Shown here: positions 1 through 64,000 of the stretch, one piece after another | Layout of the letters: every line of letters begins with the position of its first letter | Numbering within the stretch: the stretch's first letter is position 1 | Assembly: GCA_963723515.1 (NCBI GenBank) | Contig: CAVRQT010000003.1 | Coordinates: forward strand, 160,001-224,000 | DNA: 64,000 nucleotides | Direction: 5' to 3' | Source: Vulcanimicrobiota bacterium | GTDB taxonomy: Bacteria > Vulcanimicrobiota > Vulcanimicrobiia > Vulcanimicrobiales > Vulcanimicrobiaceae | Notes under the pieces: model-generated | Databases searched by the model: none | What the model saw: only the letters and a program-made list of their open reading frames with translations | Told to the model about the DNA's origin: nothing | Position numbers and translations under genes: made by a program

Positions 1-303
1 CGACCGCAATGGCAATCGCAGCCGCCGCACCGGCGCTGACGCCGGTCAAATACGGATCGACGAGCGGATTGCGCAGCATCCCTTGCAAATGGCGCCCGAG
101 ATGCCAAGCGCCGCGCCGACGATCGAGGCAAGGATTGCACGCGGCAGCCGTAAGCTCCACAAAATCGTCGCTGCGTCGCTTCCGGAGTTCGGATGTTCGA
201 GCGCCAGCAGCAGGTCGTGCAGCGAGATTTGCGTCGCGCCGACCATTCCTCCGATCAAAATCGCGATAACGAGCGCGAAAATTGCTGCGCCTAGCCGCAG
301 CAT
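1..303 (-). CDS. FecCD/BtuC-family ABC transporter permease (3' part runs off window; one frameshift near 88)
   Basis: ILWSLRLPRAILASIVGAALGISGAI, then after a shift at a T run LQGMLRNPLVDPYLTGVSAGA, the classic FecCD motif; lies downstream of the TonB receptor. Confidence 0.85.
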
Positions 304-328
304 CACATAAGCGGCCGTGCTCGCCGGC

Positions 329-2194
329 TTAGCGCGTAGCGAACTCAAGCAAGAAGCGCCGGCCGGGTTGCGGGTAACCCGGTACGTCGGAGATTCGATG
401 GTTTGCGATGTTGTAGAGCCGCAACGAAAGCAGCGCATCGCTGCCCACTCGAAAGCGCGCGAAGCCGTCGAGACGGGTGTATCCGGCGGCTGGTTGCGGA
501 CTGAACGAATAGAACTGGCCGCCGCGACTTTGGCTCGTCAGTCCCCAACTCTCAACGGCGCTGCGTGACGTGCCGACAAAGCCGAGCTCCGTACTAACCG
601 AGAAAACCGGGCCGGCGGCTGAAATCCGCAGATTCGTGTTGGTATCGACGGCGCGGTAGAGATCCGTCACATTGACACGCGCATAGAGACGCCGCGCCGG
701 AGGCGTTGTTATTTCTGCGGTTATGCCTTCGATATCCGCATGACCGATGTTCTGCGGAACGAAGTTTGCATCGGGAACGATCTTGTTGACCGTCTTTGAA
801 GAGAACCAAGTGAGCGCCGCTCCGCCGAAGCTCGCCGCATCGCTCAATCGAACATCCGAAACGCGCATTCGCTCCGGCTGAAGGGCGCGGGTTGCCGAAG
901 CCGCCGGGAAAGTACAGATCTTCGGCGCTCGGCGCACGGAACGCGGTCGCATAGTTTGCTCGAATGGTGAGCGCCGGAGAGAGCCGATGCAAAATGCCGA
1001 GAGCCGGCGCAACGATGCCTCCTTGGGCGCCGTCGCGTTCGGCGCGAATTCCGGCGTAAGCGCGATTCGCATCGCTCCAAAGCCAGCTTTGTTCGGCGTA
1101 GATTGCCGTTTGCGCATAGGCGTTGGTCGTGATATCGCCGATGCCGTCATCGAGCCGCGCGACGCCGCGCGCCAGGTCGATTCCATAAACGAGTTTGTTG
1201 CGCGGCGCGCGCACGGTGTTGCGCAAACTTGCCTGCACGCGCGCGTCGGTTGTGAGGGCCTCAGACGTTGTAAAGCAGTTCGGATCGTCCGGGTCGACGC
1301 AATAGAAGAGAAACTGCTCGGCTGCGCCGCCAAGTTCGAGCGTCGTTTCCGCGTGGACCGTTCGATGCGTGAAGCTTGCGAAGAGATTGCGGTCGACGCT
1401 GTCTTGCCGGCTCGGCGTTGTAAACTCGGCCGGCACAGACCCCGGATCGCCGAGATGGTGGGCGATCAATGCGCCGCTGATCTTTGTTTCCCACGAACCT
1501 TTATTGTTGTCGGCGACGAACCGCGCTGCGCTCAACTGTGAATCGGCAGCAGTGCGAACGCCCGTACCGTACGGGATAGTCGTTCGTCGCCACGCTGCGC
1601 TCGATCGTAACGTTGCGCAATTGAAGGTGAAACGTGCGGTCACCGAATGAGCCGTCGGCCAATTTGAGCGCGGGACGTACCTTGCAGCGGCCGCGTGATG
1701 ATATTGATGACGCCGCCGACAGCGCCTGCGCCGTAGAGCGTCGAACCGCCGCCTTCAACGACCTCGATCCGATCGATGCCCGCGGTCGGAATCGAATTCA
1801 AATCGAGCGTTCCGGTCTGTTGACCCGCGGCGGGCAGGCCATCGAAGAGAATCAGGACCTGCGCCGATGTCGAGCCGCGCAATCCGACACTGCTGAGCGA
1901 GCCGGTCGAACCGTAGCGAAAGACATTCACGCCCGGCAAATCGGCAACCGCGTCGGCGACGCTTGCAAAGCCGCGGCGTGCAATCTCATTTGCGGTCACG
2001 ACGTACGTCGTGCGCACGGTATTTCTGAGCGTCTCCTCGGACCGATCGCTCGTCACGACGTGTCCGATTTCCGGGATCGGCGTTGCCGACGGATAGGGCG
2101 AGGGCGTCGCGTTTTGTGCGGATGCCGCGGCAAACGGCGCGATGATGAAGAACACCGCGCAAAGGAATGTGCCGAAGATCGAATGTGAAGACAT
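329..2194 (-). CDS. btuB: TonB-dependent receptor, probable cobalamin transporter (frameshifts near 1640 and 880)
   Basis: Signal peptide; plug motifs GLRGSTSAQVLILFDG and IDRIEVVEGGGSTLYGAGAVGGVINIIT; FRAPSAEDLY; C-terminal YNIAN...PGRRFLLEF; AGGAGG RBS; cobalamin riboswitch upstream. Confidence 0.85.
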
Positions 2195-2229
2195 GCTGTC
2201 CCTCCTTCTCGCGAGGCGGATTCAAGCAA

Positions 2230-2373
2230 CGTCTGCACCGGTATCCTGACTTGCGGGTCGTAGCCGAGGTGCTCGCGGCCTTCCGATCCTTTACGGATTG
2301 TGGCTTCCGAGCGGCTCACCGCATACAGTGGCGCGACCGTGCCGGCATCTCACCGGCTTCCCGCGCGCAGACG
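2230..2373 (-). ncRNA. Cobalamin (B12) riboswitch
   Basis: Minus strand reads CGTCTGC...GGGAAGCCGGTGAGATGCCGGCACGGTCGCGCCACTGTA...GCCAC...GGAAGGC...AAGTCAGGATACCGGTGCAGACG, i.e. conserved GGGAA, GCCACTGT and B12-box elements with a closing P1 stem CGTCTGC/GCAGACG, in the leader of a TonB receptor. Confidence 0.9.
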
Positions 2374-2388
2374 CGAAGGTCCGCTCTT

Positions 2389-3232
2389 ACGAAGGTCGCG
2401 GCGCTCTTCCTCGTTGCTGTGGCGCCTTTGAGCGCGTGCACCCCTCCCGCGCAGGCGCCGCGCGCCCCCGCCCACGTGCAGCGCATCGTCTCCCTTGTGC
2501 CGTCGCTGACCGAGGATCTCTTTGCGCTCGGCGTCGGCAAACACGTGGTCGCCGTTACGCAAGCCGACGATTATCCGCCGCTCGTGAAGCGGCTGCCGGC
2601 CGTCGCATCCTTCAGCAGCGTCAACAATGAGGCGATCGTTCACCTGCATGCCGATCTTGGTTGTCGGCATTCCCGCGCAGGAGCGGCTGACGGCGGCGCT
2701 TCGTTCAGCCGGAATCGTGACCGTGTTTCTGCCGGACGATTCCTATAGCGACATCTTCACCGACATCTCGGCGTTAGGTGCGTTGACTTCACACCGTGAG
2801 GCGGCGCTGAAATTGATTCGAGCGTTGCACGCGAAGACGAAGCGTCTGCAGCGCAGAGTCGTGCGTGCACATGCCAAACCGCACGTACTCTTCGTCATCA
2901 ATGTCAAGCCGATCATCGTCGCGGGGGAACGTTCGTTCATCTCGACGCTGCTTGCGCTGAGCGGAGCAACGGATGCCGTGCATGTCGCGCAAGCGTATCC
3001 CGCGCTTTCCGCTGAAGCCGTTCTTCGAGCGCAACCCGACGCCATCGTGACGGACGACCAAACGCAGCTCCGTGCGGTGCTTGGCACGCCGCCGTGGCGC
3101 TCGCTCGCGGCAGTGCATCGCGGGCGCGTCTTCGTATTAGATAAGCGACACGCCGATGTCGTCGAGCGCCCGGGTCCACGGTACAACGAAGGCATCGCGT
3201 GGCTGATCGCACATCTGCACCCCGTTCACTGA
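2389..3232 (+). CDS. BtuF-like helical-backbone metal/cobalamin-binding lipoprotein (frameshift near 2650; start codon uncertain)
   Basis: Lipobox LSAC, RIVSLVPSLTEDLFALG, AEAVLRAQPDAI, RPGPR. Confidence 0.85.
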
Positions 3233-4306
3233 CGTCGCGCCCGAAAGCCGTCGTGCTGGGGGTGCAGCTTCCGCAAGCGCGAGATTCGTTCGCCGCGGAG
3301 CTCGCGGAATTTGCGGCCCTGATCGAGGCGGCCGGCGCCTCCATCGTAGAAGAAATCGTCCAAAGTCGCGCTCGGCTCGATCCAGGATTTGTCGTTGGAA
3401 GCGGTAAGGCGCATGACGTTGCGGATCGCATCTCCGCAACCGCTGCGAAGCTGCTGTTCGTGTTGAATCCGATGCGGCCGCGCCAGCGACGCAATCTGGA
3501 ACGGCTCATCACCGTCCCGATCATCGACCGCACGATGTTGATCCTCGACGTCTTTGCGCGCCATGCCCGTTCGAGGGAAGGCAAGTTGCAAGTCGAGCTG
3601 GCGCAGCTGCGGTATCGGCAATCGAATTTGATCGGCGTCGGGACGCGATCTGTCGCGGCTCGGCGGCGGGATCGGCACGCGCGGCCCCGGCGAGACGAAA
3701 TTGGAGACGGATCGGCGCCGCATCGCACAACGAATCAAAATGATTGCGCATGCCCTTGAAGGCGTGCGCCGCTCGCGTGCGACCCGACGCGACCGCGAGC
3801 GCACCGAGCCGATCGTGGCGCTGGTCGGATACACCAATGCCGGCAAATCTTCGCTGCTGAACCGGCTGGCGCGCGGCGACGCGCTCGTCGCCGATCAGCC
3901 CTTTGCGACGCTCGATCCATTGATGCGCCGCGCTTATCTCGGTGATGGAAGGTTCGTGCGGGTGGTCGATACCGTCGGCTTCATCACGGATTTGCCGCCC
4001 GACCTCGTGACGGCGTTTCAGGCGACGCTTGAAGAGCTGGACGCCGCGGATTTGTTCATCCATGTGATCGATGCCTCAAATCCGGATTGGAGACGGCAAG
4101 TCGCAAGCGTGGATATGATCTTGCACGACTTGCGGCTGAGCGGAAAGCCGCAACTTCTCGTCCTGAACAAGTGCGATGCTCTCGCCGAGCCGCCGCAGGC
4201 GCCGGAACACTTCGACAAGCTCAGTGCGGGCTATCTCTGTATCAGCGCAAAAACCGGCGCGGGCATCGACGCGTTGCGCGCCGAAGTGCGTGAACGTTTC
4301 CCATGA
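3229..4306 (+). CDS. hflX: GTPase HflX (frameshift near 3650; start could be CTG 3229 or GTG 3199)
   Basis: IDRTMLILDVFARHARSREGKLQVELAQLRY, GPGETKLE, G1 GYTNAGKS, FATLD, DTVG, NKCD, SAK. Confidence 0.93.
4208..4230 (+). repeat. Palindromic micro-element (REP-like) inside hflX
   Basis: CACTTCGACAAGCTCAGTGCGGG; 21 of 23 positions match the copy at 17032-17054. Confidence 0.8.
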
Positions 4307-4962
4307 AGCGGCTCCTCGTCGTCGCGCTGCTGGCGCTCTGCGCATGCAACCACTCTTCGCCGGATCCTTTCGTTGATGCGGTCCACGCAATGCGGGCTTC
4401 GGTTGTCTTACTGACGATGCAAGTGCCGGATCATCACGCGTGGGATACGGAGTACGCGACCGGAACCGTGATCGCGAGCGGTTCCTGGGGCAGCGACATT
4501 CTGACAGTGCAACATGCCGTCGACCAAGCGCGCAACATCAAGCTCACGATTGCGAACCGTTATAAAGCAGCCGGAAAATTGGTCGCCGCCAATCCGAAAC
4601 TCGACGTAGCGGTTGTTACGACGAAGGTCAAACTGCCGGTCGCACAGCTCGGCGATTCAACGCAAGCGCAGCCCGGTCAATCAATCGGGGTGATGGGCTA
4701 CCCAATTCCCGACATCTTCGAAGCAGAAGGGCTCGGACTTGCGACCTCGATCAATTCCGGCCGGATATCAGCGATCCGTCCACATGCGATCGAGTTGAAT
4801 CTGCCGATTGTTCCCGGCGAGAGCGGTGGTCCGGTGTTTACAAGCGATGGCGGCGCCGTCGTCGGCGTCGCCGAATCGCGGTTCGATGAAGAACGCTCCA
4901 TCGGCTTCGCACTGCCCATCAACGAAGCGAAGCCGTTCCTGCATAAACACAGCCACTATTGA
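4303..4962 (+). CDS. Trypsin-like (S1C) serine protease, lipoprotein
   Basis: Lipobox LCAC; ILTVQHAV (His), LDVAV (Asp), PGESGGP (Ser). Confidence 0.85.
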   Translation: MKRLLVVALLALCACNHSSPDPFVDAVHAMRASVVLLTMQVPDHHAWDTEYATGTVIASGSWGSDILTVQHAVDQARNIKLTIANRYKAAGKLVAANPKLDVAVVTTKVKLPVAQLGDSTQAQPGQSIGVMGYPIPDIFEAEGLGLATSINSGRISAIRPHAIELNLPIVPGESGGPVFTSDGGAVVGVAESRFDEERSIGFALPINEAKPFLHKHSHY

Positions 4963-5751
4963 GGCTGCGGCGGCGCTTGAACGCCGGCCAGCGCCCGAAT
5001 CTCGTCGCGCAATGCGCTGATCTCACGCCGTAACGCTTCGACCGAATGTTCGCCTGCGACAGATGCCTGCGGACTTGACGCGTCGCGGTCGATAAAGAAA
5101 CTCGCGACCGACGCGGTGATGTAGCCGAAAATCGAAAAAGCGAAGACAGCCAGCAAAAAGCCGAGGATTCTTCCGGCCTCGGTGTGGGGGAAGTAATCCG
5201 ATCCGAGCGTCGTCATGACCATCGCGGTCCACCACACTGACGTGCCGTAGCTCGTCAATTCCGTACCCGGATAGTGGCGCTCGAACGCGTACATGCCCGC
5301 AGCGCCGCCAAGCGTTACGATCCACGTTAAGGTCAATGCATACCCGAAGCCGCGCCGGCCCATAACGAGCGTCAAAGCCGACATTCCGCGGTTCACGCCG
5401 CTAAGCAGTCGCAAGATTTGCACTTGCCCGGACGGCACTGCGCCGAGGATCGGAACGATCCGCAAGATGTTTAACGCCGGCGCCACCAGCGCGATCGCCG
5501 TAAACCAATTTGACTTGAGGAAGCGCACCTTGCTCGGTGCGATGATCAAACGCATTGCGAAGTCTACGATGAAGATTCGCCCAGATAACGTAGATGACCG
5601 TTTGCTCGATACGCGTCAGACCCCAAATCATCTGCACGACGACGAGCGCAAACCATCCGATGCCTAAGACGATCAGCGGTTTTTCCATCATCTTATGGAG
5701 CTGCGCGAGAAGACGGTAGCGTTGCCGGGCGATCCGTTGATCCATGCTCAT
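4956..5751 (-). CDS. Ion transport/potassium channel family protein (frameshift near 5580)
   Basis: Multi-TM; S4-like LRLL segment; pore WWTAMVMTTLGSDYFPHTEAGR; C-terminal coiled coil. Confidence 0.8.
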
Positions 5752-5766
5752 GTCACGATCCTTTGC

Positions 5767-6870
5767 TTACACCGAACGCACCTCACGTTCGGTAAGCTGT
5801 TCGCGAACGTGATGCGCTGCGAAAATTGAGCGATCTCCGATCCATTGCAGGGGCGGAATTTGCCAAAACGTCGCCATTGCCGCGAGCGCGCCAGCATACG
5901 CCACACGCAGCTCGGAAAAATCCCGCCACGAACGATCGGCATCGCGCATTTCGATTCCCATTTCGGCGAGCCGCGCATAGGCCTGATCGAACTCGTGCCG
6001 TTCGATGCCGACCGCTTCCTCAGCGTGTAGTCCGAAGTAACGCACGAAATCATGCGTTAAGTGCCGGCCCAGCCAATAGAAAATCTGCGCTTGGCCGCGC
6101 GCTGTTTTCTCCGTCGAGGTGAGCAGCAGCGTTGCCGCATCGAGCATCGTTCCCAACGTACCGACCCACGATTCGTAATCGTGGCTCGAACGAAAAAATG
6201 CCAAAATCGGATACGCGAGGTGACTTTCCATTACTTCGGCGGTCCACTGTTGTGCCTGAACGAACAGCGCGGGCAGATCATCCAATATGCCTTTGCCCGT
6301 CGCAATCGCCAGCAAACCCAATCCGCTGGGCGGCGAGCCCGCGCGGCTTCCGACATTGACGACGAAAACTTCCCGCCGTTGGAACGCTCCAAAGACGGCA
6401 AATAGGAACGCCGTTGTGATCGCGAGGACGCTTAAACCGGACGCCGCGGCAGCCAGGGACAAAAATCTCGTCCAGCCGTCGTGACCCGTAATGTCTCCGA
6501 AACCGATCGTGAGCAGCGACGTGCCGGCGAAGTAGAGAGATGACAAAAAGCTGACCGGCTGCGGTTGCAAGTGACTGCGAAGCGCGTAGAAGATGAACCC
6601 GTAACCAACGATCAGCGTCAATACCCAGGCCGCGAGAATGCTGATCAGCACGAAGGGTGCGAACGTCGCTAAGAAATCTTCCCGCTTGTCGTCATCGGAA
6701 ATCCGCCACGACATTTGCGGCCAAATGCGCCATAAGAAGCGGACAAGATACGCGCTGATGCGCAACCGCCGATCGACGGCGCGTGGTAGGACGACGGATT
6801 GAAAGACGTCGCGCAGCGCGATCCATATCAAGAAGAGACCAAGCAGGCCGGCCGCGATATTGAGGACCAT
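5767..6870 (-). CDS. Potassium channel family protein (Ion_trans_2)
   Basis: LYFAGTSLLTIGFGDI pore helix and filter; ESHLAYPILAFFRS C-terminal domain. Confidence 0.85.
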   Translation of the reverse strand: MVLNIAAGLLGLFLIWIALRDVFQSVVLPRAVDRRLRISAYLVRFLWRIWPQMSWRISDDDKREDFLATFAPFVLISILAAWVLTLIVGYGFIFYALRSHLQPQPVSFLSSLYFAGTSLLTIGFGDITGHDGWTRFLSLAAAASGLSVLAITTAFLFAVFGAFQRREVFVVNVGSRAGSPPSGLGLLAIATGKGILDDLPALFVQAQQWTAEVMESHLAYPILAFFRSSHDYESWVGTLGTMLDAATLLLTSTEKTARGQAQIFYWLGRHLTHDFVRYFGLHAEEAVGIERHEFDQAYARLAEMGIEMRDADRSWRDFSELRVAYAGALAAMATFWQIPPLQWIGDRSIFAAHHVREQLTEREVRSV

Positions 6871-6878
6871 TTGCGGTG

Positions 6879-7217
6879 CTACTGCACGGGCGTTAATTTA
6901 ATGTAATCGAGTTGAGTCGTTTGGTCTTTCTTGACGCTTGCGGTCTGGGTTGACGTTGTGTAACCGGCAGCGCTGACGGTCACGGTTTGCGTGCCGGCCG
7001 GCACTTGCGTCAATGTGAAACCGCCTTGCGCATCGGTCGTCGCGGTTACCGTGGATCCGACGGCAACGAGCGCGCTGCTGATCGCCTGGTTCGTTTTGGC
7101 GTCAATGACGCGTCCCGTCACATTTCCGTAATCCTGTACCCCGATGTCATTGGGATTCGAACACCCGCCGCCTTGAGCGCCGAGCAAAAGAACAAATGCA
7201 AGGGCAATGACTTTCAT
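6879..7217 (-). CDS. Carboxypeptidase regulatory-like (CarboxypepD_reg) domain lipoprotein
   Basis: MKVIALAFVLLLGAQGGGC; VTGRVID...TTDAQGGFTLTQVPAGTQTVTVSAAGY; AAGGAG RBS. Confidence 0.75.
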   Translation of the reverse strand: MKVIALAFVLLLGAQGGGCSNPNDIGVQDYGNVTGRVIDAKTNQAISSALVAVGSTVTATTDAQGGFTLTQVPAGTQTVTVSAAGYTTSTQTASVKKDQTTQLDYIKLTPVQ

Positions 7218-7294
7218 GGCTCCTTGTAGTTTGCTGCAATTGTGGGGTTTACTCCCCAGGTATAGCGTTGAAAATGGGAAAAATTGTAGCCCGC

Positions 7295-7648
7295 ATGAAT
7301 CCCTACGTCCCCGTCGCGATTTACTTGGGGGTTGCCGTCGCGGCGGCACTCCTTTTTTCGCTCGTGCCGGGGCTGCTCGCGCGCAATAAGCCGAATCCCG
7401 AAAAGGCGGAAGCGTACGAATGCGGCGTCGAGCCAACCTCGAGCGTCTCCGGCCGTTTTCCGGTCCGTTTCTATCTCATTGCGATGCTCTTTGTGATCTT
7501 CGATGTCGAAGCGGCGTCGTTTTACCCCTGGGCGGTTCAGATGCATTCGTTGCGACTCTTCGGATTGATCGAAATGGTCGTTTTCGTGATCGTCCTTGCA
7601 ATCGGGTACGCGTACGTCTGGAAAAAGGGAGGATTCGTTTGGAGATAG
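7295..7648 (+). CDS. nuoA: NADH-quinone oxidoreductase subunit A
   Basis: [28 protein letters not shown]. Confidence 0.95.
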
Positions 7649-8118
7649 GCCCAGGCCAATTCTTTTTGGCGAAGCTTGACGACGTTGCGCGGTGGGCGCA
7701 GTCATCGTCGGTCTGGCCGCTGACGATGGGGCTGGCGTGCTGCGCGATCGAGATGATGAGCGTCACTGCGCCTGAATACGACATCGCGCGCCTTGGTTCG
7801 GAAGTCTTTCGCGCATCGCCGCGGCAAGCGGATTTGATGATTGTCTCCGGGCGCGTCTCGCAAAAAATGGGACCGATCGTCAAGCGCCTGTACGACCAGA
7901 TGGCCGACCCCAAGTGGGTGATTTCGATGGGAGCATGCGCGAGCTCCGGCGGAATCTTCGACAACTACGCCATCATTCAGGGGGTGGACACCGTCATTCC
8001 GGTCGATGTGTACGTCCCCGGATGCCCGCCGACGCCCGACGGTTTATTGCACGCCGTGAATCTGATTCAAAAACAGATTCGTGAAGGCGGGCGCGGCGGA
8101 ATTTTGGCGCGCGCTTAA
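7639..8118 (+). CDS. nuoB: NADH-quinone oxidoreductase subunit B
   Basis: [33 protein letters not shown] start inferred. Confidence 0.95.
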
Positions 8119-8127
8119 CGTACATCG

Positions 8128-8772
8128 ATGCCAAGCCCGCAGATGCCGCCGATCGCCGGTTCAGCGATCGACCCAACCGCACTTCGAGCGCCGATTGAAG
8201 ACGCAACGATCGAACGCATCGCGCCCGAGAATTTGCGCGCCCGCTTGCAAGCGCTCAAAGACGACGGTTATACGATGCTTCTCGACCTCGGCGCTGTCGA
8301 TTATCCCGAGCGCGTACCCCGATTCGACGTCGTCTATCATTTGCTGAAGATGCCGGCGAGCGTCGCGAGCCCTGCGCAAGTCGGTACGCCGCAACGGTAT
8401 CGCTTGCTTTGCGGCGTGCCGATCGAGCATACAAATGTGCAAAGCGTTTGCGATCTCTGGCGCAACGCCGATTGGGCGGAGCGCGAAGTCTTCGATCTCT
8501 TTGGGATCAGCTTCGATGGACACCCGGATTTGCGGCGCATTCAAATGCCGACGCATTGGGAAGGCTATCCGCTGCGCAAGGATTACCCATTGCGCGGTCC
8601 GGCGCGAGAGCGTTCGCCGCGCCCACAATTCGCGAACAAGAGCAATTTGGTTGCCGGCACGCCGCCCTCAGGCCGCACCGCTGAAGCGCTGCAACAGCAA
8701 GTCGCGATGCGTCGTGCGCAAGCATCCACGACGGCGGAGCAATCGACGCCTGAGGATCGTCCGAAGCCATGA
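8128..8772 (+). CDS. nuoC: NADH-quinone oxidoreductase subunit C
   Basis: ADWAEREVFDLFGISFDGHPDLRRI, YPLRKDYP. Confidence 0.95.
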   Translation: MPSPQMPPIAGSAIDPTALRAPIEDATIERIAPENLRARLQALKDDGYTMLLDLGAVDYPERVPRFDVVYHLLKMPASVASPAQVGTPQRYRLLCGVPIEHTNVQSVCDLWRNADWAEREVFDLFGISFDGHPDLRRIQMPTHWEGYPLRKDYPLRGPARERSPRPQFANKSNLVAGTPPSGRTAEALQQQVAMRRAQASTTAEQSTPEDRPKP

Positions 8773-10004
8773 GTGTGGGGACGGTCAGCTCGCTGCCGCT
8801 TGAACCGCAAGGTTCGCAGATTCTCTCGCACGAGGGCAATGCGATGGTCCTCTCGATGGGACCGCAGCATCCCTCGACGCACGGCGTCTTGCAGATCATG
8901 CTCGAGATCGAGGGTGAAAGCGTCGTCAAAGCCGAGCCGGAGATCGGCTACCTCCACACCGGTATTGAGAAGAGCGCCGAAAATCTCTTTTGGACGCAAG
9001 CGCAGACGGTGATCGAGCGCATGGACTACCTTGCGCCGGAATGCAACTCGCTCTGCTATGCGCTAGCCGTGGAAAAGCTGCTCGATATCAGCGACCGGAT
9101 TCCGGAACGCGCGCAAGCAGTGCGCGTCATCGTCGCGGAGCTGACGCGGATCGCTTCGCACTGCGTTTGGCTTGGCACGCACGGAATCGACCTCGGAGCG
9201 CTCTCGATCTTCTTTTACTGCTTCGATCTCCGCGAGAACATCCTCGACATTCAAGAGGCGGCCGGCGGCGCTCGGATGCATCCGAATTACGTCCGCATCG
9301 GCGGATTGCAAGCCGATTTTCCGGAGGGACATGTCGAGCGTCTGGACGCGCTGCTCAAGAAGTTCCCCATCCGCATGCGCGAACTGCGCGCCATTTTGCA
9401 GAAGAACCCGATTTGGCAAGATCGCACGATCGACGTCGGCGTCGTCACGCCCGAAGAAGCCGTCGCGTGGGGATTGACCGGACCGTCGCTGCGCGCGAGC
9501 GGCGTGGCGTACGACGTACGCAAGGCGTTCCCGTATAGCGGTTACGAGAACTACGAATTCAATATTCCGACGCGCACCGAAGGCGATGCGTACGCGCGGT
9601 TCGCCGTCCGGCTCGACGAGATGGAAGAGTCGATGCGCATCGTCGAGCAAGCGCGCAAAGCGCTCAAGCCAGGGCCGGTCATGATCGACGACGTGAAAGT
9701 CGCGCCGCCGCCGAAAGAGACGATCGCGCTCTCTATGGAGGCGCTCATCCACCACTTCAAGGTCGTCAGCGAAGGCATCCGCGTTCCGCCCGGGGATGTG
9801 TATCAGGCGATCGAGAGCCCGCGCGGCGAGCTTGGGTACTACGTCGTCTCCGACGGCAACAACAAACCGTATCGCGTGCGGACACGCCCGCCCTCAATGT
9901 ACAACCTACAAGCGCTCAAAGGGATTGCGCCGGGCAATCTGATCGCGGACTTGGTCGTCATGATCGGTTCGCTCGATCCGGTCTTCGGCGAAGTCGACCG
10001 ATGA
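8769..10004 (+). CDS. nuoD: NADH-quinone oxidoreductase subunit D
   Basis: MGPQHPSTHGVL, GYLHTGIEK, ESPRGELG, GEVDR C-terminus. Confidence 0.96.
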   Translation: MSVGTVSSLPLEPQGSQILSHEGNAMVLSMGPQHPSTHGVLQIMLEIEGESVVKAEPEIGYLHTGIEKSAENLFWTQAQTVIERMDYLAPECNSLCYALAVEKLLDISDRIPERAQAVRVIVAELTRIASHCVWLGTHGIDLGALSIFFYCFDLRENILDIQEAAGGARMHPNYVRIGGLQADFPEGHVERLDALLKKFPIRMRELRAILQKNPIWQDRTIDVGVVTPEEAVAWGLTGPSLRASGVAYDVRKAFPYSGYENYEFNIPTRTEGDAYARFAVRLDEMEESMRIVEQARKALKPGPVMIDDVKVAPPPKETIALSMEALIHHFKVVSEGIRVPPGDVYQAIESPRGELGYYVVSDGNNKPYRVRTRPPSMYNLQALKGIAPGNLIADLVVMIGSLDPVFGEVDR

Positions 10005-10046
10005 CGAAGCAGCGCTCTGGAATCGGAAAATTGCGTGGGTCATCGC

Positions 10047-10821
10047 ATGAGCACCGTTCCCGACGCAACGGAAAACACTCAGGATTTCAACGCACTATGC
10101 GAGCGGTTGCGGCCGCGGTGCGAGGAACTGATCGCGCAATATCCCTCGAAGCGATCGGCCCTCATGCCAATGATGCATCTCTTCGTCGACGAACAAGGTT
10201 TCGCGTCCAAAGACGCGATGTGGTTTTGCGCCGAGCTGCTCGGGCTGACGTCCGCCGATGTCGAGAGCGTCGTCTCGTTCTACACGCTCTTTTTCCAGCG
10301 GCCGATCGGAAAGTATCTCCTGCAAGTCTGCCGCAATTTGTCATGTACGCTAAACGGCGCCGCGAGCTATCATGGCGCACTGTCGCGAGCGCCTCGGCAT
10401 CGACCATCTTGAAACCACCGACGACGGGCTCTTCTCGTATGAAGAAGTCGAGTGTCTCGCTGCCTGCGATCGGGCTCCGTGCATGCAAGTCAATTTGGAA
10501 TTCGTCTATGATTTGACGCCGCAAAAGATCGACGAGATGCTCGCGGCAATCCATGGCGGAAGTTACAAGACGGCGCCCCTGCCGCAAACCGAACGTCCGC
10601 CTCGCACGTGGATCGTTCGGGAGGATCAAGAGATCGCGCAAGGCCAGCGCGCGCCGGGCGCAGCCGGAGTTACGAACCCCGATGACGCCGGCGGAGTCGG
10701 CGACCCGAGCGGCATCATCATGCTCGACCGTATTGTGAGCGATCCGGGGCGTTTCGCAGGCCGCACGCGCGAGCGAGCCGTCGCCGAACCCGCGCAAATC
10801 CTCGAAGCAATTGGAGAGTAG
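10047..10821 (+). CDS. nuoE: NADH-quinone oxidoreductase subunit E with C-terminal extension (frameshift near 10365)
   Basis: VVSFYTLF, CRNLSC and ECLAAC 2Fe-2S ligands split across two ORFs. Confidence 0.9.
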
Positions 10822-10822
10822 C

Positions 10823-12091
10823 GTGGGCGCGTTCGAGCCGATTTTGATGAAAGGCATCGGCGAAGCGAACTTGCGCGACATCAACGTGTATCGTGAGCGC
10901 GGCGGTTATCGTCAGCTCGAACGCGCCTTCAAAGAGTTCACGCCGGCACAATTGCTCGACATGGCAAAGAGCTCGGGACTGCGCGGCCGTGGCGGCGCCG
11001 GTTTCCCGACCGGAACGAAGTGGGGTTTTCTCCCTGGAAGCGATGCACCGCGTTATCTCGTCTGCAACTGCGACGAAGCGGAGCCCGGGACGTTCAAGGA
11101 TCGCATGCTGCTCGAGGAAGCACCGCATTTGGTTCTCGAGGGCATCTTGATCGGCGCGTATGCGATCGGCTGCCGTCACGCATTCATCTACATCCGCGGT
11201 GAATTCAAAGACGGATACGAGATTATGCGTCAGGCCGTTGAAGGCGCTCGCACCGCAGGCTTCATCGGGCGCGACCTTTTCGGCAGCGGATACGACCTCG
11301 AGTTTACGATCCACCGCGGCGCGGGCGCGTACATTTGCGGCGAAGAAACAGCACTGCTCAATTCGCTGGAGGGCAAACGCGGTGAGCCGCGTCTCAAGCC
11401 GCCGTTTCCGGCGACGCAAGGCCTCTACAGCATGCCGACCGTCGTCAACAACGTGGAGACGCTGGCGTATCTCGTTCCGATCATGGAGCGTGGCGCGCAG
11501 TGGTTTGCGAGCGTCGGCTCCGAGAAATCGAAGGGATTCAAAATCGTCTCCGTCAGCGGGCATGTTCGCAACCCCGGCAACTACGAAGTGCCGATGGGCA
11601 CGCCGGTGCGTCAGATCATCGAGCTTGCGGGCGGCGTTCGCGAAGGACGAAAGATCGTTGCGGTGCAGCCCGGCGGCGGCTCATCCGCATGCATCTTCGA
11701 AGAAGACTTCGACTTACCGTACGACTACGAGTCGATGCAGAAGGCCGGCTCGATGCTCGGTTCGGGTGCAATGGTGATCTTCGACGACACGACTGATTTC
11801 GTCGAGGCCGCCCACTCGCTCGTGCGATTTTTTGCGCATGAATCGTGCGGACAATGCACGCCGTGTCGCGAAGGCGGACATTGGCTGGAGCTGACGTTAG
11901 AACGCCTCGTGCATAACCGCGGCGTTCCCGGCGACGTCGAGATCTTGGAAAAAGCATCGCACCAAATGACCGGGCTCAACCTTTGTCCGCTCGGCGATTC
12001 GATCGAGCCGTTTTTGGCTTCCGTCGTCAAACGGTTCCCGGAGCAATTCAATGCGCGCGTTCTAAAATTGGATGGCGCGAAGCGTGGCTGA
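10823..12091 (+). CDS. nuoF: NADH-quinone oxidoreductase subunit F
   Basis: GLRGRGGAGFPTG, GAGAYICGEETAL, ESCGQCTPCREG. Confidence 0.96.
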   Translation: MGAFEPILMKGIGEANLRDINVYRERGGYRQLERAFKEFTPAQLLDMAKSSGLRGRGGAGFPTGTKWGFLPGSDAPRYLVCNCDEAEPGTFKDRMLLEEAPHLVLEGILIGAYAIGCRHAFIYIRGEFKDGYEIMRQAVEGARTAGFIGRDLFGSGYDLEFTIHRGAGAYICGEETALLNSLEGKRGEPRLKPPFPATQGLYSMPTVVNNVETLAYLVPIMERGAQWFASVGSEKSKGFKIVSVSGHVRNPGNYEVPMGTPVRQIIELAGGVREGRKIVAVQPGGGSSACIFEEDFDLPYDYESMQKAGSMLGSGAMVIFDDTTDFVEAAHSLVRFFAHESCGQCTPCREGGHWLELTLERLVHNRGVPGDVEILEKASHQMTGLNLCPLGDSIEPFLASVVKRFPEQFNARVLKLDGAKRG

Positions 12092-14371
12092 TCAAAGCCC
12101 GGGCGTAACCCTCACAATCGACGGCATTCAGCTCAGCGTTCCGAAGAACACGCTGCTCGTTGAGGCAGCCAAGACGGTCCGCAACGAGATTCCGGTCTAC
12201 TGTTACCATACCAAGCTCGGCCCCGCCGGGCTCTGCCGCATCTGTCTTGTCGAGATCGAAGGGACGCCGAAGCTGCAGATTGCGTGCAATACGCGCGTCA
12301 CGGAGGGGATGGTCGTCCATACGCGCTCGCCGCGCGTCAACGACGGACGCCGTGCCGTCCTGGAATTCTTCTTGTTGAATCATCCGCTCGATTGTCCGAT
12401 TTGCGATAAAGGCGGAGAATGCGATCTGCAAGACTTTTCGATGGCCTACGGTCAAGGCCAATCGCGCCTTGCCGATCCGAAAGCGAGCAAACCAAAAGCC
12501 GTCGATCTCGGTCCGACGATCGTCTTGGATGAGGAGCGTTGCATCGTCTGCCAGCGTTGCGTCCGCTTCGACGACGTCATCACGGGCGAGAAATCGCTCG
12601 TCGTCAAAGGGCGCGGCCATCGCGACATCATTGCCACGGCGACGGAAGAACCGTACCACTCCAACTTTAGCGGCAACGTAACCGAGCTCTGTCCCGTCGG
12701 AGCCCTGACTTCAAAGACGTATCGTTTCCGGTCGCGGCCGTGGGACTTGCAGCGGACGAAAACGACCTGCACGCAATGCAGCGTCGGCTGCCAGATGCAT
12801 GTGGACGTTCGTGAAGGCGCGGTGCTGCGCACGATGTCCGTACCGGACGACGACCGGATTTCGGACGGCTGGCTCTGCGACCGCGGCCGCTACAATATCG
12901 GTTTCTACGACGACCCGCGCCGTCTGAATTCGCCTATATATAAGGAAGGCGGAGATTGGGTGCGGCTCGGGTGGGACGATGCGATCGAGCGTTGGGCCTC
13001 CGCGATCAAGGATGCGTTGGCAACTGCCGGCCCGCAATCGATCGGTGTCCTGGGCGGAGGCCGCCTTCTGAACGAAGAGGCCTATGCGCTCCAGCATCTC
13101 TTCCGGAAGCTCGGCATTGCCAACCTCGACTGGCGCGCCGGACGGCAACGGCAGGCGACGCCCGGTCACGAGAGCGGAACGCCGGCCGGCCTCGAGGCCG
13201 CGCAAGCGATCGTCGTTCTCGGGCAATCAGCGGCAGAAACGGCGCCGGTTTTGGATCTGCGGATTCGCAAAGCGGTCATGCATCACGGCGCGACCTGCGT
13301 CGCGATCGATATGCGAGATCCCGCGCCGCCCTATGACTGTCGCGCCGTTGCAACGATTCGGGAAGCAATTGCGGCGGTGCCGCAAGGCGCGCAGCGGATT
13401 GCCGTCGTGTGGGACGGCGTCGATGCGACGGCGGCGCGCGATTTGCTCGCTGGACTGCAAGGCCGCGGCGCGATTCAAACGTTCATTGCCGGAGAGCAGC
13501 CCAATGCGCGCGGCGCTGAAGCGGCCGGCATGCATCCGGCGCTTGGGCCGGCCTACGACGTGCTCTCCAACGCGGGCCGTGACTTTGCAGGCATGATTGA
13601 AGATGCGCGCACCGGCAAATTGCACGTCCTCTGCATTCTCGGCGCGAATCCGGCGCTGCACTTTCCCGACGGCCAAGCGATGCGCGAGGCGCTCGAACGC
13701 GTCCCATTCGTTGCGGTCTCGGAGCTCTTCATGACGCAAACCGCCAGCGCCGCAAATCTCGATCTTGCCGGCCGCCGCGCCATTTGAAAAAACCGGCACG
13801 ACGCTCAATGCATGCGGGGACTTATTGCCGGTGAACGCGGCACGCCAAGCGTTCACGGGAACGCACAGCGATTTGGAAATGATTGCGGGGCTCGCGCAAG
13901 CGCTCGGCGTCGAGATGCCGGCGCTCGATGAAGTGCAGGAGCGCGTGCTCGATTGTGCGGCAGCCAAAGGCAACTTCTCGCTCGGAGATACGCGGCTCTG
14001 TGGCACGCAGCAATCATCGAAAACCGCGCGCCGATCGACTCCAAGTTGCGGTTCAGTCGCGGATCTTCGCAGGCGGTGGAACGGCTGCGCACGACACGTG
14101 GATCGAGGAGTTGCGTCCGCTGCCTGAAGCCGCCGTCTCGCCGGCTGTTGCGCGGCGCTTGAGCATCCAAACCGGTGATTGCATCGATCTGCAAGGTACA
14201 AGCTCGACGATGCACGATCTCCTCGTCGAGGTGCGGCCGAACTTACCGGACGGCGTTGTGGCGGTCATCGACGGTTTGCCGGACGATCCGGCAAACCGCT
14301 TGGGCGACGAGGCATCCGTCTGCGTCGTCAACATTCGCCGCAGCCGCGAACTGGCAGGCGCAGCGTCCTGA
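12084..14371 (+). CDS. nuoG: NADH-quinone oxidoreductase subunit G (frameshifts near 13765 and 14000-14040)
   Basis: CYH...CRICLVE, NHPLDCPICDKGGECDLQD, CIVCQRC, CTQCSVGC (N7-type cluster); molybdopterin-oxidoreductase-like C-terminus continues in other frames. Confidence 0.92.
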
Positions 14372-15351
14372 TGCCGCTCTGGCTGCTCGTCTTGATCAAG
14401 TCGGCGCTCTTGCTTTTCGTCGTCATCACGACGTTCGCGTACGCGATGCTGTTCGAGCGCAAGATCATGGGCTGGATGCAGTTGCGTCCGGGGCCGAATC
14501 GCGTCGGACCGTGGGGTTTACTGCAGCCCGCGGCCGATGCAGTGAAGATGTTGTTCAAGGAAGATCTGACGCCGAGCACGGCGGATCCGTTGATCTACAA
14601 GTTCGCGCCGTTCATCTCGCTCGTTTCCGCCTTTGGCGCCTACGCGATCATTCCGTTCAGCGAGCCGTCGCCCGGCGCGCTGTGGTCGATAGCGAACATC
14701 AACGCCGGCATTCTTTTCATCTTTGCGTTGACGGCGATCGGCGTCTACGGCGTCTCTTTGGGCGGCTGGGCGTCCGGTTCGAAATATCCGCTCCTCGGCG
14801 CGATTCGGGGGACGGCGCAGATGATCAGCTACGAGCTAGCGATGACGATGTCGGTCATCGGCGTCTTGATTCTCGCCGGAACGACGTCGCTCGCCGGCAT
14901 CGTACACGCGCAAAATCGGATCTGGTTCGTCATTCCGCAGATTGTCGGTTTCGCTATCTACTTCATGACAGCTGTTGCAGAGACGAATCGCGCGCCATTC
15001 GATCTCGTCGAGGCGGACGCTGAACTTGTAGCGGGCTTTCATACCGAGTACTCCGGCTTGCGTTTCGGTCTCTTTTTCATCGCTGAATACGTGAACATGC
15101 TGACCGTCTCGTGCATCGCGACGCTGCTCTTCTTCGGCGGCTGGAATCCGCTCTTCGGGGGGACTATCATCCCCGGAATCGTCTGGTTTATCCTGAAGGT
15201 CGTCTTCTTTCTCTTCTGTTACATCTGGCTGCGCGCGACGCTGCCGCGTTTCCGCTACGACCGGTTGATGGCGTTCGGCTGGAAGGTGCTCTTGCCGGTT
15301 GCAACGCTCAACTTAATTGTGACCGCCGTGGTCGTGGCGGTTAAGGGATAA
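14371..15351 (+). CDS. nuoH: NADH-quinone oxidoreductase subunit H
   Basis: ERKIMGWMQLRPGPNRVGP, ETNRAPFDLVEA, TLPRFRYD. Confidence 0.96.
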   Translation: MPLWLLVLIKSALLLFVVITTFAYAMLFERKIMGWMQLRPGPNRVGPWGLLQPAADAVKMLFKEDLTPSTADPLIYKFAPFISLVSAFGAYAIIPFSEPSPGALWSIANINAGILFIFALTAIGVYGVSLGGWASGSKYPLLGAIRGTAQMISYELAMTMSVIGVLILAGTTSLAGIVHAQNRIWFVIPQIVGFAIYFMTAVAETNRAPFDLVEADAELVAGFHTEYSGLRFGLFFIAEYVNMLTVSCIATLLFFGGWNPLFGGTIIPGIVWFILKVVFFLFCYIWLRATLPRFRYDRLMAFGWKVLLPVATLNLIVTAVVVAVKG

Positions 15352-15353
15352 AT

Positions 15354-15983
15354 ATGCAGAGCAAGGCGACAAACGGCCGCACGCGGATGCGCAAACACCT
15401 CTACAACGTCGGCGCGCTCTTCCGCGGATTTGCAACGGTCTTCAGCTTCATGTTCATGCGCAAGCCGACGATCGGCTATCCGAGCATCAAGAAGCAGCAT
15501 GCGCCCCGATTTCATGGGCTTCACGAACTGCGCCGTTACGCGGACGGCAAAGAGCGATGCATCGGTTGTGAGCTCTGCGCGATTGCCTGCCCCGCCAATG
15601 CGATCACCGTTATCGGCGCCGAGAATCGGCCTGACGATCGCCGTTCACCCGGCGAGCGGTATGCAGCGCGCTATGAGATCGATGAGTTGCGCTGCATCTT
15701 CTGCGGCATGTGCGAAGAGGCGTGTCCGACCGACGCGATCGTGCTCACGCCGCGCTTTGAGATGTCCGATTACCGGCGCGGTTCGTTCATTTACGCGAAA
15801 GACCGGTTGCTCGTACCGCCGCAAGCCGGCGTCGGAACGTCGCCCGACGAGCGTCCCGGCGGGATCCCGGCGGATCTCGGAGAGGTCGCCGAAATCAAAT
15901 CAACCGTCGATATCGAGCGCGGCTACGATGCAACCTATCGCGGTCAGATCCTCAAGACGCAGCGCCGGGGCTTAGCGGATTGA
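15354..15983 (+). CDS. nuoI: NADH-quinone oxidoreductase subunit I
   Basis: Two CxxCxxCxxxCP motifs (CIGCELCAIACP, CIFCGMCEEACP). Confidence 0.95.
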   Translation: MQSKATNGRTRMRKHLYNVGALFRGFATVFSFMFMRKPTIGYPSIKKQHAPRFHGLHELRRYADGKERCIGCELCAIACPANAITVIGAENRPDDRRSPGERYAARYEIDELRCIFCGMCEEACPTDAIVLTPRFEMSDYRRGSFIYAKDRLLVPPQAGVGTSPDERPGGIPADLGEVAEIKSTVDIERGYDATYRGQILKTQRRGLAD

Positions 15984-16588
15984 CGCTCTTTTGGATCCTC
16001 GGCATCTTGCTCGTCGCAAGTGCCGTCTTTGTGATCAGCCAGCGCAAGCCGGTATACAGCGTCGTTGGGCTGCTCGTACACTTTGCCGTGCTGGCTGTTT
16101 TCTATCTCACGCTGAATGCGGAATTTCTCGCGGTCATTCAAATCGTGATCTATTCCGGTGCGATTCTGATTCTGTTCGTCTTCGTGATCGCGCTGCTTTC
16201 GAGCGGCGTTTCGGCATTTTCCGTCGGGCCGAACCGCATGCCGAAAGCTGCCGTTCCGGCAGGCGTGCTCGCCTTCGTTGCACTCGCCTTCGTCGTCTAT
16301 GGGATCTTGCGCATGCCGCTCGTCGCCGCCGGCGCGCGTGCCGTGACAACCTCGATTCCGGGAGCCGTCGGCGCGCCGAATGTCTTCGGCAGCGTTGCAG
16401 ATTTCGGACGAGCGCTCTTCACGACGCATTTGCTGCCTTTTGAGATCACGGCTTTCATTCTGATGGTGGCCGTCATCGGCGTCGTCGCTCTCGCCGGTGA
16501 GCAAACGCCGTTCGTCCCATCGTTGCGGCGCGCCCGTGCGGTCGAACGTGAGATGCGCGAAGCGCTCTTGCGCGGCGGCGAGCAGTGA
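15980..16588 (+). CDS. nuoJ: NADH-quinone oxidoreductase subunit J
   Basis: LNAEFLAVIQIVIYSGAI, LLPFEI. Confidence 0.93.
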   Translation: MTLFWILGILLVASAVFVISQRKPVYSVVGLLVHFAVLAVFYLTLNAEFLAVIQIVIYSGAILILFVFVIALLSSGVSAFSVGPNRMPKAAVPAGVLAFVALAFVVYGILRMPLVAAGARAVTTSIPGAVGAPNVFGSVADFGRALFTTHLLPFEITAFILMVAVIGVVALAGEQTPFVPSLRRARAVEREMREALLRGGEQ

Positions 16589-16905
16589 ACGAAGCGGCGC
16601 TGCCGGTCGCGATCGTCAACTACATCGCGCTTTCGGCGGTCATTCTGTTCATTGGCGCGGCAGGCGTCATGCTGCGACGCAACCCGCTGATCATGCTGAT
16701 GTCGATCGAACTGATGTGGAATGCCGCAAACCTGCTCTTCCTCGCCTTCGCGCGCGCATGGCTCAACAACGCCGGACACATCTTCGCGTTCATCGTCATT
16801 ACGGTCGCCGCGGCGGAGGCCGCGATCGGCTTGGCGATTGTGGTCGTCGTCTTTCGATCGTCGCGCACGGTTGACGTCGACGAAGTGACGAGCTTGAGGG
16901 GTTGA
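16585..16905 (+). CDS. nuoK: NADH-quinone oxidoreductase subunit K
   Basis: LMSIELM, VAAAEAAIGLAI. Confidence 0.95.
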   Translation: MNEAALPVAIVNYIALSAVILFIGAAGVMLRRNPLIMLMSIELMWNAANLLFLAFARAWLNNAGHIFAFIVITVAAAEAAIGLAIVVVVFRSSRTVDVDEVTSLRG

Positions 16906-17106
16906 TGCATCAGATACGCCCTGTCACGCTGAGCCTGTCGAAGCGCCACCGTTATCGCGGCATTAAAGTAGCGCCTTTAGACGTGATCCAGGATAGGCTA
17001 GCCAGATTTGCACGACCCTTCGATGCTTCGACACTTCGACATGCTCAGTGCAGGCTGCCGCTCAGCACAGGCGTTCTCAGGGTGACACACCGCTGATGCA
17101 TCAGAT
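16903..17106. mobile_element. 191-bp non-autonomous REPIN/MITE-like insertion with 13-bp target-site duplication and nested palindromic repeats
   Basis: TGATGCATCAGAT at 16903-16915 and 17094-17106; inverted repeat units at 16921-16945 and 17016-17087. Confidence 0.8.
16905..17096 (+). other. 63-codon bridging mini-ORF created by the insertion (MHQIRPVTLSLSK...)
   Basis: Its ATG overlaps the nuoK TGA and its TGA overlaps the nuoL ATG; open across the whole insertion; translation unproven. Confidence 0.5.
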
Positions 17107-19087
17107 TGGCGTTGCCGGAACCTATCCGCTGCTGTATTTGATTTGGCTCTTGCCGCTCGCCGGTGCGATTGTGTGCTGGGCGTTTGGCCCGCAGCTGCGC
17201 ACGCTGGCCGGTTCGCTCGGCAGTGCGGCAATCGGCGCTGCGTTTCTTGCGACGATTCTCTCCTGGGGGAGCGCGATGCAGCGCAGCGGCGGACTGCTCG
17301 GCGCACATCAGCATATCGGCTCCTGGTTCCGCGGCTTCGATTTCGGGCTGCTGCTCGATCCGCTCTCGCTCATTTGGGCGCTAATCATCACGGGCGTCGG
17401 GTTCGTCATTCACCTCTACTCGATCGGCTATATGAGCGGCGATCGTGCGTACGCGCGCTTCTTCGGTTACATGAATTTCTTCGTCTTCGCGATGCTGACG
17501 CTCGTGCTCGCGGACAACTTTGTGCTTTTGCTCGTCGGCTGGGGCCTCGTTGGTTTGGCTTCGTACTTCTTGATCGGATTCTGGTTCGAACGGCCGACGG
17601 CCGTCGCCGCGGCGCGCAAGGCGTTCGTCATCAATGTTGTCGGCGATGTCGCCATGCTCTTCGCAATCTTCATTATCTTTGCAAAGGTGGGCTCGATTTC
17701 GTATGCCGACGTCTTTGCAAATCCAACAGTGCTTGGATCGTCATTATTGCTCGTTTGCATCTGCCTCTTCATCGGCGCGGCGGCGAAATCGGCGCAAGTA
17801 CCGCTGCACACATGGTTGCCCGACGCGATGGAGGGTCCGACGCCGGTTTCCGCATTGATTCACGCGGCGACGATGGTCACCGCCGGCGTCTATCTCGTCG
17901 CCCGGTGCTGGCCGCTTTGGAATGCCTCACATGATGCGCAGACGATTGCCGGCACGATCGGCGCATTGACGGCGCTGATCGGGGCGGTTCTCGGAACGTC
18001 CCAGTGGGATATCAAGCGAATTTTGGCCTATTCGACGATGTCGCAGATCGGCTACATGATCATGGGCGTCGGCGTCGGTGCATATGAAGGCGGCGTCGCA
18101 CATTTCTTTACGCACGCATTTTTCAAGGCGCAGCTTTTCTTGGCGGCGGGGCTCGTCATTCACGCGCTTGCAAACGAGCAAGACGTGCGATTGATGGGCG
18201 GTTTACGCAAACGCATGCCGCTGGCGTTCTGGGCCATGGTGGTCGGCGTCTTGGCGATCTGCGGCGTTCCGGGACTCTCGGGCTTTTTCAGCAAGGACGC
18301 GGTCATCTTCGGAGCGCTCGAGCACGGCCATCCGTGGCTCTATGCGATCGGCATCGTTACCGCGGGCATCACGGCATACTACATGTTCCGGATGCTCTTT
18401 CTGACGTTTTTCGGCGAGTATCGGGGCGAGATGAGGCCGGACGAACTCGGCATTCCGTCCGAGGAAGCGCAAGCGATTACCGCCCTTCGAGAGCCTCAGG
18501 ACGCACATGAGCCGGCGCACGAAGAAGAACATGCGCCGGCGTGGGTGATGAACGCGCCGGTTGCGGTGCTCATCATCCCGTCAATCATTGCGGGCTGGCT
18601 GCTCGTCGGCGGCGAGAGCTCGCCGTGGCACCGGTTCTTCGCGGGGCAATTTCAAACCGTGACCGGCCCGACACCGGTCAGCGAGCTCGTGACGTCGCTG
18701 CTCGTGCTGCTTTTCGTTTTGGCCGGCGTCGCGGTCGCCTATCTGCGTTATGCTGCTGCGCCGGCACTGGCCAACGCGCCGGCGCGCTTGCAACGCGAAT
18801 CGCTTCGCATGCCGGCCGCACTCACGCAGCTGCTGTATTTTGATACCGCGATCGATATACTGTTCGTCAAACCGGCCATCGGTTTAGGGGTGATCTTCGG
18901 CCGTGCATTCGATCCGCACGTTATCGACGGCGCGGTGCGTGAGGCGGTAATTTCCGCCCGCTGGCTCGGGCATCTCTTTCGTAGCTTTCAAACGGGACTC
19001 GTTCGTGCGTACGCAGTGATCATGATCTTCGGCGCGGCATGCTTCATCGCGTATTATGCCTTTGCACGCGGGCTCGTGATGCGCTGA
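17096..19087 (+). CDS. nuoL: NADH-quinone oxidoreductase subunit L
   Basis: KSAQVPLHTWLPDAMEGPTPVSALIHAATMV, HFFTHAFFKA. Confidence 0.96.
   Translation: MHQIGVAGTYPLLYLIWLLPLAGAIVCWAFGPQLRTLAGSLGSAAIGAAFLATILSWGSAMQRSGGLLGAHQHIGSWFRGFDFGLLLDPLSLIWALIITGVGFVIHLYSIGYMSGDRAYARFFGYMNFFVFAMLTLVLADNFVLLLVGWGLVGLASYFLIGFWFERPTAVAAARKAFVINVVGDVAMLFAIFIIFAKVGSISYADVFANPTVLGSSLLLVCICLFIGAAAKSAQVPLHTWLPDAMEGPTPVSALIHAATMVTAGVYLVARCWPLWNASHDAQTIAGTIGALTALIGAVLGTSQWDIKRILAYSTMSQIGYMIMGVGVGAYEGGVAHFFTHAFFKAQLFLAAGLVIHALANEQDVRLMGGLRKRMPLAFWAMVVGVLAICGVPGLSGFFSKDAVIFGALEHGHPWLYAIGIVTAGITAYYMFRMLFLTFFGEYRGEMRPDELGIPSEEAQAITALREPQDAHEPAHEEEHAPAWVMNAPVAVLIIPSIIAGWLLVGGESSPWHRFFAGQFQTVTGPTPVSELVTSLLVLLFVLAGVAVAYLRYAAAPALANAPARLQRESLRMPAALTQLLYFDTAIDILFVKPAIGLGVIFGRAFDPHVIDGAVREAVISARWLGHLFRSFQTGLVRAYAVIMIFGAACFIAYYAFARGLVMR
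18481..18504 (+). repeat. Degenerate palindromic micro-element inside nuoL
   Basis: CGCCCTTCGAGAGCCTCAGGACGC fits the CCTTCGA-N4-CTCAGG pattern. Confidence 0.55.
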
Positions 19088-20496
19088 TGGTTATCTCGCT
19101 CGTCCTTCTGCCGCTCGTCGCCGGCTTTGCGCTGTTCTTGCTGCCGCGCGAAGACCGCAGAGTCAGCAAAGCGACCGGCTGCATCATTGCAGCGGCGACG
19201 TTCGTCTTGGCGCTGGCGAGCAGCGATCGAACGCAGACCGCGCGCTGGCTCTCGCGTCCATTTACGGCGGCCTTCCATTTTTCGAACGACGGCATCGGGC
19301 ACTGGATCGTGTTGTTGCTCGCCTTGGCGACGTTTTGCGCGATTCTGGCGACGACCGTGCCGCGAATGCGCAGCTTTATCGCGCTGCTGCTGCTGCTCGA
19401 GGGCACGATGATGGGCGTCTTTTTGGCGCGCGATCTGCTGCTCTTTGCGCTCTTCTGGGATGCAATGCTGATGCCGGTCTTCCTGGCACTGATTGGCTGG
19501 GGAGAACATCCCGCGACGGCGTGGCGCTATTTGATCTACAACTTTGCCGGCGGCCTGACGCTGCTCTTGGCGACCGCTGCTTACGGCGTGATCGCCGGCT
19601 CGACGGACGTCATCGGCAAGACGAACGTGGCGCACATCGGCTACGTGTGGGCGGCGTGGATCCTCGCTGGATTCGCATTTGCATTCTTGGTAAAGACGCC
19701 GGTGTGGCCGTTTCACACGTGGATGCCCGCAACGTACGCCGACACGCCGGCGCCGATGATCGCCGTCGTGAGTGGCGTGCAGTCGAAAGCCGGACTGTAC
19801 GGCTTCATCGTCGTGGGGCTTGCGCTGCTGCCTGAATCGATGCGCGCGGCCACGATTGCGATGTTTTGGCTGGGGTTGATCTCACTGCTGTACGGCGCGT
19901 TGATCGCGCTCGTGCAAACCGACGGCAAACGCATCGTCGCCTATTCGTCGCTATCGCATCTTGGCTTGATCTTGCTGGCGATCTTCAGTTTCAATGCCCT
20001 TGCCTTGCGCGGTGCATTGATCTACATCATCGCGCACGGCCTCTTCAGCGCTGCCCTCTTCCTGATTCTCGGCTATGTTGAGGAACGTGAGGAGACGCGC
20101 TCGCTCCTGCGGCTCGGCGGACTGGGCCGGCGCAATCCGCGTTTGGCGGGCGCGTTCGTGATCGCCGCGCTTGCGGCGCTCGGTTTGCCGGGACTCGCCG
20201 GATTCGCGGGCGAGCTCGTCATTTTGACCGGCCTCTTTGCAGCGGGCAATTTCTGGGTCGCCCTGATCGCGTTGATTCCGATCATCATCGCCTCGGCGTA
20301 CATGCTGCGGCTCTTCCAAGAGATGATGAATGGGCCCGAGGTGGCCGACGTGCCGGTGCGCGCAGACCTGAGTTGGATTGAAGGTCTTGCTGTTGCGCCG
20401 CTGCTCTTAGCGATCGTTTTAATCGGCGTTGATCCGCACGCACTGACGACATTCGATACGGCGCCGTACGCGGCGAGCGTGGCGGTTCAGCAATGA
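19087..20496 (+). CDS. nuoM: NADH-quinone oxidoreductase subunit M
   Basis: VKTPVWPFHTWMP, KRIVAYSSLSHLG, GLPGLAGFAGE. Confidence 0.95.
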   Translation: MVISLVLLPLVAGFALFLLPREDRRVSKATGCIIAAATFVLALASSDRTQTARWLSRPFTAAFHFSNDGIGHWIVLLLALATFCAILATTVPRMRSFIALLLLLEGTMMGVFLARDLLLFALFWDAMLMPVFLALIGWGEHPATAWRYLIYNFAGGLTLLLATAAYGVIAGSTDVIGKTNVAHIGYVWAAWILAGFAFAFLVKTPVWPFHTWMPATYADTPAPMIAVVSGVQSKAGLYGFIVVGLALLPESMRAATIAMFWLGLISLLYGALIALVQTDGKRIVAYSSLSHLGLILLAIFSFNALALRGALIYIIAHGLFSAALFLILGYVEEREETRSLLRLGGLGRRNPRLAGAFVIAALAALGLPGLAGFAGELVILTGLFAAGNFWVALIALIPIIIASAYMLRLFQEMMNGPEVADVPVRADLSWIEGLAVAPLLLAIVLIGVDPHALTTFDTAPYAASVAVQQ

Positions 20497-21926
20497 TTTC
20501 GAACCCGTTTACCGCCCTCGATTGGGCGGCAATTTGGCCGTTGCTCTTCGTTGCGGCAACAGCGCTGGTCGTGCTCTTTTCCGACTTGGTCGTCCCGGTC
20601 ACGATCAAACGGCCCGTCGCGATTGCGATCAGTCTGATCGGGCTTCTCGTTGCGGCATATATCTGCGCGCGAAGCTACGGCCAAAGTTACAGCGCGTTCG
20701 GCGGCGGATTCATCGTCGGCGGCTTCGCGGTCGTCTTTCAAGAGGTGATCTTGCTGGCGGCGATCTTCTCGGTCGCGTTGTTTGCGGCGGTCGGCGAAAG
20801 TGAATATTTGGCGGGCTCACTGGCGCTGATGCTTTGGAGCGCGAGCGGCGCCATGTTGATGGCGGGCGCCGGCAACTTGATGACGATCTTTCTCGGCCTC
20901 GAGCTGCTCTCGCTCGCCCTCTATTGTCTCTGCGGCATGTCGAAGCGCCCGTCGGCGCGCGAGTCCGCGCTGAAATATTTGATTCTTTCGTCGACGGCGA
21001 CCGGCGTGATGCTCTACGGAATGGCCCTCTTCTTCGGAGGCAGCGGCAGCATCAATCTCTCCGCGCTCACATCGGCGCAGGTTGAAAGCAGTCCGCTTTT
21101 CATCATCGGCAGCGGTCTCTTTCTGATTGGATTAGCGTTTAAGTTGAGTCTCGTCCCGTTTCACGTATGGACGCCCGATGTCTACGAAGGCGCACCGCTT
21201 CCGGTTACGGCGTTCATGAGTGTTGCGACGAAAGCCGGGGCGTTAGCCGTCTTTGCGCGATTCGCGTACGCGGCAGTCGGAACGCCGCAGGCGCATGCCG
21301 TGCTCTATCCGATGTGGATCATCGCCGGCATCTCGATGCTCGTCGGCAATCTCGCGGCGCTCGCGCAAACCGACCTTAAGCGACTGCTGGCATACTCCGG
21401 CATCGCGCAAGTCGGCTACATCGTCGCGGCATTCGCGGGGTCGACGCAGCTCGGCTTGCGCTATGCAATTTTCTACCTTGTCGCGTATCTGTTCATGAAT
21501 TTGGGAGCGTTTGCGGTCATCGCGTTGCTCTCGAGCGAGAAAGAAGAAGGCGCGCGGATCGCCGCTTACCATGGCCTCGCCCATCGCCGCCCGCTCCTGG
21601 CCGCTGCGATGACGTTTTTCTTGCTCGCTTTAGCCGGCTTCCCGCCGACGGCCGGCTTCATCGGAAAAATATTGATTCTCTCGAGTCTGATCAGCGCGCG
21701 GTTCGCGTGGCTCGCCGGCGTACTGATCTTAGGCACTGCGATTTCGCTCTACGTGTATTTCAAAATCGTGCGTTTGATGTACGAACGGCAAGAGCCCAAA
21801 CTCGTCGTCGGCGTGAATTCGCGAGCGCCGCTGGCGTGGCTCAGCGTCGCGATCTGCGCAGTCGCGACGCTCGGCTTGACGCTCTATCCGCTCACGCCGA
21901 GTAACGTGCTCCCGCTGGTGAAGTAG
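20493..21926 (+). CDS. nuoN: NADH-quinone oxidoreductase subunit N
   Basis: ESALKY, FKLSLVPFHVWTPDVYEGAP, KRLLAYSGIAQ. Confidence 0.95.
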   Translation: MISNPFTALDWAAIWPLLFVAATALVVLFSDLVVPVTIKRPVAIAISLIGLLVAAYICARSYGQSYSAFGGGFIVGGFAVVFQEVILLAAIFSVALFAAVGESEYLAGSLALMLWSASGAMLMAGAGNLMTIFLGLELLSLALYCLCGMSKRPSARESALKYLILSSTATGVMLYGMALFFGGSGSINLSALTSAQVESSPLFIIGSGLFLIGLAFKLSLVPFHVWTPDVYEGAPLPVTAFMSVATKAGALAVFARFAYAAVGTPQAHAVLYPMWIIAGISMLVGNLAALAQTDLKRLLAYSGIAQVGYIVAAFAGSTQLGLRYAIFYLVAYLFMNLGAFAVIALLSSEKEEGARIAAYHGLAHRRPLLAAAMTFFLLALAGFPPTAGFIGKILILSSLISARFAWLAGVLILGTAISLYVYFKIVRLMYERQEPKLVVGVNSRAPLAWLSVAICAVATLGLTLYPLTPSNVLPLVK

Positions 21927-22383
21927 CGGCCGTAACGCGCGGTTCGTTTCGGACCGGAAAATTCACTGAATTCGCGATGAAGCAACCGGCGTGCGCCTGC
22001 TCGTGCAGCGCCTTGGCGCTCTCAACGTCGCCTGACACGACGCAGTTCGGATGCAGAATCACCTCAACGAATCTCATCTTGCCGTCGTGCGGCGCCATCG
22101 TGCCCGTGGCGTGGTCTTCGTACGAATGCACCCGGATATTATTGCGCACGCACAGCGCCAAGTACGTCAACATGTGACAGGCGCTGAGGGAGATCAGCAG
22201 CAAATCTTCAGGGTTGTGGACGGCCGGATCACCGCGGAACGCCGGATCCGACGAGCCGGTCAAGCGCGGCTTGCCGGGGATCTCTGCAGTGAACTCTCGC
22301 GAGTACGTTTGGTAATCGGTGGCCGGTCCCGCTTGCGCGCCCGTCCACCGCAGGTGGGTCTGGTAGGGATGCGACTTCATCAT
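21892..22383 (-). CDS. OsmC/Ohr family protein
   Basis: GSSDPAFRGD, NPEDLLLISLSACHMLTYL, AHAGCFIANSV. Confidence 0.88.
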   Translation of the reverse strand: MMKSHPYQTHLRWTGAQAGPATDYQTYSREFTAEIPGKPRLTGSSDPAFRGDPAVHNPEDLLLISLSACHMLTYLALCVRNNIRVHSYEDHATGTMAPHDGKMRFVEVILHPNCVVSGDVESAKALHEQAHAGCFIANSVNFPVRNEPRVTAATSPAGARYSA

Positions 22384-22475
22384 GGATGCTTGATTCGCTC
22401 TCCAAGGCGGTCACAGCTTGCGGGCGGCATGCGTGAAGAATATACTGACGAACTCTAATGAACTCGGGTACGGAC

Positions 22476-23649
22476 ATGAATAAGAAATTGCGTAGCCTCA
22501 TCGTAGCGTTCGCCTTGGCGTTTATTCCGGCGGTCGCAGTCGCCGCCGGGGTGACCAGCAACCCGGACGAATACACGCTTCCGTTCGATTCAAATCCGCA
22601 GGCGGTGATGCGTAGCGCCCGCGAACGCGTGGCGTCCGGCGACCTCGCCGGCGCGATCAAGCAGCTCGCAACGTACGTGAGCGCGCATCCGCGCGAAGCG
22701 GAACCCGCGCGGCTCTTGGGAGACCTCTACTACCGCGAGGGCAATTTCTCGTCGGCGGATCTCGTCTACCATAAGATCCTCGAGTTCTTCCCATACGATC
22801 GCGAGACGCACAATCGCTTAGGCGCCGTCTATGCGACGACGAATCGCGTTGACGATGCGATCAGCGAGTACAATAAGAGTCTGCCTGGCACGGACGCCGT
22901 GCCCGATTTGGTTTCGCTTCATGCGCGCAAGGGCGATTTGCCGGCTTACATTGCCGACGTGCAACGTGAAGCATCGCTCGGCCCGAGCGATCCCGATGCG
23001 CAGCACTCGTTGGGTTCGCTCTACCTTTCACTCCACGATTACGGGAACGCGCTGAAGTATTTCTTGCGTGAGCTGGACATCGTGCCGAATTCGTTGCCGG
23101 GGCTCAATCAAGCCGCGGTGACGTATATGGATCTTGGCGATTATGAGAAGGCGTTCACGCTGCTGCAATCGTTGTCTGCTCAAGGACGTGACGAGCTACG
23201 CCTGCACGGTAAACTTGGCCGCGGGAGATCTCGAAACGCGTAGTTACGACCAGGGCCGCTCGTTGCTCGATCGCGCGAAGTCGCTCGAACCGGAGCATCC
23301 GGAAATCCTCGTGAATTACGGCTACCTTCAGGATGCGCTCGGCGACTGGAAAGGCGCGGTGGCAGATTATGTGAAGGCGCTGGCGATCTCGCCCTATTCA
23401 CGCGATGCGTATTTGAATCTGGGCATCGATTACGAGCAGCATCATCTCTACGATCTGGCCGAATCGGTTTTGCTGAAGGGCTTGACGGTTGCGCCGCAAG
23501 ATGCGGCGCTGCATTACTGGCTGGGTCGTACGTACCAGGATCAGCACAAGGTCGATTTAGCGGTCAAGCAATTCCAGGCGGCTGCACAAACGAGTGACGC
23601 GCAAGTTGCAAACCTCGCGAAAATGAGGATGGCGCAACTCAGCCACTAG
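22476..23649 (+). CDS. Exported tetratricopeptide-repeat protein (frameshift near 23165)
   Basis: Signal peptide followed by multiple TPRs (e.g. THNRLGAVY, AYLNLGIDY, LHYWLGRTY). Confidence 0.85.
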
Positions 23650-24025
23650 ACGGACGTATCGCCACCGCGTCGATTTCGACTTTTGCGCCCAGCGGCAACG
23701 ACGCGACTCCGACCGTCGAACGCGCCGGTTTTGATTCTGCAAACGCATTGACGTACGCAGCGTTGACCGCCGGAAAATCGTTCATGTCGACGAGGTAGAT
23801 CGTCGTCTTGACGACGTCGGCGTAAGAAAGACCGCCCGCCTTGAGCACCTCGCCCAGATTGCGCAATACTTGCTCGGTTTGCGCGCTGGCATCGCCGTCG
23901 AGCAACTTCCCGGTTTCCGGAACGATCGCGATTGCGCCGCTGCAGAAAACGACATCGCCGCAGTCGATGGCTTGACTATAGGGACCGATCGGCTGTGGCG
24001 CGTGCGGTGTAAAGAGCGCCTTCAA
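23639..24025 (-). CDS. RidA/YjgF family imine deaminase
   Basis: APQPIGPYSQA, PARSTVGVASLPLGAKVEIDAVA. Confidence 0.92.
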   Translation of the reverse strand: MKALFTPHAPQPIGPYSQAIDCGDVVFCSGAIAIVPETGKLLDGDASAQTEQVLRNLGEVLKAGGLSYADVVKTTIYLVDMNDFPAVNAAYVNAFAESKPARSTVGVASLPLGAKVEIDAVAIRPSSG

Positions 24026-24046
24026 TGTGGCGCTGCAGCCTTGTCG

Positions 24047-25093
24047 CTATCGGCAACTGTCACCCTGAGCTGCATCGAAGGGCGACATGGTGCCTTTGTA
24101 CTTCATCGGCGTCTCTTCCATGCCGAAGTTATCTGCGTACAGTGACGAGATTCGCTCCAATTCGTCTCGTGTGAGCGGCGCAGTATCGGGCGCCTTGGCA
24201 AATTCGGTCAATTGTTCTTCATCGTAGATGTTCGGCAAGACCGTCATGATGCGCGGTTCCGCGAGCAGCCATTGAATTGCGGCTTGCCCGAGCGTGCGCT
24301 CGGGCGTCTCGAGAAAGCGCAGCTGTTCGATTTTCTCGATGCCGTTCAAGAGCCAGGAGCGCGGCCGATGGCGGCGGTGGTCGCCGGCCGGGAACGTCGT
24401 CTCGGCAGTGTATTTGCCCTCCAGCATCCCGCTTGAGTGCGGAACGCGCACCATATAACCGGTATTCGCTTGCGCTTCGTAGGCCGCGCGCAGCATCTCA
24501 TTGCCGGGATACTGCTCGAGAATGTTCCAGATCATCTGAATGCTTGTCACGTTGCGTGTCCGCGCCGCTTCGATCCCTTCGACGAGCCACCCGATGGCAG
24601 GGCCGAGCGCAACGCCGTAATAGCGAATCTTGCCTTCCGCTTTAAACGATTCGAGTAGCGCGAAGAGCTCATCGCTCTGGATCTGATCGAGATGCGCGTT
24701 GTGGATCTGGTAGAGATCGATCGTGTCGGTTTGTAAACGGCGCAGCGACTGCTCGAGGGCGAAGCGCACGAACTTCGGTGAGAAGTCGGCCGGAATCTCT
24801 TGCTGGCCTTTGCGCTCGCCGGCGTAGTTGTAGAAATCGTAGCCGAACTTCGTCGCGTAGACAACGCGCTCACGGCGACCGGCAAAAGCTTTCGCTAGTT
24901 GTTGCTCGCTGCGGCCGTTGCCGTATGTATCGGCCGCGTCGAAGAGCGTGATGCCGAGATCGAACGCTTTTTGCAGCAACTCAATGGCCTGGTCATCCGT
25001 CTTGTCGCCCCACCAGCCCGTTGAGGTGGTCCACAGACCGAAGCCGACCTCGCTGACGAGCAGATCCGTCTTGGGATACGGGCGATATTTCAT
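24047..25093 (-). CDS. Aldo/keto reductase
   Basis: GITLFDAADTYGNGRSE, ATKFG, SLRRLQTDTIDLYQIH. Confidence 0.92.
   Translation of the reverse strand: MKYRPYPKTDLLVSEVGFGLWTTSTGWWGDKTDDQAIELLQKAFDLGITLFDAADTYGNGRSEQQLAKAFAGRRERVVYATKFGYDFYNYAGERKGQQEIPADFSPKFVRFALEQSLRRLQTDTIDLYQIHNAHLDQIQSDELFALLESFKAEGKIRYYGVALGPAIGWLVEGIEAARTRNVTSIQMIWNILEQYPGNEMLRAAYEAQANTGYMVRVPHSSGMLEGKYTAETTFPAGDHRRHRPRSWLLNGIEKIEQLRFLETPERTLGQAAIQWLLAEPRIMTVLPNIYDEEQLTEFAKAPDTAPLTRDELERISSLYADNFGMEETPMKYKGTMSPFDAAQGDSCR
24057..24084 (-). repeat. Palindromic micro-element forming the C-terminal codons of the aldo/keto reductase
   Basis: Minus strand CGCCCTTCGATGCAGCTCAGGGTGACAG. Confidence 0.8.
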
Positions 25094-25165
25094 GGCCGAG
25101 CCCCTTCGACGAAGCGCCGCACCTCTCCAGGTTCACCAACCATCCGTGCGAAGTGGAGCAGCACA

Positions 25166-26566
25166 TTGGACGATTTTACGCAGCAAAGCCGCCGCACGCT
25201 CGAGTGGATCAGCGAATATCTCGATGATAATCGCGCGTACGCCGTGCTCTCGCGCGTCAAGCCGGGCGAAATTACCGCGGCGCTTCCCGCGCAAGCGCCG
25301 GAAGAAGCGGAACCGTTCGAACGCATCTTCGCAGATTTCGAACGGATCATCATGCCCGGCATCACGCACTGGAATCACCCGCGATTCTTCGCGTACTTTG
25401 CCATTAGCGCCGCGCCGATCGCGATTCTCGCCGAAGCGCTCAGCGCGACGCTCGACGTCAATGCCATGCTGTGGCGTACGTCGCCGTCCGCCACGGAACT
25501 TGAAGAAGTTGTCCTGCGCTGGCTGCGCGAGTTGCTCGGTTTGCCCGAAACGTTTTCAGGGATTGTCTACGATACGGCGTCGATCGGTGGATTCACGGCG
25601 CTCGCTGGAGCCCGCGAGGCGCTCGGGCTAGGGATTCGCGAACGCGGCATGGCGGCCCGTAATTTGCCGCCATTGCGCGTGTACATCACCGAGCAAACGC
25701 ACTCACACATCGAAAAGGCGGCGCTTACGCTTGGCGTCGGTCGTGATGGTGTCGTTTCCATTCCCACCGACGAGCGATTCCGCATGCGGCCTGACGCGCT
25801 GCGCAAGCAACTGGCGAGCGATATCAAAGCCGGCATGAAGCCGATGTGCATCGTCGCAACCGTTGGAACCACATCGACGACATCGATCGATCCCCTGCCG
25901 CAAATAGCGGCCGTGGCGCGCGACTATCGATGTTGGCTTCACGTTGATGCGGCGTATGCCGGCGCTGCAGCGATGCTTCCAGAATGCCGCGCTCTTTTTG
26001 AAGGCATTGAATTCGCCGATTCGATCGTCGTCAATCCGCACAAGTGGCTCTTCGTACCGATCGATTTTTCGGCGCTCTACGTTCGTAAGCCGGAAATTCT
26101 CCGAAGAGCCTTCAGCTTGGTGCCGGATTACCTGGCAACGACCGAGGGCGAAGTTCATAATTACATGGATTACGGCTTGCAGCTCGGGCGCCGCTTTCGC
26201 GCGCTAAAACTGTGGTTCGTCTTACGCTATTACGGCGCCCAGAAAATCCGTGAAATGCTGCGCGCCCACATCGCGCTAGCGCAAGAGTTCGCACGGTGGG
26301 TTGAAGCGCAGCCGCATTGGGAGATCATGGCGCCGCATCCCTTTTCGGTCGTCTGCTTTCGCCACGTCCCGCCGTCGCTTAACGACGCGCTTATCGATGC
26401 GCACAACGAGCGCATTCTTGAAGCCGTCAATGCAACCGGCGAAGCCTATCTCTCCTCGACGCGTTTAAACGGCCGGCTCGTCCTGCGGCTGGCGATCGGA
26501 AATTATCGGACGACGCGCGAGGATGTTTTGGCGGCTTGGGCGTTGTTGCGCGACGCGGCTTCGTAG
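25166..26566 (+). CDS. PLP-dependent aromatic-L-amino-acid decarboxylase (group II)
   Basis: PGITHWNHPRFFAYF, LHVDAAYAG, NPHKW (PLP lysine), LGRRFRALKLW. Confidence 0.9.
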   Translation: MDDFTQQSRRTLEWISEYLDDNRAYAVLSRVKPGEITAALPAQAPEEAEPFERIFADFERIIMPGITHWNHPRFFAYFAISAAPIAILAEALSATLDVNAMLWRTSPSATELEEVVLRWLRELLGLPETFSGIVYDTASIGGFTALAGAREALGLGIRERGMAARNLPPLRVYITEQTHSHIEKAALTLGVGRDGVVSIPTDERFRMRPDALRKQLASDIKAGMKPMCIVATVGTTSTTSIDPLPQIAAVARDYRCWLHVDAAYAGAAAMLPECRALFEGIEFADSIVVNPHKWLFVPIDFSALYVRKPEILRRAFSLVPDYLATTEGEVHNYMDYGLQLGRRFRALKLWFVLRYYGAQKIREMLRAHIALAQEFARWVEAQPHWEIMAPHPFSVVCFRHVPPSLNDALIDAHNERILEAVNATGEAYLSSTRLNGRLVLRLAIGNYRTTREDVLAAWALLRDAAS

Positions 26567-27438
26567 ACGATCCGTGCCGCCGCCAGATCTTCGACCGCCT
26601 GCCCGAGCGATTTGAAGACCGTCGTATCGGTTCGCGGTACGGTTTTGGTTCCAGCGAACATTTCGCCGATTTCCGCGGCGATCGTCGCCTTCGATTGAAT
26701 CACGTCGCCGGATTCTTTGAGGGCGGCTTCTCGCGAATCAACGACAAGCGTGTTGCGCATGACGTCATCGTCGAGCTCGCGCCAGGTCGGACGGTTGGCG
26801 CCGACGGAATTCACATGCGCGCCGGGCTTCAGCCACGCGCCTTTAAGAACCGGCTCCTGTGCATTCGTTGCGGTGACGATCACATCGGCATCACGGACCG
26901 CCGCTTCAGCGTCCATCGCTCTGGCATGATTTTCGGCCGCGAATCGCTCGGCGTGCTCTGGCGTCCGGCTCCAAACGCGCACGTCCTCAAATGGATGAAT
27001 CGATGTAAGCGCTTCCAGATGCGCCTTCGCTTGCACGCCGCTGCCCAGAAGCGCCAGCACGCGACTTTGCGATGGCATGAGACGCTTCGTAACCGCTGCA
27101 GAAACGGCGGCGGTGCGCATCTCCGTGATCAGGCGGCCGTCCATGACGGCAACCGGCTCTCCCGTGTCAGCGCGAAAGAGCACGACCACGCCCAGATGCG
27201 TATGCAAGCCGCGGCCTTCATTGCGCGGATAGTAATTGATGATTTTGACGCTCGCAAAATCATCCAGGACGGCAGGCATCAGCCCTAAATATCGCTGCTT
27301 CTCTTCAATCGTCAGAACGTTGCGTACCGGCTGCAACACGCGACCGGCTGAAAGTTTCGCCAGCGCGTCTTCCATCGCCGGAATCAACTCGTCCCAGTGC
27401 AGCAAACCGCGCACGGCGTCTTCGTCGAGAAAGATCAT
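26503..27438 (-). CDS. Ornithine cyclodeaminase/mu-crystallin family protein
   Basis: ITEMRTAAVS, GSGVQA, FKSLGQAVEDLAAA. Confidence 0.9.
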   Translation of the reverse strand: MIFLDEDAVRGLLHWDELIPAMEDALAKLSAGRVLQPVRNVLTIEEKQRYLGLMPAVLDDFASVKIINYYPRNEGRGLHTHLGVVVLFRADTGEPVAVMDGRLITEMRTAAVSAAVTKRLMPSQSRVLALLGSGVQAKAHLEALTSIHPFEDVRVWSRTPEHAERFAAENHARAMDAEAAVRDADVIVTATNAQEPVLKGAWLKPGAHVNSVGANRPTWRELDDDVMRNTLVVDSREAALKESGDVIQSKATIAAEIGEMFAGTKTVPRTDTTVFKSLGQAVEDLAAARIVYEAASRNNAQAAKTSSRVVR

Positions 27439-27453
27439 GAGGTAATTCTTGTC

Positions 27454-28752
27454 TTAGTACAGGCGGAGATACGCCTGATGTTCCCAGGGGTGCACCGCAC
27501 GACGGTAGCGGTCGTACTCCGCGAGCTTCGCATCGCGAAACGCATGGTAAATGTGATCGCCCAATGCGTTGTGGATCACTTCGTCTGCATCCAGCGCTTC
27601 GATCGCTTGGCGTAGGGAAGTCGGCAACGGTTGAATGCCGCGCTCGCGGCGTTCGCGTTCGCTAAGATCGTAACTCGACCCGACAAGCGGATCGCCGGGC
27701 AACGTTTCATGCGTCGCGCCATCGCTCGCCGCGCCGAGAAGAACGGCGAGCTCGAGGTAGGGATTGCCGGCCGCATCCGGGCTGCGCATCTCGATACGCG
27801 CTTGTGATTGCGCCGGCGGAACGCGAACGAGTGCATCGGCGCTGCGGTGCGACCATGCCGTATAGATCGGTGCATCCCACGCTGCAACGAGCCGTTTGTA
27901 CGAATTGACCGTCGAGTTGCAAACCGCCGTTACGGCCGGCGCGTGCGCCAGCAAGCCGCCCACAAAATACAGTTGGGCGCCGTCGTCCGCGTTGCCGAGG
28001 CGAAAATCAACGTGCAATCCGCTGCCCGCTTGATTCTCGATCGGCTTCGGCATGAACGTCGCATCGAGTCCGTAACGCGTGGCAACTTGCTTCGTCACGT
28101 TACGAATCGTCAAGAGATGGTCCGCCGCTCGCAACGGATCCCCGTGCGGCAGGTCAACTTCATGCTGACCGTTGCCGTGCTCGTGGTGTGACGCCGCCAC
28201 TGGGACGCCCATCGTCTGCAATGCGTCGACGATCGCGCTGCGCGCCTCTTCGCCGCGGTCGTTCGGCGAAAAATCGAAGTACGAACCGACGTCCGGGCTG
28301 CGCGTCGATGCGGCTTCGAAGAGGTAGAATTCAACCTCCAGCCCGACTTGCAATCCTGGATAGTGTGCCTGCGTCGTTTCGACGACGCGGCGCAGCGTCG
28401 TTCGCGGACAGCCTTCAAACGGTGTGCCGTCGGTGGCCGCGACGTCGCAAATCATGCGTGCTTCAACGCCGTTTGCTGCGCTCCACGGATAGACGGCGAA
28501 CGTTGCCGGGTCCGGCAAGAGCGCCATGTCGAGCTCCTCGCCGCGCACGAAGCCGTCGATCGAGCCGCCGTCAAAGGTAACTTCGCCCGCGAGCGCGCGC
28601 TCCAGCTCGCCGACCGGAATCGAAACGTTCTTGCTTGCGCCCAAGATGTCGGTGAAGACAAGGCGCACAAAACGCACGTTCTGCTCCTTTGCGGAGCGCA
28701 AGAGATCGCGCTTGTTCGAAACGCGCTTCGAACCGTTACTTGTTGAGTGCAT
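27454..28752 (-). CDS. Glutamine synthetase-like (gamma-glutamyl ligase family) protein, divergent active site
   Basis: FDGGSIDG, GLEVEFYL, HHEHGNGQHE, FMPKP, NSYKRL, RIEMRSPD. Confidence 0.85.
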   Translation of the reverse strand: MHSTSNGSKRVSNKRDLLRSAKEQNVRFVRLVFTDILGASKNVSIPVGELERALAGEVTFDGGSIDGFVRGEELDMALLPDPATFAVYPWSAANGVEARMICDVAATDGTPFEGCPRTTLRRVVETTQAHYPGLQVGLEVEFYLFEAASTRSPDVGSYFDFSPNDRGEEARSAIVDALQTMGVPVAASHHEHGNGQHEVDLPHGDPLRAADHLLTIRNVTKQVATRYGLDATFMPKPIENQAGSGLHVDFRLGNADDGAQLYFVGGLLAHAPAVTAVCNSTVNSYKRLVAAWDAPIYTAWSHRSADALVRVPPAQSQARIEMRSPDAAGNPYLELAVLLGAASDGATHETLPGDPLVGSSYDLSERERRERGIQPLPTSLRQAIEALDADEVIHNALGDHIYHAFRDAKLAEYDRYRRAVHPWEHQAYLRLY

Positions 28753-29956
28753 CGATTGCCAAAGCGGTGCGTAAGGTCAACTGATCGTGCGGACTTTCGA
28801 GCTTGCAGCCGCAGATTTCTGAAATCTGCCGCAAGCGATAGAAGACGGTGTGACGGTGGACCGAGAGATGTTCGGCGGCCGTCTTGACGTTCTCCCCAAC
28901 GGAAAAATACAACGCGAGCGTGCGCTCGAGTTCGGTTTGATGCTTTTCGTCGTATGCACGAAGCGGCGCGAGTGTGCGCTCCGCGAACTGCCGCAGCGAC
29001 TGCGTCGTGCCACCTTCCAGCAGCAGCGGATAGATTCCAAGGTCATCGTATGCGCAGACATTCCCGCTGCCCAAAATCCTCCTTCCAATCACCAGCGCAT
29101 TCGTCGCTTGTTCGGCCGAGCGCGCGGCGGAAAGCAGCGGCAACCTTTCGCCGACGCCGCCGGAAAACGTCAATCCGCTATGCTTGCGCGCAGCGTTGCG
29201 CGGCAGAAGCGATGCCGCGGTCCGAATGTTTGCAACGTCGACTTCACGCTCCGCCGGAATGAGGAGCAAGAGTGTCGCGGCTCGTTCGAGGACGCCGACG
29301 TCTTTGTCTGCATGAAACGCATCGAGCGCCGCGGCACGCACAGTTGAAATCTCCGCTGCCGCCGTCGCTTCATCCGAAACCTCGGTCTCCAGCGCCAGCG
29401 CGACATACTGGTCGGCAAGCGCAATTCCACGCGCCGTAGCCTCGTCTTTGGCGGCAATGGAATCGTGGTAGCCATGCGCGAGCAGACGATCCCAAAACGT
29501 TCGCTTGCGACTGCGTCCGCCGCCGCGTTCGCGCGCCAGCTCGACGCCGATCGCGCTAGCCGTCAAGCGAATCGCCGGTTCGGCCGTACTGGATAATGTC
29601 GCGCCGAAAACGGCAAGCCAGCCGAGATGCGTCTCACCGGCAAAGATGGGCAGCGCCGCGCCTGAGGCGCCGTTGCGCAAGGCATACAGTTTGCGCGAGG
29701 CCGCTGCAGTATCTTCAAGCAAATCGCGCACGGAAGGCGGCGCACTTGAAACCGATCCGGCGGTCGCGAGATGCCGCCATTCGACGTCCTCGACGAGAAC
29801 CGTGACGCCGAGCTGCTGCGCAAGATAGCCGGCGAATGCCTTCGGGCCGCCACCGCCGGCGGCAATGCGCGAAAGCGCCTCGGCAAACGCAACGACCTGC
29901 TCGGGCGTCATAGCCGAGATTTCGGCGAGCGGTGCTGCGGCACTCCTCACCTTCAT
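28736..29956 (-). CDS. PucR/CdaR family transcriptional regulator
   Basis: C-terminal HTH TAAEHLSVHRHTVFYRLRQI; start ATG overlaps the Nramp stop. Confidence 0.88.
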   Translation of the reverse strand: MKVRSAAAPLAEISAMTPEQVVAFAEALSRIAAGGGGPKAFAGYLAQQLGVTVLVEDVEWRHLATAGSVSSAPPSVRDLLEDTAAASRKLYALRNGASGAALPIFAGETHLGWLAVFGATLSSTAEPAIRLTASAIGVELARERGGGRSRKRTFWDRLLAHGYHDSIAAKDEATARGIALADQYVALALETEVSDEATAAAEISTVRAAALDAFHADKDVGVLERAATLLLLIPAEREVDVANIRTAASLLPRNAARKHSGLTFSGGVGERLPLLSAARSAEQATNALVIGRRILGSGNVCAYDDLGIYPLLLEGGTTQSLRQFAERTLAPLRAYDEKHQTELERTLALYFSVGENVKTAAEHLSVHRHTVFYRLRQISEICGCKLESPHDQLTLRTALAIDALNK

Positions 29957-31248
29957 CAGGCGCTGGGGAAGAGCGTCTGATACAGAGAGAGCAACGTCAG
30001 TGCGCTTACGATGATGGCGGTCGCCCACGCGATCCCGTTGAACACCGGCCCGTTGCGATACTTGCCCATGAGCGACCGCTTGTTGATCAAGAGCAGCATG
30101 AAGACAAGGATGAACGGTAAGAGCACGCCGCTGACGATCTGCGAAAACGTGATCAGCGCGAGCAGCGAATGGTGCGGAATCGCTAAGACAAGCGCGGCGC
30201 CGACGATCAGGCTCGCTGCGTAGATCGTGAAAAACACCGGTGCCTCCCGAAACCGCTTGTCCACGCCGTGCTCGAAGCCGCCGGCTTCACAGACAAAGTA
30301 GGCCGTTGAAAGCGGCAGGACCGAGGCGGTAAAGACGCCCGCGTTGAGCAGACCGAAGGCGAAGAGGTAGACGGCGAAGGCGCCCGCGATTGGTTCCAGC
30401 GCTTTCGCCAAGTCGGCGGTTTCATTGACGACGTATTGGTGCGCCGGATGCGACGCATTGAAGATGAAGATCGTCGCTGCGGTGGCCATGATCATGAAGA
30501 ACGACATGAAGTCGGTGACGAAGCAGCCGAAGATGACGTCGATCTTCGAGAGCGCGTAATCGCGAATGCGAATGCCCTTGTCCACGATCGATGCTTGAAT
30601 GTAGAACTGCATCCAAGGCGTGATCGTCGTTCCGATCAACGCAATGATCATCCAAAGGTACGCGGTGTTGTGGCTGAACGTCGGTATGAAAAAGCCCTTC
30701 CAAACGTCGTGCCAATGCGGTGCGGCGCGAAAACCGGAAACGACATACGTCAAATAGAGCGCTGATAGGGCGAGGAAAACTCGCTCGACGGTGCCGCGGC
30801 TCGTTCGCAGCACCAAGAAGAAGACGAGGATCGCAACGACGGGCACGGCGATCACCGGCAAAATGTGAAAGATCCCGGCGGCAACCGCGACGCCCGCAAA
30901 TTCGGCTGATGTCGTGAGGCTGTTCGCGATGACGAGGCACAGCATCACGAAAAAGGTCCACCGAACGCCGAAGTTCTCGCGGATCAAACCCGCGAGCCCT
31001 TTGCCCGTAACCGCGCCCATGCGCGCGCCCATCTCTTGAATGACGATCAGCGCGATCGTGATCGGAATAAGCGTCCAGAGAATCGAGTAGCCGAATTGCG
31101 CACCGGCCTGCGAGTAGACGGTGATGCCGCCGACATCGTTGTCGGCGCTTGCGGTGATGATGCCTGGTCCAAGCACCGCTAAGAACAGAGCGACCTTGGC
31201 GCCCCACCCGAATTTACGTCGCGCCGCTTGCCTCGTGGTCGCTTCCAT
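29956..31248 (-). CDS. Nramp-family divalent metal transporter (NRMT/Mg-type subgroup)
   Basis: GPGIITASADNDVGGITVYSQAGAQFG, IGTTITPWMQFY. Confidence 0.88.
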   Translation of the reverse strand: MEATTRQAARRKFGWGAKVALFLAVLGPGIITASADNDVGGITVYSQAGAQFGYSILWTLIPITIALIVIQEMGARMGAVTGKGLAGLIRENFGVRWTFFVMLCLVIANSLTTSAEFAGVAVAAGIFHILPVIAVPVVAILVFFLVLRTSRGTVERVFLALSALYLTYVVSGFRAAPHWHDVWKGFFIPTFSHNTAYLWMIIALIGTTITPWMQFYIQASIVDKGIRIRDYALSKIDVIFGCFVTDFMSFFMIMATAATIFIFNASHPAHQYVVNETADLAKALEPIAGAFAVYLFAFGLLNAGVFTASVLPLSTAYFVCEAGGFEHGVDKRFREAPVFFTIYAASLIVGAALVLAIPHHSLLALITFSQIVSGVLLPFILVFMLLLINKRSLMGKYRNGPVFNGIAWATAIIVSALTLLSLYQTLFPSA

Positions 31249-31253
31249 GGTCC

Positions 31254-32552
31254 TTAGGTCGCGGCGGTCGTGGGACTCTTGCGGTGATGATGCGCGGTGA
31301 AGCGCGGCAAGCGCTTTGCAAGCCGTGGCGGCATGATCGCGTCGATGGCGTCGTCAACCGTCACGATGCCCATCATCTTGCCACGTTCGTCGACCACGGG
31401 ACAGGCCAGAAGATCGTACCGCGCGATCGTTGCCGCAACGTCTTCGGCAGGCGTATCGGGATCGACCGTTACGAGATCGCTCGACATGATCTGTTCGATC
31501 GGTGCGTCAGGCGATGCGAGCAGCAGCGCGCGCAGCGTCAGCGTTCCCAGCAGCGTCCCATCGGAATCCGTTACGTAGAGGTAGTAGATGAATTCTGTTT
31601 GCGGCGCGATCTGTCGCAATTTCTCGATCGTTGCTTCTGCGGTGCGATGCGGCAAAATCCAAACGTAGTCGGTCGTCATTAGGCCGCCGGCCGTGTGTTC
31701 TTGGTACTTGACGAGGTCGCGCAGCTCGCCGGCCGTGAATTCATTCATCTCCGCGAGCAGCTCGGATTGCTGCTCTTGCGGCAATTCGGCTAAGAGGTCC
31801 GCGGCGTCGTCGCTGTCCATCTCCTCGATGATATCGGCGGCGCGCTCGGTGCCGATGTCTTCGATAATCGATTTTTGCCGGTCGGCATCGAGATGTTCGA
31901 GCGCATCGGCAGCGGTTTCGTCATCGAGTTGGTGAATGACGCTCGCGGCTTCGCGCGTCGAGAGATCGCTGATGATCTCTGCCAACTCCGAAGGATGCAG
32001 CCGCCCGAGTTTGCTGGCCTTTACCGAAAGATGGACTTGCGGCGGATTCGTGTCGCGAATCGGCGCGACGCTATCCCACGCGATCAAGGAACGCGGAATT
32101 CTCCGGTAGAGTGCGGGCACGAGATGGCCTGCCGAGCGTAACCCGAGCCGCCGCAGAAGGCCGCCGATTCCGATATCCGCAGCGATGACGCGCAACGCAC
32201 CGCCGGTGTTGGCAACTTCAAGATCGTTAATGCGCACGACCTTGCGTCCGTCGACATCAACGATCTGTTTGTCGAGCAAATCGGAAACGAGGTAGAGCGC
32301 TTGGGAGTCCGGCGGCGCGGGCTCTTTGGGTGCGGTGTTTAAGGCAACGGTTCCGCGGTCATCGATGTCGACGACGCTTTCGATGGGCGCAACACGCTGA
32401 CCGCGCTGCGTGCCGATCGCAAGACCGTCGATCTTCGGGAACGTATCGTCCGGTGAGCCGACGAGCAGATCCGTGACCTTGCCGATCGGCAGGCCATTGA
32501 CGAGCGCCTTGCGCCCGACGATTTCCGAAACGAACCCATCGTGAAACGGCAT
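31254..32552 (-). CDS. Soluble MgtE-like protein (PRC-like region, MgtE N-domain, CBS pair; no transmembrane domain)
   Basis: DKQIVDVDGRKVVRINDL, LHPSELAEII, EMDSDDAADLL, TAGGLMTTDY, GIVTVDD. Confidence 0.85.
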   Translation of the reverse strand: MPFHDGFVSEIVGRKALVNGLPIGKVTDLLVGSPDDTFPKIDGLAIGTQRGQRVAPIESVVDIDDRGTVALNTAPKEPAPPDSQALYLVSDLLDKQIVDVDGRKVVRINDLEVANTGGALRVIAADIGIGGLLRRLGLRSAGHLVPALYRRIPRSLIAWDSVAPIRDTNPPQVHLSVKASKLGRLHPSELAEIISDLSTREAASVIHQLDDETAADALEHLDADRQKSIIEDIGTERAADIIEEMDSDDAADLLAELPQEQQSELLAEMNEFTAGELRDLVKYQEHTAGGLMTTDYVWILPHRTAEATIEKLRQIAPQTEFIYYLYVTDSDGTLLGTLTLRALLLASPDAPIEQIMSSDLVTVDPDTPAEDVAATIARYDLLACPVVDERGKMMGIVTVDDAIDAIMPPRLAKRLPRFTAHHHRKSPTTAAT

Positions 32553-32609
32553 CGTTTCCAATGTTCCTCGCCAAAGGGAGATTCCGCCTGCACTTGGTAC
32601 CCCGCGCGC

Positions 32610-33299
32610 ATGCAAACATTTACTCGTAATCACTTCTTGTCTGCGATGACCGGCGCAGCGACCGTCGTGGGCATGCCGACCCTGCGCGTGGAAGCGGCAG
32701 CGATGGTTTCAGCGCGCCTCAATCCGAACGCGGCACTCGAACAATTGGTTGCGGGAAATCGGCGTTACGTCGCCGGTCGACCGATCCACACGGAACATAC
32801 TGCACGTCGCGAGGAAAATGCCGGGAAACAGCATCCGTTCGCGATCGTGCTCAGTTGTTCGGACTCACGCGTTCCGCCCGAAATCGTCTTCGATCAGGGT
32901 ATCGGCGATCTATTCGTCGTGCGCGTCGCCGGCAACGTCGCAACCGATGTCGGCATCGGCTCGATCGAATACGCGGTTTCGCATTTTGCTTCGGCGTTGT
33001 TGGTCGTACTCGGTCATACGAACTGCGGCGCCGTCCATGCGACGGTCGATGCGCTTGAAAGCGGCAGTTCCGCTCCCGGCCACATCAAGGCGATCGTCGA
33101 TCAGATCGTGCCCGCGGCAGTCGCCACTCGCCACGAATCCGGCGACAAATACCTTAACGCGACGAAGGCGAACGCGCGCGGGGTCGCGTCGAAATTGCAC
33201 GCCACCCAGCCGATCATCGCGCCGCAGGTGCAGAAAAAACAACTCGAAGTTGCATCCGCGCTCTACTCACTCGAAACGGGACTTGTTAGCCTTCTGTAG
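32610..33299 (+). CDS. Beta-class carbonic anhydrase, probably exported
   Basis: CSDSRV, RVAGN, LGHTNCGA; Tat-like leader TRNHFL. Confidence 0.92.
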   Translation: MQTFTRNHFLSAMTGAATVVGMPTLRVEAAAMVSARLNPNAALEQLVAGNRRYVAGRPIHTEHTARREENAGKQHPFAIVLSCSDSRVPPEIVFDQGIGDLFVVRVAGNVATDVGIGSIEYAVSHFASALLVVLGHTNCGAVHATVDALESGSSAPGHIKAIVDQIVPAAVATRHESGDKYLNATKANARGVASKLHATQPIIAPQVQKKQLEVASALYSLETGLVSLL

Positions 33300-33600
33300 C
33301 CGGCGGTTCGTCGATCGTGTACAGCCACCACCGCGGCGTGTTGCGCCTGGCCTGGCGTTCGAAGTAGATCGTCGCATGGCGGCCATCTTCAAGTTCAACC
33401 TCGAACCAATGGCGCGCGAGATAGACGTCACCGCGATCGGTCTTCGTCGAACGCCAGCTGCGAGAGAGCGAACCGATCGTTAACCGCTGGTCATTCCACT
33501 GAAAAGCAGTCGGCAACGCGGGCTCACCGTGGCTCATCGTCGCAGGATCGAAAGATGCACCGAGCGCCTGCAGCGGCTCGCTGACAAAGTGACGCCGCAT
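33286..33600 (-). CDS. Small hypothetical protein (DUF6504-like)
   Basis: GEPALPTAFQW...RHWFEVELEDG...YFERQ...WWLYTI. Confidence 0.65.
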   Translation of the reverse strand: MRRHFVSEPLQALGASFDPATMSHGEPALPTAFQWNDQRLTIGSLSRSWRSTKTDRGDVYLARHWFEVELEDGRHATIYFERQARRNTPRWWLYTIDEPPATEG

Positions 33601-33616
33601 CTTAGGGAGCGGTTCC

Positions 33617-34388
33617 ATGTCTGAGCCGCTGGAGGTCGCGATCGAAGCGGCGCGCGAAGCGGGCGCGCTGCTCATGGGTTACCTGCATCGCCCGCTGCAC
33701 AGCACGCAAAAAGGGCGCCGTGCCGATCTCGTCACGGACGCAGATCGCGCCTCCGAGCGCTTGATCGTCGACCGGCTGCGAAAGGAATTCCCGAAGAGCA
33801 CGATCGTCGGTGAAGAAGGCGGCACGCGAGCCGGCGACGCCGCAGAACGGTGGTACGTCGATCCTCTCGACGGTACGACGAATTTCACGCATGCGTATCC
33901 ATTGTTCTGCGTTTCAATCGCGTACGAGCGGATGAACGAGCTCTGCGCGGGCGTGATCTATGCCCCATTCTACGATGAACTCTTCGTTGCGCAGCAAGGC
34001 GCGGGAGCGACGCTCAACGGCAAGCCTTTGCAGGTTTCGGCAGTGCAACGGTTGAGCGATGCGCTCGTGTGCACCGGATTCCATCCCGCAGACTTCGCCC
34101 GCAACGGTGAATACTTTCGCGTCATGTCGGGCGAGGCGCAAGCGGTGCGGCGCGACGGGTCGGCGGCGCTCGATTTGGCCGCAGTGGCCGCCGGACGTTT
34201 CGACGGCTTCTGGGAATTCGATTTGAGTGCTTGGGACGTCGCCGCCGGAACGTTGATGGTGCGCGAATCCGGAGGCATCGTTTCCCAGATCAACGCCGAG
34301 GCGTTTCGAGTCGACGGTCGCGCAATTCTTGCGAGCAACTGCGCGCATTCACGACGAGATGGTGGACGTCCTCAAGACGCCTTTGTAA
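33617..34388 (+). CDS. suhB: Inositol monophosphatase family protein (frameshift near 34340; probable true end RIHDEMVDVLKTPL*)
   Basis: DLVTDAD, GEE, WYVDPLDGTTNF, GSAALDL, WDVAAG. Confidence 0.9.
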
Positions 34389-35704
34389 TTCGTCCAGTCA
34401 TCCCTTCGCAGCCGTGTGAACGTCAAGAGCGATCTCGCCAGCCATGCGATGATCCAGGCGATGGGTACGGCATAGAGGCCGATGCGAAACACGTGAATTC
34501 CAAGCCAGGCGATCGGCAGGACGAAGACGCCGGTTACAATGCCTGCAAACATTGAGAATCGCGTGTCGCCGGCGGCCCGCAACGGCGCCAGAGCGGTCAT
34601 CGCATAGCCTTTGAGCGGCAGCGTGATCATGTGCAAAGCGAGCGGACCGGTAGCCAGCGATGCGACGGCGGCATTCAAAGTGAAGATGAATGCGAGAGGC
34701 CACGCTAGCGCTGCAACAATTGCACCGGTTGCGCACGTGATGAGGATTGCAAACCGCATCGCGCCGGCAAGAAACTCTCGTGCGCCTGCGCTGTCGCCTG
34801 CGCCCAAGCGCTGCCCGATCACGGTTTGGGTCGCTTCTTGTATTGGAATCGGTGCCATAAACGTGAAGTCGGAGACGACATTGAGGGCACGAAAGGCGGC
34901 AATCGTCGGCGTGCCGAGCGGCGCAAGCATCGCGATGATGAAGTTGTCAGGTGCAAGGACGGCGATCAAGAAAGCAACTTCCGGTAACGAAAGTCGCGCA
35001 GTCTGCACGGCGAGAGCCCAATCGATCGAGAGACTGCTGAAGATGCGATACTTTGGATTGCGGATAGCGTAGGTAACGAGGTAAACGGCGCCTGCGACTT
35101 CTGAGAGCAGCGAAGAGATGCCCGCGCCGGCGATTCCAAAGGGATGGTGCGTCAGCCACCCGAGCGTCAGAATGAAGACCAGCGGCACGTGAATCGCATT
35201 GATCAAGATCAGCGCGACGACTTGCGGCCGGCGATTTCCCGCCGCGCCAAGCGCGCTGATGATGCTGAGCGAGATCGCGATTGCAACCAGAGAGATACAC
35301 CGGAAGACCAAATATTGGGCGCTCGCGTTCAGCGAGGCAATCGGCCCCACCATCATCGTCAGCAGAGGTTTGGCAAGCACGAAGGAGAGGGCGATGAAAA
35401 CGAGCGCGAGGCCGAGCGGCGCGATTGCTCCGGCTCTTGCCGCCTTGCCGGCTCCGTCAATGTCGCCTGCTCCGACGTGCTGCGCGGCGACGATTGAAAT
35501 TCCGCTGGCAAAACCGAAGAGCGCGAGTACGAGCGTTATGAAGAGTGCAAAGGCGCCGGTCGCGCCGGCGAGCGCCACGACGCCCAACGCGCCGATCGTG
35601 ATCGTGTCGACGACGCTGAGCAGCTGATCGCCTGCCATCGAAAGAGCGATGGGAATCGAAAGGCGCCCGAAGGCGCCTTTGATATTACGGTGATCGACGA
35701 TCAT
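34349..35704 (-). CDS. MATE family efflux transporter
   Basis: Highly hydrophobic; VDTITIGALG, GIAGAGISS, GQRLGAG, LRAAGDT. Confidence 0.88.
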   Translation of the reverse strand: MIVDHRNIKGAFGRLSIPIALSMAGDQLLSVVDTITIGALGVVALAGATGAFALFITLVLALFGFASGISIVAAQHVGAGDIDGAGKAARAGAIAPLGLALVFIALSFVLAKPLLTMMVGPIASLNASAQYLVFRCISLVAIAISLSIISALGAAGNRRPQVVALILINAIHVPLVFILTLGWLTHHPFGIAGAGISSLLSEVAGAVYLVTYAIRNPKYRIFSSLSIDWALAVQTARLSLPEVAFLIAVLAPDNFIIAMLAPLGTPTIAAFRALNVVSDFTFMAPIPIQEATQTVIGQRLGAGDSAGAREFLAGAMRFAILITCATGAIVAALAWPLAFIFTLNAAVASLATGPLALHMITLPLKGYAMTALAPLRAAGDTRFSMFAGIVTGVFVLPIAWLGIHVFRIGLYAVPIAWIIAWLARSLLTFTRLRRDDWTNYKGVLRTSTISS

Positions 35705-35725
35705 CGCGCTAACGCAAGACGATCG

Positions 35726-36880
35726 CTAATCTTCTCGGATGCGATCGAGCGTCTCGAAGAAGTTCTCGACATCATCATCATTCGTGTAAAAATGCGGACC
35801 GACTCGAATTCCGCAGCCGGGCCGAAAGTCAACAAAGACTCGCCCTTCGATCAATCGGCGATACGCCGCTTCGACGCCGTCGAAATCGACTCCGATCCAG
35901 CCGGTTCGGCGCTGCGGATCAAGTGGCGTGTTGACGCTCAATCCGCGCTCTAGAGCCTTCTGCGCAATCCGGTTCGTCAGGCGAACGTTATGCTCGCGAA
36001 TCTTCTGCACGCCAACTTCTTTGATCGTGTCGTGTCCCGGTTTTGCGACGACGTAACCGGGAATCGTCGGCGTTCCCGTGCCGAAGCGATACATCGAATC
36101 CGCGTACTCCATCGGTGCGGGTTCGAACGCGAACGGCTGCCGATGCGCCATCCATCCCGTAACGGCCGGCTCAAAACGCGAACGGAGGGCGGGCTTCACG
36201 TAGATCCAACCGCATCCCGCGCCACCGCAGAGCCACTTATGGCTGCCGCCGGTAACGATATCGAGATCCCACTCCACCACATCATACGGATAGACGCCGG
36301 TCGTCTGGTACGCGTCGACCATCAGCAGCGTTCCGGTCTTGCGGCAATGCTGTTGGATCGTGCGCACATCGCAGAGCGCACCGGAAACATAGTAGGCGTG
36401 CGAGAGAACCGCGATCAGGGTGCGTTCGCTGATCGCCTCGATGATGCGTTGCGTATCGATTGTCCGGCCATCATCCGAGGGGACGATGCGAATTTGCGCG
36501 CCATAGCGTGCGAACTCAGTCCAGACATAGGTGAGAGATGGAAATTGCAGCGCTTCATAGACGACTTCGTTGCGGGGCGCCTGAAAATGGAGCGACGTCG
36601 CGAGGGCAGATTGCAATACCGAAACGTTTGGCCCGAGAAAAATCGAGCCGGCGGGCGCGCCGATCAGCTCGCCGAAGTTGTCCGCGATCCGCCCGATTTC
36701 CGGAAGCCAACGCTCCCAGGCTTCGGGCCCGTCGCGCTCCCAGTCGTGCCAGTATGCATCGAGTGCATCCTTGGCTGCCAAAGGTGCAGCGCCCATCGAG
36801 TGGCTGACTAAATACGTGCTGCGCGCGAGCGTCGGAAAACGTTCGCGAAAGCGCGCCGCCGTGATGGGCGCTTCAATCAT
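35726..36880 (-). CDS. kynU: Kynureninase-like PLP enzyme (aminotransferase class V fold)
   Basis: YLVSHSMG, FPSLTY, DAYQ, GGSHKWLCGG, GWMAH; lies near TDO. Confidence 0.8.
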   Translation of the reverse strand: MIEAPITAARFRERFPTLARSTYLVSHSMGAAPLAAKDALDAYWHDWERDGPEAWERWLPEIGRIADNFGELIGAPAGSIFLGPNVSVLQSALATSLHFQAPRNEVVYEALQFPSLTYVWTEFARYGAQIRIVPSDDGRTIDTQRIIEAISERTLIAVLSHAYYVSGALCDVRTIQQHCRKTGTLLMVDAYQTTGVYPYDVVEWDLDIVTGGSHKWLCGGAGCGWIYVKPALRSRFEPAVTGWMAHRQPFAFEPAPMEYADSMYRFGTGTPTIPGYVVAKPGHDTIKEVGVQKIREHNVRLTNRIAQKALERGLSVNTPLDPQRRTGWIGVDFDGVEAAYRRLIEGRVFVDFRPGCGIRVGPHFYTNDDDVENFFETLDRIRED

Positions 36881-36886
36881 GCTATC

Positions 36887-37350
36887 CTAGCGCTTCACGT
36901 GCGCTAAGGTGATCATCGTCTTGCCGCCGGTTGCGTTGATCGTCACCGACTGCTGATCTTTCCCAAGTTCGCCGATCGTGAAGACGGCCGTCTCACCCAT
37001 TGCGGTCGTTGCATGGGTCTTCTCGGAGCCGGACGGAAGTTTCGATTGATACCATTTGTAGACTGTACCGAATGAATCGGATGTCGAGAGGACGGTACCG
37101 GCAGCGGAGCGCCGCCCATGCTCATTCCGGAGGCGCCCGAAGCCATCTTCGTCGCGCCGGGGTATTCCGGCAGTTGCGTCATCGTTCCCGACGCCGTTGT
37201 TCCTTTGTTGGTGACCGGTGCAGTCGATGCGGCCGCGGCCGGCGCCTCGGTTGCGGTGGTATTGGTTTGCTGTGCGCTGTTGCTCTTGCCCGAGCAGCCC
37301 GCCATGGCGAGCGCGCAGACAACAGCAAGACAGAGTCCAGATAAACGCAT
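36887..37350 (-). CDS. Hypothetical lipoprotein (frameshift near 37100)
   Basis: MRLSGLCLAVVCALAMAGC lipobox; LPEYPGA; VYKWY; GAGGAG RBS. Confidence 0.65.
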
Positions 37351-37443
37351 TCGTTATCTCCTCAAGTAAAGGTGAAGGGGTAGGACGCTCGCAATTTGCC
37401 GCTTGCTGGCAAGGGCCTGCCGCCTGCCCGAAGGGCAACTCAT

Positions 37444-38217
37444 CTACCCGTAGGCTCCCTTGCCGAGGTACGTTCGCACTTCCCAGAGCTCGGGAAAGAA
37501 TTTGCGGCCCAGCGTCGTCGCAAGGTACGCGACGCCAAGCGAACCGCCGGTTCCCATCTTACTGCCGATCATGCGCTCGACCATGAGAATATGGCGGCTG
37601 CGCCACAGCAAGAATCGTTCGTCGAACTCGATCAAGTTTTCCATGAGCAAATAGAGGTCGTAGTGCTTATCGGATTCTTCGTAAATCTTTCGCAACGATG
37701 CAATGCGTTCGTCGTGCGTGTCGACCCGGAAGCCGCGTCGCTTGAGCAATCCGTAGACGGCATCGGGTAGCGTCGTCTCGTTGAGGCGGCGTTCGAGGCG
37801 CGCCTTATCCTGCGGAGTGGCTTCCAGGTGTTTGAGCGCATCGGTGCCCTTTAGGCCGCCTAAGAACTCGATTTCGCGAAACTGCAGCGATTGGAAGCCG
37901 CTTGCGGGCCGCAAATTGTCGCGGAAGGCGTTGAACTCTTGCGGCGTCATCGTCTCCAAGATGTCGACCTGCGCCTCGAGCAGACGCTGAATCGCATGAA
38001 TGCGCCCGAACTCTTTGGCGGTCTTGAGCAAGTGATCGTCGCGCAGCGATTTGAGAACCGCCTCCAGCTCGTGCAACAGCTGCTTGAACCACAATTCGTA
38101 GACTTGATGGATGATGATGAAGAGCATTTCATCGTGGTGTTCGGGCGCGCTCAATGGCCGCTGAAGCGCAAGGAGCTCCGGAACGCGAAGATACGAGCCG
38201 TAGGTCAGACGCTCCAT
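37444..38217 (-). CDS. kynA: Tryptophan 2,3-dioxygenase
   Basis: YGSYL, HDEMLFIIIHQVYELWFK, ASGFQS, VERMIGSKMGTGGS. Confidence 0.95.
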   Translation of the reverse strand: MERLTYGSYLRVPELLALQRPLSAPEHHDEMLFIIIHQVYELWFKQLLHELEAVLKSLRDDHLLKTAKEFGRIHAIQRLLEAQVDILETMTPQEFNAFRDNLRPASGFQSLQFREIEFLGGLKGTDALKHLEATPQDKARLERRLNETTLPDAVYGLLKRRGFRVDTHDERIASLRKIYEESDKHYDLYLLMENLIEFDERFLLWRSRHILMVERMIGSKMGTGGSLGVAYLATTLGRKFFPELWEVRTYLGKGAYG

Positions 38218-38256
38218 CAAGTAGGATTTCACGCTCTTGGCATGGATTTCCGTCGC

Positions 38257-38934
38257 ATGAAAAGATCGCTCTTCGGCGTCCTCATCTTCTTGGTTCTGGC
38301 AGGTTGCACCGGCGGCAACCGCGCGGCACAAGCGCCCGCGCCGTCACCTGCCAACCTTTCGAACCCTACCGGCTTTCCGCTCTACTCCGGAAGCAAAGTT
38401 CTCGTCGCGAAAAGCTTCAAGCAAACCGTCAATGCGAACAACTCATCGAATGGTGTTCTCGCGCAAGGCAATGGAACGTATAACGGCAATGAAGTGATCG
38501 CCAGCGCCCCGGCGGCTTTTCCCGCGTTACAAAGCTGGCTGCATAATGCGTATGCCAAGCCGCCGGCCGGGTTTCGGCAAGCGACTGAAAAGAATTTGAA
38601 CAGCAGCAGTGATACGGCGCGCACCATCGGCATCGACGGCCGCGGCTTTCAGTCGACGAAGAACGGCAAGGCCTCGACGCTGCTCGTCGTCGTCATGGAC
38701 CCCTCGAGGTTTAATGCACGGCTTGGGCCAGCGCTCGCGCTCGTTCGCCGGTTCCGTGATATGCCGCAATTCATGCGTGCGCCGCTCGACGAGCGAGCCA
38801 AGCAGCAGACGGGTTTTTCCATTTCGGAAATGCTGCAGCCCGATAGTCCCGTTGGCCTAGCGCTGGATGCGATGAACGAATTTTCGCATAATAATCAGCG
38901 CGCGATCCTGATGATCGACGCTCAAAAAGAGTAG
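38257..38934 (+). CDS. Hypothetical lipoprotein
   Basis: MKRSLFGVLIFLVLAGC lipobox. Confidence 0.7.
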   Translation: MKRSLFGVLIFLVLAGCTGGNRAAQAPAPSPANLSNPTGFPLYSGSKVLVAKSFKQTVNANNSSNGVLAQGNGTYNGNEVIASAPAAFPALQSWLHNAYAKPPAGFRQATEKNLNSSSDTARTIGIDGRGFQSTKNGKASTLLVVVMDPSRFNARLGPALALVRRFRDMPQFMRAPLDERAKQQTGFSISEMLQPDSPVGLALDAMNEFSHNNQRAILMIDAQKE

Positions 38935-39395
38935 CGCCCTCGTTCGAAGCGCACGAGCCGTGCGCGAATCGAGCGTGCATCGGCGCCTTTGATCCGTCCA
39001 TCGGATCCGAGAACGCGATGCGCCGGAATCAGCAGATCGATCGGCGTCTTAGCCATGGCCATCGCGACGCCGCGGTGCGCATTAGGGCGGTTGATCGCGC
39101 GTGCGACATCGGCATAAGAGACGAAATGGCCGAATGCGAGCTGTGCGATCGCATCCCACGCATCGCGCTGGAGCGGCGTTCCGGCGTAGCGCAAAGGTAA
39201 GTCGAAGCGCCGCAGTTTGCGGCTGAAGTAGGCGTTGATCTGTGCGGCGGCTTCGCGCAGAAGCGGATCGCGAATGGCGCCCGTTACCCGCTTCGTGCGC
39301 CGAAACGCTCCGTCGACGATCGCACTACCCGATGTTTCGATGTAGTAGGCAAAGCCAAGCGGCGTCTGGATCGATGCAGAAGCGATCGCGCTCAC
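38922..39395 (-). CDS. Ogt/MGMT-family protein lacking the acceptor Cys (alkyltransferase-like, ATL)
   Basis: FDLPLRYAGTPLQ, SYADVARAI, IPAHRV in place of PCHRV. Confidence 0.85.
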   Translation of the reverse strand: MSAIASASIQTPLGFAYYIETSGSAIVDGAFRRTKRVTGAIRDPLLREAAAQINAYFSRKLRRFDLPLRYAGTPLQRDAWDAIAQLAFGHFVSYADVARAINRPNAHRGVAMAMAKTPIDLLIPAHRVLGSDGRIKGADARSIRARLVRFERGRYSF

Positions 39396-39396
39396 G

Positions 39397-39831
39397 CTAA
39401 GACGCTTTGCGGTACAGCGCGTCCGGCTCTCGCTCCTCATTCTCGCTGCCGGCTGTTTTCTTTACGAGCGTAAAGCCGTGCTTTTCGTAGAAACGAATCG
39501 CGGCGATGTTTTTTTGAAAGACCCACAAGTTCAGCGTGCTGTTCTCCTTGATCGCGACGGCGAGGAGCGCCGTCCCGGTCCCCTTTCGTTGCTGGAGCGG
39601 ATCAACGTAGAGATGGTCGATCCACTGGGGGCGAAAGGCGCAGAATCCAATGATTTCAGTGCGTTCCGCAACCCATACGGAGCATCGCTGAAAGACGACG
39701 TCTCGGAAGTGTGCGATGTCTTCGGCAGGGGTATGCAGCTCCGGCAGGTACGGCATGGACGCCATGCGAGTACGCTCGAACAACCCGACGACTTCGGCGA
39801 GATCTTCCAAGCACGCGCGTCGCAGAAGCAT
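39397..39831 (-). CDS. GNAT family N-acetyltransferase
   Basis: IDHLYVDPLQQRKGTGTALL, NIAAIRFYEKHGF. Confidence 0.88.
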   Translation of the reverse strand: MLLRRACLEDLAEVVGLFERTRMASMPYLPELHTPAEDIAHFRDVVFQRCSVWVAERTEIIGFCAFRPQWIDHLYVDPLQQRKGTGTALLAVAIKENSTLNLWVFQKNIAAIRFYEKHGFTLVKKTAGSENEEREPDALYRKAS

Positions 39832-39913
39832 AGTGTCGCCCGTCAAATCGCCGCCTGGGCCCCCTCGTCTAATGCTTCGTATAGTAAGTTCGCAGGGTCC
39901 TCGCAAAGACTGA

Positions 39914-41260
39914 GTGGTGACAACCAAAGTGCCGGTCACGCGTTACGCACGCAGCGGCGACGTCAATATCGCCTACCAAGTCGTCGGCGAAGGAGCGCGC
40001 GATCTCGTCTGGATACCCGGTTGGGTTTCGAACATCGAGTATGCGTGGGAAGAGCCGTGGATTCGGCGCTTCCAAGAGCGTCTGGCGTCGTTCAGCCGTC
40101 TGATCCTTTTCGATAAACGGGGGACCGGTCTCTCGGACCGCGTTCCGGATGATAAGTTGCCGACGCTCGAACAACGCATGGACGACGTCCGGGCGGTTCT
40201 TGACGCGGTCGGCTCGGGACACGCTGCACTGTTCGGGGCTTCGGAAGGCTCGTGCATGTCCATGCTCTTCGCTGCAACCTATCCGCAGCGCACGACGGCA
40301 CTCGTTGTTTTCGGCGGCTTTGCGAAGCGGATTTGGTCGGAAGATTACCCTTGGGCGCCTACCATGGAGGAGCGCGAGCAATTCTTTAAGGCGATCGAAG
40401 AAGATTGGGGTGGTGTCGTTGACCTGGCGACGCTCGCTCCGGACGCTTGGCAAGATGCGCTTTTTCGAGAGGGTTGGGAGGCGTATCTCCGGCGCAGCGC
40501 AAGCCCCGGCGCGGCGCTTGCCCTCGCGAAGATGAATACGAAAGTTGACATTCGCAACGTACTGCCGGCAATTCACGTGCCGACTCTGGTTCTTCACCGT
40601 CGCGGCGATCTCGATGTCAATGTTGCGGAAGGTCGCTACATCGCCGAACGCATTCCAGGAGCAAGGTTCGTCGAACTGCACGGGAACGATCACCTCTGGT
40701 ACGCCGGCGATCAAGACTCAGTTCTTGACGAAGTTGAAGAGTTTCTGACAGGCGTCCGCCATGTTGCCGAAGCTGAGCGCGTTTTGGCAACGCTCCTCTT
40801 CAGCGACATCGTCAAGTCGACGCAAAAAGCTGCCGAGCTTGGTGACCGGCGTTGGCATGATTTGCTCGAAAGACACAATACTCGCGTCAAGCGCGAAATC
40901 ACGCGGTTCAGAGGACGTTTGATCAAGATGACGGGCGATGGTTTTCTGGCGACGTTTGATGGTCCGGCACGAGCGGTTCGCTGTGCGCTCGCATTGCACG
41001 AAAGTCTACAATCGCTCGGCATTCAAATTCGAACCGGCTTGCACACGGGCGAATGTGAGATCGTTGAAGATGACGTTGCAGGCGTCGCCGTGCATATTGC
41101 CGCGCGCGTGATGGCTGAAGCGCGGTCGGATGAAGTGCTTGTCTCCGCCACCGTGAGAGATTTAGTGAATGGCTCCGGGCTGCATTTTCAGAGCCGTGGA
41201 CTACATGCGTTGAAGGGCGTACCGGGGCAGTGGGAACTGCTTGAAGTCGAAAGACCTTAA
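39914..41260 (+). CDS. Alpha/beta hydrolase-class III adenylate/guanylate cyclase fusion (LipJ/Rv1900c-like)
   Basis: FDKRGTGLSD, GASEG, GNDH; cyclase FSDIVKST, TGDGFLATF, VHIAARV. Confidence 0.9.
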   Translation: MVTTKVPVTRYARSGDVNIAYQVVGEGARDLVWIPGWVSNIEYAWEEPWIRRFQERLASFSRLILFDKRGTGLSDRVPDDKLPTLEQRMDDVRAVLDAVGSGHAALFGASEGSCMSMLFAATYPQRTTALVVFGGFAKRIWSEDYPWAPTMEEREQFFKAIEEDWGGVVDLATLAPDAWQDALFREGWEAYLRRSASPGAALALAKMNTKVDIRNVLPAIHVPTLVLHRRGDLDVNVAEGRYIAERIPGARFVELHGNDHLWYAGDQDSVLDEVEEFLTGVRHVAEAERVLATLLFSDIVKSTQKAAELGDRRWHDLLERHNTRVKREITRFRGRLIKMTGDGFLATFDGPARAVRCALALHESLQSLGIQIRTGLHTGECEIVEDDVAGVAVHIAARVMAEARSDEVLVSATVRDLVNGSGLHFQSRGLHALKGVPGQWELLEVERP

Positions 41261-41441
41261 GGTTCCGTTGCTTACAACGCCAGGTTGTTGCATTCATCGC
41301 GACAGTAACAAAAGACGGAAAGTTAAATAAAGGTAATCAACGGTGCGGAACGATAGTGTTGCCGCCCATGAAGCTAGCCTTCACAATTTAGACGTGGCTG
41401 GCAAACGTGTTGAAGCTCCCGCGAAAGGACCAATCAAGAAA

Positions 41442-42362
41442 ATGAAATTGCTAAAGCGCTTCTCGGTGATCGCGCCTTTATTGGTGTGGGCATTCTGGCC
41501 GGCGGTAACGGTCGCCCAAGAAACGCCGGCTCCGACACCGACACCGACACCGATAGCCAATTCCGAGCCGACGCCGATCGATATTCAGTACGACGGTCGC
41601 ACGCATATTACGCTAGCGCCGTACCTTTGGCTTTCGACGATACGTGGGAGCTTCCAATTTTCGATTCCGACACTGCCGAATCGTCCGCCTGACATCGTAC
41701 AAGGTAGCGTGTCGACTGGGCCGAGCAACTATTTATCGAAACTGAATTCGGCGGCGATGTTCGCCTTTGATATCCGCAAGGGACGCATCGATCTCTTCGG
41801 CGACTTCATCTATATGAACGCCGACGCCGGCGGGAGCACTGCATTTACGATCACCGGTCCGCGCGGCCGGCTCATGATTCCGGTTACACTTAATACGTCC
41901 GCGCATGTCTCCTCGACGATCTACGAGGTAGCGGCGGGTTATACCGTAGCGCAGACGCACGATGGAGATCTCAGCGTCTTCATCGGCACGCGACAGTTTC
42001 CGATTCACAACCTCAGCTTCAGCTACAACGCGACGATCGGCAGAAATGACATCATTACGCCATCGGGATCGATCTCGATCGCACAGAACGTCGCAAGCGA
42101 TATCATCGGCGGCCTGCGCGGCAAAGTGTTTGTCCATGGGAGCCGCTATTTTGTGCCGTATTATGTCGATTTCGGAACGTCGGCCGGCAGCATTGCGAAC
42201 TTTACGAACCAGGAATACACCGGCGTCGGCTACGCGTACGCTCATGGTCAGACGGTCGTGCTACTCTGGCGAGCGCTGAATTACGGCGGCTTTCCGTCGG
42301 GTAGCCCCATTCAAACGATGAATTTCAACGGTCCATTGCTGGGTTATTCGCTGAACCTGTAG
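41442..42362 (+). CDS. Putative outer-membrane beta-barrel protein
   Basis: Signal peptide with Pro/Thr linker, ITLAPYLW, amphipathic strands, terminal GPLLGYSLNL. Confidence 0.65.
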   Translation: MKLLKRFSVIAPLLVWAFWPAVTVAQETPAPTPTPTPIANSEPTPIDIQYDGRTHITLAPYLWLSTIRGSFQFSIPTLPNRPPDIVQGSVSTGPSNYLSKLNSAAMFAFDIRKGRIDLFGDFIYMNADAGGSTAFTITGPRGRLMIPVTLNTSAHVSSTIYEVAAGYTVAQTHDGDLSVFIGTRQFPIHNLSFSYNATIGRNDIITPSGSISIAQNVASDIIGGLRGKVFVHGSRYFVPYYVDFGTSAGSIANFTNQEYTGVGYAYAHGQTVVLLWRALNYGGFPSGSPIQTMNFNGPLLGYSLNL

Positions 42363-42374
42363 GTCCGCAAAACG

Positions 42375-43205
42375 CTATGGGCGCAGTCGCGATTTGCCAG
42401 GTTGTGCGAAGTCCAGATCGGGACGCCCCTGCATCGATAGCAGTTGCCGCTTGATCGGGTTCAAATTGATGGTGACGAATCCGGTTCCCGGCCGATCGTA
42501 ATCGACCATCATTTCGATAACGATTACGTATGCCAGCACATAAATAACGCTCAAGGCGAGCGGTCTTGAGTTATCGCGCGCAAAGCGGAAGCCGGTCGCA
42601 AGCGTGCCTAGTGCAACCAGGGTTAACGCGAGAACGACGATGGCCGTCGGTACATGGCTCGTCGCCGCTTGAAGCACTTCTGCAGAGACGTCAATCGTAT
42701 CGTTGAGCGTCTGCATCAGCAGCGAGAGTCCAAGATTCGATCGGCGCGCGCGTAAGGCCGATGACGCGATTGACCAGAGCCGCGCCTGGTCCCCGTCGCT
42801 GCGCGCGATCGCTTGCCGGTACAACGCTGGGGAGGCAGCGGGCGTTTCATACGCATTAAGCCGGGTGGCAGTGTAATCGAGCAAGATCTGCCGGAAGCGC
42901 CGCTCCGCGCTTCCATCGAGTTCGTCCGATCGAAGCCAAGTCGTTCCGATGGCGTTTGCTTCTCTGACGACGAGCGCGCGCCGGCCGTCAAAACGGCCGG
43001 AGGCTTGAGCAAACGATAAACCGAGCACGAAACTTGCCAACGTGAGGAGTCCGGCGTGCACGATGTTCCAGGCGTCGTCTTTCACTAGCTGACGGCCGGC
43101 CAACAGCTTCCCGAGGCGATACGGCACTTCGATCAACAGCGCCAATACGACGAGCATCACGCATGGAAGCAGCCACGGATTCGAATAGAAAAGAAACTGC
43201 GTCAT
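42375..43205 (-). CDS. Membrane protein, DUF4239/bestrophin-like
   Basis: LGLSFAQASGRFDGRRALVVREANAIGTTWLR, DYDRPGTG. Confidence 0.7.
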   Translation of the reverse strand: MTQFLFYSNPWLLPCVMLVVLALLIEVPYRLGKLLAGRQLVKDDAWNIVHAGLLTLASFVLGLSFAQASGRFDGRRALVVREANAIGTTWLRSDELDGSAERRFRQILLDYTATRLNAYETPAASPALYRQAIARSDGDQARLWSIASSALRARRSNLGLSLLMQTLNDTIDVSAEVLQAATSHVPTAIVVLALTLVALGTLATGFRFARDNSRPLALSVIYVLAYVIVIEMMVDYDRPGTGFVTINLNPIKRQLLSMQGRPDLDFAQPGKSRLRP

Positions 43206-43226
43206 TATCGAAGATGCGAAATCATA

Positions 43227-43761
43227 TTATTTAACGGAGTATCCTCGCGCGTCCATGCACGCCGAAAAAGCGCGGCGCACGCTGTCAACTTGTTTTGCGC
43301 GTTGTGCGTTTGCTTGCGTGTGAGCGTTGGCTTGCGACTGCGCGTTAGCGGCATGCTGTAGGCGCCGGCCTCGAATCGCTCCGGTCAAGGCACCGGCTCC
43401 GGCGCCCGCACCGGCGTTGCCGGCTATTGCTCCGACTGCTGCGCCGTAGGCCGCACCGTGAGCGGCACCGCGAACGGCGCCTCCATGATGCGTCGGCGCT
43501 GGATGAGGCGCTGGCGTCTGACTAGCGAGATTAATCCCGGTACGTTGCTGCGCGGAAGCGTAACACTGAGATTCATCGGTGGCTTGTTTTGAAGTGCTTT
43601 GATTTTTCTTCGGGTACACGTAGACGCCCAGAGCAGACGTCGCCGGGGTGGCCGTTGCCGATGGGGGAGCCAAAGTGAAGGAACAGATAACGCCAAGGCA
43701 CAGCGCAAAGAAGATTAATCGTCTGGGAGACCGGGGCGCGGCAAGAACTGAGGCTTTTCAC
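43227..43761 (-). CDS. Exported glycine-zipper protein (extra A just after the GTG start)
   Basis: YVYPKKNQS...DESQC, GAAVGAIAGNAGAGAGAGA, FSACMDARGYSVK; RBS AAGGAAG. Confidence 0.75.
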
Positions 43762-43826
43762 GACTGCTTCCTTTCATCGAAGTTGTGGTCCAGAGATTAG
43801 CTACATCATCCGCTACGAAATTCCAG

Positions 43827-44603
43827 TTAAGGCGACGCTGCTAACAGCAGAAGACTAGCACGCAACGTCCAGGCAGACGCGCCCCGCACGTCAGCGAGAT
43901 TTTTTTCGGCCTCGATCGCAGCGGTTAACCGTCCACCGACGCCGAGGCCGCTACGCTCGATACGCACGCCGAGTGGAACATCCGTCCAAGCGCGCGTGTT
44001 CCAATCGTAGGTGAATCTCATCTGCGACGTGCCGATTGCCCAGCCGCCCGGCAGCGCAAAGACAATCGTCGGGTCCAATTGCGAACGCGCGACCGGCGGC
44101 CTCGATCCGTCGCCGGCAAAAGAAAAGAAATTTTGCGTGAAGATCCCGAGCGTCGTGGATTTGAGTTTGAGCGTGTAACCCGCGGCGGGACCGATCTGCC
44201 ATTTGCCTGATCCTAACGCGCCGTGCGATGCTGTCGGTAAGCGCAAGGACGGTCCTATAACCCAGCGACTCGTTTTCGAATCGAAGATTGCCAGCCCAAC
44301 GAGCGTCGTGTCACCGCTGCCGGTGATCGCATTTGCGGGTGCCGATGTTACGAACGGCAGCCGTATGCGCAGCACGTGCAATCGGCGTCCCGTGCCCGCG
44401 AATAAGAGCAGCGGCTTACCCCACGGTATCTGCGCTCGCAGATTGATCGTGTTACTTGATCCCGAAAGGTCGTCGTAGGCCGGAGAAAACTCATCCTCGA
44501 TTGAGACGGACGCGTTGGGCGAGGTCGCCGTTTCGCTGTCGGTATCGGCTGCGCGTCCAATGCCGGGCGTAGCAGTTAGTGCCATGATCAGGAGCGTAGG
44601 CAA
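43827..44603 (-). CDS. Putative outer-membrane channel (family often mislabelled neuromedin U / MetA-pathway-like)
   Basis: GSGDTTL, PTASHGALGSGKWQIGPAA, TYDWN, VPLG. Confidence 0.65.
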   Translation of the reverse strand: MPTLLIMALTATPGIGRAADTDSETATSPNASVSIEDEFSPAYDDLSGSSNTINLRAQIPWGKPLLLFAGTGRRLHVLRIRLPFVTSAPANAITGSGDTTLVGLAIFDSKTSRWVIGPSLRLPTASHGALGSGKWQIGPAAGYTLKLKSTTLGIFTQNFFSFAGDGSRPPVARSQLDPTIVFALPGGWAIGTSQMRFTYDWNTRAWTDVPLGVRIERSGLGVGGRLTAAIEAEKNLADVRGASAWTLRASLLLLAASP

Positions 44604-44634
44604 AAGGCGCTTCTCAAGCAGTGCGCCCCGTCGG

Positions 44635-45273
44635 CTAGTACAAAATGTTGATCGCACGAGCGGCAACGATAACGAGCGTAATGAGCGAAATGAGGCCCTG
44701 CACCATCATCAGACTTTTGGCGCGCAGCGCGAGCGGCATCGCATCGGTGGGGCTGAATGCGGTCTGCGCAGTGAATCCGATGAAGAGGTAATCGCCAAAA
44801 CTCGGCATCCACTCGGGCGGCGCATTTGAGGGGTCGCTCATTTGCGGAAAACTGAAATCCGGATACCGCGCCGCAATCCGACCTGCGCGCGCTTCTGGCC
44901 CACCACGATCGATCAGCCAATACAACAATGAAAACAACAGCACGTTGACCACCCAGATTGCGACGGAGGTCGAAAGGAGCGCCAACCCGTGAATGTTGCG
45001 CGGCGAATGCAACATCGAATTGATGACGTCGAACAGCGTGAAGAAGTTGACGAGTATGAAGAAAGAAATCGCCGCGAACATGATCGCGCGCTCGACGCGA
45101 AGCCAACCGCCGTTCTTCTGCACGAAAGCGCCGATCATCATTGGAGTGAGCATGACCACCGCCGCAGCAAGCGGCAGCCATGACGGCATGATGCGGTAGC
45201 GGCCGGGCAGGAGCATGAGCAATATGCCGACGACAACGATCGCTATTGCGGCGCCGAGGCGGTTTACCTGAAC
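44635..45273 (-). CDS. DUF1345-like membrane protein (start not resolved)
   Basis: FSLLYWLIDRGGP, DFSFPQ, WMPSFGDYLFIGFTAQTAFSPTD, ARAINIL. Confidence 0.7.
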   Translation of the reverse strand, partial: VQVNRLGAAIAIVVVGILLMLLPGRYRIMPSWLPLAAAVVMLTPMMIGAFVQKNGGWLRVERAIMFAAISFFILVNFFTLFDVINSMLHSPRNIHGLALLSTSVAIWVVNVLLFSLLYWLIDRGGPEARAGRIAARYPDFSFPQMSDPSNAPPEWMPSFGDYLFIGFTAQTAFSPTDAMPLALRAKSLMMVQGLISLITLVIVAARAINILY

Positions 45274-45296
45274 GCTTCGATTCGCCGGGAACTGCT

Positions 45297-46232
45297 TTAC
45301 GAGCGCGGCCTGCGAACGCAGCGAAAGCCGAGATGACTCATTGAAGTCTCGACCATTTGCGGGGAGCGAGCCGCAGGCCGAAAGCGCAGGCAGTAATTGG
45401 GTGCGCATAGGTACGATCCACCTTTGAGCACTTTGCGCGGGATACGAAATTGAGGCTGCGCCGGATCGTAACTTCGTTCGATTGTTCCGCCACGCGGGAT
45501 CGGCGCTCCACAACAGGGTTTTGTTTGCGGACTTTCGCGCTGCGCGGCATACCAATCGCTCGTCCACTCCCACACATTTCCGGCCATATCATACAGTCCG
45601 TATCCGTTCGCGGGAAACGATCCGACTGGCGACGTTAATTCGTAGCCGTCGGTAAGCAGATTCTGCCACGGAAACTCACCCTGCCATGTGTTGGCGAGCA
45701 TCTTGCCGCCGGGATACATTTCATCTCCCCATGGGAACACCGGAGCGTCGAGTCCGCCGCACGCCGCATACTCCCACTCGGCTTCTGTCGGCAATGATTT
45801 GCCGGCCCACTGCGCATATGCTTCCGCGTCTTCGAACGCGACGTGTACGACCGGATGGTCATTCAAGCCCTCGATCGATGAATCTGGACCCGCGGGGTGA
45901 TTCCAGCATGCACCCGGCACCCATTGCCACCACTGAGTCCAGTCTCGTAAGTCAACGGGGCCTTTCCTTTTGCGAAAAACCAGGGATCCGGGAACCAAGA
46001 GTTCCGGGATTGCGCCTGGATAGAGCGCCGGATCGATAGGCCGCTGCGCGACCGTTGCGTAGCCTGTCTCTTCGATGAACTTTCCAAACTCGGCGTTCGT
46101 CACTGGATAGGGGTCGATTTCAAATCCTTCAACGCGAACGCGATGCATCGGCGCTTCCTCAGGATAAAAATCGTTTGATCCCATCGTAAACTCGCCGCCT
46201 TCTAGGCCGACGAGCGTTTCGATAACGCGCAT
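45297..46232 (-). CDS. Formylglycine-generating enzyme (sulfatase-modifying factor 1); alternative start 46247
   Basis: FTMGS, HPVVHV, LPTEAEWEYA, DMAGNVWEW, KGGSYLCAPNYCLRFRPAAR. Confidence 0.93.
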   Translation of the reverse strand: MRVIETLVGLEGGEFTMGSNDFYPEEAPMHRVRVEGFEIDPYPVTNAEFGKFIEETGYATVAQRPIDPALYPGAIPELLVPGSLVFRKRKGPVDLRDWTQWWQWVPGACWNHPAGPDSSIEGLNDHPVVHVAFEDAEAYAQWAGKSLPTEAEWEYAACGGLDAPVFPWGDEMYPGGKMLANTWQGEFPWQNLLTDGYELTSPVGSFPANGYGLYDMAGNVWEWTSDWYAAQRESPQTKPCCGAPIPRGGTIERSYDPAQPQFRIPRKVLKGGSYLCAPNYCLRFRPAARSPQMVETSMSHLGFRCVRRPRS

Positions 46233-46271
46233 AACGCCCTGGTTCATGCGACTTGCAAGGAAGCCCTACGC

Positions 46272-46858
46272 GTGCGCGGCAATCCAGGCGCCGTGATTTC
46301 GCCTTTCTGGTTTCTCGTGGCAGCGTTTATCGGCACCAATCTCGACGCGATCGTCGTACTTGGGTTACTGTTTGCGATTGACCAGCCAGCATATCGCCGG
46401 CACGCGATCGCGGCCGCATCTGCCGGTTTTATTGTCGTACTGATAGCGGCGATCGCAGTAGCACTCGTCGCGCATGGTTTGCCAGCATCTGGATCCGCTG
46501 GCTAACTCTGCTGCCCGCTGCCGTCGCGGTTGCACGCTTAGGCGCGTGGGCATGTAGCCCGGCTGAACTCACCCAACGCAATGCTGCAAAATACGCATCG
46601 ATCTTCTCAGCCGTTTTGGCGACTGGCATCGACAATGCAGTAACGTATGCTGCGATCTTTGCAACGATGCCGCTTGCGGGCGTGGCGATCACATCCGGCG
46701 TTTACCTCGGCGCGTTTGGCGTACTCTGTCTGCTTTTGTTGGAGTTCGGTCGTCTAGGCGTCCGCGTGCGCATACCACGCGCGATCGTCGAGCTCGGCAC
46801 GGCAGGAATATTATTCGCGGTGAGCGGCGTTTTAATGCATTTGATGTTTCACATATAG
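46272..46858 (+). CDS. CadD-like (LysE superfamily) transporter, divergent, frameshift near 46490
   Basis: FIGTNLDAIVVL and ATGIDNAVTYAAIF resemble the two CadD repeat motifs. Confidence 0.55.
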
Positions 46859-46921
46859 CGAAGGGGCGCCGCATCGCTCCGCCGTAGCACGTGAGACTAA
46901 TCCCAAATCCGGAGGCCTCCC

Positions 46922-49276
46922 ATGAGCGAGCGCAGCGATGATCTGAACCGCGGCATCCTACCTATTCCCGACCCTCAGTACGTCGGTCTGACGACCTACG
47001 ACGCCAAAGATCCCGACACAAAATTCCCTCCGATTGAACAGGTACGCCCGCCTAAGGGAGCCCCAAATGTCCTAATTGTGTTGATCGATGATGCAGGGTT
47101 TGGTTCGTCGAGCGCATTCGGCGGCCCATGTAACACGCCGACGGCAGAGCGACTAGCAAAGCGTGGCCTGAAGTATAACCGCTTTCATACGACGGCACTG
47201 TGCTCGCCGACCCGCGCCGCACTTTTGACCGGTCGCAACCACCACGCAGTCGGCATGGGCGGTGTAACGGAGATCGCGACTTCCGCTCCGGGCTACAATT
47301 CGGTGCGCCCAAAGTCAGCGGCGCCGCTTGCACAAACGCTCAAACTGAACGGCTACTCAACTGCGCAGTTCGGTAAGTGCCACGAAGTGCCCGTGTGGGA
47401 GACGAGCCCGATGGGACCATTTCAGCAGTGGCCGACCGGCAGCGGGTTCGAGCACTTTTACGGATTCATCGGCGGAGAGACGAACCAATGGGCGCCGGCG
47501 ATTTACCGGGACACGGTTCCCATCGACCCGCCGCCGGATCCAAACTACCACTTTACGGCAGACATCACGGACCGTGCGAGAGAGTGGATCGGTCAACAGC
47601 GCGTTCTGATGCCCGACAAGCCGTTTTTCGTCTACTTCGCGCCGGGTGCGACCCACGCACCGCATCATGTGCCCAAAGAGTGGGCCGACAAGTATAAGGG
47701 CAAGTTCGATCAAGGGTGGGACAAACTGCGCGAAGAGACGTTTGCCCGTCAAAAACAACTTGGCGTGATCCCCAAGGATGCCGAACTGACGAAGCGCCCC
47801 GCCGAGATCCCCGCATGGGACGATGTTGACCCAAAACTCAAACCTGTGCTGGCCCGCGAGATGGAAGTGTACGCGGGCTTCATGGAACACACCGACCACC
47901 ACGTCGGCCGGTTGATCGATGCGCTCGAAAAACTCGAAGTCCTCGACAATACGTTGATCTACTACATCGTCGGCGACAACGGTGCGTCGGCCGAAGGCAC
48001 GATCAACGGCACGTTCAACGAGATGTTCATGCTCAACGGCGTGACCGGCGTTGAAACGCCGGAATTCTTGATGGAGAAGATCGACAAGTTCGGCAGTCCT
48101 GAGGCGTACAACCACTACGCGGTTGGTTGGGCGCACGCGATGGACACGCCGTATCAGTGGACCAAACAAGTGGCGTCCCATTGGGGCGGCACCCGCAACG
48201 GTACGATCGTTCATTGGCCGAAAGGCATCAAGGCGAAGGGTGAAATCCGCTCACAGTTCCACCACGTGATCGATATTGCGCCTACTGTGCTCGAGGTGGC
48301 CGGTTTGCCGCATCCGACGGTTGTTGACAGCGTTCAGCAGATGCCGCTGCACGGCTCTTCGATGGTGTACTCTTTCGATGATGCGAAGGCGGCCGATCGC
48401 CGCGAGACGCAGTACTTCGAGATGTTTGTCAACCGTGGTATCTACCACAAGGGCTGGACGGCGGTGACGCGGCACAGCACGCCGTGGGTTGTTGGCGCAT
48501 TGCCGCCTTACGACGACGACGTATGGGAGCTGTACGGTCCAGACGACTGGACTCAGTCAAAGAACATCGCGAAGGAAAATCCGGCGAAACTGCACGACCT
48601 GCAGCGTTTGTTTCTGATCGAGGCGACGAAGTATAATGTGTTGCCGCTCGATGACCGCCGGGTCGAGCGCTTTAATGCTGACCTAGCCGGCCGTCCGCAG
48701 CTCATCCATGGTGAGAGTCAGTTGCTTTTCGGAAGCATGGGCCGCTTGAGCGAGAACTCGATCGTGATTCTCAAGAACAAGTCGTACTCGATAACCGCTC
48801 AGATCGTCGTGCCCGATGAGGGCGCCGAGGGTGTTATCGTGCACCAAGGAGGGCGTTTCGGCGGCTGGAGCTTCTATGCGAAGGACGGCAAGCTTACGTT
48901 CTGCTACAACTGCTTCGGTTGGAAGGTGTTTATCATCCGCGCCGACGCGCCGCTCCCCGCAGGCAATCATCAAGTTCGGATGGAGTTCGAATATGACGGC
49001 GGTGGGCTTGGGAAAGGCGGGAAAGTCACGCTGTACGTTGATGGCAAAAAAGCGGGCGAGGGCCGCCTGGACATGACCGTCCCAATGGCTTTCTCTGCCG
49101 ACGAAACGTGCGACGTCGGAAAGGATACGGGCACCGCGGTCAGCAGCGAGTACGACGTTGCGCATAGCGAGTTCAATGGCAAGGTCCTCGGCGTGCAGCT
49201 CGATGCGGGCAAGTCGGACGCGGACCGCTTTATTTCCCCGGAAGATCGGCTGCGCATTGCAATGGCACGCCAGTAG
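46922..49276 (+). CDS. Cys-type arylsulfatase with C-terminal LamG-like domain, no signal peptide
   Basis: PNVLIVLIDDAG, ALCSPTRAALLTGRN, FGKCH, GATHAPH, GDNG; GGAGG RBS. Confidence 0.95.
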   Translation: MSERSDDLNRGILPIPDPQYVGLTTYDAKDPDTKFPPIEQVRPPKGAPNVLIVLIDDAGFGSSSAFGGPCNTPTAERLAKRGLKYNRFHTTALCSPTRAALLTGRNHHAVGMGGVTEIATSAPGYNSVRPKSAAPLAQTLKLNGYSTAQFGKCHEVPVWETSPMGPFQQWPTGSGFEHFYGFIGGETNQWAPAIYRDTVPIDPPPDPNYHFTADITDRAREWIGQQRVLMPDKPFFVYFAPGATHAPHHVPKEWADKYKGKFDQGWDKLREETFARQKQLGVIPKDAELTKRPAEIPAWDDVDPKLKPVLAREMEVYAGFMEHTDHHVGRLIDALEKLEVLDNTLIYYIVGDNGASAEGTINGTFNEMFMLNGVTGVETPEFLMEKIDKFGSPEAYNHYAVGWAHAMDTPYQWTKQVASHWGGTRNGTIVHWPKGIKAKGEIRSQFHHVIDIAPTVLEVAGLPHPTVVDSVQQMPLHGSSMVYSFDDAKAADRRETQYFEMFVNRGIYHKGWTAVTRHSTPWVVGALPPYDDDVWELYGPDDWTQSKNIAKENPAKLHDLQRLFLIEATKYNVLPLDDRRVERFNADLAGRPQLIHGESQLLFGSMGRLSENSIVILKNKSYSITAQIVVPDEGAEGVIVHQGGRFGGWSFYAKDGKLTFCYNCFGWKVFIIRADAPLPAGNHQVRMEFEYDGGGLGKGGKVTLYVDGKKAGEGRLDMTVPMAFSADETCDVGKDTGTAVSSEYDVAHSEFNGKVLGVQLDAGKSDADRFISPEDRLRIAMARQ

Positions 49277-49302
49277 CGCGCGACATGAGATAGGAACCTT
49301 GA

Positions 49303-49761
49303 ATGGTTCTGCATGAGCTGAAGGCTTGGGAGTTCGCGTTGCGCCTCGCCGTTGGTGCACTGTTGGGCGTCGCCATCGGCTTCGAGCGCCAGTGGCGTCA
49401 AAGCCCGGCGGGCCTTCACACGAGTGGCCTGGTCGCGATCGGCGCAGCGCTCTTCGCGCTGCTTGCGCCGGTCGTGGGCGCGGCGAGTGAAACGCGCGTG
49501 CTCGCCGCCATCGTTACGGGCGTCGGGTTTTTGGCCGGCGGCGTAATTTTGCGGGAAGGCCTGAACGTGAAAGGGCTGAACACGGCCGCCACGATCTGGG
49601 CAACGGCGGCCGTCGGTTCGCTTGCCGGAGTAGGTTTATTTGAAGAAGCGCTGCTCGGGGCGCTGGCGATCATCGTGTTGAACTGGTGGCTGCAACCGGT
49701 CGAACGTTTCATCGAACGGCGTCGGCACGTGCGTGCCGAGCAGCACGGTCAAACGGGCTAG
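49303..49761 (+). CDS. MgtC/SapB family membrane protein
   Basis: IGFERQW...AGLHT, IVTGVGFLAGGVIL, GLNTAATIW. Confidence 0.9.
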   Translation: MVLHELKAWEFALRLAVGALLGVAIGFERQWRQSPAGLHTSGLVAIGAALFALLAPVVGAASETRVLAAIVTGVGFLAGGVILREGLNVKGLNTAATIWATAAVGSLAGVGLFEEALLGALAIIVLNWWLQPVERFIERRRHVRAEQHGQTG

Positions 49762-49783
49762 CCTTGCCGAAAGGAGCGAACGT

Positions 49784-50218
49784 ATGAGCGAAGACGCGGC
49801 TAAGCACGGCGCCGATCGCTTTGAGGTGCGGCCGACGTCCGACAGCAATTTCGCTTGGTTGCGCACCCGCATGGCGCTCGAGCGAACGCAGATGGCGTGG
49901 ATCAGAACCGGCGTCTCCCTGATCGCGTTCGGCTTTACGATTTACCAGGTGCTTGAGAAATTGCCCGAGGCTGCACGAGCCGTGCATCCCCAGGCGCCGC
50001 GCGACCTCGGTCTGGTGTTGATCGGCACCGGAATCATCGCCATGGTTCTGGCCATGATTGACTACCGCATGGTTACGAACTACTTATGGAGCCCGGAGTA
50101 TAAACCAATTGCGGGCCTCTCCGACAAACGGAATCATACGACCGTGCTCCCGGTCACGCTGATCGTGCTGTTCGTCGGCATCGCAGCCTTCGTTGCCGTG
50201 GTGCTGCGCATTCCGTAG
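49784..50218 (+). CDS. DUF202/YidH membrane protein
   Basis: RMALERTQMAWIRTGVSLIAFGF; AAGGAG RBS. Confidence 0.85.
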   Translation: MSEDAAKHGADRFEVRPTSDSNFAWLRTRMALERTQMAWIRTGVSLIAFGFTIYQVLEKLPEAARAVHPQAPRDLGLVLIGTGIIAMVLAMIDYRMVTNYLWSPEYKPIAGLSDKRNHTTVLPVTLIVLFVGIAAFVAVVLRIP

Positions 50219-50230
50219 AGCACACCAGCA

Positions 50231-51664
50231 GTGAACGGCTGGCATTTTTTCGTAGGCGCATTGTTCTTCATCTGCTGCGCGCGCACGATGGCTGCAGCAC
50301 AACAACCGGTGCCGACCCCCAAACTAACCGCATCCCCGAGCTCCGCGTTCAAGTTCAGCGGCAACGTCCGCGTCTATAACTTCACGCGGACGAACGAAGT
50401 TGGCACCAACGCCGCCGCCTTCAATACGGAAGCCAAGCTGCACGGCGAATATAGGTTTGCGAACTCGCCATGGACGATCGGTGTCAGCTACTTCGGCGCG
50501 GACCCGTTCGGCGCGAATGGCCCTGAGCCGGGTTTCAACAAGAAAGTCGACAACACGCTGCCGGGCTACGCGCTGAGCCTGCTGGGCGAATACTACCTGC
50601 AGTATAAAACGTACGCCGTCACGGCCTGGACGGGAAAACAGATCATCGACACACCGTGGGCCAATGCATCGGATTCGCGGCTTGTGCCGGTGATTTTCCA
50701 GGGTACTGCGTTGAGCGTTGATGTCTCTCCCCAAACGACTCTGGGGGCGATGTACATGGCGCGCTTTCGCCATCGCACATCGTCGGACTTTGAATCGAAC
50801 ACGATGCTGACCAGTTGCGACAACACCGGCTCGAAGGTGCCCGGCGACCCTTGCCATCCGCAATTCACAACGCCCGGTTTTCTGCTGCTCTACGCAACGC
50901 AGAGGTTCTCGCCGCAACTGACCGCCAACGTGTATAACTATCAGGTGTACGATATCGTCAATCTTTTGTATATTGATACGAAGTACAATTATGCTTCAAA
51001 ATCGCCGTTCGATCCGTATGTCGGCCTGCAATACGTCGCCGAATCGAACACCGGCGCTTCGGACATCGGCGTCGTCCATAACCGCACGTTTGGCTTCCAA
51101 TTCGGAGCCAGCGCCGGCAAAAACATCGAACTCGCGCTGAGCTTCAACGCTTCGCCGGTTGTCACGTATACGACCCCATCCGCGTCATTATGCGGCGGCG
51201 GCTCCGGAAAATTCGATCCCAAACTAGGCGGGATCTTTGGCGGCGCCGTCGGCTTGCCGGTCCACGGCGCGCCGAAAGGAACGGTATTCTGTTACGGCGG
51301 CGCGTTGGCTTCGCCGTATACCGACAGCTACACGTCGGATCCCCTGTACACGACGATGATGTCGCAGTCTTTGGCAGACACGCACAAGCCCGGGTTCGCG
51401 AACAAAATTTCCGGCACGTTTCATACCAACGACCGCCGCTGGGTAGCGATCGTGCAAGAAGGTTGGTTCAACTACGGTCTTCCGTCAGCGCCGGCCGACA
51501 TCGTGAAAGAGTTTACGGGGGACCTAACCTACCATTTCAACGCGGTCGATCCGAAGCAGCCTTACCGGGGCCTCGCGCTACGCTATCGGTACGAGGATCG
51601 GCGGCAATTCACGGCGCCGTTCGATTTTAAATACAATCGAGCGCAATTGGAATACACGTTCTGA
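50231..51664 (+). CDS. OprD-family-like outer-membrane porin
   Basis: Signal peptide, GKQIIDTPWANASDSRL, C-terminal RAQLEYTF. Confidence 0.7.
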   Translation: MNGWHFFVGALFFICCARTMAAAQQPVPTPKLTASPSSAFKFSGNVRVYNFTRTNEVGTNAAAFNTEAKLHGEYRFANSPWTIGVSYFGADPFGANGPEPGFNKKVDNTLPGYALSLLGEYYLQYKTYAVTAWTGKQIIDTPWANASDSRLVPVIFQGTALSVDVSPQTTLGAMYMARFRHRTSSDFESNTMLTSCDNTGSKVPGDPCHPQFTTPGFLLLYATQRFSPQLTANVYNYQVYDIVNLLYIDTKYNYASKSPFDPYVGLQYVAESNTGASDIGVVHNRTFGFQFGASAGKNIELALSFNASPVVTYTTPSASLCGGGSGKFDPKLGGIFGGAVGLPVHGAPKGTVFCYGGALASPYTDSYTSDPLYTTMMSQSLADTHKPGFANKISGTFHTNDRRWVAIVQEGWFNYGLPSAPADIVKEFTGDLTYHFNAVDPKQPYRGLALRYRYEDRRQFTAPFDFKYNRAQLEYTF

Positions 51665-51673
51665 TTTAGGCCC

Positions 51674-52531
51674 TTAGGCCGATCCAGCCGCTGCCAATTT
51701 GGTGGTCCGGGTGAAGTAAATGCTTACCAGCACGATGACGACCGCCTGGATGATGAGGTAAGTCAGCACAGCCGGGCCGACGGTGGTCCGAGGGAAAGCT
51801 TGGGTTGCAACGACCGCGCAGAGACCGATGTTACGAAGCGCGGTCGCGATACTGAGAGTGCGCCGGTACTCGCGCTGGGCACCAGCCATGATCCAACCGG
51901 CGGCGAGTGAGAGAACGACGATGCAGAGCATCGCCAACATGCCCCTTGAACCGTAGACGGATGCGACCGCCTTTATGAGCCCGGGACCCAGTAGCACGAT
52001 CAAAACAAGAAGAGATGCCGCAAAGAGCAGCATGATCGGTCGCGTTATCTTCGACGCCAGCGTAGGAGCTCGATCCGATACGAACATGCCGGCCAAAAGA
52101 GGTACGAGTTGAAACAGCACGAGCGTGATGACGAGACGCCCGACCGGAAGAACCGCCTTTGCGCCGGCTGGAAGAACCAGCTCGGCCGTAAGCGGGACTG
52201 TTACGATCGAAAGGGCCTGCAACATGAACGCAAGCGCGACGGCGAATCCGAGGCTTCCGCCTACTTTCTTGCCGGCAGCTTGAACGACGAACGGCACGCC
52301 GGGCGCAATCGCCATCAAAAGGAAGCCCGTCGCGACGTACGTGTCTAGATGGAAGAGCCGAACGAGCAGCACGCCAAGGATCGGCACGATAACAAAATTC
52401 GCGAGTAACGCACGGCCGAGTAGGTTGTAGTTCCTCAGGACCGCCGTCAAGTCGGCAAGGTTGACCTGCAGACCGGCAGCAAAAGTCAACGAAACAAGCA
52501 CGACGACAGCTACGAGCTTTTCAGGTCCCAT
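51674..52531 (-). CDS. Bile acid:sodium symporter (BASS) family transporter
   Basis: RALLANFVIVP, LMAIAPG, TALRNIG. Confidence 0.82.
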   Translation of the reverse strand: MGPEKLVAVVVLVSLTFAAGLQVNLADLTAVLRNYNLLGRALLANFVIVPILGVLLVRLFHLDTYVATGFLLMAIAPGVPFVVQAAGKKVGGSLGFAVALAFMLQALSIVTVPLTAELVLPAGAKAVLPVGRLVITLVLFQLVPLLAGMFVSDRAPTLASKITRPIMLLFAASLLVLIVLLGPGLIKAVASVYGSRGMLAMLCIVVLSLAAGWIMAGAQREYRRTLSIATALRNIGLCAVVATQAFPRTTVGPAVLTYLIIQAVVIVLVSIYFTRTTKLAAAGSA

Positions 52532-52661
52532 TTTCGGCGGTTTCTTCTCGTTGCGCGGCCTTCCTATGGTATGATGGCGAACACCTCACGAGTGCATGCC
52601 GAAACGCAATCATCACCCTAGACGATCGTGAGATTTTGTTAAGAAGGGAAAACGCGTACTT

Positions 52662-54180
52662 ATGGCTGCAAAGAAACCGAATATCCTCATACTCTGGGGC
52701 GACGACATCGGCATCTGGAACATCAGCCGCTTTAGCAACGGCATGATGGGGTATCGCACGCCCAACATCGACCGCGTCGCGAACGAAGGCGCGCCTCTTC
52801 ACCGATTACTACTCGCAGCAGAGCTGCACCGCCGGCCGCGCGTGCTTCATCGCCGGCCAGAACCCGATCCGCACCGGCCTCACCAAGGTCGGCATGCCCG
52901 GCGCGACCGTCGGTCTTCAGCCGGAAGATCCGACGATCGCCGAGATGCTCAAGCCGCAGGGCTACGCCACCGGCCAGTTCGGCAAGAACCATCTGGGCGA
53001 CCGCAACGAATTTCTGCCGACCGTCCACGGCTTCGATGAGTTCTTCGGCAACCTCTATCATCTCAACGCCGAAGAAGAGCCCGAACTGCCCGACTATCCC
53101 AAGGATCCCAAGTTCAAGGAAATGTTCGGCCCGCGCGGCGTGCTGCATTGCAAAGCGACCGACACCGACGATGCGACCGTCGATCCTCGCTGGGGACGCG
53201 TCGGCAAGCAAACGATCAAGGATACCGGTCCGCTCACCAAGAAGCGCATGGAAACCGTCGACGAGGAGATCACCGCTCGCGCGCTCGCGTGGATGGAAAA
53301 GCAGGCCAAGGCCGACAAGCCGTTCTTCCTCTGGTACAACTCGACGGCGATGCATTTCCGAACGCACGTCGCCGAAAAGAATCTCGGCAAGAGCGGCCAG
53401 GATCCGTACAGCGATCGCATGGTCGTGCACGACGAGCAGATCGGCATGATGCTCGACAAGCTCGACGAGCTCGGCATCGCCGACAACACGATCGTCATGT
53501 ACTCCACCGACAACGGCCCCGAAAACGACACCTGGCCGGACGGCGCCAACACGCCGTTCCGCGGCCAGAAAGACTCCAACTGGGAAGGCGGCTGGCGCGT
53601 GCCGTGCCTTCATCCGCTGGCCGGGCAACGATCAAGCCCGGTTCGGTCTTCAACGGCATCGTCTCGCACATCGACATGTTCCCGACGCTGCTGGCGGCCG
53701 CCGGCAATCCGGACGTCACCAAACAGCTGCTCGACGGCTGCACGGTGGGCGGCAAGAAGTTCAACGTCCATCTCGACGGCTACAATATGATTCCGTACTT
53801 CACCGGGAAGGTGGCCGAAAGCCCGAGAAACGCCATCGTGTACTTCAGCGACGACGGCGACGTCATCGCGGTCCGGGTCGGCGACTGGAAGTTCAACTTG
53901 GCGCTGCAACGGGCCAATCACGATGGAGCAGTGGGCCGAGCCGTTCGTGAAGCTGCGCTTGCCGCACATCATGAGCCTGCGGCGCGATCCGTTCGAGCGG
54001 GCCGACTTCAACTCGAACACCTACTGGGATTGGATGGTCGATCACGCGCCGCAGCTGTATCTGATGCAGGCGGTGGTGGCGCAGCAGATCGAGGACTTCG
54101 AAAAGTTCCCGCCGCGGCAGAAACCCGCATCGTTCAACCTGGACTCGGTGATGGAACAGGTGAAAACGCCGCACGGCTAA
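52662..54180 (+). CDS. Second Cys-type arylsulfatase (frameshifts near 52795, 53625, 53915)
   Basis: [47 protein letters not shown]. Confidence 0.88.
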
Positions 54181-54214
54181 CGACTCTCGGTGCTAACGAT
54201 CGGCGCGCGGTCGG

Positions 54215-55437
54215 GTGACGTTTTACGAACGCCATCCGTATCCGCCGCCGGTGGACGATCTCGAAGCCTACCGCCGCTCGTGGGACGACGCACCGCCGGC
54301 GCGCGGAATCGCATCTTTTTGGCCGGCCGAACCATACCGCGAAGACCGCAGCATTTTAGTTGCCGGCTGCGGCACGACGCAGGCCGCGCATTACGCGGTG
54401 CGCTGGCCGCGCGCGCGGGTGATCGGAATCGACGTCAGCGCAAGCAGCCTCGCCTTCACGCAAGAGCTCAAGCGCAAACACGCGCTCGACAACCTCGAGC
54501 TGCACGCAACTTCCCGTCGAGCGCGCCGCCGAACTCGAGCGGACGTTCGATCACGTCGTCTGCACCGGCGTTCTGCACCATCTCGCCGATCCCGACGCCG
54601 GGTTGCGCGCTTTGCGCGACGTGCTCGCGCCGACTGGCGCGCTGCATCTCATGGTGTACGCGCCGTACGGACGCGCCGGCGTCTACATGTTGCAAGACTA
54701 TTGCCGGCGGCTCGGGATTGGCTCGGACCGCTGCCGAGATTCGCGACCTCGCCGCGAGCCTCAAGGCGCTGCCGCCGGACCATCCGATTGCGCCGCTGCT
54801 GCGCAAATCGCCCGACTTCGCGACGACGCCGGGCTAGCGGATGCGCTGCTGCATCCGCAAGATCGAGCGTACTCGGTTCCGCAGCTGCTGGAGTTCCTCG
54901 ACCGCGCCGGTCTCGCGTTCGGGCGCTGGGTGCGGCAGGCGCCCTATCTGCCGTGGTGCGGCGCGCTGGCATCGACGCCGCATCACGCTAAACTGGCTGC
55001 GCTTGCCGCCCGAAGAGCAATATGCCGCCATCGAACTGTTTCGCGGAACGATGGTGCGCCACAGCGTCGTGGCCTATCAAAAGCGACGAACCGGCGCAAA
55101 GCGCCGTCCGTCGATTTCGCAGGCGATGCATGGCTCGACTACGTTCCCATTCGGCTGCCCGACACGCATCGCCGTGCGCGAACGGCTGCCGGCCGGAGCG
55201 GCGGCCGTGCTGATCAATCGCAACCACACCTATACCGATCTTTATCTGCCGATCGATGCGACGGCAAGAGCGGCTGCTGGCCGCGATCGACGGAAAGCGC
55301 ACGATCGCGCAAATCTGTGCGGCGAGCCCGACGCGACCGAAGTCTCGCGCGCGACTTACTTTCAGCAGCTTTGGCGCTGGGATCAAGTCGTTTTCGACAC
55401 TTCGAGCAGTTTCGAGGCAGGAAGAATCCACCGATGA
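54215..55437 (+). CDS. Class I SAM-dependent methyltransferase (heavily frameshifted; error-ridden or pseudogene)
   Basis: FYERHPYP, ILVAGCGT, GIDVS, CTGVLHHLADP, LMVYAPYGR, LADALLHP. Confidence 0.75.
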
Positions 55438-55939
55438 TCGCGGACACCAGCACAAAAAACACCGGGTTGATCTTCGTTCGCAACATGAGCACGACGACAA
55501 CGAGAGCGACTGCGATCGTAAGGACGGTCGTCGTCGCAGTCGTTGCGAGGGCGTAGACGCCGGAGAGCATCAGGCCAATCGAGATCGGCGCCAAACCGTC
55601 CTGCACCGCTCGCCGCCACGGAGAGTCGCCCGCCCGCACCCAGACGCGACCGACGACGAACACGAGCAGCGCGGCCGGGACGAAGAACGCGAACAACACG
55701 ACAAGCGCACCGAAAATTCCGGCAATCCGATCTCCGAACACGACGACCATAGTCATATTTGGACCAGGCGCCAATTGTCCCAGACTGTATATCTTCGTAA
55801 ATTCGGCGGGACTCATTTGATACTGGCCTTGCATGACTCGCTGCATCTCCGGGAGCACCGCCGTGCCGCCGCCAATTGCCTGCAGCGACAGTGTCCCAAA
55901 GTCGTTGAAGAGCTTCAAAAGGATCTGGAGTTCAGGCAC
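55214..55939 (-). CDS. chrA: Short-chain chromate transporter (CHR) subunit; domain ends near 55420 and the tail is probably read-through
   Basis: LSLQAIGGG, GQLAPGPN. Confidence 0.85.
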   Translation of the reverse strand: MPELQILLKLFNDFGTLSLQAIGGGTAVLPEMQRVMQGQYQMSPAEFTKIYSLGQLAPGPNMTMVVVFGDRIAGIFGALVVLFAFFVPAALLVFVVGRVWVRAGDSPWRRAVQDGLAPISIGLMLSGVYALATTATTTVLTIAVALVVVVLMLRTKINPVFFVLVSAIIGGFFLPRNCSKCRKRLDPSAKAAESKSRARLRSRRARRTDLRDRALSVDRGQQPLLPSHRSADKDRYRCGCD

Positions 55940-56510
55940 TGGCTTTCCCTCGCGGGCGATAGAGATAGATCGCGATCGGCGCAAGCGTGAGGATAATCAG
56001 CAGCAGGCGCAGCTTGAGAAAGCTCATTCCAACGAACGTCAGCGCAATGAACATGATGTCGCGCGGCCGCATGAACTGCTTGTGGCCCGTGCGCAGCGCG
56101 ATCGCGAGCAGCATCCCGGTTGCACCCGCGGCAATTCCTCGCAGCGCCGCGTTGGCGATCGGCGTTTCGTGGGGCGCCTCGGCAGCGGCCAGGCCGAGCA
56201 AAAACACGACGATCGCACCTGGAGCCACGATACCGAGTCCTGCGGCAATGGCGCCGATCGGCCCGCGCAAGCGGTCGCCGACTAGAACCGCCATGTTGAC
56301 GGCGTTGAGACCGGGCATCGTCTGGCTGATCTCGAGCGAGGCCATGAACTCGTCCTCGTTCAGCCACTTTGTTTCGTCAATCAACATGCGCTGAAGATAC
56401 GCGATGATGCCGCCGCCGAAGCTGACCGCACCGATTGTCCCAAACTTAAGGAAGATCGTCCACAGGCTGACGTGCGGCTTGGTCGCGGTCGCTTCAGACG
56501 CGACGGACAC
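55932..56510 (-). CDS. chrA: Short-chain chromate transporter (CHR) subunit
   Basis: FLKFGTIGAVSFGGG, SQTMPGLNAVN. Confidence 0.88.
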   Translation of the reverse strand: MSVASEATATKPHVSLWTIFLKFGTIGAVSFGGGIIAYLQRMLIDETKWLNEDEFMASLEISQTMPGLNAVNMAVLVGDRLRGPIGAIAAGLGIVAPGAIVVFLLGLAAAEAPHETPIANAALRGIAAGATGMLLAIALRTGHKQFMRPRDIMFIALTFVGMSFLKLRLLLIILTLAPIAIYLYRPRGKASA

Positions 56511-56511
56511 G

Positions 56512-57330
56512 CTACTCTTGCACTCCGTAGATCAGCGCTGTCTTCGTGCTGCCTTCGAACAGCCAGTCTTTGAGCGGCCCCTGCAACTTTTTGAAAAACT
56601 TGTCGGCCGCCTCATGAGCCTTTTGCTGTTTTGGATTCGAACCGAGCACGTGGTAGGAGTATCCGAACTCTGCCACCAGCACGTTGAAGGCGTCGGTCGT
56701 CGGTCTGGTCCATACGGCAAGCCCCGCCGGGGCGACTGCATCTTTGCCAAAGATGAACGTTCCAAGTTTGGCTTCGATCTCGAAAACTTTCGCATTGTTG
56801 ACGGCCGAGACGGTCTTCGAGGGATCGAGCTGAAGGCTCTTGAGTGCCGGAAAGATCTCAATGATTCGCGACATCGGCAAGCTGAAATTTTTTACCGGCG
56901 ACATCGCGACGTTGTTGTTCGAGAAAATGCGACGAATCGATCCGTCGTCGTCGCCGCGCAAAATCTCTTCCTTGAATTTTCGCTTCTCGCGCACAGCCGC
57001 GGTCGAACCGACATCGAAGTCGACAGACTCCTGATAGTCGCTCGAGCGCAGCTTGAACGTCACCTCAAACGTTTCGTCGGGCCAGCCGCTCGAGCGATCC
57101 TGCCGGAGGCGCAAGATGACGTGGTTGCGCCGAAAATCCTGACCTTCCGTATCGAAAAACTGCACGGTGCGGATCTGCGAATCAACCGTCTCGAACTCGT
57201 CGTAGCTGACCTTGTAGTCCTTGGCGATCTTCGCCAGAAGATCGTTGAACTCGAAGACGGACCGCTTCGTCGGAAATCGCTCGGGTTTGAGCAACAATTT
57301 AAATTCGCGGTGGGTAAAAACTTTCGCCAT
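56512..57330 (-). CDS. CYTH/triphosphate-tunnel-like hypothetical protein
   Basis: REFKLLL, FFDT...ILRLRQ, TFKLR, KFKEE, VAEF, SKT; AAGGA RBS. Confidence 0.6.
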   Translation of the reverse strand: MAKVFTHREFKLLLKPERFPTKRSVFEFNDLLAKIAKDYKVSYDEFETVDSQIRTVQFFDTEGQDFRRNHVILRLRQDRSSGWPDETFEVTFKLRSSDYQESVDFDVGSTAAVREKRKFKEEILRGDDDGSIRRIFSNNNVAMSPVKNFSLPMSRIIEIFPALKSLQLDPSKTVSAVNNAKVFEIEAKLGTFIFGKDAVAPAGLAVWTRPTTDAFNVLVAEFGYSYHVLGSNPKQQKAHEAADKFFKKLQGPLKDWLFEGSTKTALIYGVQE

Positions 57331-57361
57331 TTAGTTTCCTTAAAGGTTCCGCAGCGGCCCG

Positions 57362-57988
57362 TCACGCTAGCGTGCTGACCGCGCGGGCTGCGATCAGGAA
57401 GAGCGTCGTGAGCGAGATCAACGCTTGCAACATCAGCATCAGCTTCGCGCGGTGGCTCACAGGTCGCGCGTAGTCGGGGGGCATGAATGACGTAGACGTG
57501 CCAAACGCGAGGAATAGGTAATCCACGAACCGCGGCCTGTCCTTTTCGGCGAAATCGAAATCGTTGGCATGGGTTTGCGCCCCCGCGCTATCGACTTGCC
57601 AATAGAGCAGTGCAAAACTTACAAGGTTGACAAGCCAGATTTGCGCTCCAGTCTCGAGTAACGTTATGCCGCCAAAGCCGTGTTTGGTGGCGAGCATGTC
57701 TGCGACGAGTTTGACAACCGTTGTGATCGTCAAAATGCAGACAATGGCGAAAATCCCGACAATGACCGCGCGCTCGACACGACGCCAAAAAAAGCTTGTC
57801 GGTGCAAAGGCGACCGCTAGCATCGATCCCACGCCGACAGCGAAGAGCGCCCACGGAACCCATGGTCCCAAAACATGGTAGCGGTTCGGCAATAACTGGA
57901 CAAAACCAAATACGAAAACATAGGCGAGGATGGGCGGCCAACGCGGCTCGGCATCCGGGCCTGTGGCGGCCGGCGACCTCTCGTTCAC
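57362..57988 (-). CDS. DUF1345-like membrane protein (paralog of 44635-45273)
   Basis: FALLYWQVD, PRFVDYLFLAF, LQALISL, ARAVSTL. Confidence 0.7.
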   Translation of the reverse strand: MNERSPAATGPDAEPRWPPILAYVFVFGFVQLLPNRYHVLGPWVPWALFAVGVGSMLAVAFAPTSFFWRRVERAVIVGIFAIVCILTITTVVKLVADMLATKHGFGGITLLETGAQIWLVNLVSFALLYWQVDSAGAQTHANDFDFAEKDRPRFVDYLFLAFGTSTSFMPPDYARPVSHRAKLMLMLQALISLTTLFLIAARAVSTLA

Positions 57989-58028
57989 GCGCTATCCAGA
58001 GATCGCCGACCCTTTTAGAGTCGAGGCC

Positions 58029-58703
58029 TTACAAGGCGCGCTGGCCGATGACGCGACCCACCGTCGGCGTGGTGTCCTTGCCCTTGCCCCAAGTGCCGTT
58101 GAAGCTGTTGTTGTCATTGTTGAACCAAAATGAGAACCAGCCCGACGTGCCCATGCCCGTCCAGGTCGCTCGTACCTTGTCTTTGGTTCTGAATTTGCCG
58201 TTGAGGACGATACCGCCCGTGCGACACACGACTGTTGGGCCCGATTGCTTGCAGCCCATGTTCCCCAGGAAAGCCGTCGGGCCGCCGGCACCAACGACGT
58301 GCCACGTTCCGGCCGCGGTGATCGGGGACGGCGGCAGAACTCTATTCCCGACGAACGATCCGTTGGCAGGCCGTCCGTTATAGCCCCACGTGCCATTCAA
58401 GCTGTGACCGTTAGGGCTCACATAGACGGTCAGCCAACCGGCGCCGCCTTTACCGTGCCATTTTCCATTGATCTGCGTATCGTTGACAAAGGTGCCGGTG
58501 AGTCCGTTTCCGTTCGTAGCGTTGCTGCCGACAATCCCCATGCCTGACTGGTGCAGCGTTATCGTCGAGGTTGTGGTGCCGTTGAGACCCGTTTGCTCGA
58601 CGTGCCAAGTCCCCGTGACATTCGGCGGGCTCGCCAGTGCCCAGCCGGTCGTTAGCGCGGCCATCGCCAAGCCGCAAATTGTTGAAATAGCAAGACGTTG
58701 CAT
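58029..58703 (-). CDS. Secreted protein with two tandem ~97-aa beta-rich repeats
   Basis: Signal peptide; GTWHV...QSG...GW...NGTWG occurs twice; AAGGAG RBS. Confidence 0.7.
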   Translation of the reverse strand: MQRLAISTICGLAMAALTTGWALASPPNVTGTWHVEQTGLNGTTTSTITLHQSGMGIVGSNATNGNGLTGTFVNDTQINGKWHGKGGAGWLTVYVSPNGHSLNGTWGYNGRPANGSFVGNRVLPPSPITAAGTWHVVGAGGPTAFLGNMGCKQSGPTVVCRTGGIVLNGKFRTKDKVRATWTGMGTSGWFSFWFNNDNNSFNGTWGKGKDTTPTVGRVIGQRAL

Positions 58704-58827
58704 GCGTAAAACTCCTTCGCGTTCGTATATTCGTATAGATGAGGGGGCGTTCTGGGCGCTCGATTAAGCGGCGCCTCGTTACTCACGTAAGAGTTCTGGC
58801 GTTCGCTGGTGAGCGATGGCGCGCGGC

Positions 58828-59199
58828 TTACAATCCGACAAGATATGTTATGTAAAGTATGGCAAAGATACCATCGACGATTGCAATGGCGGTCATTCCG
58901 ATCGTCCGTCGCAAGGGGCCGAAGAATATCATCGCGACGAGCGCAACCTTCTCTATGGCTGCCGCAGCTAAAATCGGATTGCGGGTCGCGGCATCGTATG
59001 CCGCGTACACGGTCAACGCGCCCACAAGAAAGATCAGAAGCCCCCAGTGCCGTGTGAAGAAGAGCACTGCCCTGTCGATGGGCTCGATTGCGAACGCTAC
59101 TCGCAACAATGGCCTCGGGAAGAGCAAAGCGGCGAAACCGCCGGCGGCGGTGATGACGCCCGACGCGATGAGTATCCACCCAATCGACGACGCTAGCAA
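58828..59199 (-). CDS. Small hypothetical membrane protein (about 4 TM)
   Basis: Hydrophobic ORF with RHWG and AAIEK motifs. Confidence 0.6.
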   Translation of the reverse strand: MLASSIGWILIASGVITAAGGFAALLFPRPLLRVAFAIEPIDRAVLFFTRHWGLLIFLVGALTVYAAYDAATRNPILAAAAIEKVALVAMIFFGPLRRTIGMTAIAIVDGIFAILYITYLVGL

Positions 59200-59236
59200 C
59201 CGATCACATCCTAAAGAACGGTCCTGAAAGCCGGCG

Positions 59237-60209
59237 CTACTTTCCCAGAGCTTCCTTTATAAGTTCTTCTCTGCTGATGCGCTTGATCGGGAAGACGAGC
59301 GACCACTGGATGCGCAATTGCGTCTGCGGCGCACCGACGGGCCGCGCGACGTAGGTGAAGTAACCGACGCCGAGTTGCATCAGCTGGTCGCCCGCTTTGA
59401 ACGTCTTTACGAGATTGAGGCCGAGGGGGACTGTCCATTTATTTTGAGGCGCGTTCCAATTCGCGGTGATCGTTGGCGCAAACGCGAGCGCGAGCCCGCC
59501 TTTAAAGTTGTAGTTCACGAAGGGCTGCACCAAGAACTGGCTGACGTCCGGGCGGTTCGACTTCCCAGCAAACGACCACAACTGATTGACAAGCGCGCCG
59601 ATGACCCAGGGCCCCGGCATGACCAGCGCAACCGCCGTTGGTCCCGCGCTCCATTTGCCCGTGCCGAGCGTATCGGGCGATGCGGTCGGAATCAAGAACT
59701 GGGGACCGATGCCCCAGATCAGCGCTCCGGGCTTTGTCTTGGGCGCAAAATAGAATTGCGGGTTGAAATCGCCGATGCCGAACGTCCACGGGCATCCCAA
59801 CGCCGATGCGCAGACTTGCGGCGGCGCCGCCGAGGGCTGGTTTACGATCGGCATGATCATGCGGATGACCAGATTCAAGTTGGGACTCAACATGGCCGGC
59901 ACGACCGGTTGTACGTTCAGGTTGTACTGATAACGCGCGTAGGGCCCAACGCCAAAGTTGAAATTGTTCTGGAACGGAATGATCGTGACGTTGCCGACCG
60001 GGTTTTGCGTCGTCTTGATGATGAATTGTTGGACGGCCGCTTGCTGTTCAGGCGTGAGGTTGCCGAGCGGGTTCGCGCCCTGCGGAGCCGCTGATGCCGA
60101 GGGCGTTGGTTGCGGAGGTGCGCTCGGCGTGGTCTGGCCGAGCGCCGGCGATTGCAGTGCGGTGAGCACAATGAACGCGAAGAAGAGCGTGCGGCGTTGT
60201 CGCGGTCAT
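59237..60209 (-). CDS. Putative outer-membrane channel (paralog of 43827-44603); frameshift just after the start
   Basis: QNPVGN, LNVQPVVP, PTASPDTLGTGKWSAGPT, QPFVNYN, TANWN, WTVPLG; ATG overlaps the patatin stop. Confidence 0.7.
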
Positions 60210-61417
60210 AACTCGAATGTCTCCCAAGTGTACGGCGTGAATCCCCTAGCCGCGTCGTCATAGCCGATCTGGAACGCTTCGGCGATCGCTTTTTGATCGT
60301 TGAAAGAGACGACTCCCAAAGGCAATTCTGATTTTGGACGCGTGTAGAACAGGTCGGTTTCCGGCACTGTGCTCATGAAACGCGCGAGGTGCGCTTGTTC
60401 TGTTGTCGAGAGCCTTTGATTGCTAAAGCCTAAGCGTGAGTATGCGCGTCTAGCCACGCTCTGAAAGTAAGTGTCACGCATCTCGATCTCGAGTATCTTG
60501 CGCTGCATCGTTCCATATGCACCAAAGGCGATTGCGACTGCGTCTTCGTATGCCGTTTGCGGCTCGAATGGCGGATCCATGAGCACGATGTCGGCAGCAC
60601 GCGCAACCGAGTGAGCGATCGCAACTGCCGAGTTGCTGGCCACGCCGCCATCTACGTACAAGTTCGGTGTGCCGTCCGGACCGGGAAGCTCCACCGGATC
60701 GAAGGCTAAGGGAATAGCTGCCGAGGCGAAAAGGGCGCGGTGAAGCAGATCGACTGTTATTTCGCGCACGGCAGTGTTGGGGCCGAGCGTCAATTGCAAC
60801 GAGTGGACGAGTCTCTGCGGTAGTGCCTTCGGACTGCCTGGCGGCCGCGCGAAAAAATACTCGGGGCGTTGTGTCGTAAGATTGGTGACGGCCCAAACAA
60901 GCGGCATGACGAGCGGCCGTTGCGAATCGATGTGGCGTTCGATCCAGTCGAGAACCGGCTGCGATTCGAGGACCGCAGGCTCGTTTTTAGTGAGTCCGAT
61001 TAGCCGGATTGCGGCCATTAGCCGATTGCCAACGCCGCTTTGTGCGTTACGGAGTGCCGCAAATTGCGGCTTAAGTTTCAAAAGATTTTGCGACGCGATA
61101 CCTGACCACAGTTCGCGCAACTGTGTGTACTGACCGGTAGCAACGAACCAGCCGTTCAACGCGCCGATCGATGTGCCGCACGTTATACCATAGGGTGCGA
61201 GCGGTTGCCCGTCGCCGACTGCCGCCTTGCCGGCAAGTCCACTGATGATACCAGCTTCATAAGCTCCGCGAGCACCGCCGCCCGACAAAACGAGTGCGCG
61301 TTCTAATGGCTTGGGGGTTGCAGCGGGTGACGCTGCCGCAGCCGGCGTTGCAAGCAGCGCACGTCCCAAACTCGCCGCGCTAAGCGCGCCTAAGAATGTT
61401 CGCCGCTCTATCATCAT
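60206..61417 (-). CDS. Patatin-like phospholipase with Tat signal
   Basis: ERRTFL leader; GGGARG, GTSIG, DGG. Confidence 0.88.
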   Translation of the reverse strand: MMIERRTFLGALSAASLGRALLATPAAAASPAATPKPLERALVLSGGGARGAYEAGIISGLAGKAAVGDGQPLAPYGITCGTSIGALNGWFVATGQYTQLRELWSGIASQNLLKLKPQFAALRNAQSGVGNRLMAAIRLIGLTKNEPAVLESQPVLDWIERHIDSQRPLVMPLVWAVTNLTTQRPEYFFARPPGSPKALPQRLVHSLQLTLGPNTAVREITVDLLHRALFASAAIPLAFDPVELPGPDGTPNLYVDGGVASNSAVAIAHSVARAADIVLMDPPFEPQTAYEDAVAIAFGAYGTMQRKILEIEMRDTYFQSVARRAYSRLGFSNQRLSTTEQAHLARFMSTVPETDLFYTRPKSELPLGVVSFNDQKAIAEAFQIGYDDAARGFTPYTWETFEL

Positions 61418-61539
61418 TTTATTAGAAACCCTTTACCGGTCGCGCTTCGAAAGCAAGCGATGGCTTCCTTTTGGGCCAACCTGCAAACTGATCGGTTGCT
61501 AACCGTTCGCGAATCTATCGTTTAAAGTTCGGAAGCGTA

Positions 61540-62731
61540 CTAGGAGCCAACAGCGTCGGTTAGGTCGCGAAACGTCGAAACGCTGGCGTCCTTGTTGTTG
61601 CCCTGTGCATCGAATGCGGCCGGGAGATACGTAACTGCGACGGCGATCGTCAGCTTTTTCGCCGGCAAATAACCGACCGTCGCTGAGCAACCGGCGAAGG
61701 CTTTTGTTTGCGTGATCCAAGGGCCAAGCAAAACGACGCCGAGCCCATAATGGAAGGCCATTGTGTTTCGACGGCACACCGCACATTTCGCAGCGGCGTG
61801 ACCGAACCCAACGAGCGTTGGGCCAACCTGCTGCATAAATGACGACCGCGAAAGAAGCGTCCCATTCCCGACGGCTTCCATGCTCTTGCTCATGTCGGTA
61901 ATGTCGGTCGTTTGCACGGCGCGATCATATGTCGTCCAAGACGGATTCCAATACGTGGACTCCTCGTAAAACGGAGCGCCGGGTTTCACGCCCAGCTCCT
62001 GTCGGCGTTCGGACGTGAACGCGTGCAGCACCGGCGGCGGGATGTACGGCGTGATGAAGCCGTCGGTTTGCGTCAGTCCCATCGGGCCAAAGATGTATTT
62101 GTGCATCGCGTCGTTGAGCGGCATACCGGCGATTTTCTCGAGAACGCCGCCCAAGATGACGTAGTTCGTATGTGAATAGCCCCAGTTCGTGCCTGGCGCG
62201 AACATCATCGGCTTCGAGATGCCGACGTGAATCAGTTGCGCGGGCGTCCATTGCCGGAACGGATCCAGTTCCGTTCCGTTGAGCACTTCCGGCTGATACA
62301 CGTAGTCGGCGTAGCCGGAGGTCATGTTGGCGAGGTTGCGCAGCGTGATCCGGTCCGCTTGCGGCAAATCCGGACGAAAGCGAGAGAGTTTCGTTTCGAG
62401 TGCGACCTTCTTATCGTCGACCAATTTCAGCAGCAGCGTCGACATGTAGGTAAAGGCCATGGCCCCGTTTCGAAAGTGCATGTCCGGCGTTGCGGGGACG
62501 CCGCTCATCGACTCGCCGTACGCATGCGTGTAGACGTTCACGCCGCCGGAACGAACTTGCACGATGAGCGCCTTGATGTGGTAGCGCGTCACCGCGGTCT
62601 GCGCGATCCTTTGAATCGTTGCAACCTGCGTTGAATTGCCGGCCGCTGAGACTGCCGGCGCACGCTGCGAACAGGCGGCGAGTGCAAGAATGCAAGATCG
62701 TGCCTGCAATGCAAGCGCGGCGCGTCCGCAT
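61540..62731 (-). CDS. Beta-lactamase-related serine hydrolase-like lipoprotein lacking SxxK (frameshift in the signal peptide)
   Basis: LAAC lipobox; HFRNGAMAFTY; ITLRNLANMTSG; PGTNWGYSHTNY; YGLG. Confidence 0.8.
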
Positions 62732-62860
62732 TAGGCCCTACGATTTCGTGCACGTCGTTTTCCCGCGCTTCGTAAGCAGGCGATAGCCTCCTGTTGCCGG
62801 ATCGTGCTTTCGCACGCGTACGAGGGAAGAGCATGGGTTCTGACGTTTTAGAGTACTGCG

Positions 62861-63443
62861 ATGCTTGAATTTTGGAACACGATCGCCGCGATAGGAACCT
62901 TTCTCGTTATCACTGCAACTGCGATAGCTGCGGTCATTCAACTGCGGCATCTGCGTGCTGCAAACCAACTCGAGGGTTTACTGACGGTGCTTGCGCGCGT
63001 TGAGGACGCTCGCTTCAACACTTGGCTCACGGAGACGCAAAAGCAGCTGCCTGAAATGCTGGCGAACCCCGCGTACGTCAAAAGCGTCGCCGACGGCACT
63101 TTCGATCGCAGTGTCGCGTGGCTGCAGCTTGCGAATTCCTACGATTGGGTTGGTAGCCTTGTAAAGAATAAGCTCATCCCGATCGACGCGTTCTTGGACG
63201 TCTATGCATTTCGCGTCATACAAGCGTGGAAGTTGATCGAGCCGCTCGCGGTGCTTGTACGGCACAACTTCCTTCTCGGCGATTTGGGAGAACTTTGAGT
63301 TTCTTTATGTCCGAGCGTGCGAGTGGAGAGAGCAGCATTCTGATGGCAACTATCCAAAGCATGCGCCGCGCGCAGATTTGCCGCCGTATGAACAGCTCTT
63401 TGCGTCTCAAGATGGAATTACGAGTCAGAAGACCGTAACATAG
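62861..63443 (+). CDS. Hypothetical membrane-anchored protein (DUF4760-like; frameshift near 63270)
   Basis: N-terminal TM, YDWVGSLVKNKLI, continues as IWENFEFL in another frame. Confidence 0.6.
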
Positions 63444-63459
63444 AAGTTGCAGTACGTTC

Positions 63460-63547
63460 GGAGAGGTGGCAGAGCGGTTGAATGCGGCGGTCTTGAAAAC
63501 CGCTGAACGTGATGAACGTTCCGTGGGTTCGAATCCCACTCTCTCCT
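63460..63547 (+). tRNA. tRNA-Ser (anticodon TGA)
   Basis: Acceptor stem GGAGAGG/TCTCTCC, anticodon arm GCGGT-CTTGAAA-ACCGC, long variable arm, T-arm GTGGG-TTCGAAT-CCCAC; CCA not encoded. Confidence 0.96.
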
Positions 63548-63667
63548 GTTTTAGCGCATAACGACGGGCTTTTCTCTATTCTGTGCCTTAGAAGGGCGGC
63601 GCCGTCGTCGTCGACATAGGAATTTGCGGCCGATCTTCGTGAGGCGAAAAGGCTGTTGCGTGGCGCG

Positions 63668-64000
63668 CTAATGGAATCGCGGCCTTACAATAGCAACTGG
63701 ATCCAAACTGAAGTGTCGTGCGCAGACGAGGACGATACTTTTCGCATCGGGGTGCTGCGGGTTGATAAGGACGACGCGCTCTGGATCGTTTGGAAAATCT
63801 GGAAATAGGGCTGACGGTAGCGAAAACGCTAAGGAAGACTTTCCTAATGCCCAATTCGTTCCCAACGTACGCGTCGCATCACGAGCAGGCACGGCATCCC
63901 AATCCGGCGGCAGTTCGGTATGTTGCATATGCGCAACGAGGTCGCTCCGCAGATGTAGCTCAATGAGCGCTAATTTCGAGGGCGCATCTTGAACATCTAC
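63668..64000 (-). CDS. RES-domain protein (putative NAD+-targeting toxin), 5' part off window
   Basis: LPPDWD...TRTLGTNW...LAFSLPSALF...VLINPQHPD. Confidence 0.8.
   Translation of the reverse strand, partial: VDVQDAPSKLALIELHLRSDLVAHMQHTELPPDWDAVPARDATRTLGTNWALGKSSLAFSLPSALFPDFPNDPERVVLINPQHPDAKSIVLVCARHFSLDPVAIVRPRFH

Follow-up and report, generated by a model that had tools for sequence, protein, structure and literature searches.

An insert of 178 nt separates nuoK from nuoL in the complex I operon of an uncultured soil bacterium. The two copies of an exact 13-nt duplication border it, and it is spanned by an open frame of 63 codons that overlaps the nuoK stop at one end and the nuoL start at the other. 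A sequence-only reading of this locus, whose observations were all confirmed, had proposed that ribosomes are relayed from nuoK through this mini-ORF to nuoL. Comparison with relatives lends strong support to the proposal, doubly coupled bridging frames being present in 11 of 19 long inserts against 1.5-2.5 expected. The mini-ORF thus appears fairly likely to act as a ribosome relay, in which case it would be translated and nuoL would depend on its translation.

The interrupted nuoK-nuoL junction

The window, i.e., the whole stretch of 64,000 nucleotides that was analysed, corresponds to positions 160001-224000 of contig C3 of genome G000 (2,114,483 bases in four contigs, 88% complete, ~60% G+C). 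A Pfam search of the locus identified nuoJ, nuoK, nuoL and nuoM in this order on one strand, which defines a complex I nuoJKLM operon. On the forward strand, nuoJ (15980-16585; PF00499) is followed by nuoK (16585-16905; 106 aa; PF00420 Oxidored_q2, E 3.4e-25), nuoL (17096-19087; 663 aa from ATG 17096; PF00361, E 7.4e-82, and PF00662) and nuoM (19039-20493; PF00361). The N-terminus of NuoL, MHQIGV, aligns with the MHH.MGV of relatives; an alternative in-frame start, GTG 17048, lies inside the insert on the same strand.

The pentamer TGATG occurs at 16903-16907, where the nuoK stop (TGA 16903-16905) overlaps the start of the mini-ORF, and again at 17094-17098, where the terminator of the mini-ORF (TGA 17094-17096) overlaps the nuoL ATG. 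The mini-ORF itself (16905-17096, forward strand, 63 codons plus TGA) is present in the list of open reading frames as a stop-free frame from ATG 16905 onto the second TGA, and its peptide begins with MHQIRPVTLSLSK, in agreement with the sequence-only reading. Each TGATG opens a copy of the 13-mer TGATGCATCAGAT, the left one (16903-16915) holding the nuoK stop and the mini-ORF start and the right one (17094-17106), an exact repeat on the same strand, the mini-ORF stop and the nuoL start. Because 13 nt of target were duplicated, the stop/start overlap and the first nuoL codons are each present twice. Two matches to the 13-mer compare with 0.08 expected, a count reached in 1 of 100 shuffles, and no further copy exists in the 2,114,483-base genome. 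The 13-mer also contains a 10-nt palindrome, TGATGCATCA, which had escaped the earlier reading. Its two copies consequently form an 11-nt perfect inverted repeat as well, so that the direct reading of the duplication (13 nt) exceeds the inverted one (11 nt) by just two bases.

Removing one 191-nt period restores a TGATG overlap, and the junction so shortened aligns without gaps to that of G001, a relative from the same genus whose nuoK is 95% identical. G001 provides the empty site that had been anticipated in relatives: its nuoK TGA is overlapped by a nuoL GTG (gGTGAcccaccaacta...), and the DNA at 16916-17093 (178 nt or, equally, any single 191-nt period) is missing. Since short junctions are also the rule among relatives (126 of 148), the G000 junction is derived, and it is very probable that a repeat of the family described below inserted between nuoK and nuoL with a 13-nt duplication.

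The insert is modular. The left repeat module (16916-16964, forward strand) consists of a GTCACG stem, the 15-nt core CTGAGCCTGTCGAAG (16929-16943) and then CGCCACCGTTATCG, and up to 58 other genomic copies align to it. A central filler of ~48 nt (16965-17012) is unique, with no second copy in the genome. The right module (17013-17089, reverse strand) is inverted and comprises the core CTTCGACATGCTCAG (17034-17048), GCAGGCTG..GCTCAG units and the terminal CTCAGGGTGACA (17076-17087); up to 20 other copies align, the best being C3:291431-291505 (87%) and C2:476392-476464 (85%). In total, pieces of the insert recur in 98 matches in G000, and similarity to other genomic copies begins straight after the left 13-mer (16916) and stops 4 nt short of the right one (17089). 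A 66-nt central probe (16955-17020) had no match in the 120 other genomes of the bacterial family that were searched. The inverted units announced at 16922 and 17076 are real: TGTCACGCTGAG (16922-16933) and CTCAGGGTGACA are complementary over 12 nt at 92% (11/12), and the two cores form a stronger inner pair of 15 nt (93%). Tandem units of 46-101 bp were absent from 16850-17150, where direct repeats measure 9-18 nt.

The repeat family and its arrival

The core CTGAGCTTGTCGAAG (15 nt) has 183 genomic sites at up to 2 mismatches, and the terminal motif GTCAYNYTGAG has ~213 genomic copies (152 on contig C3 against 8 in one shuffle). Together these copies make up 145 islands, among them singlets, inverted pairs 34-37 nt apart, tandem runs and arrays as long as 910 nt. 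Bases flanking the core covary, 154 of 183 sites being Watson-Crick paired against ~79 when partners were reshuffled, which identifies the repeat unit as a stem-loop with a conserved loop. A 21-nt motif, GTCAYNCTGAGCTTGTCGAAG, is found in at least 125 loci; among the matches listed, record titles place its carriers in Bacteroidota, Eremiobacterota/Vulcanimicrobiota, Nitrospirota, Verrucomicrobiota, Patescibacteria, Acidobacteriota, Proteobacteria and others. Rfam returned no match to the insert at the gathering threshold, the best being RF02901 AaHKsRNA41 (13.2 bits, 97 needed); the consensus stems of RF02901 contain the same core as the G000 repeat. The same search on the junction loci of 15 relatives gave one plant-miRNA match, attributable to chance (27.9 bits, 297 needed). 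In the one literature library searched by motif strings, there was no name for the repeat family and no text with either 15-mer or LSLSKG, and the 9 papers that contain the 12-mer have it as a primer-like chance string in unrelated work.

REP, BIME and REPIN elements are mobilised by RAYT transposases, and REPINs are not known to duplicate their target on insertion. The G000 repeats are like them in being hundreds of short imperfect palindromes that occur as singlets, inverted doublets and clusters, mostly intergenic, and in the covarying pair that closes the core; the insert had been described as a REPIN/BIME-like doublet for which a cognate RAYT gene should be sought. A search for Y1_Tnp (PF01797) gave 0 matches in the 88%-complete G000, while 6 of 14 control genomes were positive; as the RAYT gene is what defines REPINs, this result argues against membership in the REPIN/BIME family. 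As to target duplication, the nuoK-nuoL copy carries 13 nt, and the other 49 islands of at least 50 nt have none above chance.

A long target duplication had also been proposed, and this holds for the exact 13 nt found here but not as a habit of the family. We scanned the 50 islands of at least 50 nt for flanking direct repeats, together with random controls: the only repeat above chance was that at nuoK-nuoL, and the next best (7 nt) resembled the random controls, leaving the other 49 islands at chance. Apart from G000, the same repeat family has colonised just one junction of the survey, that of G006, as a 1.1-kb array. An 8-nt repeat, TGACTGCG, flanks this array and starts at the nuoK TGA. 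The simplest account of the duplication would be a staggered cut at a palindromic target. In its small size, absence of coding function, 12-nt terminal inverted repeats (11/12) and flanking direct duplication the insert resembles MITEs. Unlike these, it is modular and variable inside, its 13 nt are long for a target duplication, and 49 of the 50 islands lack any duplication above chance.

Bridging frames at related junctions

To compare junctions, we assembled 148 of them, 28 from the usable loci among 30 (two being cut by contig ends) and 120 from the best-listed nuoK matches. Relatives were picked by nuoK similarity and not by the presence of an insert; most junctions (143) come from the same family as G000, with 4 from a sister family and 1 from a further family within the class. 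The survey covers the best-listed matches, 192 further ones lying outside them, and leaves aside twelve listed matches (the unpublished G240, G230, G234 and G242, as well as G221, G051, G125, G259, G145, G117, G077 and G132). Four other unpublished genomes, G243, G206, G207 and G020, fall only among short junctions, none being a relay or a long insert. The extrapolated gap between the two genes is at most 0 in 36 junctions, 1-29 nt in 90, 30-99 nt in 3 and at least 100 nt in 19, and these 19 long inserts represent at least three unrelated kinds of DNA.

An automatic flag for spacers of at least 30 nt retained 23 junctions, 21 after inspection. G012 was rejected because its nuoK end is frameshifted and has a real TGATG, and G018 because its nuoL is N-terminally longer and starts at TGATG. 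As relay frames we counted ORFs that begin at -15 to +6 relative to the nuoK stop and terminate on the nuoL start. Such frames occur in 12 of the 21 true inserts, across 8 genera, and in each of the 12 the relay stop and the nuoL start share 1 or 4 nt. Their lengths are 14 codons in G175, 41 in G216, 63 in G000, 64 in G162 and G177, 65 in G112 and G166, 73 in G224, 79 in G209, 94 in G013, 121 in G173 and 141 in G212. Among inserts of at least 100 nt, 11 of 19 carry a doubly coupled bridging ORF and eight have no bridge (G118, G139, G227, G226, G005, G062, G065 and G006). The relays sit on unrelated inserts, and the relay peptides are unrelated to one another; visual comparison of the homologous inserts in G139 and G166 shows their conserved centre in different reading frames. 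Motifs resembling a Shine-Dalgarno (SD) sequence were seen at 4-10 nt upstream of nuoL in 7 of 8 unbridged but 4 of 11 bridged inserts (one-sided Fisher P = 0.037, small sample), so that the corollary that unbridged inserts mostly have their own SD holds weakly. Within G000, an approximate ORF and GC3 rule detected no doubly coupled bridge at the other 57 islands of at least 25 nt.

How often such frames arise by chance was estimated in three ways. With the ends fixed, the interior dinucleotide-shuffled and the frame randomised, 2.13 relays are expected where 12 of 23 flagged junctions have one (P = 3e-10), and 1.21 where 9 of 19 do once five genomes of genus g48 are collapsed to a non-relay member. 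As a control, open frames were counted on both strands of the inserts, giving 16/57 forward and 12/57 reverse (P = 0.26). Inserts are thus stop-poor on both strands, which makes openness partly intrinsic to palindromic elements and means that the shuffles overstate significance. Palindromic symmetry accounts in part for this two-strand scarcity of stops, and reverse-strand frames make an imperfect null, since a palindromic insert reads alike in either direction. For this reason a second null was added, in which each real insert was represented by 13 variants, reversed in orientation and/or trimmed by 1-2 nt. Against it, the 11 relays in 19 inserts of at least 100 nt compare with 1.46 expected, or 2.53 with pseudo-counts (P = 1.7e-6), and collapsing genus g48 to a non-relay member leaves 8 of 15 against 1.53 (P = 2e-5), although the surveyed genomes are kin and the tests consequently overstate independence. 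Inserts flipped at the same length still yield relays in 5 of 19 cases. For G000 taken alone, 3.7% of frame-randomised dinucleotide shuffles and none of the 13 orientation or frame variants yield a relay; as a third null, 32 other islands of the repeat family in this genome offer 192 frames, of which 11 stay open over 190 nt. The chance of an open in-phase frame in this one genome is therefore a few percent, which is not negligible.

A probable ribosome relay, alternative explanations and known systems

Stop/start overlaps are described in PMC10666635 as enriched among subunits of heteromeric complexes. In the reporter work given there, a distance of +14 nt lowers termination-reinitiation by 40-80% and one of +38 nt leaves almost none, spacers of about 20-40 nt nearly abolishing it. 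Given this loss with short spacers, an untranslated gap of 190 nt should uncouple nuoL, and a frame ending on TGATG would restore its coupling to nuoK. The translation signals of the G000 junction are consistent with such an arrangement. An SD-like GAGGGG (16896-16901, forward strand) lies within the last nuoK codons, its GAGG ending 5 nt before ATG 16905. GGAG, GAGG and AGGA are absent from the 4-10 nt before the nuoL ATG 17096, where the nearest candidate is an AGGG at 13 nt, and likewise from the region before GTG 17048. The sole well-spaced SD at this junction thus precedes the mini-ORF and not nuoL. The predicted RNA fold has the two 13-mers paired over 12 bp, with the insert enclosed between them. 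The RNA fold of the region is not stronger than that of shuffles (z = -0.60), the DNA fold is (z = -3.26), and a scan found no promoter-like or terminator-like site within the insert. A look-up of RNA runs listed none that contains the locus. The earlier suggestion that the hairpin tunes mRNA stability consequently finds no support in the fold or the scan.

We propose the following course of events. After the split from the same-genus relative, a 178-nt composite of two inverted hairpin-repeat units and ~48 nt of unique filler would have inserted into the palindromic nuoK-stop/nuoL-start overlap (TGATGCATCAGAT), duplicating 13 nt of its target. The old nuoL start, together with the old SD inside nuoK, would now open the 63-codon frame, which by chance or by selection is stop-free, in phase and closed by the second TGATG. 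Ribosomes coming from nuoK, or loaded at the old SD, would translate through the insert, unwind the long-range stem between the two palindromic 13-mers, stop on the nuoL ATG and reinitiate there. In this way nuoL, and nuoM and nuoN behind it, would stay coupled to nuoK despite the 190 nt. The peptide itself is most likely meaningless: its 63 aa match no Pfam family, and a search among 5.8 billion proteins returned no relatives, only the peptide itself.

It is unlikely, though worth weighing, that the insert is merely tolerated. Here nuoL would have an initiation of its own, either at ATG 17096, through a weak or distant AGGG, or at GTG 17048. The 63-codon frame would then have arisen by chance, from an element that is palindromic, GC-rich and poor in stops, together with the duplicated ends. 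With nuoL intact behind all eight unbridged long inserts, complex I of relatives evidently tolerates an uncoupled nuoL, and the in-frame GTG, the chance level of a few percent for G000 alone and the openness of 12 of 57 reverse frames all agree with toleration. Yet neither candidate start has an SD-like motif at 4-10 nt, as 7 of the 8 unbridged relatives do; bridges are several times more frequent than variants of real inserts predict, and the predicted fold places the nuoL start in a pairing with the left 13-mer. Translation of the insert might instead serve mainly to keep the mRNA covered against Rho-dependent polarity or hairpins and not to deliver ribosomes to the nuoL start, a reading that we hold to be less likely still. 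A stretch of 190 nt of untranslated, structured RNA within an operon is a classic substrate for polarity, and in G139 an ORF from the nuoK stop spans, by eye, ~85% of the insert and ends ~30 nt before a nuoL with its own SD. Coverage alone, however, would not need the overlap of 1 or 4 nt between relay stop and nuoL start that is seen in 12 of 12 cases, and it leaves aside the tendency of bridged inserts to be without an SD.

Two further explanations are highly improbable. One holds the mini-ORF to be a functional small protein brought in by the element, and is already disfavoured: a start, an SD and 63 codons are what such a gene would have, but the database searches were negative, the peptide is mostly read-through of repeat units (VTLSLSK, LRHAQ), the relay peptides of relatives resemble neither it nor each other, and the homologous centre shared by G139 and G166 is read in different frames. 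The other holds the 191-nt period to be an assembly artefact. Repeats do break or confuse assemblies, and in small shares of three soil-metagenome runs from one study no read or contig crosses the whole insert, 16933-17012 and 17056-17300, and with them the right junction, being uncovered. Against this stand a separate short-read contig, possibly from the same sample, that spans 16795-16929 with 1 mismatch, reaching from nuoK across the left 13-mer into the first 14 nt of the insert, the position of the insert within a 1.08-Mb contig, and the same kind of insert at nuoK-nuoL in relatives; the insert centre, moreover, is unique in the genome and hence not a collapsed or borrowed copy.

The ribosome relay that we favour has partial counterparts among known systems. 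Rickettsia palindromic elements (RPEs) are translated inside host genes. The G000 insert would be, like them, palindromic selfish DNA that persists in essential genes by staying translatable; it differs in forming a separate ORF between two genes, where RPEs are in-frame parts of host proteins. Translation-only relay cistrons also exist as synthetic bicistronic designs. In B. subtilis, according to bioRxiv 10.1101/2020.12.30.424838, the upstream ORF comEB must be translated for expression of the downstream comEC, and its product is dispensable. The proposed G000 relay is like both in that a dispensable product would be translated for the sake of the next gene, and unlike both, neither of which is known to stem from a mobile repeat, in having been created by the insertion of one.

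The nearest parallel is that of the MIRUs, which are mycobacterial tandem minisatellite units of about 46-101 bp. According to the review PMC12548453, which cites Supply et al. 1997, MIRUs are mobile repeats at gene junctions or start codons within operons, where a -4 overlap couples their internal ORF to the gene; this coupling likely minimises the effect of insertion on expression. The relay principle is thus already in print, and the G000 insert shares with MIRUs as described there its position between co-oriented operon genes and an ORF overlapping both the upstream stop and the downstream start. It differs in being a single composite of two inverted hairpin units and unique filler, where MIRUs are tandem, and in belonging to an uncultured soil bacterium with a repeat family different by description. 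Furthermore, unlike in MIRUs as that text presents them, coupling was rebuilt by the 13-nt target duplication and not carried in by the element. What is new here is the survey of 148 junctions, which makes nuoK-nuoL a quantitative comparative test of the relay principle and carries that principle from mycobacteria into an uncultured soil lineage and other families of repeats.

We tentatively suggest, as a possibility that we rate somewhat below an even chance, a general rule by which a doubly coupled relay ORF is a survival route for DNA landing in coupled junctions of membrane-complex operons. The suggestion includes the repeat as an unnamed family of stem-loops, whose loop of 15 nt is conserved and whose closing stem covaries, with a 21-nt motif shared across phyla and no known mobilising enzyme found in G000. 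Complex I subunits are needed in fixed proportions, and the junctions of G000 and its relatives illustrate what may follow when selfish DNA breaks a coupled junction: a throw-away relay ORF, or a new ribosome-binding site downstream. "Hypothetical proteins" annotated between operon genes in such a setting are probably relay frames and not proteins. If the rule is true, nuoK-nuoL in this bacterial family would constitute a natural replicate experiment in which the conditions for survival of inserted DNA can be measured.

A possible alternative nuoL start and variant gene ends in relatives

Upstream of its ATG at window position 17096, the nuoL frame of the studied genome remains open within the hairpin-repeat insert as far as a GTG at 17048 (window 17048-17095). 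Initiation at this GTG would add 16 residues to the N-terminus of NuoL (MQAAAQHRRSQGDTPL), and a scan for Shine-Dalgarno motifs found none upstream of it.

In the related genome G012 (locus L048), the 3' end of nuoK leaves the aligned frame past residue 90, possibly as a result of a frameshift or an assembly error, and a normal ...GGTTGATG junction lies downstream. In another relative, G018 (L046), nuoL starts at a TGATG overlap and encodes a longer N-terminus (MPPYVGSGWAAVHH...).

Other inserts between nuoK and nuoL

The nuoK-nuoL junction of G006, a member of another genus, holds a 1.1-kb array (L037:1816-2952) of the CTGAGCTTGTCGAAG repeat family of the studied genome, with 9 cores in forward and 10 in inverted orientation. 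This array is bordered by an 8-nt direct repeat, TGACTGCG, which begins at the nuoK TGA. In this genome nuoL is preceded, at a distance of 7 nt, by a GGAG of its own. The junction insert of G013 (280 nt, L033:1810-2093) is bridged by an ORF of 94 codons (ATGA ... TGATG). It opens with a degenerate unit, GTCGCGTCGAGCTTGTCGGGAC, similar to the core of the same family, and its remainder is unrelated.

In several genera, the junction is filled by a second kind of insert of approximately 190-500 nt, unrelated to the repeat of the studied genome, members of which were found at L090:20-207 (G177), L154:27-206 (G162), L161, L167, L168-L170, L088, L094 and L096. The conserved centre of these inserts consists of a CTTTTTCG...CGAAAAAG hairpin and GCCATCCTGGC, flanked by long arms whose sequence varies between genomes while their complementarity is kept (44 nt at 98% in G177, 29 nt at 100% in G162). 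The last nuoK codons and the stop are part of the left arm; consequently, the right arm contains an inverted copy of the nuoK end. An Rfam search of the relatives' junction loci assigned this second kind of insert to no family.

Distribution and structure of the repeat

Genomes of many phyla share GTCAYNCTGAGCTTGTCGAAG, a motif of 21 nt, with exact matches at no fewer than 125 loci (including loci L181-L260), and the consensus stems of Rfam family RF02901 (AaHKsRNA41) contain the same core as the repeat of the studied genome. A 910-nt array of a repeat sub-variant, with CTGAGTTTATCGAAG units about 59 nt apart, lies outside the window on contig C3 of that genome (373394-374303).

Genome-wide, the bases flanking the 15-nt core covary, with G-C at 56, C-G at 52 and A-T at 46 of its 183 sites. 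This covariation identifies the repeat unit, exemplified by the copies at C3:278784-278847 and C3:16081-16141, as a stem-loop whose loop is conserved. Such a structure suggests that the repeat is recognized by a protein.

Follow-up and report, generated by a model that had tools for sequence, protein, structure and literature searches.

The nuoK-nuoL junction

We analysed a window of 64,000 nt (G000:C3:160001-224000) from a 2.11-Mb genome that is 88% complete. Hairpin repeats separate two genes that, from their translations and operon order, we take to be nuoK and nuoL. Two kinds of repeat unit are distinguished throughout: LONG, which has a TGTCA leader and is of the CGTC/Ssn-like REP type, and SHORT, which measures 23-25 nt and ends in CARG(C)(T). 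The features of the junction are as follows (window positions):

16585..16905, plus strand: nuoK-like gene (flank), from translation and operon order
16903..16915, plus strand: left copy of a 13-bp direct repeat, spanning the nuoK stop and an overlapping ATG; ends 6 nt before the left TGTCA leader
16905..17096, plus strand: repeat-derived mini-ORF of 63 codons, from the nuoK TGATG overlap to a duplicated TGATG overlap with nuoL
16922..16945, plus strand: partner LONG unit, opposite in orientation to the outer unit, with which it makes a REPIN-like inverted doublet
17016..17087, minus strand: outer LONG unit, its loop widened by two SHORT units; the TGTCA leader occupies minus-strand 17087-17083, and the arms are CTGAG and TCGAAG
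17024..17071, plus strand: middle SHORT unit including the inner insert; type TGC...CA-CAGG, core CGCCG
17033..17056, plus strand: inner SHORT unit of 24 nt with CAGG-CT as its end, inserted behind the middle unit's first loop C (our own parse)
17094..17106, plus strand: right copy of the 13-bp direct repeat, a TGA overlapping the nuoL ATG; begins 6 nt after the right TGACA
17096..19087, plus strand: nuoL-like gene (flank), start inferred by alignment to relatives

The 72 bases at 17016..17087 are a LONG repeat with a TGTCA leader, whose loop holds a 24-base SHORT unit that in turn holds a second SHORT. A preliminary description of the window had placed this triple nest of hairpin units correctly but took all layers for a single type of micro-element; the outer layer is LONG, a nuclease-associated REP of known type. 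Its statement that stepwise removal restores intact units stands when the inner unit is excised as 17033-17056 (24 nt, ending CAGGCT), which regains the common core CGCCG, and fails for 17032-17054 as first proposed, which leaves a 6-nt core, CTGCCG, absent among un-nested cores. The outer unit retains the remainder CGTT, unusual as a LONG loop. The composite of middle and outer units recurs at C3:989318; with CGTC as the remainder it is also present at C1:86187 and in the congener G001. It therefore probably arrived as a ready-made double.

Most relatives with a readable junction have nuoK and nuoL nearly abutting (5 nt apart in G001), without units. Among 28 relative loci with a nuoK match, units were present only in G006, as an independent LONG array of 1.1 kb (two rows of this comparison come from the unpublished genomes G020 and G022; no conclusion depends on either). 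Read from the sequence, an inverted LONG pair was inserted here between nuoK and nuoL, with a 13-bp duplication of the stop/start overlap. The edges of the doublet lie 6 nt outside the TGTCA leader on both strands, in this one case. The duplication is real but not general: of 24 inverted clusters, one has a symmetric duplication of at least 9 bp (control, 0 of 186), which speaks against target duplication as a general rule for doublets. A lone LONG gain at G188:C2:~1509939 has a 15-20-bp duplication starting 6 nt past TGACA, the offset of the window doublet. The mini-ORF is not conserved, and the same span is open in 13.5% of shuffles; upkeep of its frame may preserve translational coupling to nuoL.

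Elsewhere in the window we noted an additional LONG unit (~24056-24082, minus strand), a degenerate SHORT unit with the tail CGGG-CT (4208-4232, plus strand) and a degenerate unit, TTCGA-GAGC-CTCAG, in frame within the nuoL-like gene (18483-18505, plus strand), where it reads ALREPQD in a variable His/Glu-rich loop. Frameshifts seem to split nuoE-like, nuoG-like and TPR genes (10035-10821, 12072-14371 and 22458-23649). Those in the nuo genes, and others in pckA, suggest uncorrected indel errors in the assembly, and single-base claims at single loci in this genome are therefore insecure.

Two repeat families in the genome

A genome-wide scan bore out the unit as a repeat: TTCGA-N3-8-CTCAG has 220 matches, against 10 for the reversed control, and the commonest distance from one CTTCGA to the next is 8 nt (30 cases; other distances, 1-11 cases). 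Sorted by right flank, the 210 units with a 3-6-nt core comprise 121 LONG (ending NN-TGAC), 51 SHORT (NN-CARG) and 38 others. SHORT rises to 60 once TTCGG is allowed; 31 of these lie directly after the TTCGR of another unit (chance, 0.0036 per position), 27 are free and 2 are in tandem. Three left arms are stacked at five loci, four of them complete triples, one beside the nuclease gene described below. The triple nest is real, and nesting is general: it occurs dozens of times in this genome and, among the matches listed, in many bacterial phyla. Composite forms here resemble those in records of Ca. Elarobacter and Ca. Cybelea.

The co-varying stem flanks had earlier been read as a conserved hairpin, and the counts agree with that reading: the inner variable pair of LONG is complementary in 103 of 116 units (2000 shuffles: mean 42, max 61) and the outer pair in 107 of 116 (shuffle mean 83, max 95). 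The invariant arms CTGAG/TCGAAG are non-Watson-Crick; we presume that they make tandem G.A pairs on the minus strand, a predicted motif that ViennaRNA does not model. That program gave no significant fold of the units (z -1.1 to +0.7), and Rfam covariance models had 0 matches to them at E<=1. The predicted hairpin is thus argued from covariation together with the presumed G.A motif. The leader of SHORT is GCYTG, and a variable base pair comes next. The unit is asymmetric, has a tail on one side only and shows no duplication; it does not fall under MITEs as defined by terminal inverted repeats plus target-site duplication.

Two other repeats were observed. A third family (G000:C2:544575, C3:30511, C4:1158 and others) carries, in about half of its copies, the bare hairpin core without the CARG tail. 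A MITE-like repeat of ~160 bp (L233:15907-16064, L236:11670-11838), unrelated to the hairpins, is present in G001 in at least 8 copies that are 83-90% identical.

Junctions and unit length

Insertion is at the first base of the loop, in either orientation, with no target duplication and with ends that vary by about one base. In this genome the host-loop remainder almost always starts CT. Where SHORT lies in SHORT, the remainders are CTGCCG (twice), CTGTTG, CTGCTG and CTATG; each equals a different host loop plus one T, and they therefore represent independent events under one rule. The simplest parse would be NC-TTCGA-core-CTCAG-NN-CARG-CT, a 24-nt unit that enters behind the loop's first C; twelve nested copies begin with T, and there the host C must be lost. 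Among 30 parsed nests, 27 combinations of outer, inner, core and remainder are distinct. Head-to-tail SHORT arrays at 121 metagenome loci have a period of 24 nt in 63, 23 nt in 15 and 25 nt in 2, and a reading frame is open in 38 of 52 of the 24-nt arrays versus 4 of 13 of the 23-nt arrays.

A GTDB scan for the nested pattern returned at least 126 loci. The pattern demanded CTTCGA before and C after, so it measures breadth and junction forms, not preference. Across 80 titles, nested matches fall in Pseudomonadota, Bacteroidota, Chloroflexota, Planctomycetota, Verrucomicrobiia, Binatia, Dadabacteria, Nitrospinales, Nostoc, Ca. Elarobacter and Ca. Cybelea (phylum assignments presumed). Of the 129 matches listed, 92 have the host right arm and 37 are unresolved; the remainders in those 92 are exactly CAGG/CAAG in 36 and CCAAG in 13, with other forms fewer. 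Among the matches listed, the exact TTCGA|C junction is the commonest form across phyla. An archaeal match (L117) and a Nocardioides match (L119) lack the host right arm and were left uncounted as nests.

Target sites and recent gains

All 31 nests in this genome have one orientation, after TTCGR. The first 30 of the 57 sites in G134 divide into 9 SHORT units with the nesting seen in this genome, 11 reversed between CTGAG and TCGAAG, and 10 free. The reversed nests occupy the equivalent loop position, and in all 11 the outermost pair is a C.A mismatch, which would follow if the host supplied the first C. Since SHORT enters the loop in reverse after CTGAG at 11 of 30 sites, the site is a position within the hairpin family and not the TTCGA sequence alone. 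The proposal that the unit targets its own TTCGA motif is not supported, as an unrelated repeat and coding sequence are also hit; nor is the insertion always TTCGA|C, for junctions vary by about one base and sometimes include donor flank.

The 27 free SHORT sites here share no common 5' flank, and free units show no enrichment in generic hairpin loops (3 of 27, against 75 of 400 random positions); over three sets (3/27, 5/10 and 11/47, against 17-19% random) no loop preference was seen. Four of the eight copies of an unrelated repeat contain SHORT, which enters before a C, and the next four bases differ between filled and empty copies. This GC-rich repeat lies directly before housekeeping start codons at G000:C2:636862, C2:631499, C2:570100, C2:596827, C2:785302, C2:12689, C3:287075 and C3:760917; among the genes behind it are some that we take to be rpmH-, gyrB-, atpA-, rbfA- and rplW-like.

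SHORT amounts to 8 codons, and five of its six frames are open in 58 of 60 copies. Genes for GidA/TrmFO, FadB, RNase E/G, an aminotransferase and a HAD hydrolase carry free units in frame. The HAD hydrolase gene is 24 nt longer than 3 of 3 aligned orthologues; FadB has no match in G001. The pckA gene differs from 6 of 6 orthologues by a 25-nt gap and has two more frameshifts nearby, so that decay and assembly error are indistinguishable. A G134 gene carries 24 nt missing in all 23 aligned congeners (top 25 of 59 matches, one being G134 itself and one unaligned), with ~10 host bases replaced. Between G134 and G188 (335 kb aligned, 90% identity), 11 G134 sites divide into 2 shared, 6 clear gains and 3 unclear, and the gains often have donor flank joined by microhomology. 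Comparison with G001 gave net differences of +15, +23 and +21, this relative being too distant for clean junctions. The earlier view of a very small mobile unit is supported, as is repeated insertion at the loop start.

In one linker of a membrane protein gene (L229 site, G134:C8:133373; orthologues L300, L305 and L321), SHORT was gained in the G134/G209 line, and independent repeat insertions are present in G191 and G368.

A GIY-YIG nuclease gene flanked by LONG

The preliminary description postulated a trans-acting enzyme encoded outside the window. This is probable, and the candidate is a 100-aa GIY-YIG gene at C3:290985-291284, 114 kb from the window nest, with inward LONG units on both sides. 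The protein matches PF01541 only (E 2e-14) and is, like Ssn, a single-domain protein below 150 aa. Inward LONG units on both sides are also present at 21 of the 30 best family homologues, with lineage-specific leaders; the published SRM is in the flanks of 0 of 30. The nuclease profile matches 26 of 50 cross-phylum genomes with nests and none of the other 24, and cross-phylum homologue loci have inward hairpins on both sides in 17 of 30 (leaders TGTCA, CCGTTCG and others). No hairpins were found beside 18 viral homologues.

Across 206 family genomes, at least 5 LONG units occur in 102 of 105 with the nuclease versus 52 of 101 without, a contrast confounded by kinship. Kin being likewise not independent in the remaining tallies, at least 3 SHORT units occur in 58 of 105 genomes with the nuclease versus 15 of 101 without, and in 72 of 154 with at least 5 LONG versus 1 of 52 without. 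All 14 genera with at least 3 SHORT possess both LONG and nuclease. Among these drafts, nine genomes have at least 100 LONG and zero SHORT, and four have at least 10 SHORT and no nuclease match. The tallies include the unpublished genomes G022, G257 and G272, and G022 is also one of the 30 homologue loci; no conclusion rests on them.

SHORT units flank no gene of their own. Neither a homologue nor a recurrent candidate gene lies within 1.5 kb of the 121 tandem-SHORT metagenome loci, no dedicated gene stands beside SHORT clusters in 13 stretches from relatives and 11 from this genome, and SHORT never forms the flanking pair of the nuclease gene in the homologue loci examined. PF01797 (Y1/RAYT), PF02371 (IS110) and PF00078 (reverse transcriptase) have no match in this 88%-complete genome.

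A tree of 39 rows, which lacks N. meningitidis SsnA and has flagged long branches, sets three SRM-flanked proteins apart (branch 4.8, 100/100) and puts the YazA-type proteins in a further group (branch 3.06, 99/97). The best PDB matches of the nuclease are UPF0213 proteins, NCBIfam has no family for it, and one NTS-flanked gene scores 82 bits against its profile. We therefore call the nuclease Ssn-like, not a filed Ssn member. A second small GIY-YIG gene (L002) was set aside: it lacks repeats and groups with YazA. The nuclease reading frame often extends into the repeat downstream, and its last residues, STSSV or PSTGSG, are then encoded by repeat sequence (L001:1423-1450; L175, L182, L187, L199-L201). 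In G006, a transposase remnant that we take to be IS110-like lies within a dense LONG/SHORT cluster (L034:1330-1915).

Relation to known repeat systems

The accessible text on Ssn nucleases with NTS/SRM repeats (Chenal et al. 2025, PMC11893778) describes a ~100-aa single-domain GIY-YIG gene with inward-pointing flanking hairpins, a GTC leader preceding an A...T palindrome, dispersed copies in the hundreds and a loop that tolerates extensions, all of which recur here. The word 'nested' is absent from that text, as is anything resembling SHORT. Unlike that system, the published SRM pattern fits neither LONG nor SHORT (its 9 matches in the genome are unrelated), the nuclease proteins branch apart from SRM-flanked examples in the long-branched tree lacking SsnA, and the stems carry the invariant CTGAG/TCGAAG mismatch motif.

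CGTC-tagged REPs, as the accessible text of Di Nocera et al. 2013 (PMC3733652) presents them, have a TGTC/CGTC tag, an 8-9-bp stem and a 4-5-nt loop, form head-to-head dimers and occur in intergenic and intragenic copies. LONG shares these features, its stem counting two non-Watson-Crick positions, whereas SHORT lacks the tag. Neither motif appears in the accessible content of four supplements of PMC3733652, and LONG may equal one of CGTC-2 to -4. The same text reports these REPs without a dedicated transposase and makes no mention of nesting. Rickettsia palindromic elements resemble SHORT as in-frame palindromic repeats that add residues to working proteins (PMC3733652, accessible text). SHORT differs in being only 8 codons long, in its open frames and in nesting within hairpin loops.

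RAYT is the HUH (Y1) transposase of REP and REPIN repeats. In the accessible text of PMC3733652, such a gene is flanked by its own repeats and the repeats form doublets, as here, and the window doublet has a duplicated flank; yet this 88%-complete genome has no Y1 transposase, the enzyme class is another and duplications are not general. IS621/IS110 elements, IS1397 and the recombinase of Neisseria filamentous phage insert into REP or dRS3 loops. They resemble SHORT as mobile DNA landing in the loop of a palindromic repeat, but are kilobase-sized, carry their own enzyme and duplicate a core, whereas SHORT is a 24-nt, gene-less unit without duplication. For the Neisseria phage recombinase, dRS3 targeting is noted in the accessible text of PMC11893778.

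Comparison with known REP classes, which could have removed the novelty claimed at the outset, did so for the host alone: LONG is a variant of the CGTC/Ssn-type repeat system, a kind already known, while the loop-nesting SHORT was not found described. In the literature searched, which covered few subscription papers, neither the nested unit nor its motif or peptides were described. SHORT as a loop-nesting unit, and its junction record, appear undescribed in the searchable literature.

How SHORT may spread

We favour, at somewhat short of an even chance, the reading that SHORT is a separate gene-less repeat family spreading via the GIY-YIG nuclease whose gene LONG flanks. The nuclease would nick LONG and SHORT hairpins when these are single-stranded; a nick at the 5' edge of the loop would leave a 3' end able to prime synthesis on a cut donor hairpin, TTCGA homology favouring the same orientation and microhomology permitting the rest. 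Copying would run off the cut end of the donor, giving the CARG, CARGC or CARGCT right junction, host ligation would seal the insert, and composites would then spread as whole cassettes. The tail of SHORT, CARG-C-T, equals a host loop plus the first two bases of CTCAG, which suggests that SHORT began as a hairpin core that took over the right half of its host. SsnA is described in the accessible text of PMC11893778 as cutting single-stranded DNA 4 nt 5' of CGTCA and tolerating loop extensions; cleavage is known there, mobilisation only hypothesised. The SHORT leader GCYTG lacks the GTC that SsnA cleavage requires, and cutting of a SHORT donor here is conjecture. Taken whole, the claim of a pan-bacterial, gene-less element of 23-25 nt, a loop parasite that adds 8-residue inserts to proteins and is moved through nick-primed copy-in by a GIY-YIG clade that is uncharacterised and separate from Ssn, is for now doubtful. 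Duplication of the local upstream flank by a flap in cis found no support: in 30 of 47 truncated arrays the first copy agrees with the second at no more than one upstream base, which is also what the control shows.

The main rival, unlikely though it seems, needs no dedicated enzyme: host replication or repair stalls at these hairpins and switches template to another copy, gene conversion between copies spreads the nested cassettes, and the nuclease explains LONG only. Junction microhomology, carried donor flank and small deletions fit such switching, as does the lack of any gene linked to SHORT; LONG units nested in LONG have identical cores, 8 of 15 with a 7-nt left offset (background, 53 of 330), and the tail of SHORT could be of host origin. 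Template switching accounts poorly, however, for a single fixed junction rule over different host loops, for reversed nests without arm homology and for a defined unit of 23-25 nt with a conserved tail across phyla whose host leaders differ.

Three further explanations are each considerably less probable. That nesting is rare and ancient, with only composites copied now, would fit the 13 CCAAG remainders, mostly in Comamonadaceae among the matches listed, four near-identical tandem copies at C3:373-374 kb and the middle-plus-outer double common to G001; against it stand the 27 distinct combinations among 30, species-specific gains in genes and four triple nests that differ in the middle or outer layer. 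The sequence-specific mobiliser first proposed, recognising TTCGA|C and pasting precisely, would account for the uniform orientation of 31 of 31 nests after TTCGR and for exact CAGG/CAAG in 36 of the 92 resolved GTDB matches among those listed. It conflicts with the reverse nests after CTGAG, the 27 free sites without a common 5' flank, the unrelated repeat as host and the one-base heterogeneity, and the GTDB pattern itself demanded CTTCGA, so that preference is not measurable from it. Cut-and-paste by an unlinked HUH (RAYT or IS200-605) or IS110 enzyme would fit the lack of target duplication, the single-stranded hairpin and the terminal CT, reminiscent of those families, and the IS110-like remnant in the G006 LONG cluster, but the Pfam searches found none of these enzymes in this 88%-complete genome, and there is no fixed target tetranucleotide, no duplicated core and no precise end.

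Significance

Multiplication of CGTC-type REPs is a puzzle, since the accessible text of PMC3733652 reports them without a transposase. If the nuclease-mediated reading is true, it would be the first evidence that small GIY-YIG single-strand nucleases move their own repeats, and SHORT, if mobile via the nuclease, would be among the smallest mobile DNAs. Nested copies record the junctions of individual insertions and therefore allow a base-level prediction for the purified 100-aa protein and two oligonucleotides: a join at the first loop base, with the donor terminating at CARG-C-T or shortly, by a few bases, beyond TGACA. The analysis may point to a further clade of hairpin-specific single-strand nucleases with possible value as tools. 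For the bacteria that carry it, SHORT alters proteins, and it may mislead annotation in many phyla.
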